The notes: generated by a model from the letters alone, not told the origin. Counted from the stretch's first letter, positions 1 to 34,119 are shown. The stretch is 34,119 nucleotides of DNA from Armatimonadota bacterium (GCA_037444405.1 JBBIML010000031.1:1-34119); one strand, 5' to 3'. A program made the numbers and translations.

Positions 1-174
1 CTCAAAATAGGTGTTGCTGGCGTCTCTTGAGTCTCGCCGTCAGCTCTGTCCTCTCTTGACGATACCAGTCCTATTATACCACACTTTTTCGCCCGATGGT
101 AGGGACGAAAGTCCCCCGATGACCTGGACCGACGAACCCGTTGAGCAGACCCCTCAAAAACCCGCGCTCGATGC

Positions 175-182
175 GGTATAAT
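175..182 (+). promoter_or_regulatory. Putative -10 element (GGTATAAT) for ilvE
   Basis: Exact TATAAT 8 nt before AGGAGG; a divergent copy lies on the minus strand at 73-80. Confidence 0.6.
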
Positions 183-208
183 CCTCATCGAGGAGGTCCT
201 ATGCGACG

Positions 209-1099
209 ATGCAGATGATGGTCAACTGGAACGGCACGCTGATGCCGCTGCAGGATGCACGAATCCCCGTGTTCGACCATGCCTATCTGTATGGCGACGG
301 CGTGTTTGAGGGCATCCGCCTCTATAACCGCCGAATCTTCCGGCTGGACGAACATCTCCGACGGCTCTACGACGGCGTTCACCATCTGGACATTCGGGGC
401 ATGTTGCCTTATGAGGAGCTGAAACAGCGCATTATCGACGCGGTGGAGGCTTCGGGCGCGGAGAACGCCTACATCCGCGTCTCCGTCTCGCGCGGCACGG
501 GCATCGGGCTGAACCCCGAAAACATCGACCAGACCCCCAATGTGATGATTGCCGTCACGCGCCTTGCGCTCTACCCGCCCGAAATGTACGAGACGGGACT
601 GCATGTGGTGACAGTCTCCACGCGCGTGATGACGCCCGATTCGCTGGATCCCCGCATCAAGTCGATCGGGCGCTATGTGAGCAACATTCAGGCGAAGCTG
701 GAGGCGAATCGTCAGGGCGCGGGCGAAGGATTGATGCTGAACGCGCAGGGCTATGTGGCGGAAGCGACGGGCGATAACATTTTCTTAGTGCATGACGGCG
801 TGTTGCGCACGCCGCATCCCGCATGCGGCATTCTCAAGGGCATCACGCGCCAGACCGTGATCGAAATCGCGCACGACCTCGGCATTCCGCTGATCGAGGA
901 CTGGCTGACCCTGCACGATGTGTACACGGCGGACGAGGCGTTTCTGACGGGCACGGCTGCCGAGATTATCCCCGTGATCAGCCTCGATCGGCGCCCGATC
1001 GGCGATGGCAAGCCGGGCGCCCTCACCCAGCGCATTATTCAGGAGTTCCGCCAGCGCACACGCGAGATTGGTGTGCTGGTGTCGGCGGGCGTGCGATGA
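209..1099 (+). CDS. ilvE: Branched-chain amino acid aminotransferase (PLP class IV)
   Basis: Motifs YGDGVFEG, RLDEHLRRL, EATGDNIF, ILKGITR, EAFLTGTAAEI; AGGAGG at 191-196. Confidence 0.9.
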   Translation: MQMMVNWNGTLMPLQDARIPVFDHAYLYGDGVFEGIRLYNRRIFRLDEHLRRLYDGVHHLDIRGMLPYEELKQRIIDAVEASGAENAYIRVSVSRGTGIGLNPENIDQTPNVMIAVTRLALYPPEMYETGLHVVTVSTRVMTPDSLDPRIKSIGRYVSNIQAKLEANRQGAGEGLMLNAQGYVAEATGDNIFLVHDGVLRTPHPACGILKGITRQTVIEIAHDLGIPLIEDWLTLHDVYTADEAFLTGTAAEIIPVISLDRRPIGDGKPGALTQRIIQEFRQRTREIGVLVSAGVR

Positions 1100-1359
1100 T
1101 CTGTGCCCTGTGCGGCGCGGCGGCGTGGCTGCAGGTGCACACCGAGCGGCGAACGCTGGCGCTGTGTCGGGCATGCGCCACACGCTACGAACGCCGCATG
1201 CGGACCGCGCCCATCAGTCGCTGGCTCCAGCAGCTGCGCCCGCCACCCCGCACCCACACCCGCTGCCCTCTCTGCGGCACCACACCTGAACAGATTCAGC
1301 AAACGGGGCTGTTCGGCTGCTGCATCTGCTATCAGGTTTTTGGCGTCCTGCAGGTATAA
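1096..1359 (+). CDS. Small McsA-like zinc-binding protein (87 aa, four Cys pairs, no UVR domain)
   Basis: ATG overlaps the ilvE stop (ATGA); MICALC...LCRAC...RCPLCG...TGLFGCCICYQVF follows the McsA N-terminal pattern; it is the 3' part of ORF 823..1359. Confidence 0.65.
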   Translation: MICALCGAAAWLQVHTERRTLALCRACATRYERRMRTAPISRWLQQLRPPPRTHTRCPLCGTTPEQIQQTGLFGCCICYQVFGVLQV

Positions 1360-1360
1360 T
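1353..1360 (+). promoter_or_regulatory. Putative -10 element (GGTATAAT) for the fab operon
   Basis: Overlaps the stop codon of the zinc protein; 11 nt before the fabD ATG, with no SD. Confidence 0.5.
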
Positions 1361-1371
1361 CAGCCCCAATT

Positions 1372-2322
1372 ATGAGCGTGGCGGTTGTATTTCCAGGGCA
1401 GGGTTCGCAGCGTCCTGGCATGGGGCGCGAGCTGTATGAGCAGAGCGTGGCGGCGCGGCGCGTGTTCGAGATTGCCAGTGAGCAGGCGGGGCGCTCCTTC
1501 ACCCAGCTCTGCTTCGAATCGGACGAGGAGACGCTCAAGCGCACAGAGAACGCGCAGCCCGCGCTGCTGACCGTCTGCTACGCCGCGTGGGAAGCCCTGC
1601 GCGAAGCCCTGCCCGACTTCCAGCCCGACTATCTGGCGGGGCACAGCATGGGCGAATACACCGCGCTGGCAGCGGGCGGCGTCTGGAGCTTCGAGGAGAC
1701 CTTCCACTGGGTCGAAGAGCGGGCGAAAGCGATGCGCAAGGTCGCCGACCGCATCGTCGGCTCGATGGTCGCCGTTATCGGGCTGGAGACGGCGAAGGTG
1801 GAGGCGGCGTGCCAGCAGGCGCAACAGGAGACGGGCGAGATCGTGGTGCCCGCTAACTACAACGCGCCGATGCAGGTGGTCATCTCGGGCACGCCGAAGG
1901 CGCTCGAACGCGCCGCCGAAATCGCCAGAGCGATGGGCGCACGGCGCGTCATCCCGCTCGCCGTCGCCGGCGCGTTCCATTCGCCCCTCATGAACGAAGC
2001 TGCGGAAGTGATTGCCAGCGCCTACCGCACCGCCACCTTCCACCGCCCCACCATCCCCATCGTGTCGAATGTCACCGCCCGCCCGATGACCGACCCCGAA
2101 GAGATTCGGGACATCATGAGCCGCCAGATTGCCAGCCCCGTGCGCTGGCAGGAGTGCGTGGAGTGGATGCGCGCGCAGGGCGTGGACACCTTTATTGAGG
2201 TGGGCGTTGGCGAGGTGCTGATCGGGCTGATCAGGCGCATCGTGCCCGACGCACGCTGCCTGCGTGTGGTAGACTCACAGACGCTGCAGGAGACGGTGCA
2301 GGGATTGCGAGGTGAGGCATGA
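1372..2322 (+). CDS. fabD: Malonyl-CoA:ACP transacylase
   Basis: FPGQGSQ, GHSMGEY, GAFHS, SPVRW motifs. Confidence 0.95.
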
Positions 2323-3071
2323 CCATCGCGTTAGACGGGCGTGTGGCGCTGGTGACGGGCGCGGGGCGCGGCATCGGGCAGGCGATTGCGACGGCGCTGG
2401 CACAGGCGGGCGCAAAGGTCGCCGTGTTGAGCCGCACCGAAGCCAACGCCCAGCAGGTCGCCCAGCAGATTCTGCAGGCGGGCGGTGAGGCGATGCCCAT
2501 CGCCGCCGATGTCGCCGACGCGACCGCCCTCGAAAACGCCATCGAGTCCGTCCTCAACCGCTGGGAGCGGCTCGACATCCTCGTCAATAACGCGGGCATC
2601 AATCGCGACACCCTGCTGCTGCGCATGAAGGACGAGGACTGGGATCGCGTGCTGGAGGTGAACCTGCGGGGCGCTTTTGTGGCGACCCGCGCCGCGCTCA
2701 AGCCGATGCTGCGCCAGCGATGGGGACGCATCATCAACATCAGCTCCATCGTGGGGCTGACAGGCAACGCGGGTCAGGCGAACTATGTGGCGTCCAAAGC
2801 CGCGCTGATCGGCTTCACCCGCAGCGTCGCCCTCGAAGTGGGCAGCCGCAACATCACCTGCAACGCGATCGCGCCCGGTCTCATCGAAACCGACATGACC
2901 CGCGCCCTGCCCGACAACCTGCGGGAATATGCCCTCCAACGCATCCCTCTCGGACGGTTCGGCACCCCAGAAGAGGTGGCGTTTGGGGTACTCTTTCTGT
3001 GCAGCGATTACGCCTCGTACATTACGGGGCAGGTGCTGACCATCGACGGTGGTCTCACCGTCGGACTCTAA
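2319..3071 (+). CDS. fabG: 3-oxoacyl-ACP reductase
   Basis: [25 protein letters not shown]; fab cluster context. Confidence 0.95.
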
Positions 3072-3094
3072 ACACTAAGAGGAGGTTAGAAGCG

Positions 3095-3343
3095 ATGGAT
3101 CGAGAGCTGTTCGAGCGTGTGCGCAAGGTCATCGTGGAGCAGCTGGATGTGCGCGAGGAGGAGGTCACGCCCGATGCGACCTTCACCGACGACCTGGGCG
3201 CCGACTCGCTGGATCTGGTCGAGCTGGTGATGGCATTCGAACAGGAGTTCGATGTCAGCATCTCGGAGGAGGAGGCGGAGCAGGTGCGCACGGTTGCCGA
3301 CGCGGTGCGCCTGCTCGCCGAGAAACTGCAGATGGAAGTCTGA
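3095..3343 (+). CDS. acpP: Acyl carrier protein (82 aa)
   Basis: [14 protein letters not shown] phosphopantetheine motif; GAGGAGG upstream of ATG 3095. Confidence 0.95.
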
Positions 3344-3346
3344 GCC

Positions 3347-4588
3347 ATGCGACGGCGCGTTGTTGTCACCGGGATGGGGCTGATCACCCCGCTGGGCATC
3401 GGCATCGAACCGTTCTGGCAGGGTCTGCTGCAAGGACGGCGGGTGATCGGACCCATCACCCACTTTGACGCGAGCGGGCTGACCACGCGCATCGCGGCGG
3501 AAGTCAAGGACTTTGACCCCACGCAGTTTATGGAGCGCAAGGACGCCCGCCGCGCCTCGCGATTCATCCAGTTCGCCGTCGCCACCACCCGCATGGCGCT
3601 CGACGACGCCCGGCTCACCATCACGCCTGACAACGCCGAGCGAATCGGCGTGCTGATCGGCTCTGGCATCGGCGGCATCGACTATATGGACAGCCAGATG
3701 CGCGTGCTGATTGAGCAGGGACCCGACCGCATCACGCCCTTCTTTGCCCCGATGATGATTGCCGATATGGCTTCGGGCTTCGTGTCGATCACCTTCGGGG
3801 CGAAGGGACCGAACCTGTGCGTCGTCACGGCATGCTCGACGGGCGCGGATTGCATCGGGCAGGCGGCGCGGCTGATTGAGCGCGGCGACGCCGATGTGAT
3901 GATTGCGGGCGGGAGCGAAGCGGCGATTGTGCCAGTAGGTGTCGCCGCCTTCTGCGCTGCACGCGCCATGTCCACCCGCAACGACGACCCCGAACATGCC
4001 AGTCGTCCCTTCGACGCCGAGCGCGACGGCTTCGTGATGGGCGAGGGCGCGGGCGTGCTGATCCTGGAAGCGCTGGAGCATGCGCAGGCGCGTGGCGCCC
4101 GCATCTACGCCGAGTTTATGGGCTACGGCATGTCCGCCGACGCCTACCACATCACCCAGCCTGACCCCGAAGGCGACGGCGCCATGCGCTGCATGCGCAA
4201 CGCCATCCGTGATGCCGGACTGCAACCCACCGACATCCACTACATCAACGCGCACGGCACCTCCACCCGCTATAACGACGCGAAGGAGACGCTCGCCATC
4301 AAGCGGCTATTCGGCGACTATGCCTATCAACTGCCCGTCAGCTCCACCAAGTCGGTGACGGGGCATCTGCTGGGCGCAGCGGGCGCGGTCGAAGCCGCCG
4401 CCACCATCCTCGCCATCCAGCACCAGATATTGCCGCCCACCATCAACTATGAATATCCCGACCCCGAATGCGATCTGGACTATGTGCCGAACGAGCCGCG
4501 CCCCGCACGCGTGCGCTATGCGATGACCAACTCCTTCGGTTTCGGCGGGCACAACACTGCCCTCATCTTCGGCGCCTTTGAAGGCTGA
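3347..4588 (+). CDS. fabF: 3-oxoacyl-ACP synthase II
   Basis: TACSTG catalytic Cys, NAHGTST, GHLLGAAG, NSFGFGG. Confidence 0.95.
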   Translation: MRRRVVVTGMGLITPLGIGIEPFWQGLLQGRRVIGPITHFDASGLTTRIAAEVKDFDPTQFMERKDARRASRFIQFAVATTRMALDDARLTITPDNAERIGVLIGSGIGGIDYMDSQMRVLIEQGPDRITPFFAPMMIADMASGFVSITFGAKGPNLCVVTACSTGADCIGQAARLIERGDADVMIAGGSEAAIVPVGVAAFCAARAMSTRNDDPEHASRPFDAERDGFVMGEGAGVLILEALEHAQARGARIYAEFMGYGMSADAYHITQPDPEGDGAMRCMRNAIRDAGLQPTDIHYINAHGTSTRYNDAKETLAIKRLFGDYAYQLPVSSTKSVTGHLLGAAGAVEAAATILAIQHQILPPTINYEYPDPECDLDYVPNEPRPARVRYAMTNSFGFGGHNTALIFGAFEG

Positions 4589-6989
4589 ACCATGCCCCAA
4601 GCCAGCAAAACGCACTGATGAGCGAGAGCATTAACCCTGCCTCCCAGTAAGGCGGGCGATAGCGCATCTGCACCTCGTGCGTGCCGGCGGGCACAACAAT
4701 TGCCCGCAAGATGCCCTCCGCATAGAGCAGCGGCGCGGGTCGCCCGTCGATCCACGCCCGCCAGCCAGGTAACAGCGTCTCGCGCACCACCAGCACCGAT
4801 TCGCTGCCGCACGACACGCGAATATGCAACCCGTCGTTGCGCCGCTCGATGCGCTCGATTCGCCCGCCCGATGACTGCATCACACGGTTCAACCCCTCCA
4901 CGCGCACGCGCTGGCACACATCGCCCCGCTCCAGCCGAAACAGGCGCAACGCATCCTCAAAATCGCTCACGGGCACTGCCTGCGACACCACCTGCACGGG
5001 CGCACACGGGGGTTTCAATCGCTCAAATCGCACCTGAGCGTTTTCCAGACGCGCCCTCCAGCCGATGCCCAGCGCCCGGAGCCAGCGTTCAAGGTGAGCG
5101 CGCACCGATGGCGAGCCAGTCTGCGTCGCAATAGAAGCAGTGATGCGCAGGCGTCGCTCGATTCGGCTCACGCGCTGGGGCGCAAGCGGCTCATACGCGC
5201 CCCACACACTAACAGGCAACAGCATCGGCAGGTTCGGAATGCATGCCCCCACCATCTGCGCCGGGCTCGTATTCGCATAGGTGAGATAGGAGATATGGCG
5301 TCGCCAGCCGTCATAGGTTTGCGGATACCACCAGCGTTCGCCAGGGGCGTGCAGCACGCGCTTCGCCTTCGCCCAGCTGCCTGCAGGCGCAACGGGCAAC
5401 GAGCAGTAGACCGTGTAGAGTTGCAGGGGCGCGAAGCCGAGCCACAGCAACAGGGCACGCGAGCGCGGCAGCCGCCATGCGAGCGCGAGCAGTCCCAGCG
5501 ATGCGCCAAGCCAGAGTGCACCCTGCTGCCAGCCGCGTCGCGCCACCTCCAGCATCTGCTCCGCCGACGGCTGGGGATAATCTTCCGCCGCGCGCGGGGT
5601 CAGAAACGCTCGCTGCCATGCAGCACCTGTGCGCGTGTGGGGCGCCATCGCCATCAGCAGGCACAGCCCCACGCCAGCAATCAGCAACCCCAGCCAGAGA
5701 CCCGGCGATACCCCCTCACCCGTACCCTCTCCGCGTAGTTTGGGCATCCTGCCCAAGAAAGCCCCCTCTCCCGTACCCTCTCCCCCGCCGGCGGGGGAGA
5801 GGGGCTTGGTTTCTCCCTCTCCCGCAGCGTCGGGAGAGGGGGTAGGGGGTGAGGGCAACACTCGCCCATAGCCCAGCGCGCTCAGCGCCGTCAGCATCAG
5901 GCAGGCGATTAGCAGCCAGCGAGCCGGATCGTGAAACATGCGCATGCCTGGCAGGTAGTGAAACGCCATCGTGTAAAGCCTGCCGTCCGTGCCCAGCGCG
6001 AGCCAGACCATCAGCAGCGCAATCAGCCCCAGCCCCCAACCCAGCCGGAACTGCCGCCCGCACCCCAGCGCGAAGGGCACCAGCAGCAACGGCACCGTGC
6101 CGATAAACGCCGCCGACTCCCAGTAGTTGCCCTTCGCCACATACAAGCCCATCGGGTTGCCCCACAGGAAGGGATAGAACAGTGTGCCGAGATTGGCGAA
6201 GTACCAGCGGAACCGCTGCGCCTCGCCGAGTGACATCTGATGATAATTGGAGAGCGTGCCGACCGCGCTGGCGGGCAGCCAGTAGAGCGCGCTCAGCCCC
6301 AGCGTTAGCAACCCCGCGCTTAGCAGCCAGCCGAGCGCGCGCCATTTCTGCTGACGCGCTGCACTCTCATCCGCCCACCAGCGCACGCCGATGTAAAGCA
6401 GAGCGCCAAGCGCAATCAGATACGCGCCCTGCGGATGCCCCGCCATCAGGCAGAGCGCACCGATAAGCGCCAGCCAGAGCGTCGAACGCATGCCGGGCTG
6501 CTGCCACACGCGCTCCACCGCCCACAGCACCCACGGATACCAGGCAATCGTCATCAGAAACGGGGGGAACTGCGCCCGTGCAACCACTGCCGTACAGCCC
6601 ATCCAGACGCACGCGCCCCACGCCCGCGCCAGCTCACCACAGCCCAGCGCCCGCAGCCAGAACGCCATCCCCACACCGCTCCAGAGCAGGTGCAACGCCG
6701 TGATGAGGCTCAGCCATCGCTCGGTGGGGAGCCAGTAGAGAAGGGGCGTGGTGGGATAGAATACGCCCATCTGCGGGTTGCCAATCAACGGCTGACCGCC
6801 ATTAATGAAGGGGTTCCAGAAGGGCAGCTCGCCCTTCAGCAGGCAGCGGCGCACGAACTCCCACATCGGGTAGAAATAGATGCCCGCGTCGCCCCAGAAC
6901 AGCTCGCCAGTCAGCAGGCGACCGTGCATCAGCAGCCAGAACAGCCCAATCAGTAGTCCGCTAATCCGCGCTTGACGATGGCTCTTCAC
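4563..6989 (-). CDS. YfhO-like multipass membrane protein (putative GT-C glycosyltransferase) carrying an in-frame repeat insertion
   Basis: LPFWNP...GQPLIGNPQ..VFYP near the N-terminus, many TM segments, C-terminal PGWRAWIDG...VPAGTHEVQMRYRP; start codon uncertain. Confidence 0.7.
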   Translation of the reverse strand: MKSHRQARISGLLIGLFWLLMHGRLLTGELFWGDAGIYFYPMWEFVRRCLLKGELPFWNPFINGGQPLIGNPQMGVFYPTTPLLYWLPTERWLSLITALHLLWSGVGMAFWLRALGCGELARAWGACVWMGCTAVVARAQFPPFLMTIAWYPWVLWAVERVWQQPGMRSTLWLALIGALCLMAGHPQGAYLIALGALLYIGVRWWADESAARQQKWRALGWLLSAGLLTLGLSALYWLPASAVGTLSNYHQMSLGEAQRFRWYFANLGTLFYPFLWGNPMGLYVAKGNYWESAAFIGTVPLLLVPFALGCGRQFRLGWGLGLIALLMVWLALGTDGRLYTMAFHYLPGMRMFHDPARWLLIACLMLTALSALGYGRVLPSPPTPSPDAAGEGETKPLSPAGGGEGTGEGAFLGRMPKLRGEGTGEGVSPGLWLGLLIAGVGLCLLMAMAPHTRTGAAWQRAFLTPRAAEDYPQPSAEQMLEVARRGWQQGALWLGASLGLLALAWRLPRSRALLLWLGFAPLQLYTVYCSLPVAPAGSWAKAKRVLHAPGERWWYPQTYDGWRRHISYLTYANTSPAQMVGACIPNLPMLLPVSVWGAYEPLAPQRVSRIERRLRITASIATQTGSPSVRAHLERWLRALGIGWRARLENAQVRFERLKPPCAPVQVVSQAVPVSDFEDALRLFRLERGDVCQRVRVEGLNRVMQSSGGRIERIERRNDGLHIRVSCGSESVLVVRETLLPGWRAWIDGRPAPLLYAEGILRAIVVPAGTHEVQMRYRPPYWEAGLMLSLISAFCWLGAWFSLQRRRR
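5711..5862. repeat. Composite palindromic element (CCCTCACCC/CCCTCTCCC family) in frame in the YfhO-like gene
   Basis: Perfect 28-bp palindrome CCCTCTCCCCCGCCGGCGGGGGAGAGGG, second hairpin CCCTCTCCCG..CGGGAGAGGG, end GGGGGTGAGGGCAACACT identical to 9930-9947. Confidence 0.85.
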
Positions 6990-7116
6990 GGGGCGGGGTC
7001 AAACGATCCAGTTCATTCTGAAGCCTCGCCATCCGCGCGTGGAGCCACAGCAGGTACGCGAAGATGCCAACCCACACGATGGCGATGCTCACGCTTAAGG
7101 CGATCTGCCAGCTCAT
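6961..7116 (-). CDS. ccmD: CcmD-family heme exporter protein D (51 aa), absent from the ORF track
   Basis: Manual translation MSWQIALSVSIAIVWVGIFAYLLWLHARMARLQNELDRLTPPREEPSSSAD; one TM helix plus charged tail; GGAGG 9 nt before the ATG; follows ccmC. Confidence 0.75.
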   Translation of the reverse strand: MSWQIALSVSIAIVWVGIFAYLLWLHARMARLQNELDRLTPPREEPSSSAD

Positions 7117-7783
7117 GTGCCTGTTCCTCCAGTCGGGTTAGCTGCACGCGCAGCCGATAGAGCGCAACGGCGAGCGCGCTGTAAGTCAGAAAGCCCAGAT
7201 AGATTCCACTGCGGTAGAACCAGTCCAGCCCCTCCTTCTGCGCCAGCACATTGCTTGGATGGAGCGAGCGCTCGGCGATTGCGGGCAGGCGCGGCAACAC
7301 GAAGATCAGGAATGGCACGGTCAGCGCGGCGAACACGGTGTAGCCTGCGCTCAACGACGCCCGCTGACGGTCATCCTCCACCGCCGCCCGCAGCGCAAAA
7401 TACGCCGCATAAATCAGCAACTGAATCAAGATTGTGGTCTGGCGCGGGTCCCAGTGCCACGGCTTGCCCCACTGCTGGCTGGCGAACACCATGCCCGTGA
7501 GCGTGGTGAGAATGCCGAACAGCATCCCGACCTCATTCGCGGCGTTCGCCCGCGCGTCGTCCAGCATGTCGCGCCGTCGCAAATATCGCCAGCCAAAGAA
7601 TCCGCCCATCAGAAAACACAGCACGCAGATAATCGCTGCAGGCACATGGAACAGCACAATCCGCGCCGAGCCAGGGTCCTGAAAGTTTTGCGCAGGCGGC
7701 ACCCAGAAGAAGGCGAGTGCCGTCAGAATCAACATTCCGAATCCCGCAATCCCCAGCGCGATACGCATGATCATGACATTCAC
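7013..7783 (-). CDS. ccmC: Cytochrome c biogenesis heme exporter CcmC (WWD domain)
   Basis: FHVPAA, QWGKPWHWDPRQT, SLHP motifs; about 6 TM segments. Confidence 0.85.
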   Translation of the reverse strand: MNVMIMRIALGIAGFGMLILTALAFFWVPPAQNFQDPGSARIVLFHVPAAIICVLCFLMGGFFGWRYLRRRDMLDDARANAANEVGMLFGILTTLTGMVFASQQWGKPWHWDPRQTTILIQLLIYAAYFALRAAVEDDRQRASLSAGYTVFAALTVPFLIFVLPRLPAIAERSLHPSNVLAQKEGLDWFYRSGIYLGFLTYSALAVALYRLRVQLTRLEEQAHELADRLKREHRHRVGWHLRVPAVAPRADGEASE

Positions 7784-7786
7784 ACC

Positions 7787-8596
7787 TCATTCATCGAGTT
7801 CAACGCCCAGCTCACGCAGGCGTTGTGCCAGCCGTTCCGCCCGCTGGCGTTCCGCTTCGGCTCTGGCGTGTTCGGCTTCGGCTCTGGCGCGCTCCTCTTC
7901 GGCTTGTTGCTGGTACTGTTGCATCAGCTCGGCGTGAGCGGGCACCATCTCACCGTTTTCGCGAAAGAGGCGCAGCCAGCGGTATCGCCGCCCCAGATAG
8001 ACCCCTTCCCAGATGCCCAGCCATGCACCCAGCACCTCGCTCCACAGCCAGCCGCGCTCGTTCGGCTCTATCGGCACATACTCCTCGCCCATCAGCCGAA
8101 AGCCCGCGAAGTCGCGCTCGCCATCGAACCAGAAATATTCGTAGGTGTGGAACACGGTCGCATAGAACTCCTTCTTCTCGGTCTTATCGTAGGCAGCTGT
8201 GGTGGGTGAGAGCAGTTCAATCACCAGGTTCGGCACCTTGCCATCCTCTTCCCATACCGCCCAGTACCTGCGCGGCTTCTGACCGTCCACGCCCTTCACG
8301 ATGAAGAAGTCTGGACCGCGGAAGGCGGTGCGGCTGCCCTTTTTGATGGCGCGCGCCTGTTTGAGGCTGGAGTAGACGAACATATTGGCGGCGCAGAAGA
8401 AGTCGGTGCGCCCCTTCCAGTTCTGGCGCGTCAGCTCCAGCAGCAGCCACATCTGATAGACATGCCACTCGCTTTCTAACGGTTCACCGTCGCTATCGAT
8501 GAGTTTGATATGGGGCAGGCGCGGCGCGGGCACGGCGGGAGTGCGCCTGCGCTTCTTCGGTCTGGTTCTGGCAGAAAGCGTCGCCATTCTGCTCAC
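7787..8596 (-). CDS. Uma2/DUF820-family PD-(D/E)xK endonuclease-like protein
   Basis: ESEWH, GPDFFIV, PNLVIELLSPTT, EYFWFD, and the typical repeated tail ERARAEAEHARAEAERQRAERLAQRLRELG; alternative start at ATG 8587. Confidence 0.85.
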   Translation of the reverse strand: MSRMATLSARTRPKKRRRTPAVPAPRLPHIKLIDSDGEPLESEWHVYQMWLLLELTRQNWKGRTDFFCAANMFVYSSLKQARAIKKGSRTAFRGPDFFIVKGVDGQKPRRYWAVWEEDGKVPNLVIELLSPTTAAYDKTEKKEFYATVFHTYEYFWFDGERDFAGFRLMGEEYVPIEPNERGWLWSEVLGAWLGIWEGVYLGRRYRWLRLFRENGEMVPAHAELMQQYQQQAEEERARAEAEHARAEAERQRAERLAQRLRELGVELDE

Positions 8597-8603
8597 CAGT
8601 CCG

Positions 8604-8611
8604 ATTATACC
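8604..8611 (-). promoter_or_regulatory. Putative -10 element (GGTATAAT) for the Uma2-ccmC-ccmD unit
   Basis: TATAAT 7 nt before GTG 8596, which is leaderless-type spacing. Confidence 0.55.
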
Positions 8612-8661
8612 CGCTCCCCATAGCAGGGGATGCCGTTAGAACGCTGAATCACCTTTGGCAG

Positions 8662-9246
8662 ATGGACACGCTCCAGCAGTGGGACACGCAGGTTTTCTAC
8701 TGGATATTTGAGGGGTTGCGCTCGAACTGGCTCACGCCCCTGATGTTGCTGCTTTCGGAGGGCAACAAATGGTGGACGGTGCGCATCGGGGTGTTGCTGT
8801 TGTGGGCGTGGCTCGTCTGGCGGGGCGGCAAACTGCGTCTGTTCGCGCTGCTGCTGATCCCCGCCCTGATTGTGTCCAACGAGCTGTGCGATTTGTTGAA
8901 GGGGTGGGTGGGTCGGGAGCGTCCCTGCGTGGCGTTGCCCATCGAGCCGCTCACGGGTCGGCTCACCTCGCCCTCGTTTCCATCGGCGCATGCGACGAAC
9001 ATGGCGACGGTGGTGGGGCTGGCAGGCGCGATTGGCGGCTGGCGCGTGGCGATACGCTTGCTGTGGCTGCCCCTGCTGGTGGGGCTATCGCGCGTGTATG
9101 TGGGCGTGCATTACCCCTCCGATGTGCTGTGTAGCTGGCTGATCGGCGCGGCGGTTGGCTCTGGTATCGGCTGGCTCTGGAGTTGGATAACCGCCCGCCG
9201 ACGGTCGATGCCGTCAGTCTCCGATTCAGGCAGTCGTGGCACATAG
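8662..9246 (+). CDS. PAP2-family phosphatase (undecaprenyl-diphosphatase-like)
   Basis: K-x6-RP, PSAH and SRVYVGVHYPSD motifs. Confidence 0.9.
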   Translation: MDTLQQWDTQVFYWIFEGLRSNWLTPLMLLLSEGNKWWTVRIGVLLLWAWLVWRGGKLRLFALLLIPALIVSNELCDLLKGWVGRERPCVALPIEPLTGRLTSPSFPSAHATNMATVVGLAGAIGGWRVAIRLLWLPLLVGLSRVYVGVHYPSDVLCSWLIGAAVGSGIGWLWSWITARRRSMPSVSDSGSRGT

Positions 9247-12200
9247 GGCACCACGCGCGACACGCCGCCCGTCAGCGCGATTCCAATCCACTGCTGGGCG
9301 ACGGCGGTCGTGATGGGGTTGTGCGTCACGATCAGCACCTGCGTGCTTTGCGCCATCTGCTGGAGATGCTCGGCGAAGCGTTGCACATTGCGTCCATCGA
9401 GCGCGGCGTCCACCTCATCCAGCACGCAGAGCGGACTGGGTTTGACATCCATGAAGGCGAACAGCAGGGCGGCGGCGGTCAGCGCGCGCTCGCCGCCAGA
9501 GAGCAGTTCCAGTCGCTGGCGCCGCTTGCCCGGCGGCTGGGCTTCGATCAGCACGCCTGCGCTCAGCGGGTCGCGCACATCGGTCAGGATCAGGTCGGCA
9601 TGCCCGCCTTCAAAGAGCTGCTGGAACCGCTGGCGGAAGGCAACGCGCGCCGCCTCAAAAGTTTCTTCAAACCGCTGGCGTGCGTGGCGGTCGATGTCGC
9701 GCAGGGTGTGTTCGAGCTGCTCACAGGTCTGGAGGAGGTCGTCGCGCTGCTGGGTGAGCGTGGTGATGCGTTCGGTCAGGCGGGCGTACTCGTCGGCGGC
9801 GCCAAGGTTCACCTCGCCCATCGCCTGCACCATTCGGCGCAGCTTCTCAACCGCGGCGCGGGTGACAGGCATGCCCTCACCCCCTGCCCCCTCACCCGCA
9901 CCCTCTCCTGAAGCTTCGGGAGAGGGGATGGGGGTGAGGGCAACACTGTCTCCAAACAGGCGTTGCCACTGCTCGTTAAGTTCGGCGATGCGCACTTCGA
10001 GGCGGGCGGCACGCAGCTCGAGGGCGCGGTCGCGCTCCTGCAGATTCTGAAGAGTCTGCCGATGCTCACGCGCCTGCGCACTGAACTGCAGGCTGTTCTC
10101 CAGATGCTGCTGGCGTTCCGCGCGACGCGCCTCCAACTGCGCCTGAGTGGCTTCGATCTGCTGTAGAAGCGTCTCGCTGTCGTGCTGGAGTCGCTCGCGG
10201 TTCGCCTGAATCTGCGCCTGCTCCTGCTGGACGGCTTGCAGGCGTGCCGCGCGGCTCTGCAGGCGTTGCCGAATCTGTTCCAGCTGCTGCGATTCGCTTT
10301 GCAGGCGAGCGGCGGTCTCTTCCGCTTCGCGCTGGAGCGCCTCGTGTTCGGCTTGCAGGCTGGTGAGGGCTTGCAGGGCAGTGGCGTGCGCCTGCTGGAT
10401 GGCGTCGCGTTCGGTCTGCAGGGCGGCTAAATCGGGCATCGGCTGGGAAGCAAGCTCTGTCGCAATCTGCTGGAGCAGCGCCTGGATGCGGTCGCGCTCC
10501 TGATGCAGCTGGTCGAGCGCGTGTTCGGCACGGGCACGCTCGGCTGCGGCGGCGAGCCGTCGCTGGATGGAATCGTGCAGCGCCTGACGCAGGCTCTCCA
10601 CGCGCTGCCGGGATTCCGCATGCTGCTGGCGCAGGGTGTCCAGCTCGGCTTCCTGTCGGGCATATTCGTGCTGGGCGTCGTGCAGGGCGGTTCGGGCGTC
10701 GTCCAGCTGGCGTTTGAGCGCGAGCATGCTGGCGCGTTCGCTGCCGTGTCTGCCGCCTGTTAGCACCCCGCTGGGCTGAACCAGCTCGCCACTAAGCGTC
10801 ACCATGCGCGGGATTCGCCCGCCAGGCTGGGCGCGGCGCAGGGCTTGTAGGAGGCGGATGGCGTTCTCCAGCGTGTCCACAATCAGCGTGCGGCGCAGCA
10901 GGTGTTGCACCGCGCGTTCGAAGCGCGGCTCATACGCCACCATCTCGGCTGCCCAGCCGAGAACGCCGTCTCCCTCACCCGTACCCTCTCCCCCAGAGGG
11001 GGAGAGGGGTTTAGCAGGCTCTCCCTCGCTCAGGATGTCCAGAGGCAGGAAGGTGAGCCGACCCGATTGGGTGCGGTTGAGCCAGTCGATGGCGGCGCGG
11101 GCTTCGGCTTCGGTGGGCGTGATAATATCGTTCGCGCTGGCGCCCAGCGCGGCTTCAACGGCATGCTGGAGTTCGGGTGGCACGGTCAGGATGCCGCCGA
11201 CGGGATAATATTCGCCCTGCAGTTCGCCCCGTTGCAACGCCTGGAGCAGGCGGCGCACGGCGGGCGACGCGCCCTCACCTGCCTGCAGGCTCGCCGTGAG
11301 CGCCTGTACCCGCGCCTGAAGCTGGCTGATGCGGGCGCTCTGGGCGTTCAACTGCGACTGGCGCGTTTCCAGCTGACGATTCGCCTCCAAATGGTCGGCT
11401 TCTGCCTCGCTCAGTTGCTGGCGGAGCGCATGCTCGTGCGCGAGGGCGGTTTCCAGAGCCTGGGTCGCTCGCTGCAGGCTCGCCTGCGCCACGGGTTCGG
11501 CGTTCTCAATCTCCTGCAAACGCGCCTGCAGAGCGAGCTGTTCACGGCGGCGCTGCTCCCGTTGCGCCTGCGTCTGCAACGCCTGCTGATAGCGGCTCTC
11601 GAAATCCCTGCGAGCCTGCTCCAGCTCGTCCACTCTGGCGCGCGCCTGTTGCAGGCGCGGCAGGTGCTGCTGGAGCGCGGCGCGGGCGGTCTGCAGGCGC
11701 GCCTGCAGCAGGTGGATGGCACGCTCCTGACGGCTCTCTTGCTCGCGGAGTGTGGCGGTCTCCTCCTCAAGGGTCTGCCTCAGCTCCTGCAGGGTGCGCT
11801 CGCGCTCATGCATGGCTTTCAAATCGCCCTGCAGTCGCTCTTCCGCGCTCAGCTGGTTCTGCAGCAGCATCCGCAGGGTTTCCATCTCGGCTTCGAGGCG
11901 GGCGACAATCTGACCTTCCGCTTCTGCCTGATTCTCGCAGAGGGTCAGTTCCTGCTGAACCTGCTCCATCGCCGTGCGCAGTTGCTGGCGTTCGCCGAGC
12001 GTCTGGCGCAGTTGCTGATGGAGCTGGGCGAGTTCTTGCTGGAGCAGCTGGCGCTCCATCTGGCGCAGTTGCTGTTGCAGCTGGCGGTAGAGCAGGGCGC
12101 GCTCCGCTTGCTCGCGCAGGGGTTCGCGCTGGCGCTCCAGCTCGCGCAACACATCCTCCACGCGCTGCAGATGGATTCGGGTTGATTCGAGGTCGCGCAC

Positions 12201-12737
12201 GGTGTCGCGTCGGCGGTGGCGGTAGAAGGCGATGCCCGCCAGCTCTTCGAGCCAGCGGCGTCGCTCTTCGGGTTCGGCGGTCAGGAAGGCTTCAATTTCG
12301 CCCTGCCCGACAATCGCGTAGCCGCCGCGCCCCAGCCCCGTGTTGGCGAACAGCTCCGCCACCTCGCGCAGGCGGGCAGGCGTGCGATTGATCCAGCACT
12401 CCCACTCACCCGAGCGATACAGGCGGCGCGTGATCTGAACCTCGTCCACATCGAGCGGCAGCCAGCGCGACTCGTTATTGAACCAGAGGGCGACCTCCGC
12501 CATGCCGAGCGGCTTCTCGGTGCTGGAGCCGCTGAACAGCACTTCGGTCGGCGTGGCGGCTCGCAGCGAGCGCACGCTGACCTCGCCCAGCGCCCACACA
12601 ATCGCGTCGACGAGGTTGCTCTTGCCGCATCCGTTCGGACCGACCACCGCGACGAGATCGTGGCTGAGTTCGATCTCCACGCGCTGGGCGAAGGTCTTGA
12701 AGCCGTGGATTCGGATTCGTGTCAGCGTCCGTGCCAT
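9111..12737 (-). CDS. smc: Chromosome segregation protein SMC
   Basis: GFKTF, Walker A GPNGCGKSN, long coiled coils, hinge GRLTFLPL, signature LSGGE, Walker B LDEVDAALD. Confidence 0.95.
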   Translation of the reverse strand: MARTLTRIRIHGFKTFAQRVEIELSHDLVAVVGPNGCGKSNLVDAIVWALGEVSVRSLRAATPTEVLFSGSSTEKPLGMAEVALWFNNESRWLPLDVDEVQITRRLYRSGEWECWINRTPARLREVAELFANTGLGRGGYAIVGQGEIEAFLTAEPEERRRWLEELAGIAFYRHRRRDTVRDLESTRIHLQRVEDVLRELERQREPLREQAERALLYRQLQQQLRQMERQLLQQELAQLHQQLRQTLGERQQLRTAMEQVQQELTLCENQAEAEGQIVARLEAEMETLRMLLQNQLSAEERLQGDLKAMHERERTLQELRQTLEEETATLREQESRQERAIHLLQARLQTARAALQQHLPRLQQARARVDELEQARRDFESRYQQALQTQAQREQRRREQLALQARLQEIENAEPVAQASLQRATQALETALAHEHALRQQLSEAEADHLEANRQLETRQSQLNAQSARISQLQARVQALTASLQAGEGASPAVRRLLQALQRGELQGEYYPVGGILTVPPELQHAVEAALGASANDIITPTEAEARAAIDWLNRTQSGRLTFLPLDILSEGEPAKPLSPSGGEGTGEGDGVLGWAAEMVAYEPRFERAVQHLLRRTLIVDTLENAIRLLQALRRAQPGGRIPRMVTLSGELVQPSGVLTGGRHGSERASMLALKRQLDDARTALHDAQHEYARQEAELDTLRQQHAESRQRVESLRQALHDSIQRRLAAAAERARAEHALDQLHQERDRIQALLQQIATELASQPMPDLAALQTERDAIQQAHATALQALTSLQAEHEALQREAEETAARLQSESQQLEQIRQRLQSRAARLQAVQQEQAQIQANRERLQHDSETLLQQIEATQAQLEARRAERQQHLENSLQFSAQAREHRQTLQNLQERDRALELRAARLEVRIAELNEQWQRLFGDSVALTPIPSPEASGEGAGEGAGGEGMPVTRAAVEKLRRMVQAMGEVNLGAADEYARLTERITTLTQQRDDLLQTCEQLEHTLRDIDRHARQRFEETFEAARVAFRQRFQQLFEGGHADLILTDVRDPLSAGVLIEAQPPGKRRQRLELLSGGERALTAAALLFAFMDVKPSPLCVLDEVDAALDGRNVQRFAEHLQQMAQSTQVLIVTHNPITTAVAQQWIGIALTGGVSRVVPYVPRLPESETDGIDRRRAVIQLQSQPIPEPTAAPISQLHSTSEG
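9864..9950. repeat. 87-bp palindromic element in frame in the smc C-terminal coiled-coil region
   Basis: 21-bp imperfect terminal inverted repeats with a 13-bp perfect core (9872-9884/9930-9942) around hairpin CCCTCTCCTGAAGCTTCGGGAGAGGG. Confidence 0.85.
10972..11027. repeat. Palindromic element in frame in the smc hinge region
   Basis: CCCTCACCCGTACCCTCTCCCCCAGAGGGGGAGAGGGG, near-identical to 5762-5804. Confidence 0.8.
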
Positions 12738-12801
12738 CGTTCTGGTATCCTGACAGGGAGTTTCGCGCCTGCTGGCGCGTTTCCTGCAATCTGGGGGATA
12801 A

Positions 12802-12918
12802 GTTGCCCCTCACCCCTACCCCTCTCCCACGCTGTGGGAGAGGGGAGCGACGCGCGCATGCAAAATCCCCTACGCCCGAAGCTGCAGAAGAGGGGACACC
12901 GGGGGTGGGGACACCAAC
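12802..12918. repeat. Intergenic inverted pair of the same palindromic element family
   Basis: GTTGCCCCTCACCCCTA plus a 12-bp stem (12819-12830/12834-12845), then a degenerate inverted copy at 12866-12918. Confidence 0.8.
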
Positions 12919-12921
12919 AAC

Positions 12922-13047
12922 TGAAACACCTCGAGCGCCACTATGCGCATAGCCAGGTAGCGTACCGAGAGCTTGCATCCCTCCAGCCACTGTCCAGCGA
13001 AAGGCGCGCTCTGAACCGCTGGCGTTGTAGGCGGAACCTACGACCAC
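12922..13047 (-). pseudogene. Remnant of an HAF extracellular-repeat protein gene (about one repeat unit)
   Basis: VVGSAYNASGSERAFRWTVAGGMQALGTLPGYAHSGARGVS; no signal peptide or RBS; runs into the repeat element. Confidence 0.65.
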
Positions 13048-13055
13048 TTGAGGAT

Positions 13056-14321
13056 TCAGGTTGAACCGATGTCGGTGCGGAAGTGCATGCCGTCGAAGTG
13101 GATTTGTTCGACGGCGCGGTAGGCGTTCTGGCGGGCTTCGGGGAGGGTGTCGCCCAGCCCGACCACATTCAGCACGCGCCCGCCGCTGGTGACGATGCGC
13201 CCCTCCTGCAGACGCGTGCCCGCGTGGAAAATCAGCACATCGGGCATCTGCTGGGCGCGCTCCAGCCCCTCGATGGGCAGACCGGTGCGGTAGTCACCCG
13301 GGTAGCCGCCCGATGTCAGCACGACGCACACCGCCGCGCGCGCCTCAAACGCCACGCGCATCTCGCCCAGCCTGCCCGCCACCACCGCCTGCGCAATCGC
13401 CACCAGATCGGTCTGGAGCAGGGGCAGCAGCACCTGCGCTTCGGGGTCGCCAAAGCGACAATTGAACTCCAGCGTGCAGGGCTGTTCGTTGACAATCATT
13501 AATCCAGCGTAGAGGACGCCCTGATAGGGCGTGCCGCGCCCGGCGAGCGCCCGCACGACAGGCTGAACAATCTGCTGAACAGCTTGCTCCAGCAGGGCGG
13601 GCGTGGCGTCGGGCACGGGCGTGAAGCAGCCCATTCCGCCCGTGTTCGGACCCCGATCGGCGTCGAAGGCGCGTTTGTAGTCGCGCACGGGCGGCATCGG
13701 GCACACCGCCTGACCATCGGTGAAGCAGAGCAACGACAGTTCGCGCCCGTACAGGCGGTCTTCGATGACCACGCGCGCTCCCGCCTCGCCCAGCCCGCGC
13801 TGCTCCATCAGGAACTCCACCGCATCCAGCGCGTCCTGAAGCGTCTCACACACGAACGCGCCCTTGCCCAGCGCCTCACCATCCGCCTTGACCACACATT
13901 TCTGATAGGCGAAGCGTTCCTGCAGGTAGCGTCGGGCTTCGGCGGGGTCGTCGAAGGCGCGGAACGGCGCGGTGGGCACGCCGAGTTCCGCCATGAGCTG
14001 TTTGGCGAATGCCTTACTGCCTTCCAGGCGGGCAGCGGCGCGTGAAGGACCGAAGCAGGGGATGCCGCTCTCCTGCAAGGTGTCTGCAAGTCCCGCAATC
14101 AGCGGCGATTCGGGACCGACCACCACCAGATCGATGCGTTGCTCGCGGGCGAATCGCACCAGCGCGGGGATGTCTTTGGGCGGGATGGGGATGCACTCGG
14201 CGATGGCGGCGATGCCCGCGTTGCCGGGCGCAACGAACAGCCGCTCGCAACTCTGGCTTTGAGCCAGTTTCCATGCGAGCGCGTGTTCGCGTCCACCGCC
14301 GCCAACTAACAGAAGGCGCAT
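13056..14321 (-). CDS. purD: Phosphoribosylamine--glycine ligase
   Basis: GGGGREHALAW, LEGSKAFAK, GPNTGGMG, EFNCRFGDPE, TSGGRVL. Confidence 0.95.
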   Translation of the reverse strand: MRLLLVGGGGREHALAWKLAQSQSCERLFVAPGNAGIAAIAECIPIPPKDIPALVRFAREQRIDLVVVGPESPLIAGLADTLQESGIPCFGPSRAAARLEGSKAFAKQLMAELGVPTAPFRAFDDPAEARRYLQERFAYQKCVVKADGEALGKGAFVCETLQDALDAVEFLMEQRGLGEAGARVVIEDRLYGRELSLLCFTDGQAVCPMPPVRDYKRAFDADRGPNTGGMGCFTPVPDATPALLEQAVQQIVQPVVRALAGRGTPYQGVLYAGLMIVNEQPCTLEFNCRFGDPEAQVLLPLLQTDLVAIAQAVVAGRLGEMRVAFEARAAVCVVLTSGGYPGDYRTGLPIEGLERAQQMPDVLIFHAGTRLQEGRIVTSGGRVLNVVGLGDTLPEARQNAYRAVEQIHFDGMHFRTDIGST

Positions 14322-14717
14322 CTACCGCTTGACATACTGGAACCCGCGTCGGGCGCCGTGTCGTCCGTACTTCTTGCGCTCCTTCTCGCGGGCGTCGCGG
14401 GTAAGCAAGCCGTTCTGCTTGAGAATGGGGCGAAATTCGGGGTTGACCTGCAACAGGGCGCGGGCGATGCCCAGCCGGATCGCGCCTGCCTGACCCGACA
14501 GCCCGCCCCCGCGCACGGTCGCCATCACATCGTATTGCCCTTCCAGCCCCAGCAGGCGCAACGGCTGCTGCACGATTCGCTGAAGGGTTAGCCGCCGCAG
14601 GTAATCCGGCGCCTCACGCCCGTTAATCACAATCCTGCCGGTGCCGGGCATCAGCCACACACGCGCCGATGCGGTCTTCCGACGCCCCGTGCCATAATAA
14701 CGAACCTGTTCCGCCAT
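14322..14717 (-). CDS. rpsI: 30S ribosomal protein S9
   Basis: [27 protein letters not shown]. Confidence 0.97.
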
Positions 14718-14735
14718 CGTCTGTGTTCACCTCGC

Positions 14736-15167
14736 TCAGAGTTCATACGGTTGCGGCTGCTGGGCGGCATGGGGATGCTCCGCGCCCCGATAGATGCGCA
14801 GACGCTTCAGCATGCGGTCGCGCAGTTTGTTCTTGGGCAGCATGCCGCTAATGACCCGTTCCAGCAGTGCCTCCGGGCTTTTCTCAAACAGCTGTTTGCG
14901 CGTGTACGCCCGCAGACCGCCCGGATACATCGTGTGATGGTAAAGCATCTCCTGCCACTTTCTGCCTGTGAAGACCACTTTTTCAGCGTTCAGAATAATC
15001 ACATGGTCGCCCACATCCATGTGGGGGGTGTAGATGGGCTTGTGTTTGCCCTGCAGCAGGCGTGCGACCTGGGCGGCGAGCCGCCCGGCGGGTTTGCCCG
15101 CTGCATCCACGACCCACCATGTGCGCGTGATCTCCTCTGGTTTCGCCGTGTATGTACGCTGTCTCAT
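14736..15167 (-). CDS. rplM: 50S ribosomal protein L13
   Basis: WWVVDA, GKHKPIYTPH, GMLPKN; AAGGAGG before ATG 15167 (the ORF-track start is over-extended). Confidence 0.97.
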   Translation of the reverse strand: MRQRTYTAKPEEITRTWWVVDAAGKPAGRLAAQVARLLQGKHKPIYTPHMDVGDHVIILNAEKVVFTGRKWQEMLYHHTMYPGGLRAYTRKQLFEKSPEALLERVISGMLPKNKLRDRMLKRLRIYRGAEHPHAAQQPQPYEL

Positions 15168-15193
15168 CGTTGCCTCCTTCGTTGCGAACCGAG

Positions 15194-15922
15194 TCAATAT
15201 TTTACCCGAATCAGGCACAGTCCCTGTGGGGGCGCCATCGTGGTGACGCGCCGTCCGCTTTGCAGGCGTTCGTAGAGCGCGTCGGGATGCAGGCGTCCGC
15301 GTCCGACCAGCAGCAGGCTTCCCACGATCAGGCGCACCATACCCCGCAGAAAGCCGCTGCCCTCCAGCTCGATCTGAATGCTGTCGCGCGTGCGTCGCAC
15401 GGCGGTGCGATAGAGCGTGCGGATGGTCGTCTGCTCGTCGGGCGTTTTGATGCTGAAGGCGCGGAAGTCGTGCGTGCCTTCCAGCCGCTGCAACGCCTGC
15501 TGCATCCGTTCGGTGTCGAGCGGATAGGGGTAGTGATAGGCGTAGCGGATGCGCCACACGGACGGGTGCGGGCGCGTGTAGAGCGTGTAGCGATAGAGAC
15601 GGCTGCGGGCGGAATGGCGGGCGTGGAACTCCGGCGACGCCTCCGATGCGCGAAGCACCTTCAGATCGGGTGGCAGCCGCCGATTGAGCGCGGGCACAAG
15701 CCGTTCGGTGGGGATGGGACGAGCGGTGAAGAAGTTGACCACCTGCCCGCGCGCATGCACGCCTGCGTCGGTGCGGCTCGCGCCAATCACCTGCACTGGC
15801 TCCTTCAGAAGCGCCTGCAGGGCGGTCTCCAGCACGCCCTGCACGGTACGGGCATCTTTCTGGCGGGCGAAACCGTGAAAGTCGGTGCCGTCATACTCCA
15901 CGAGCAGTCGCAGGTTGCGCAT
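15194..15922 (-). CDS. truA: tRNA pseudouridine(38-40) synthase
   Basis: YDGTDFHG, SRTDAGVHA, GTHDFRAF, FLRGMVR. Confidence 0.95.
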   Translation of the reverse strand: MRNLRLLVEYDGTDFHGFARQKDARTVQGVLETALQALLKEPVQVIGASRTDAGVHARGQVVNFFTARPIPTERLVPALNRRLPPDLKVLRASEASPEFHARHSARSRLYRYTLYTRPHPSVWRIRYAYHYPYPLDTERMQQALQRLEGTHDFRAFSIKTPDEQTTIRTLYRTAVRRTRDSIQIELEGSGFLRGMVRLIVGSLLLVGRGRLHPDALYERLQSGRRVTTMAPPQGLCLIRVKY

Positions 15923-16008
15923 CTACTCGACCCGCTCCAACATTCTGCTGGGGCGTGGACGCCCCAGCCACGCAACAGAGTTGCGCATCTACTCGACCAG
16001 CTCCAGCA
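15914..16008. repeat. 29-bp direct duplication (2 mismatches, period 66) flanking a REP-like hairpin
   Basis: GTTGCGCATCTACTCGACC(C/A)GCTCCA(A/G)CA at 15914-15942 and 15980-16008; 10-bp stem at 15947-15956/15959-15968. Confidence 0.9.
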
Positions 16009-16342
16009 CGGCGGTCTCGGCAGCATCGCCGCGTCGGACGCCGATTCGCACGATGCGCGTGTAGCCGCCGTTGCGGTTGCGATAGCGCGGACCGATGTTA
16101 TCGAACAGGTGCTTGACCAGGCTTTCGTCGTTGAGGAATCGTCGCGCCTGGCGCCGTGCATGCAGGCTGTCCTGTTTTGCCAGCGTGATCATGCGTTCGG
16201 CGAGCCGTCGCGCCTCCTTTGCCCGTGGCACCGTGGTCACGATGCGCTCGTTAATCAGCAGGGAGCGCACCAGGTTCCGCAGCATTGCGCGGCGATGGTC
16301 GCTCGCGCGTCCCAGTTTTCGGTAGCCAGCGCCGTGGTTCAT
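15989..16342 (-). CDS. rplQ: 50S ribosomal protein L17
   Basis: [25 protein letters not shown]. Confidence 0.97.
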
Positions 16343-17310
16343 CGCGTTTTTCGCCTCCTTCCTTCCTTGCGCAGCTCCAGTCCCATCGCCTGCAGGCGTT
16401 CCTCCAGTTCCTGGAGGGCTTTATCCCCCAGGTTGCGCACCTCGCTCAGCTGCTCGCGCGTGCGGTTGAGCAGCTGGTGCAGCGTGGTGATGTTGGCGGA
16501 TCGCAGCGCATTAATAATGCGCGTGGACAGCCCTATCTCTTCCAGCGGTCGGTCAGGCACGCCAAATGAGCCGATCTCGGGGGCGGAGACGGCGATCTCG
16601 GTGGGCAGTTCATCCATGCTGATGCTGGTGAGCAGTTCGAACTGGTCGCGCAGGATTTGCGCGGCGCGTTGAACGGCTTCGACGGGGTGCATCGCGCCGT
16701 TCGTCCACACCTCCAGAATCAGGCGGTCGTAGTCGGTGCGCTCGCCGACCAGCGTCTGCTCCACCAGGAAGTTCACCTTGCGCACAGGGTTGAACAGGGC
16801 ATTCAGGCGGATCAAGCCGATTTGCCCGCGTTCGCGCTCGCGCTTGATGGCAGGCACGAAGCCGCGCCCCATCTCCACCAGAATCTCGGCGTTGATCGAC
16901 GCGCCCACATCGCTTAGCGTCGCCAAATAGAGCTCGGGGTTCACAATCTCGATATCGGCGGGACACTGGATGTCGGCAGCATGCACGCGCCCGGGTCCCT
17001 GCACATTCAGGCGCAGGGTGTAGTGGCTCAGCGGGTGCAGGCTGTTGACGCGCAGGGCGACATTCTTGAGGTTGAGCAGGAACTGCAGCACATCCTCTTT
17101 CATGCCGGGGATGGTGTCGAACTCGTGCAGCACGCCCTCGATACGCACGCCCGTGATGGCAGCGCCTTCGATGGAGGACAGCAGCACGCGCCGCAGGGCG
17201 TTCCCCAGTGTGGTGCCGTAGCCCTGCTCCAGCGGCTCCACCTCGAACTTGCCGTAGGCGTCATCCGCCCGAATGACCCGCACCTGTGGCTGTACCATCT
17301 CTCGAACCAT
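16339..17310 (-). CDS. rpoA: RNA polymerase alpha subunit
   Basis: [27 protein letters not shown], alpha-CTD; AAGGAGG before ATG 17310. Confidence 0.97.
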
Positions 17311-17323
17311 AGCGTTTGCCTCC

Positions 17324-17956
17324 TTATCGGCTGTAGAACTCGATAATCTTCTGCAGATCGACATTGGTGTCGACCTGTTCGCGTTCGGGTAGTTGCACGA
17401 CGACGCCCTGCTGGGTTTCGGGGTTGTAGCGCAGCCATGCGGGCGGGTTGGTCTCGGCGGCGCGGGCGAGCGCCTGCTTGCCCAGCGCCGTATCGCGCTT
17501 CGACTCATGCAGGGCAATCACATCGCCGGGGCGCACCTGATAGGAGGGGATGTTGACCCTGCGCCCGTTGACGGTGATGAAGCGGTGGCTGACCATCTGG
17601 CGGGCTTGCCCGCGCGAGGCGGCGAATCCGAGCCGGTAGACCACATTGTCGAGGCGCGTCTCCAGCTGACGCAGCAGCACCTCGCCCGTGACGCCGCGCT
17701 GGCGCTGGGCTTCTTCCACATAGCGGCGGAACTGCGCCTCGCGCAGCTGGTAAATCTGGCGCAGTTTCTGCTTCTCACGCAGCTGCTCGCCGTATTCGCT
17801 CAATTTGCGGTCGCGCGTGCGGGGTCCGTGCTGACCGGGCGGGAAGTTGCGCCGTTCAAGGGCGCACTTTCTGGTGTAGCAGCGGTCGCCCTTCAAAAAG
17901 AGCTTGACTCCTGCGCGACGACACATTTTGCATTTCGCTTCCCAGATAACCGACAT
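17324..17956 (-). CDS. rpsD: 30S ribosomal protein S4 (Cys-containing zinc type)
   Basis: [29 protein letters not shown]. Confidence 0.97.
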
Positions 17957-17974
17957 AACAGGCTTCCTCCTTGC

Positions 17975-18370
17975 TTATACGCGGCGCCGTTTGGGCGGTC
18001 GGCAGCCGTTGTGCGGGATGGGCGTTACATCTTTGATGGAGAGGATTTCCAGACCGGCGGCTTGCAGCGAGCGGATAGCCGTCTCGCGTCCCGGGCCGGG
18101 TCCCTTGACCATCACATCGACCTTGCGCACGCCGTGTTCCATCGCGGCGCGGGCGGCGCGCTCCGCCGCCAGCTGCGCGGCGAAGGGCGTGCCCTTCTTG
18201 GTGCCCTTGAAGCCCACCGTGCCGCCGCTCGCCCACGAGATGGCATTGCCCTTAACATCGGTGATGGTAACAATCGTGTTGTTGAAGGTCGCCTGGATAT
18301 GGGCGACGCCGTGCGTGATGTTTTTACGCTCCCGTTTCTGTGCCACTCCGGCTCGTGCTTTGCGTGCCAT
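17975..18370 (-). CDS. rpsK: 30S ribosomal protein S11
   Basis: [23 protein letters not shown]. Confidence 0.97.
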
Positions 18371-18386
18371 AATCGTTCCCTCTCAC

Positions 18387-18770
18387 TTATTTCTTGGCTT
18401 TGCGGCGTCGACCGGTGCTGACGGTCTTCTTGGGACCCTTGCGGGTGCGGGCGTTGGTGCGGGTGCGTTGTCCGCGCACGGGCAGCCCGCGTCGGTGGCG
18501 CAGCCCGCGATAGCAGCCGATATCGATCAGCCGCCGAATGTTCATCTGTTGCTGGCGGCGCAGGTCGCCCTCGATGGTGTAGTTGCGCTCGATCTCGTCG
18601 CGCAGTTTGGCGACCTCCTCTTCGGTCAGCTCCCGCACACGCTTGTTCGGGTCGACGCCCGTTTTTTGCAAGATTTTGCGGGCGGTACTCAGCCCGATGC
18701 CATAGATGACTGGCAGCGCGTACTCGATTTTCCGATCGCGTGGCAGGTCCACGCCGGCGATTCGTGCCAT
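18387..18770 (-). CDS. rpsM: 30S ribosomal protein S13
   Basis: [27 protein letters not shown]. Confidence 0.97.
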
Positions 18771-18779
18771 ACTTGCCTC

Positions 18780-18893
18780 CTATCCCTGTCGCTGTTTATG
18801 TTTCGGGTTCGTGCAGATGACACGCACGACCCCGCGACGCCGAATGATTTTGCACTTGGCGCACATCCGCTTCACCGATGCTCGTACTTTCAT
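18780..18893 (-). CDS. rpmJ: 50S ribosomal protein L36 (37 aa, not in the ORF track)
   Basis: Manual translation [37 protein letters not shown]. Confidence 0.97.
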
Positions 18894-18949
18894 GGGTCTC
18901 ACCTCAGCATGCGTGGGGCAGGCGTGAACGCCGCCACACGCGAGTGCCT

Positions 18950-18957
18950 ATTATACC
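18950..18957 (-). promoter_or_regulatory. Putative -10 element (GGTATAAT) for rpmJ and the alpha operon
   Basis: Exact TATAAT in a GC-rich spacer, oriented toward rpmJ; the same octamer recurs before other genes. Confidence 0.6.
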
Positions 18958-18977
18958 CCATCGACGCGATGCAAGCC

Positions 18978-19202
18978 CTATTTGTACCGATAGACGATTC
19001 GCCCGCGCGTCAGATCATAGGGCGAGAGCGCGACCTTCACGCGATCGCCCGGCAGGATGCGAATGAAATGGATGCGCATCTTGCCCGACAGGTGCGCCAA
19101 CACCTGATGCCCATTCTCCAGCTCCACCCGAAACAGGGTGTTGGGCAGGCATTCGACCACAGTGCCCTCGACCTCGATCTCCTTGCCTTCGACCTTCGCC
19201 AT
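18978..19202 (-). CDS. infA: Translation initiation factor IF-1
   Basis: [28 protein letters not shown]. Confidence 0.97.
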
Positions 19203-19227
19203 CGCATCACCTCCTCATTAATATATT

Positions 19228-19986
19228 TTACTCCATCGTAAGAATATCGGCTCCATCGGTGGTGATGACGACGGTGTGTTCGTAGTGGGAGGCGGGCTGG
19301 TGGTCGGCGGTGCGAATTGCCCAGCCGTCATCGGCGACCTCCACATCGGGCGTGCCCATCACAATCATCGGCTCGATGGCGATGACCATCCCCGGTTGCA
19401 GGCGTATGCCGCTGCCTGGCTCGCCAGTGTTGGGCACTTCGGGCGGCTCATGCACGGCGCGTCCGACGCCATGCCCTGCCAGCCCGTGCGCAGGCTGGAA
19501 CCCAAACTGCTCCACATAGCGCTGCACCGCGGCGCCGATATCGCCAGTGGTGTTGCCCGCGCGGGCGACCTTCAGTGCCTCATAGAACGCCTCTTCAGTG
19601 ATGCGCACCAGTCGTTTGCGCTGATAGTCCACGCGCCCGACGGCGACGGTGAGCGCGGCGTCAGCGCAGTAGCCCTCATAGAACACGCCCATATCGAGGC
19701 TCACCAGATCGCCCTCACGCAGAACGCGCTGGTCAGGGATGCCATGCACAATAACCTCATTAAAGGAGACGCAGAGCGCGGCGGGGTAGAGGCGATAGCC
19801 TTTGAAGGCGGGGAAGCCCCCCATCTCCAGCACGAGCCGCTCGGCGAGCGCGTTCAGCTCCGCGCCTGTCGTGCGGTTCGGCTCGATGGCTTCCGCGCAG
19901 GCTTTCAGCACCCGCGCGAGGATGCGACCCGCCTTGCGAATGCGGGCAATCTCATCAGCGGATTTAATCAGATGCAGATTTCTCAT
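19228..19986 (-). CDS. map: Methionine aminopeptidase type I
   Basis: VHGIP, GHGVG..VHEPP, IEPMI, HYEHT; ATG 19986 lies in the last 4 nt of adk. Confidence 0.95.
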   Translation of the reverse strand: MRNLHLIKSADEIARIRKAGRILARVLKACAEAIEPNRTTGAELNALAERLVLEMGGFPAFKGYRLYPAALCVSFNEVIVHGIPDQRVLREGDLVSLDMGVFYEGYCADAALTVAVGRVDYQRKRLVRITEEAFYEALKVARAGNTTGDIGAAVQRYVEQFGFQPAHGLAGHGVGRAVHEPPEVPNTGEPGSGIRLQPGMVIAIEPMIVMGTPDVEVADDGWAIRTADHQPASHYEHTVVITTDGADILTME

Positions 19987-20630
19987 GGGGCTATCACTTC
20001 TTGCAGCGCATGCAAGACCTGCTGGTACACGGCGTCGGGGTCGCCGCTGGCGTCCACCGAACGCAGCAAGCCGCGCTCGCGATAGTAAGCAATCAGCGGC
20101 TCGGTCTGCTGGCGATAGACCTGCAGGCGGCGGCGGATGGTGTCGGGCTGGTCGTCCTCGCGCGTGATCAGCGTCGTCTCGCACCGCTCGCAGCGGTCGC
20201 CCGCACGGCTCGGATGGCTCACGATGTGATAGATGGCGCCGCAGTTCGGGCAGACGCGCCGACCGCTCAACCGCTCCACAATGCGCTCGTCATCCAGCTC
20301 GAACGCCAGCACGGCGTCAAGCGGGCGGTTCTGACCCTGCAGGAACTCGTCCAGCACCTGCGCCTGCGCCAGATTGCGCGGGTAGCCGTCCAGCACGAAA
20401 TCGTCCAGCGTGCGCAACCGCTCAAACACAATCTGGTTGACCAGTTCGTCGGGCACGAGTTCGCCGCGCGACACATAGGCGTGCGCCTGCTCGCCCAGCG
20501 GCGTGCGCCGGGCAATCGCCTCGCGCAACAGGTCGCCTGTGGCAATCACCTGCCAGCCATAGTGCTGCTGCAGCCGTTTCGCCTGCGTGCCCTTGCCGAT
20601 GCCCGGTGGTCCCAGCAGAACGAGCCTCAT
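19983..20630 (-). CDS. adk: Adenylate kinase (zinc lid)
   Basis: GPPGIGKGTQA, LDGYPRN, CPNC..CERC. Confidence 0.97.
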   Translation of the reverse strand: MRLVLLGPPGIGKGTQAKRLQQHYGWQVIATGDLLREAIARRTPLGEQAHAYVSRGELVPDELVNQIVFERLRTLDDFVLDGYPRNLAQAQVLDEFLQGQNRPLDAVLAFELDDERIVERLSGRRVCPNCGAIYHIVSHPSRAGDRCERCETTLITREDDQPDTIRRRLQVYRQQTEPLIAYYRERGLLRSVDASGDPDAVYQQVLHALQEVIAP

Positions 20631-21931
20631 TTCAGGAAGTCTTCGTACTGGCGCATCGCCAGCTGCGCCTGCAACTGGCGAGCGAAGTCGATGGCGACGC
20701 CGACCAGGATCAGCACCGAAGTGCCGCCCACAATCGTCAGCGTCTGGATGCGGGTCAGGTCAGGAACCCAGTATTGCAGCAGGGCGACGATGGCGAGGAA
20801 CAGCGCGCCTGCCACCGTGATGCGCGTCAGCACATCGTTGAGGTAGTCGGCGGTCGGCTTGCCCGGGCGCACGCCCTGAATGAACGCCCCCTGCCGCTTC
20901 AGGTTCTCGGCAATCTCGTCGGTGTTGAACACAACCGCCACATAGAAGTAGGTGAAGACGAAGATCAGGAACGCATAGATAAGCGACCCCCACATGCCCC
21001 CGCCGGGCGTCAGGATGGTGAGGATGTCGTTGACCCAGATTGCCCATGTGGGCGGGTTCGCGCGGTCATAGGGCAGCATCTGCAGGATGGTCGCGGGCAG
21101 CAGTTGCAGCGAGACGGCGAAGATGATGGGGATCACGCCCGCCGCGTTCACAGGGATGGGCAGGTAGGAGGTGCCGCCAACCGTCTGCCGCCGCCCAATG
21201 ATGCGCCGCATATGCTGGATCGGAATGCGCCGCTGCGACATCGTCACATAGATAACGCCCCACACCGTGCCCACGAAAATCGCCAGCAGCAGCGCCACCT
21301 GAAACATCGTCACGGTGCCGTTCACTACCAGATCATAGGTGCGCGACACCTGATAGGGCATGCTGGCGACGATGCTGGCGAAGATCATTAGCGAGATGCC
21401 GTTGCCCAGCCCCTTCTCGTTGATCTGCTCGCCGAGCCATAGCAGGAACATCGCGCCCGCCACCCACGCGATGATGACCTGCACCATCTGCACGCCCGAA
21501 ACATCCAGCACGCCTGCCGAGCGGAAGGTGGACAGGAAGCCGATTGCCTGAATGAACGCAATCAGGATGGTGAGCAGGCGGGTGCGCTGCTGCATCTTGC
21601 GGCGTCCCGCCTCCTCGCGCATCTCCTCGCGCATGCGCGGGTCCGCGTAGGAGAAAATCTGCATGATGATCGAGGCGGTGATGTAGGGGTTCAGTCCCAG
21701 CGCGAGGATGGTCAGGCGGCGCAGCGCGCCCCCCGTGAAGATGTTCAGGAACTCCAGCAGCTGCTGATCCTGAAAGATTCGCGCCAGATGCTCCCTGTCG
21801 ACGCCGGGCACGGGGATATGCAGCCCGACGGCATACACGGTGAACATCGCGAACACGAACAGGATGCGTGCCCGCAGGTCGGGCAGTTTCCACGCGCTCT
21901 GCAGCGCCGAAACGAAGTTGGTGCTGAGCAT
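20627..21931 (-). CDS. secY: Preprotein translocase subunit SecY
   Basis: LGLNPYITASII, GNGISL, GVIPIIFA, GVRPG, GGTSVLI. Confidence 0.97.
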   Translation of the reverse strand: MLSTNFVSALQSAWKLPDLRARILFVFAMFTVYAVGLHIPVPGVDREHLARIFQDQQLLEFLNIFTGGALRRLTILALGLNPYITASIIMQIFSYADPRMREEMREEAGRRKMQQRTRLLTILIAFIQAIGFLSTFRSAGVLDVSGVQMVQVIIAWVAGAMFLLWLGEQINEKGLGNGISLMIFASIVASMPYQVSRTYDLVVNGTVTMFQVALLLAIFVGTVWGVIYVTMSQRRIPIQHMRRIIGRRQTVGGTSYLPIPVNAAGVIPIIFAVSLQLLPATILQMLPYDRANPPTWAIWVNDILTILTPGGGMWGSLIYAFLIFVFTYFYVAVVFNTDEIAENLKRQGAFIQGVRPGKPTADYLNDVLTRITVAGALFLAIVALLQYWVPDLTRIQTLTIVGGTSVLILVGVAIDFARQLQAQLAMRQYEDFLK

Positions 21932-21934
21932 GTT

Positions 21935-22384
21935 CTATTCCTCCAGCAGGATGACCTGCCCGCCCGCCGCTTCGATTTTGGCGCGGGCGGACTGGCTGAT
22001 GGCGTGTGCCCGCACCGTGATGGGGAAGTTAATCTCGCCCTCGCCCAGCACTTTCAGCCCGTCTTTGAGCTTGCGGATGATTCGCTTCTCTAAGAGCAGT
22101 TCGGGCGTGATTTCGGCGTTCGGCTCGAATCGTGCTGCCAGCGTGCCCACATTCACAATCGCGTACTCGGTGCGATTGATGTTTTTGAAGCCGACTCGCA
22201 CAGGCAGTCGGCGATGGATGGGCGTTTGACCGCCTTCGAAGCGGGGCGGGATGGTGTCGCGCGCCTTTTGCCCTTTGGTGCCGCGCCCGGCGGTCTTGCC
22301 GTGCCCGGAGCCGATGCCGCGCCCCACACGCTTGCGACGCTTCTTGCTACCTGGTGCAGGTTTCAAATCGTGCAACTGTATCAT
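21935..22384 (-). CDS. rplO: 50S ribosomal protein L15
   Basis: [20 protein letters not shown]. Confidence 0.97.
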
Positions 22385-22650
22385 GGCGAAACCTCCTCTG
22401 CCGCCGATTCAGCGGCTTGACTTTCGCTGGTTTTGCGCGTGCGACCGCGTTTGGGCTTCGGCTGGGGTTCCTCGATCACCTCGACCGTCAGCAGGTGCGG
22501 GATGCGGGCGATCATGCCGCGAATGGAAGGGTTATCGGGCTGGTAGACGGTCTGATGGAGCCGTCGAAGCCCCAGCGCGCGCACGGTGCGCTTCTGGGTC
22601 TCGTTGCGTCCGATGGGGCTACGAATCAGCGTGATTTTGAGCCTGCTCAT
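22381..22650 (-). CDS. rpmD: 50S ribosomal protein L30 with C-terminal extension
   Basis: [21 protein letters not shown] 22650 lies in the last 4 nt of rpsE. Confidence 0.95.
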
Positions 22651-23201
22651 TCGGCAGCTACCTCCTTGAACTTGCGCACATACCATGGCGTGAGCGTGCG
22701 CAGGTGCATGTTGCGGGACTGAGCGACCTGCTCGGGCGTGCGCAGCTGCTGGAACGCCCTGATGGTGGCATAAGCGGCATTAATCGGGTTGCGCGAGCCG
22801 ACCAGCTTCGCCAGCACATCGGTGACGCCCGCGGCTTCGAGCAGGGCGCGCACGGTGCTGCCCGCCACGATACCCGTGCCCGGCGAAGCGGGTTTCAGCA
22901 CAAGGCGAGTGGCACCGAACTCCACCGTCACCTCGTGCGGGATGGTGGTGCCGATTCGGGGCACATACACCAGGCTTTTGCGGGCAGCCTCGATGGCTTT
23001 GCGGATGGCGTCGGGCACCTGTCGCGCCTTGCCAAGCCCCACGCCCACATGCCCGTCCGTGTCGCCCACCACCACCATCACCTGAAAGCTGAGCGTGCGC
23101 CCGCCCTTGTGCGTCTTGGAGACGCGGTTCGTGTAGACCACACGCTCCACATGCAGGTTCAGCAAATCGGGATTGATCCGCTCTTTACTTTTCTGTCTCA
23201 T
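22647..23201 (-). CDS. rpsE: 30S ribosomal protein S5
   Basis: NRVSKTHKGGR, GTTIPHEV, PASPGTGIVAG. Confidence 0.97.
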   Translation of the reverse strand: MRQKSKERINPDLLNLHVERVVYTNRVSKTHKGGRTLSFQVMVVVGDTDGHVGVGLGKARQVPDAIRKAIEAARKSLVYVPRIGTTIPHEVTVEFGATRLVLKPASPGTGIVAGSTVRALLEAAGVTDVLAKLVGSRNPINAAYATIRAFQQLRTPEQVAQSRNMHLRTLTPWYVRKFKEVAAE

Positions 23202-23215
23202 AAAGTTGCCTCCGT

Positions 23216-23578
23216 TCAGAATTTGAGCCCGGCTTCGCGGGCGGCGTCGGCTAAGGCGGCGACCCGTCCATGATAGCGGAAACCGCCCCTGTCGAACACC
23301 ACCTGGGTAATGCCTTTTTCGAGCGCTCGCTGGGCAATCAGCCGTCCGACCGCTGCCGCCGCCTCCTTGTTGCCCGTGCTGGTCAACTGCTCGCGCAGGG
23401 CGGGGTCTAATGTAGAGGCGGCAACCAGTGTGTGTCCGCGCGTATCGTCAATAATTTGTGCGTACATATGTTTCAGGCTCTTGTAGACGCACAGGCGCGG
23501 TCGGTCGGGCGTGCCGAAGATGACCCGCCGGATACGCCGATGTCGAATGATGCGTTTTTCCCGTGGAGTGCGCTTCAT
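23216..23578 (-). CDS. rplR: 50S ribosomal protein L18
   Basis: [22 protein letters not shown]. Confidence 0.97.
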
Positions 23579-23593
23579 CGTGCATTCGCCTCC

Positions 23594-24163
23594 TTACTTC
23601 TTGCCGCCTTTGCCCGCCTGCTGTTTGCCAGGCTTGAGACGCGGCTGTTCGTCGAGATAGCGCAATCCCTTGCCCTTGTAGGAGTCGGGCGGGCGCACGG
23701 CGCGGATGTCGGCTGCCTGCTGACCCACGACCTGCTTATCGATACCGCGCACCCGAATCAACAGATTGCGCGTCTGCGGATCCTGTTCGACGGCGAAACT
23801 GATGCCCGGATAGGGCTGAATACGCACAGGGTGCGAATAGCCGACCTGCAGCACAAGCGTATTGCCCTCCAGCTGGGCGCGGTAGCCGACACCCACCAGC
23901 ACCAGCGTCTTCTCGAAGCCTTCGGAGACGCCTTTGACCATGTTGGCAATCAGCGTGCGCTGCAGCCCGTGCTGGGAGCGGGCGAATCGGTCGTCGCTCA
24001 CCCGTTCGACGCGCAGCTGCCCATCGTCCTGCACCACGCGCACCACATTGGGCAACTGGTGGCTCAGCTCACCTTTGGGACCTTTGACGGTGATTTGGTT
24101 GCCCTCGATTCGCACCTGCACGCCCTGTGGGATCGGGATCGGTTGCTTGCCCACTCTCGACAT
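23594..24163 (-). CDS. rplF: 50S ribosomal protein L6
   Basis: MSRVGKQPI, GVGYRA, YKGKG. Confidence 0.97.
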   Translation of the reverse strand: MSRVGKQPIPIPQGVQVRIEGNQITVKGPKGELSHQLPNVVRVVQDDGQLRVERVSDDRFARSQHGLQRTLIANMVKGVSEGFEKTLVLVGVGYRAQLEGNTLVLQVGYSHPVRIQPYPGISFAVEQDPQTRNLLIRVRGIDKQVVGQQAADIRAVRPPDSYKGKGLRYLDEQPRLKPGKQQAGKGGKK

Positions 24164-24175
24164 AGTTCCGCCTCC

Positions 24176-24571
24176 TTACCAGACGATACAGATGACCTCG
24201 CCGCCGATGCGCCGTTTGCGGCATTCGCGGTCAGGCAGCAAGCCGCTGGAGGTGGACACAATCGCGGTGCCCAGCCCGCGCTGGATGGGGCGCAGGTCGT
24301 CCACGGAGGCGTACACCCGCCGTCCGGGCTTGCTCACCCGCTCGATGTGATGGATGACTGGCTCACCCTCTGGCGTATATTTGAGCGTGATGGTGAGCGT
24401 GGCGTGGACGCCTGTGCGCTGCACCCTGTAGTCCTGAATGAAGCCCTCCTGCTTGAGCAGGGCAGCGATTTGCTCCTTCAGTTTCGAGCTGGGCAGGCTC
24501 ACTTCAGGCTTGCCCGCCCGCGATGCGTTCCGTATTCGGGTCAGCATATCGGCAATCGGGTCGGTCATCAT
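24176..24571 (-). CDS. rpsH: 30S ribosomal protein S8
   Basis: DPIADMLTRIRN, VSKPGRRVY, IGGEV. Confidence 0.97.
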   Translation of the reverse strand: MMTDPIADMLTRIRNASRAGKPEVSLPSSKLKEQIAALLKQEGFIQDYRVQRTGVHATLTITLKYTPEGEPVIHHIERVSKPGRRVYASVDDLRPIQRGLGTAIVSTSSGLLPDRECRKRRIGGEVICIVW

Positions 24572-24588
24572 CGTCGGTTTCTACCTCC

Positions 24589-24774
24589 TTACCAGCTGGC
24601 TTTGCGCACGCCGGGCAGCACGCCCCGGTGCGCCTGCTCGCGCAGGCAGATACGGCACAGCCCGAAGTAGCGGAAGTAGCCGTGCCGTCGCCCGCAAATG
24701 TTGCAACGGTTCACCTTGCGCACCTTGAACTTCGGCTTCCGTTTCGCCTTGACTATCCATGCTGTTTTTGGCAT
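24589..24774 (-). CDS. rpsZ: 30S ribosomal protein S14, zinc-binding type Z
   Basis: 61 aa; [23 protein letters not shown]. Confidence 0.95.
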
Positions 24775-24800
24775 GCGTTGTTCACCTCGTACAGGGGTGT

Positions 24801-24808
24801 ATTATACC
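24801..24808 (-). promoter_or_regulatory. Putative internal -10 element (GGTATAAT) ahead of the S14 gene
   Basis: Lies 7 nt past the EF-G paralogue stop and upstream of the GAGGTG RBS. Confidence 0.6.
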
Positions 24809-24815
24809 TGAGCGG

Positions 24816-26909
24816 TCAGTGTTCGGCAGCGGCGGCTTTCTCTTTCTGGTACTTTTCGATGAGCGTCTGCGCGATATTGAACGGCACCTCCTCATAGTGG
24901 GAGAATCGGGTTCGGAACCGTCCGCGCCCGCGCGTGATGGAGCGCAGTTCGAGCGCGTAGCGGGTCATCTCGCTCATCGGCACGAGCGCGCGGATGAGCT
25001 GGCGTCCGGTGCCGAGGCTCTCGATGCCTTGGATGCGCCCGCGCCGCCCGTTCAAATCGCCCATTACATCGCCCGTGTAGGCGTCGGGCACATCCACCTC
25101 CACCTCCAGTATCGGCTCCAGAATGATGGGGTTCGCCTGCGCCGCCGCGCTCTGGAACGCGAGGCTGCCCGCGATGCGGAACGCCTGATCGGACGAGTCG
25201 ACCTCGTGATAGGAGCCGTCGACGACCACCACGCGGAAATCGGTGACGGGGTAGCCCGCAATCACGCCCTTCTCGGCGGCTTCGCGCACGCCCTTCTCAA
25301 TCGCGGGGATATAGTTTTTGGGGATTGCGCCGCCGACGATGGTCTCGGTGAACTCGATGCCGGCGCCGCGCGGCAGTGGCTCCATGTTGATGAAGCAGTG
25401 CCCGTACTGCCCGCGCCCGCCGGTTTGACGCTTGAACTTGCCCTCGACGCGCTGCACCGGGCGGCTGATGGTCTCCCGATAGGGAATTTTCAGCTCTTCG
25501 GTGTTGACTTCCGCGCCGAACTTGCGCTTGAGCTTTTCGATAACGCTCTCGATATGCAGGTCGCCCATGCCCATCAGCAGGGTTTGCCCCGTTTCGGGGT
25601 CGCGCCGTGCGCGCAGGGTGGGGTCTTCCTCCTGCAAGCGTGCCAGCGCGGGTCCCATGCGGTCTTCATCCGCTTTCGTTTTGGGCACAATCGCGACGGT
25701 GTAGATGGGATCGGGGAACTCTATCGGCGACAGGATGAGTGGGTGGCTGCGGTCGCACAGCGTGTGCCCTGTGGCGGTCTCCTGCAGTTTGGCGACCACG
25801 CCCATATCGCCCGCCCGAATCTCGGAGGTGGCTTCCTGATTTTTACCCCGCACATAGAAGAGCTGCCCGATGCGTTCGTCGCGCTCCCGATTGGCGTTAT
25901 ATACCTGCGAGTCGGCGCGAATGACCCCGGCATAGACGCGGAAGTAGGTCAGTTTGCCCACATAGGGGTCGGCGGTCGTTTTGAACACGAAGGCGCATAG
26001 GGGCGCGCTTGCATCACATGCGACCGGGACGGACTGCTCGGTGCGCGGGTCGGTCGCGGTGGGCGCGGGCGCCTCCACAGGGCTGGGTGCCAGCTCGATG
26101 AGCGCCTGCAAGAGCGGGGTTAGCCCGATGCCTGCCTGCGCCGAGCCGTACAGCACGGGCACAATCGTGCCCGCCCGCACGCCCGCATGGAAACCATGCA
26201 CCAGCTCCTCATCGGTGAGCGGCTCGCCCTCCAGATATTTCTCCAGCAGGGCGTCGTCGGTCTCAGCCGCCGCCTCCATCAGCATCTCGCGCGCCTGCTG
26301 GACCTCCGCCTGCAAATCCGTGGGCACATCGCTGGCGGTGGTATCCCGATCCACGCCCAGATAGGCTTTGTTGTGCAGCACATCGACCACGCCGCGAAAG
26401 CCCGTTTGCGTGCCGATGGGCACCTGTACGGGCACGATGCGGTTGCCGTAGGTTGCCCGCAGGTTCTGAATCAGGCTGCTGTGGTCGGCGTTATCGCGCT
26501 CCATCTTGTTCACGAAGATCATGCGCGGCAGCCGGTACTTTTCGCACAGCTCCCAGGCGTTTTCGAAGCCGACCTCAACCTCCGCCTGAGCGGGCATGAC
26601 CAGCAGCACCGCGTCGACCACGCGCAGGGCGGAGTAGAGTTCGCCAATAAAATCGGGAAAGCCCGGCACATCGAGCAGGTTGATTTTGTAGTCGTTCCAC
26701 TCAACAGGGAGCAGGGAGGTGCTGAGACTGATTTTGCGCCGAATCTCTTCAGGATCGAAGTCGGAGGTGGTGTTGCCGCTTTCGATGGAGCCGATGCGGT
26801 CGATGTGCCCGGCGATATAGAGCAGATGTTCGGCAAGCGTGGTCTTGCCACTCCCACCGTGTCCCGCCAGTGCCACATTCCGAATATGCTCTGCTGGATA
26901 CGGTTTCAT
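24816..26909 (-). CDS. Elongation factor G paralogue (EF-G II / EF-G-2 type)
   Basis: Full-length 697 aa; GHGGSGKTT, RKISL, DVPGFPDF, NKMER, KRQTGGRGQYG, DGSYHEVDSS; G-motifs diverge from canonical FusA. Confidence 0.9.
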   Translation of the reverse strand: MKPYPAEHIRNVALAGHGGSGKTTLAEHLLYIAGHIDRIGSIESGNTTSDFDPEEIRRKISLSTSLLPVEWNDYKINLLDVPGFPDFIGELYSALRVVDAVLLVMPAQAEVEVGFENAWELCEKYRLPRMIFVNKMERDNADHSSLIQNLRATYGNRIVPVQVPIGTQTGFRGVVDVLHNKAYLGVDRDTTASDVPTDLQAEVQQAREMLMEAAAETDDALLEKYLEGEPLTDEELVHGFHAGVRAGTIVPVLYGSAQAGIGLTPLLQALIELAPSPVEAPAPTATDPRTEQSVPVACDASAPLCAFVFKTTADPYVGKLTYFRVYAGVIRADSQVYNANRERDERIGQLFYVRGKNQEATSEIRAGDMGVVAKLQETATGHTLCDRSHPLILSPIEFPDPIYTVAIVPKTKADEDRMGPALARLQEEDPTLRARRDPETGQTLLMGMGDLHIESVIEKLKRKFGAEVNTEELKIPYRETISRPVQRVEGKFKRQTGGRGQYGHCFINMEPLPRGAGIEFTETIVGGAIPKNYIPAIEKGVREAAEKGVIAGYPVTDFRVVVVDGSYHEVDSSDQAFRIAGSLAFQSAAAQANPIILEPILEVEVDVPDAYTGDVMGDLNGRRGRIQGIESLGTGRQLIRALVPMSEMTRYALELRSITRGRGRFRTRFSHYEEVPFNIAQTLIEKYQKEKAAAAEH

Positions 26910-26933
26910 CGGTGCATCCTCCTGCTAAATTTA

Positions 26934-27587
26934 TTAACTGGAGCGGAACGGCAGTCCCAGCGCCTTCAGCAGGGCGAGCGCCTCCTCGTCCGTTTCGGCG
27001 GTGGTGCAGATAGTGATGTCCATGCCGCGAATGCGATCCACCTGGTCATAGACGATTTCGGGGAAGAGAATCTGCTCGCGCAGTCCCAGCGAGTAGTTGC
27101 CGTGCCCGTCGAACGAGTGGGGTGAAAGCCCGTGGAAGTCGCGAATGCGCGGCAGCACGATATTGATGAGTTTCTCCAGGAACACATACATGCGGTTGCC
27201 GCGCAGGGTGACCTTACAGCCGATGCGGTGCCCTTTGCGGATGCGGAAGTTAGAGATGGCGCGTTTGGCGACGGTGGCAACAGGCTTCTGCCCGCTGATG
27301 AGTGCGAGGTCGCGCATGGCGTTCTCCAGCTGCTTGGGTTCCTGCTCGCCCTTGCCGACGCCCATATTGATTACAATCTTTTCGAGGCGCGGAATCTGCA
27401 TCGGATTTTTGTAGCCGAACTGGCGCTGCAGTTCAGGTTTCACCACCTCTTCATAGTGGCGGCGCAGGTTAGGCACGAACTGGAGCGCGACTTCAGCGGT
27501 TTCGAACAGTTCGCCCTTCTCCTGTTTGGCAGCCTTCTTCTCCTGCGGTTTCGGACTGGCAGCGGGTTTGGTCTGTTGTTTTGCCAT
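26934..27587 (-). CDS. rplE: 50S ribosomal protein L5 with N-terminal extension
   Basis: [29 protein letters not shown]. Confidence 0.97.
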
Positions 27588-27602
27588 ACGAATCGCCTCC
27601 GT

Positions 27603-27953
27603 TTACTTTGTGGCGTCGATCATTTCGTGGCAGCGTTTGCACACGCGGAACCAGCGGTTATTTTCGCCGCGGACGCGCCGCACGCGGGTGGGCTGGTCAC
27701 AGTGAGGGCAGACCAGCATCACCTTGCTGGCGAAGATGGGTGCGGGCTTCTGGATGCGCGAGCCTTTCTGCGTGGCAGTGCGCGGTTTCTGGTGTTTGGT
27801 CACCAGATTGATGCCGTCGACAATAATGCGGTTCTCGCGGGGCATCACGCGGATGACGCGCCCGCGCCGCCCCTTATCTTTGCCCGACAGCACATACACG
27901 GTATCGCCTGTCTTGATTTTCATTCGGATAGGTTTGGCTAACTTGCGTACCAT
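27603..27953 (-). CDS. rplX: 50S ribosomal protein L24
   Basis: KOW motif [21 protein letters not shown]. Confidence 0.95.
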
Positions 27954-27965
27954 ACGGATCGCCTC

Positions 27966-28334
27966 CTATAGCACTTCAGGCGCGAGCGAGACGATGCGCA
28001 TGAAGTTGCGGTCGCGCAGTTCGCGGGCGACGGGTCCAAAGATTCGGGTGCCGCGCGGCTCGCCCTGATTGTTGATAATCACGCAGGCGTTATCGTCGAA
28101 GCGCAGGGTGGTGCCGTCGGGTCGGCGGATGGCGCGGCGGGTGCGCACGACCACCGCCCGCACCACATCGCCCTTCTTAATGGGCATGTTGGGCGCGGCG
28201 TCTTTGACCGAGGCGACAATCACATCGCCGACCCGCGCGTAGCGCGCGTTGGAGCCTTTCAGCACGCGGATGCACATCACCTCGCGTGCGCCCGAGTTGT
28301 CCGCCACCTTCAGCCGTGTAAACTGTTGAATCAT
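27966..28334 (-). CDS. rplN: 50S ribosomal protein L14
   Basis: [24 protein letters not shown]. Confidence 0.97.
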
Positions 28335-28354
28335 CGCGTTTCACCTCCTGCCGC

Positions 28355-28669
28355 TCATTCGGGTCGTTCCAGAATCGCCCGCACGCGCCAGCGTTTGTGG
28401 CGGCTGAGCGGGCGCGTCTCCACAATCTCCACCAGGTCGCCCACACGACACTCGTTGCGCTCGTCGTGCGCCATATACTTTTTGGTGCGCCGAATCGTCT
28501 TGCCGTAGAGCGGGTGGCGGAAGCTGCGCACGACGGCGACCACCACCGTTTTGTCCATCTTGTCGCTGACGACTCGCCCGACGCGCACCTTGCGCTTGCC
28601 CCGATAGGGTCGGGCGGGCGCTGCCGCGCTCTGCTCCGATGCCGTTGCTGTCTGAATCGTTTCGTCCAT
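28355..28669 (-). CDS. rpsQ: 30S ribosomal protein S17
   Basis: [23 protein letters not shown]. Confidence 0.97.
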
Positions 28670-28681
28670 TCGTAAGCCTCC

Positions 28682-28894
28682 TTATCCTGCGGATGCTGAT
28701 CGGCGTCGCTCGTTGAGAATGGTCTGGATGCGCGCAATGTTGCGCCGCGTGATGCGCATGGCGGCTGTGTCCTTGAGCTGGCGCACTGCCTGTTGCACGC
28801 GCAGGCGATACAGCTCGTTGCGCAGCTTATCTAACTCCTGTTCCAGCTCCTGTGTGGTCATGCGTCGCAGCTGGTCGGGTTTGAGCGGTTTCAT
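28682..28894 (-). CDS. rpmC: 50S ribosomal protein L29
   Basis: [22 protein letters not shown]; position after rplP. Confidence 0.95.
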
Positions 28895-29340
28895 GCGGTT
28901 TCACCTCCCGTAGCGACCGTACCGAGCTGGAAGTCGGCGCGGGTGACGATTCGGGTTTTGATGGGTAGTTTATGGCTGGCGCGTCGGAGCGCTTCGCGGG
29001 CGCGCTCTTCATCCACGCCGCCCAGTTCCAGGATGATGCGCCCGCGTTTGACGACGGCGACCCAGCCTTCCACGCTGCCCTTGCCGCCGCCCATGCGGGT
29101 CTCGGCGGCGCGCTTGGTGTAGGGCTTATCGGGGAAGACGCGGAACCAGATTTTGCCTCCGCGTCGGAGGTAGCGCACGATGGCGACGCGCGCGGCTTCC
29201 ATCTGGCGATTGGTCAGCCAGCAGGGTTCCATCGCGACCAGCCCGTAGTCGCCAAAGTGCAGTTCGCGGGCGCCTTTGGAGATGCCCTTGCGCCGACCAC
29301 GCTGCTGTTTTCTATACTTGGTTTTTTTCGGCATCAGCAT
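28891..29340 (-). CDS. rplP: 50S ribosomal protein L16
   Basis: [25 protein letters not shown]. Confidence 0.97.
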
Positions 29341-29357
29341 AGCGGTTCACCTCGTTT

Positions 29358-30284
29358 TCATTCCTGGCTCGTGCCGTTTTCGGGGGTCGCGCTACTTTCG
29401 GGTGGTGGCGTGCCTCTGTCGCGAGCGCCACGGTTGCGCGAGGCGTTGCGTCCCTGAGCGTTGCCGTGCGATTGCGCCTGCGTGCCCCCACCGCCACCTC
29501 CGCCGCCACGCCCGCGTCGGCGCCCACCACCGCGTCGGCGGCGCGGTCCTGCGGGGCGGTCGGATGGTGTGGGGCGCGCCACGCGCGAGGGCGGCTCGAA
29601 CGCCGATTCGGGTGTGGTCACGGTCGACATCAGGATGCGTCGTTCGGTGGCGGGGATGTCGCCCTTGTAAATCCACACTTTGACGCCGATGGTGCCGTAG
29701 ATGGTGCAGGCAACGGCGAACCCGTAGTCGATATCGGCACGGAGGGTCTGCAGCGGCACGCGCCCGACACGCTCCCATTCGGTGCGGGCGATTTCCGCGC
29801 CGCCCAGTCGCCCCGCCACCATAATCTTGATGCCGCGCACATTGGCGCGTTCGGCGCGCGCCAGCGCCTGGCGCATCGCGCGGCGATGGGACACACGCCG
29901 CTCCAGCTGCTGCGCGATGTTCTCCGCCACCAGCTGCGCGTCGGTGTCGGGATTGCGCACATCTTCCACATCGATTCGAATCTCGGGCTTGCTGGGCGCC
30001 AGCGCTTTATGCACGGCGCGGGTCACCTCCTCGATGCCGTGCCCACCACGCCCGATAATCTGACCCGGTCGCGCCGCGTAGATAATCACCCGCACAATGT
30101 TCGCGGCGCGTTCGATATCGATGCGGGAGATGCCGGCGCTGTACCAGCCCTTCTTGATTGTCTGGCGGATGAGGTAATCCTCATAGACCAGATGGCGGTA
30201 CTGCGACTTGGGCGCGTACCAGCGGCTCTCCCAGTCGCGCGTGATACCCACACGGAATCCGATCGGATGAATTTTCTGACCCAT
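29358..30284 (-). CDS. rpsC: 30S ribosomal protein S3 with long C-terminal tail
   Basis: MGQKIHPIGFR, GRLGGAEIAR, PLQTLRADIDY. Confidence 0.97.
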   Translation of the reverse strand: MGQKIHPIGFRVGITRDWESRWYAPKSQYRHLVYEDYLIRQTIKKGWYSAGISRIDIERAANIVRVIIYAARPGQIIGRGGHGIEEVTRAVHKALAPSKPEIRIDVEDVRNPDTDAQLVAENIAQQLERRVSHRRAMRQALARAERANVRGIKIMVAGRLGGAEIARTEWERVGRVPLQTLRADIDYGFAVACTIYGTIGVKVWIYKGDIPATERRILMSTVTTPESAFEPPSRVARPTPSDRPAGPRRRRGGGRRRGRGGGGGGGGTQAQSHGNAQGRNASRNRGARDRGTPPPESSATPENGTSQE

Positions 30285-30680
30285 TTATGCCTGTTCCTCC
30301 CTGCTTGCGGGTGAAGGGGTGGCTTGTCGTCGCGCGGTGCGTCGCGGCTGTGCCATGAGCGCGCCCAGCTCGATGGTGATGTGGCTGGTGCGCTTGAGGA
30401 TTCGGAAGGCGCGTCCGCGATCTTTGGGCAGAATGCGTTTCCAGCGTGGTCCCTCGTCCACATAGGCGCGCGCGATGAACAGCTCGCGCGGGTCATAGCC
30501 CTCGTTATGCACCGCGTTCGCGATAGCCGACTGCAGCACCTTGCGCGTGAGGCGCGCCGCCTTGTTCGGCAGCTGGTTCAGAATCACCAGCGCCTCCTGC
30601 ACCGGCTTGCCCCGCACAAGGTCAATCACCAGTCGGGCTTTTCGGGGCGGAATGCGCACATAGCTGGCTCTGGCTCGCAT
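30285..30680 (-). CDS. rplV: 50S ribosomal protein L22
   Basis: PRKARLVIDLVRG, SAIANA, KRTSHIT. Confidence 0.97.
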   Translation of the reverse strand: MRARASYVRIPPRKARLVIDLVRGKPVQEALVILNQLPNKAARLTRKVLQSAIANAVHNEGYDPRELFIARAYVDEGPRWKRILPKDRGRAFRILKRTSHITIELGALMAQPRRTARRQATPSPASREEQA

Positions 30681-30684
30681 GGTT

Positions 30685-30972
30685 TTACCTCCTCACCTTC
30701 GAGGTGCGCTCGCTGGAGCCGGCGTGCCCGCGGAAGGTGCGCGTGGGCACGAACTCGCCCAGTTTGTGCCCGACCATCTGCTCGGTGATATAGATGGGCA
30801 CATGCTTGCGCCCGTCATGCACGGCAATCGTTAGCCCGATCATTTCGGGCACGATGGTCGAGCGACGCGACCAGGTCTTGATGGGGCGTTTCTGCGCTTG
30901 GGCAGCCATCGCCCGCACCTTTTTGAGCAGTTTCGGATCCACATAAGGCCCTTTTTTCAGCGAGCGTCCCAT
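30685..30972 (-). CDS. rpsS: 30S ribosomal protein S19
   Basis: RSLKKGP, TWSRRS, GHKLGEF. Confidence 0.97.
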
Positions 30973-30984
30973 AGATACCTCCGT

Positions 30985-31809
30985 TTACTTTCGGCGTTTG
31001 AGAATGAATCGGCTGGTGCGCTTATTGCGGCGGGTTTTGACGCCGAGCGCGGGCTTGCCCCATGGAGTTTTGGGGTGGGGTAGCCCGATAGGCGCTTTGC
31101 CCTCGCCGCCGCCGTGCGGGTGGTCGCGCGGGGTCATGGCGGAGCCGCGCACATGGGGTCGGCGTCCCATCCAGCGCGATTTGCCTGCCTTGCCCCACAC
31201 CTCGTTCTCGTGATCCAGGTTGCCGACCTGCCCGATGGTGGCGCGGCAGTCGAGGTGGATGAGGCGCATCTCGCCGGAGGGCATGCGCAAAGTGGCATAG
31301 TTGCCCTCTTTCGCCAGGATTTGCGCGGCGGCGCCTGCACTGCGCACCAGCTGACCGCCCCGCCCCGGATAGAGCTCGATATTATGCACCAGCGTACCGA
31401 CAGGAATGTTGCGCAGGGGCAGCGCGTTGCCCGGCTGGATGTCGGCGTCGGGTCCGCTCATCACCGTTGCGCCGACGCTCAGCCCGACAGGGGCAAGGAT
31501 ATAGCGTTTTTCGCCATCCTCGTATTCCAGCAGGGCGATCCGGGCGGAGCGGTTCGGATCGTACTCTATCGCCACCACGCGAGCGGGGATACCATCCTTG
31601 TTGCGCTTGAAGTCGATGATGCGGTAGAGGCGCTTGTTGCCCCCGCCGCGATGGCGTGCCGTCACACGCCCCTGATTGTTGCGCCCGCCCGTCTTGCGCA
31701 AGCCGACGGTCAGGCTCTTCTCCGGCTCCGTCTTGGTGATCTCCTCATAGGTGGAGGTCACCATAAAGCGTCTGCCAGGCGATGTCGGTTTCCATTTTTT
31801 AACGGGCAT
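30985..31809 (-). CDS. rplB: 50S ribosomal protein L2
   Basis: [23 protein letters not shown]. Confidence 0.97.
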
Positions 31810-31824
31810 CGATAGTCACCTCGT

Positions 31825-32115
31825 TTAGACGATGAAGTCTTCAATCACCTGTCCGGGTTTGACCGTGACGATGGCTTTTTTCCAGCGTCGGGTGTAGCCG
31901 GGTCTTCGCAGTCCCAGCCGGCGCAGCTTCGGTCGAACCCACATGGTGCGCACCTTCAGCACATCCACGCCATAGAGCTGCTTGATGGCGGTGGCGATGT
32001 CGATCTTGGTGGCATCGCCCGCGACCTCGAACAGGTACTGGTTCTGCGTGGTGCGCAGGCGGGTGCCCTTCTCGGTCAGCAACGGTCGGATAATCACTTC
32101 GGTGGGATGTTTCAT
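31825..32115 (-). CDS. rplW: 50S ribosomal protein L23
   Basis: RPLLTEK, WKKAIV; ATG 32115 lies in the last 4 nt of rplD. Confidence 0.95.
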   Translation of the reverse strand: MKHPTEVIIRPLLTEKGTRLRTTQNQYLFEVAGDATKIDIATAIKQLYGVDVLKVRTMWVRPKLRRLGLRRPGYTRRWKKAIVTVKPGQVIEDFIV

Positions 32116-32741
32116 CGCGCCCACACCTCCTCCAGTTTCTGGATGGCGGCCCGGGTGGCAATCACATGGCGGGCAGGAATGAGTTCGTGTAATGCGAAAG
32201 CGGGTGCGATTCGCACCAGCACATTTGGCAGGTTGCGGAACGATTTATAGACCACCTCGTTGGGTTGATCCAGCAGGATCAGCACGCGCCCGTCCGTGAC
32301 CCCAAGTTGATTTAGAAATTGCACGGCGAGTCGGGTTTTGATTTCGGGGAAGTTCAGTTCGTCGACGATGCGCAGGGCGCCCGATTGGGCTTTATCGGTG
32401 AGCGCGGCGGCGAACGCCTGCCGTCGCTCTTTTTTGTTCACAGCGGGATCATAGTCGCGCGGTTTGGGTCCATGCACAACGCCGCCGTGTCGCCACTGGG
32501 GTGCGCGGATGGAACCCTGTCGGGCGCGTCCCGTATGCTTTTGGGGCCACGGTTTGCGCCCACCGCCGCGCACCTCGCCGCGGGTGAGCGTGCTGTGGGT
32601 GCCCTGCCGCTGGTGGGCTAACTCCGCCGTCACCACGCGATGCAGCACCGCCTTCTTCGCCGCGCGCTCAAACAGGGCGGGACTCAGCTCCATCTCCCCC
32701 ACGGGTTCACCCTGCGCGTTATAAACCGTTGCCTTCGCCAT
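32112..32741 (-). CDS. rplD: 50S ribosomal protein L4
   Basis: RQGTH, KPWPQKHTGRARQGS, GPKPR. Confidence 0.97.
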   Translation of the reverse strand: MAKATVYNAQGEPVGEMELSPALFERAAKKAVLHRVVTAELAHQRQGTHSTLTRGEVRGGGRKPWPQKHTGRARQGSIRAPQWRHGGVVHGPKPRDYDPAVNKKERRQAFAAALTDKAQSGALRIVDELNFPEIKTRLAVQFLNQLGVTDGRVLILLDQPNEVVYKSFRNLPNVLVRIAPAFALHELIPARHVIATRAAIQKLEEVWAR

Positions 32742-32752
32742 CCCTGTTCACC

Positions 32753-33622
32753 TCACTGTTGTTTGCTGGAGAGCTGTTTCTGCACATAGACGATGGAGCC
32801 GTTGCCGCCGGGCACCGCGCCCCTGATCAGCATCAGGTTGCGCTCCGCGTCGATTCGCACGACGGTCAGCCCGCGCACCGTGACGCGCTCGCCGCCCATC
32901 CGCCCTGGCATCGGCTTGTTCTTGAACACGCGCTGGGGTCCGGTGGCACCACTGGAGAGCGGTCGGCGATGGGTCATGGAGCCGTGCGTCATCGGACCGC
33001 CGGCGAACCCGTAGCGTTTGACCACGCCCGCGAAGCCCTTGCCTTTGGAGATACCCGTTACGCGCACGATTTCGCCCTCTGCGAACACATCGCCAGGTCG
33101 GATCTCCTGCCCCGGCACCGCCCGACCCGACAGGATGCGGAACTCCTTCAGGTAGCGCAGGGGCTGATCCAACCCCGCCTTCTTGAAGATGCCTGCAAGC
33201 GGTTTGTTCAGCTTGCGGCGCGGGATGCGCTCGAAGCCGATCTGGGCAGCGGCGTAGCCATCCTTTTCGGGTGTGCGCACCTGCACCACGAAGCATGGAC
33301 CCACCTCCAGCACCGTGACGGGGATCATGCGCCCCTCGTTGTCGAAGATGTGGGTCATGCCGCGCTTGCGCCCGATCAGCCCGCTCAATACGGGAGGCGG
33401 CGGCAACGACGGCTTCGGCGGGGCAGCAGGTTCGGGCGCTGTCTGCGCCGCAGGCTGTTCCGATGGCGCCGGCGCTTCCACCTGCTCAGTGGCGGCTGTC
33501 GGTTCGCCCGCTCCCGCCTGAGCTGGCTCGCCCGCTGGCTCCGCCGATGCCGGTGTGCCTTCCGCCGATTCGGGCTGTTCCGTCGCGCTAACCTCTTCCT
33601 GAGTCAGCTTCTCCTCGTTCAT
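32753..33622 (-). CDS. rplC: 50S ribosomal protein L3 with long acidic N-terminal extension
   Basis: GRKRGMT, DGYAAAQ, SKGKGFAG, GAVPG; GGAGG before ATG 33622. Confidence 0.95.
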   Translation of the reverse strand: MNEEKLTQEEVSATEQPESAEGTPASAEPAGEPAQAGAGEPTAATEQVEAPAPSEQPAAQTAPEPAAPPKPSLPPPPVLSGLIGRKRGMTHIFDNEGRMIPVTVLEVGPCFVVQVRTPEKDGYAAAQIGFERIPRRKLNKPLAGIFKKAGLDQPLRYLKEFRILSGRAVPGQEIRPGDVFAEGEIVRVTGISKGKGFAGVVKRYGFAGGPMTHGSMTHRRPLSSGATGPQRVFKNKPMPGRMGGERVTVRGLTVVRIDAERNLMLIRGAVPGGNGSIVYVQKQLSSKQQ

Positions 33623-33634
33623 AACGCCCTCCGA

Positions 33635-33943
33635 TCAGAGCTTGATTTCGATATCCACGCCGCTGGGCAAATCCAGTCGGCTCAGCGCGTCGATGGTACG
33701 GTTGTTCGGCTCAAGGATATCGATCAATCGTTTATGGGTGCGGATTTCGAAGTGTTCCATGCCGATTTTGTCGATGTGCGGACCGCGAATCACGCAGAAT
33801 CGGCGGATGTCGGTGGGCAGGGGCACGGGACCGCGCACCTGCGCGCCCGTGCTGCGCACCTGCTCCACTATCCGCCGCACCGACTCATCCAGCACCCGAT
33901 GATCGTATGCCCTCAGCCGTATCCGTATCTTATCGCGTCGCAT
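33635..33943 (-). CDS. rpsJ: 30S ribosomal protein S10
   Basis: [29 protein letters not shown] 33943 is better spaced from GGAGG than ATG 33949. Confidence 0.97.
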
Positions 33944-33979
33944 AAACATCCGCCTCCTTGAGGGTTGCCGTACGGGGGT

Positions 33980-34119
33980 TTAGTCCAGGATGTCTGTCAC
34001 CACACCGGCACCCACCGTCCGACCACCCTCCCGTATCGCAAACCGCAAACCCTTCTCTATCGCCACCGGACTTATCAACTTCACCTCCATGTTCACATTA
34101 TCCCCCGGCATCACCATCT
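33980..34119 (-). CDS. tuf: Elongation factor Tu, 3' end (partial)
   Basis: Manual translation [45 protein letters not shown]. Confidence 0.97.

Follow-up and report, generated by a model that had tools for sequence, protein, structure and literature searches.

The four palindromic loci in the analyzed 34,119-nt stretch of Armatimonadota DNA (the window) are, judged by sequence, copies of the BoxC / PIT / TM_ECO repeat, a family that is already known. About one third of all copies in the genome are located in frame within predicted ordinary housekeeping genes, to whose predicted proteins they add short proline/serine/glycine/glutamate-rich stretches. We regard it as very probable that the family is correctly identified and that the in-frame copies are real. 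The best overall explanation is a BoxC-type repeat that is filtered by reading frame in genes and spreads without a linked transposase, and we put its probability at roughly 0.7. A preliminary description of this DNA had presented the repeats as a new family, which they are not; its warning that such repeats might be on record already was right, given the BoxC / PIT / TM_ECO repeat of PMC4666352, as characterized in the parts cited here, and the occurrence of the pattern in many phyla.

As described previously, one motif is common to all four loci, and it corresponds to the unit CCCTCACCC–linker–CCCTCTCC(C)–loop–(G)GGAGAGGG. The window contains six exact hairpins of the form CCCTCTCC-N(1-24)-GGAGAGGG (5764/5776-5803, 5815-5840, 9901-9926, 10984-11008, and 12820-12844), compared with a mean of 0.00 and a maximum of 0 in 100 dinucleotide-preserving shuffles. 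Boxes with the sequence CCCTCACCC are located at 5713-5721, 9874-9882, 9889-9897, 10972-10980, and 12807-12815, and the complement of this box, GGGGGTGAGGG, is found at 5845-5855 and 9930-9940. The 18-mer GGGGGTGAGGGCAACACT, reported earlier as identical at two sites, indeed occurs exactly twice in the whole genome. Folding of the four loci as single-stranded DNA gave z-scores of -2.9 to -6.2 relative to shuffles.

A scan of the 2.68 Mb genome, as proposed in the preliminary description, recovered many further copies. Exact hairpins numbered 118, and a catalogue requiring box, linker and hairpin with at most one mismatch per block comprised 166 oriented units, 107 of them intergenic, 55 within called genes and 4 at gene edges. 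The 9-mer CCCTCTCCC was counted 158 times on one strand and 159 times on the other; for CCCTCACCC the counts were 105 and 96, whereas composition-matched 9-mers occurred 5 to 13 times in the same genome. Three subtypes were distinguished: type A with the linker GTA and a long stem, type B with the loop ACGCTGT, and type C with a short loop. Inverted heterodimers among these subtypes are frequent, and 120 of 170 clusters consist of a single hairpin. The second linker measures 3 nt in types A and C (GTA, CAA, CTA) and 3-5 nt in type B, with the blocks read as 10-mers; the first loop, counted between the 9-mers, often spans 7-12 nt because the stems are longer. Full dimers are 80-100 nt long and have the inverted ends CCCCTCACCC ... 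GGGTGAGGGG. The flank outside the box is variable across units, and GTA is present solely as an internal linker. The repeats are not an artefact of this assembly record: contigs from a second sample of the same study (X2) span 9696-10250 and 10719-11027 with zero differences, as does a contig spanning 5770-12848 from X1, which may be the source sample.

Table 1 Host genes and repeat units in the window, with positions counted from its first nucleotide
Feature	Position	Strand	Basis or reading
Gene for a YfhO-family membrane protein of 808 aa; carries the first array	4563..6989	-	ORF; Pfam PF09586, 47 bits (cut-off 28.5)
Truncated type-A unit: box CCCTCACCC 5713-5721, linker GTA, left arm CCCTCTCC 5725-5732	5713..5732	+	Sequence compared with the unit catalogue
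Nested repeat of a second family: GTAG-tagged hairpin TTGGGCA-TCC-TGCCCAA	5733..5762	.	Read as AFLGRMPKLR in the YfhO gene
Unit with degenerate box (CCCTCTCCC), linker GTA, hairpin 5776-5803 with 12-bp stem	5764..5803	+	Sequence, fold
Unit in opposite orientation: hairpin 5815-5840, linker GGTA, third block GGGGGTGAGGG 5845-5855	5815..5855	-	Read as PSPPTPSPDAAGEG
smc, 1208 aa; carries two arrays	9111..12737	-	ORF
SMC site 2: boxes 9874-9882 (extra) and 9889-9897, linker GCA, hairpin 9901-9926	9874..9940	.	Translated ALTPIPSPEASGEGAGEGAGGEG
SMC site 1, type A: box 10972-10980, linker GTA, hairpin 10984-11008	10972..11008	+	Translated PLSPSGGEGTGEG
Intergenic type-B unit: box 12807-12815, linker CTAC, hairpin 12820-12844	12807..12844	+	70 nt upstream of the smc start

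The peptides quoted earlier for the YfhO-like and SMC proteins were both found in the translations, and the assignment of the first host to YfhO was borne out by Pfam (Table 1). The insert in this gene had been described as one element family. It does contain the units, but its AFLGRMPKLR part is the nested GTAG-tagged repeat, which displaced the right arm of the first unit. This second hairpin has 19 genome copies at ≤2 mismatches, mostly with GTAG in front, and the module also occurs within the SMC site-1 array of G002, a strain with ~95% identity to the source genome (G000). At SMC site 2 (fold -30.3 kcal/mol, z -6.2) one hairpin is flanked on both sides by a third block, the right-hand GGGGGTGAGGG following a GAT linker, and SMC site 1 may retain a remnant of a second arm at 11009-11034. 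Positions 12845-12918 are a degenerate continuation of the intergenic type-B unit, whose counterpart in G002 is a different, larger array.

The pattern published by Holder et al. 2015 is 5'-CCCTCNCCC N3-6 GGGNGAGGG N3 GGGNGAGGG-3' (PMC4666352, in the part cited here), and our units fit its three blocks except for their loops, which exceed the published length because of the longer stems. The blocks form a 9-12-bp G+C-rich hairpin and, separated from it by a few bases, a third block, CCCTCACCC (GGGTGAGGG on the opposite strand). With the triplet rules given in the cited part of PMC4666352 (G.GC, A.AT, T.AT), inspection of GGGTGAGGG antiparallel to GGGAGAGGG yielded seven G.G, one A.A, and one T.A, in accordance with a purine-motif triplex. 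Since it obeys these rules on the G-rich strand, the third block could fold back on the hairpin as a predicted intrastrand triplex. For TM_ECO of E. coli, the cited sections of PMC4666352 demonstrate the triplex fold in vitro by CD and NMR and report no support for it in vivo, with negative DMS footprinting and a duplex as the double-stranded form; a structure-driven step in spreading is therefore hypothetical. Like BoxC, the repeat is dispersed and multi-copy, its number varies widely among relatives and its loci are hypervariable; each of the four loci in the window is different in G000 and G002. The 23 copies in E. coli K-12 are all intergenic according to the same sections of PMC4666352, which describes that strain and does not define the family, whereas 55 of 166 units are located in genes here. 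This frequent in-frame habit appears to be undescribed for the BoxC/PIT/TM family.

The 55 coding units are distributed over 38 host genes, including those for SMC, YfhO, CarB, LigA, MutL, UvrD, Mfd, pyruvate kinase, transketolase, and Mur ligases, in agreement with the earlier claim that many copies lie in frame within core genes. The genes were called by codon usage and not taken from curated annotation, and in 7 of the 38 hosts the gene has weak support or the unit lies close to one of its ends; 46 of the 55 units are found in 31 genes with good support, 30 codons or more from both ends. Pfam families were matched in 26 of 29 scanned hosts (among them CarB, LigA, Mfd, MutL, UvrD, pyruvate kinase, transketolase, an E2 acyltransferase, and Mur ligases), and a position between domains is common. 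The LigA unit at residue 598 lies between HHH_2 (ends at 582) and BRCT (starts at 612), and bounding Pfam domains were likewise found for MutL (unit at residue 516, domains at 489 and 629), E2 (units at 114-141, domains at 75 and 146) and transketolase (unit at 298, domains at 267 and 330).

Just one of the six frames of the unit contains a stop codon (GGG TGA GGG), and the others encode Pro/Ser/Gly/Glu-rich peptides. Frame usage was uneven among the G-strand copies (GEG 29, VR 6, TGA 0; binomial p = 1e-4) as well as the C-strand copies (PSP 12, PH 5, LT 3; p = 0.035), with p-values that overstate independence because the units of a dimer share one reading frame. The preliminary description held that all coding copies are read in the same frame, which applies to the 41 of 55 that use GEG or PSP but not to the remaining 14 in VR, PH, or LT. 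Unit density was 2.3 per 100 kb in coding versus 42.6 in non-coding DNA and thus 19-fold lower in genes; the proportion of exact-match units was similar (25/55 coding versus 55/107 intergenic; p = 0.51). A copy or array that adds a net number of bases divisible by three to a loop or inter-domain linker therefore leaves its host protein intact, and selection purges the others. The lower coding density, the missing TGA frame and the excess of GEG and PSP result from this filtering of non-tolerated copies. Tolerance in genes through frame and position can be read directly from the sequences.

Comparison with relatives confirmed the existence of empty sites in the SMC and YfhO orthologues of close relatives such as the congener G001. 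Orthologues of smc were present in 31 of 31 genomes searched; among the 26 that were aligned, site 1 was empty in 23 and filled in G002, G028, and G005, and site 2 was empty in 25 and filled in G002, whose SMC ORF of 1365 aa carries larger arrays at the same two sites. The YfhO orthologue of G001 has no insert, and that of G003 has one independent unit in the same loop. Of the host genes compared, 0/8 contained a unit in G001, 8/8 in G002, 3/8 in G003, 1/7 in G012, and 3/7 in G006, and the unit numbers in all eight hosts checked in G002 were equal or larger. The same loops were struck in other lineages, namely in YfhO, pyruvate kinase, and MutL of G003 and in SMC of G028, G005, and G006. Exact units per genome numbered 84 in G000, 278 in G002, 14 in G001, and 15 in G003. 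The window is collinear with G002 at ~95% identity, with breaks only at the four element loci and one unrelated 66-nt insert; some of the apparent breaks at elements may have arisen where draft assemblies were joined. Identical tandem pairs are common in G002 at spacings of 47-49, 53, 111-114, or 153 nt. The exact pattern was found in 67 of 121 genomes of the order, as well as in many phyla, and a reversed-pattern control gave 0 matches in every genome of the order.

Several other explanations have to be weighed against these data. That no DNA element exists, and that PSP...GEG represents ordinary protein-conserved low-complexity linkers or an assembly artefact, agrees with the low complexity of the peptides and their location in linkers. 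It is nevertheless refuted, with a practically negligible residual probability, by the 107 copies of the same DNA units outside genes, the use of five frames and both orientations by coding copies, the orthologues without inserts and the recovery of the SMC inserts in second-sample contigs. A classical MITE, that is, a deletion derivative of an IS with terminal inverted repeats, moved by the IS transposase and flanked by target-site duplications, would match the inverted ends of the full dimers. However, single units and odd-numbered arrays are common, no parent IS bearing these ends was seen, and no constant target duplication was present at three sites where G002 is filled and G000 empty. 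The segments that differ there (154-208 nt) comprise 2-3 units plus 10-50 nt of non-unit flank, end off the unit boundaries and show junction homology of none, 4 nt (CCTC), or 5 nt (TGAGT). These three sites are a small, unpolarised sample and may be deletions in G000 instead of insertions in G002, in which case they are uninformative on insertion. We consider a MITE very improbable.

The preliminary description had assumed a mini-element mobilised by a transposase or nuclease, and, besides the three sites without a constant duplication, the gene content of the genome speaks against this. No mobilising enzyme emerged: DUF559 was not found in the genome, and its only Y1_Tnp match (C8:179377-179709) belongs to a single-copy Y1_Tnp-Sigma70_r4 fusion gene (G000:C8:179059-179838), the HUH motif of which presumably reads QVH. 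This gene is the candidate for a domesticated, RAYT-like HUH Y1 transposase that could mobilise a REP/REPIN-type element in trans. Such a system would fit short palindromic units that often form inverted dimers, and also a Y1_Tnp gene that is single-copy in 27 of 28 genomes of the family, as expected for vertically inherited RAYTs. The protein passed the IS200/IS605 model NF033573 (78.9 bits, cut-off 55), and intergenic units hug gene 3' ends in a REP-like manner (median 13.5 nt to the facing stop codon), with convergent regions enriched over divergent ones (24/348 versus 6/351). Yet the REP_Tyr_transpos model NF047646 was failed (40 bits, cut-off 80), and CCCTC[AT]CC / GG[AT]GAGGG is absent from 177877-181209, so that zero units lie within 1.5 kb of the gene. 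Its presence does not track copy number across the order: G007, G008, and G015 have the gene and 0 exact units, and G028, with 51 units, yields no Y1_Tnp match at E ≤ 1e-5. A GTAG/CGTC tetranucleotide, a trait of REPtrons, is not conserved at the unit end, and the separate GTAG-tagged REP family would be a more natural substrate for such an enzyme. The motif is also present in phyla and species for which Holder et al. reported no transposase linkage, the E. coli copies having no transposase or integrase nearby (PMC4666352, as far as cited here). On balance, this kind of mobilisation is unlikely.

Still less probable, in our view, is that the elements are kept because they are useful, be it as mRNA 3'-end stabilisers or terminators or as adaptive flexible linkers or length-variable protein regions. 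With 39 of 96 facing distances ≤10 nt past stop codons, equal intactness of coding and intergenic units at the DNA level and repeated strikes on the same loops in separate lineages, usefulness has some appeal, and a terminator role was proposed for palindromes of Enterobacter sp. 638 (PMC2869309, passage cited). Recurrent strikes would, however, equally be predicted if few loops tolerate insertions. Moreover, G001 is unit-free in 8 of 8 host genes, array size varies freely between 95% identical strains, and PIT elements had no promoter or terminator activity in earlier tests cited in the relevant part of PMC4666352. For the BoxC-type repeat without a linked transposase, copy number would change mainly by replication- or repair-linked template switching, slippage, and ectopic recombination at structured DNA. 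Arrays would grow and shrink at occupied sites, and composite blocks would occasionally be copied to new sites with no element-linked transposase involved. We infer this transposase-free route with a confidence slightly short of even odds. An unlinked trans-acting enzyme may play a part, as near-identical units at many unrelated sites resemble transposition.

To our knowledge, BoxC/PIT/TM repeats have been known since the 1990s without an accepted function or spreading mechanism, and the papers cited here regard them as intergenic. A wider view is tentative and somewhat doubtful: the BoxC/TM repeat would be pan-bacterial, transposase-less structured DNA copied via replication or repair, with large-scale invasion of coding regions in some lineages and fast in-frame length variation. 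If it is true, a length generator acts in the linkers of essential proteins, including those for DNA repair and chromosome maintenance. Each SMC site differs by dozens of residues between two ~95% identical strains. The coding copies offer a readable selective filter in terms of frame, multiples of three, and position in the fold, and close relatives with 14, 15, 84, and 278 copies form a natural series in which gains and losses could be dated and the responsible gene or process sought. On the practical side, the inserts inflate or split protein alignments and can mislead domain annotation, and short-read assemblies break at every copy.

Among the known systems, REPIN-RAYT, which Bertels and Rainey are said to have described in 2011, reportedly combines inverted dimers of short palindromes with a single-copy Y1 gene. 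The present genome likewise has inverted short-palindrome dimers and one Y1 gene, but this gene has no flanking units and fails the REP-transposase model. Rickettsia palindromic elements are ~100-150 bp long and not known outside Rickettsia, whereas the unit here has 35-45 nt and a third block and occurs across phyla. They are nonetheless a fair precedent in the functional sense, as suggested previously: they are in-frame palindromic repeats in probably functional protein-coding ORFs (PMC3733652, summary), and our units also reside in ORFs that stay open, a likeness in behaviour only. Intragenic GTAG- or CGTC-tagged REPs occur as monomers, dimers, and clusters in genes, add 20-80 residues and are often hosted by DNA synthesis or repair genes such as uvrA/B, UvrD, and ligase (Di Nocera et al. 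2013, PMC3733652, sections cited here), which resembles our hosts MutL, UvrD, Mfd, LigA, and SMC. Those REPs have a terminal GTAG or CGTC, with RAYT linkage of the GTAG families, in contrast to our units, which have neither tag; a text search of the main text of PMC3733652 found no CCCTC or GGGAG. In Enterobacter sp. 638, about 100 palindromes of the form CCCTCTCCC-XX(X)-GGGAGAGGG, frequently grouped as two or three copies at the 3' ends of genes, share our hairpin; the cited passage of PMC2869309 presents them as putative terminators only and does not mention a third block or coding copies. The closest counterpart is BoxC/PIT/TM_ECO. Compared with the sections of PMC4666352 cited here, the stems of our units are longer (up to 11-12 bp), the loops are lineage-specific, and the host is outside the 262 proteobacterial genomes counted there. 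Shared with that repeat are the blocks CCCTCTCCC / GGGAGAGGG / GGGTGAGGG with a 3-nt second linker, the A+B inverted tandems known from E. coli, the swings in copy number between close relatives, the hypervariable loci, and the absence of transposase linkage.

All four loci at which the preliminary description had placed a shared hairpin and block, namely an array in a gene of the YfhO family, two sites in smc (SMC sites 1 and 2) and an intergenic locus near smc, were present as described when the sequence was re-read. The hairpin CCCTCTCC-N(1-24)-GGAGAGGG has six matches in the whole window and none in 100 dinucleotide-preserving shuffles of the window, and a CCCTCACCC block, or GGGTGAGGG as its complement, adjoins each window hairpin. 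Folded as single-stranded DNA, the loci were more stable than shuffled sequences (z −2.9 to −6.2). The first host ORF belongs to the YfhO family and the second is SMC, and both are long and located on the minus strand. The 18-mer reported as repeated occurs exactly twice in the whole genome, and the two similar peptides were both found in the translations of the YfhO-family and SMC ORFs. The SMC inserts assembled identically from a second sample (DNA runs), and the public runs that hold the sequence are DNA runs from one study only. In transcripts and proteins that retain the inserts, PLSPSGGEGTGEG would be joined to flanking SMC, LigA or CarB sequence.

The source genome (G000) is a draft of 2.68 Mb in 40 contigs with a G+C content of 62.5%, and the window corresponds to its contig C31. 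It contains 118 exact hairpins, and the counts of the two 9-mers are 96-159 per strand compared to 5-13 for control words of the same composition. A loose hairpin search, which permitted one mismatch per arm and did not demand the third block (“box”), returned 226 hairpins but included chance matches inside genes. Hence, we counted only oriented units in which the box, the left arm and the right arm were all present with at most one mismatch each, and obtained 166 units. Type A units (n = 57) have the linker GTA and a long stem, CCCTCTCCCCC; type B units have the linker CCAGC or CCTGC(C) and the loop ACGCTGT; and type C units have the linker CAA, CTA or CGA and a short loop. The orientation of the loop relative to the box is constant within each subtype, which indicates that the copies are related by descent and are more than merely convergent structures. 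Inverted heterodimers of types A and B or A and C are common, with a spacing of ~10 nt. Recurrent sequences of ~30 nt directly beside units, such as ...CATAATATCGACCTGAGTGAAG and ...CATCCTTGCCTCTGG..GGAATCCT, may represent larger composite modules.

Judged by its sequence, the unit of G000 is the unit of the TM_ECO copies of E. coli K-12. The main text of Holder et al. (2015, PMC4666352) gives the TM_ECO pattern, formerly named BoxC and then PIT element, as 5'-CCCTCNCCC N3-6 GGGNGAGGG N3 GGGNGAGGG, and the 23 E. coli K-12 copies in its Table 1 read CCCTCTCCC-loop-GGGAGAGGG-N3-GGGTGAGGG. According to the same text, TM_ECO forms a purine-motif intrastrand triplex that is stable in vitro and unsupported in vivo, and the TM motif is present in 3610 copies in 262 proteobacterial genomes, has types A and B arranged as an inverted tandem, differs strongly in copy number among close strains and occupies hypervariable loci; that text reports no transposase or integrase near the copies, and describes those of E. 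coli K-12 as “always” intergenic (PMC4666352). By inspection, the third block of the G000 units, set against the purine arm of its hairpin, conforms to the triplet rules of the purine motif. Within the same order, 67 of 121 genomes contain exact matches to the three-block pattern, and a reversed-pattern control had no match in any of the 121 (genome G044, flagged as unpublished, was used in these tallies only). Beyond the order, scanning one genome per species retrieved at least 126 stretches with the exact pattern, and the phyla among the matches listed include Planctomycetota, Chloroflexota, Cyanobacteria, Bacteroidota, Verrucomicrobiota, Proteobacteria, Actinobacteria, Myxococcota and others. 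Rfam returned only sub-threshold microRNA-like hairpins for the window region, all far under the gathering scores. The match to the published pattern and its occurrence in many phyla show that this repeat family is already known and very widespread.

Genes were called with a codon-usage caller built for G000 (2302 genes, 90.6% of the DNA). By these calls, 107 of the 166 units are intergenic, 55 lie wholly within a called gene and four touch a gene edge, and unit density is 19-fold lower in coding than in non-coding DNA. The coding units are distributed over 38 genes. Well-supported hosts in which the unit is ≥30 codons away from both gene ends number 31 genes (46 units), and Pfam families were assigned to 26 of 29 scanned hosts. 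These include the carbamoyl-phosphate synthase large chain, NAD-dependent DNA ligase, Mfd, MutL, a UvrD-type helicase, pyruvate kinase, transketolase, an E2 acyltransferase, two Mur ligases, GlnE, a class A penicillin-binding protein, LpxK, ApbE, Lnt and an M16 peptidase with four units. The inserts are located between Pfam domains in many cases (LigA, MutL, E2, transketolase, Lnt) and within a Pfam domain match in some (pyruvate kinase, UvrD, Mur ligase). Units are present in frame in well-supported housekeeping genes, and we infer that the small size, polarity and flexibility of the inserted peptides, together with their position in loops, explain why they are tolerated.

The stop codon of the unit is confined to one frame, GGG TGA GGG. 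Where the G-rich strand is coding (n = 35), the third block reads GEG in 29 units, VR in six and TGA in none, and where the C-rich strand is coding (n = 20), the box reads PSP in 12 units, PH in five and LT in three. The preliminary description had all coding copies in the same frame; this applies to the GEG and PSP majorities, but the VR, PH and LT frames occur as well. The skew, which demonstrates a frame filter, has p = 1e-4 for the G-rich and p = 0.035 for the C-rich strand at face value, dimer units being non-independent. Coding and intergenic units are equally intact (25 of 55 and 55 of 107 exact, respectively; p = 0.51).

The intergenic and edge units are spread over 78 intergenic regions of G000, of which 46 are tandem, 24 convergent, six divergent and two contig ends, compared to 1563 tandem, 348 convergent and 351 divergent regions in the background. 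Between a unit and a stop codon that faces it, the median spacing is 13.5 nt. This intergenic placement resembles that of REPs, and it agrees with the note on the palindromes of Enterobacter sp. 638 in PMC2869309. As a separate observation, 49 paralogous G000 proteins end in dockerin-like repeats (DVNGDGxVDDADLLxVLFNFGxGC*), and triplex-type units often start a few bases from the stop codons of these paralogues.

Locations of features in the source genome (G000), the window and a relative (G003)
Feature	Location	Remark
Y1_Tnp-Sigma70_r4 gene	G000:C8:179059-179838 (L001)	single copy
GTAG-tagged hairpin copies	window 5733-5762; also G000 C8, C12, C26, others	
Chance intragenic matches of the loose search	C10:130871; C13:38326	examples
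Recurrent ~30-nt sequences beside units	C7:174916, C11:47374, C22:35059, C6:202408, C16:65486	G000 examples
Dockerin-like paralogues	C16:19960-20766; C10:45742-46686	examples, G000
66-nt segment	window ~15923-15988	in G000, not in G002
Genes called on either side of the 66-nt segment	window 15194-15922 and 15989-16342	
CarB orthologue	G003:C106:8957-13633 (L265)	

An SMC orthologue was present in all 31 relatives searched, and 26 full-length orthologues were aligned after exclusion of five partial loci (L014, L017, L018, L027, L029). SMC site 1 is empty in 23 of the 26; the exceptions are the ~95% identical genome G002 with a larger array, and the relatives G028 and G005, each with its own insert. 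SMC site 2 is empty in all but G002 (25 of 26). In the YfhO-family gene, the site is empty in the congener G001 and in all nine more distant homologues, and G003 carries one independent unit in the same loop of the protein. The alignments of six further host genes agree with this picture. At the DNA level, at least one unit was found in none of eight host genes in G001, eight of eight in G002, three of eight in G003, one of seven in G012 and three of seven in G006; the unit count of G002 was never below that of G000 in the eight host genes, and the units of G028, G005 and G003 were confirmed. Orthologues with the same peptides but no DNA palindromy, which the preliminary description had set against its own reading, were not what the relatives contained. 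The inserts are lineage-specific DNA elements, absent from the orthologues of the congener. In the CarB orthologue of G003, the two halves of the protein are encoded ~1.4 kb apart, near residue 477, in a single open frame of 1700 aa. The intervening segment could represent an intein or some other long insertion in frame, and smaller extra segments occur at that point in G001 and G006.

Across the whole window, G002 is collinear at ~95% identity, and collinearity breaks at the four element loci and one unrelated 66-nt insert, and nowhere else. Each element locus is occupied in both genomes with differing numbers and types of units, and the coding differences preserve the frame, with the G002 SMC ORF open over 1365 aa. 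The arrays are rapidly resized at fixed sites. The 66-nt segment contains the hairpin CTGGGGCGTGGACGCCCCAG, has a 19-nt direct repeat, GTTGCGCATCTACTCGACC, at both bounds, and represents another kind of small insertion or duplication, unrelated to the units. Exact units number 84 in G000, 278 in G002, 14 in G001 and 15 in G003. Many type A copies of G002 are identical pairs with spacings of 47-49, 53, 111-114 or 153 nt, which indicates local tandem amplification. We compared 30 G002 loci, representing 26 distinct regions, with G000. Approximately half were occupied in G000 too, three were cleanly empty in G000, and for ~10 the flanks map to different G000 places or paralogous genes. The latter, among them L195, L196/L197, L205, L211, L216, L217 and L218 with flanks on other contigs or at distant positions, may reflect rearrangements at repeats or, alternatively, draft assembly joins. 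At the three sites that are empty in G000, the two genomes differ by a segment of 154-208 nt, made up of two to three units and 10-50 nt of further sequence; homology at the junction is absent in one case, CCTC in another and TGAGT in the third. These three unpolarised sites bear no signature of fixed-end cut-and-paste or copy-and-paste.

In the reading that we favor, with a probability of roughly 0.45, copy number would change mainly at structured DNA through slippage and template switching linked to replication or repair and through ectopic recombination, not through a dedicated transposase. Mobilization by a RAYT-like or other unlinked enzyme, close to the preliminary description’s proposal of an element mobilized in trans, appears unlikely, and other processes take up the remaining probability. 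A DUF559/Vsr-like nuclease or HUH Y1 gene flanked by the repeat had been suggested as the mobilizing gene. DUF559/Vsr-like nucleases had no match in G000, which is 98.9% complete. The only Y1_Tnp match lies in a 260-residue ORF (stop to stop), as a fusion with a Sigma70_r4 domain; the protein passed the IS200 model and failed the REP-transposase model, and no unit lies within 1.5 kb of its gene. Its HUH motif presumably is degenerate. The fusion is conserved in 27 of 28 family genomes irrespective of unit count, and G028 has 51 units and no Y1_Tnp match. With an unflanked gene, a failed REP-transposase model and no tracking of unit count, a RAYT link is unsupported.

A second repeat family in G000, with 19 copies at ≤2 mismatches, consists of the hairpin NTGGGCA-TCC-TGCCCAN, in most cases with GTAG in front of it. 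The YfhO array contains a nested copy, which reads AFLGRMPKLR in frame, and the module also occurs within the SMC site 1 array of G002. This family would be the likelier substrate of the Y1 protein, should that protein have one. The hairpin looks like the GTAG-type REP in the text of Di Nocera et al. (PMC3733652).

The terms “intragenic”, “in-frame” and “within genes” each had zero occurrences in the main text of PMC4666352. A prior report of the BoxC/TM motif in frame was not found in the literature covered, a scope without the original BoxC and PIT papers and most subscription journals. What appears to be new is therefore the in-frame presence of the BoxC/TM motif in a large share of housekeeping genes, whereas the BoxC/TM family and in-frame palindromes in general are known. 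In-frame palindromic repeats described in the text of PMC3733652 include RPEs and the GTAG and CGTC REPs, which are likewise frequent in DNA-repair genes.
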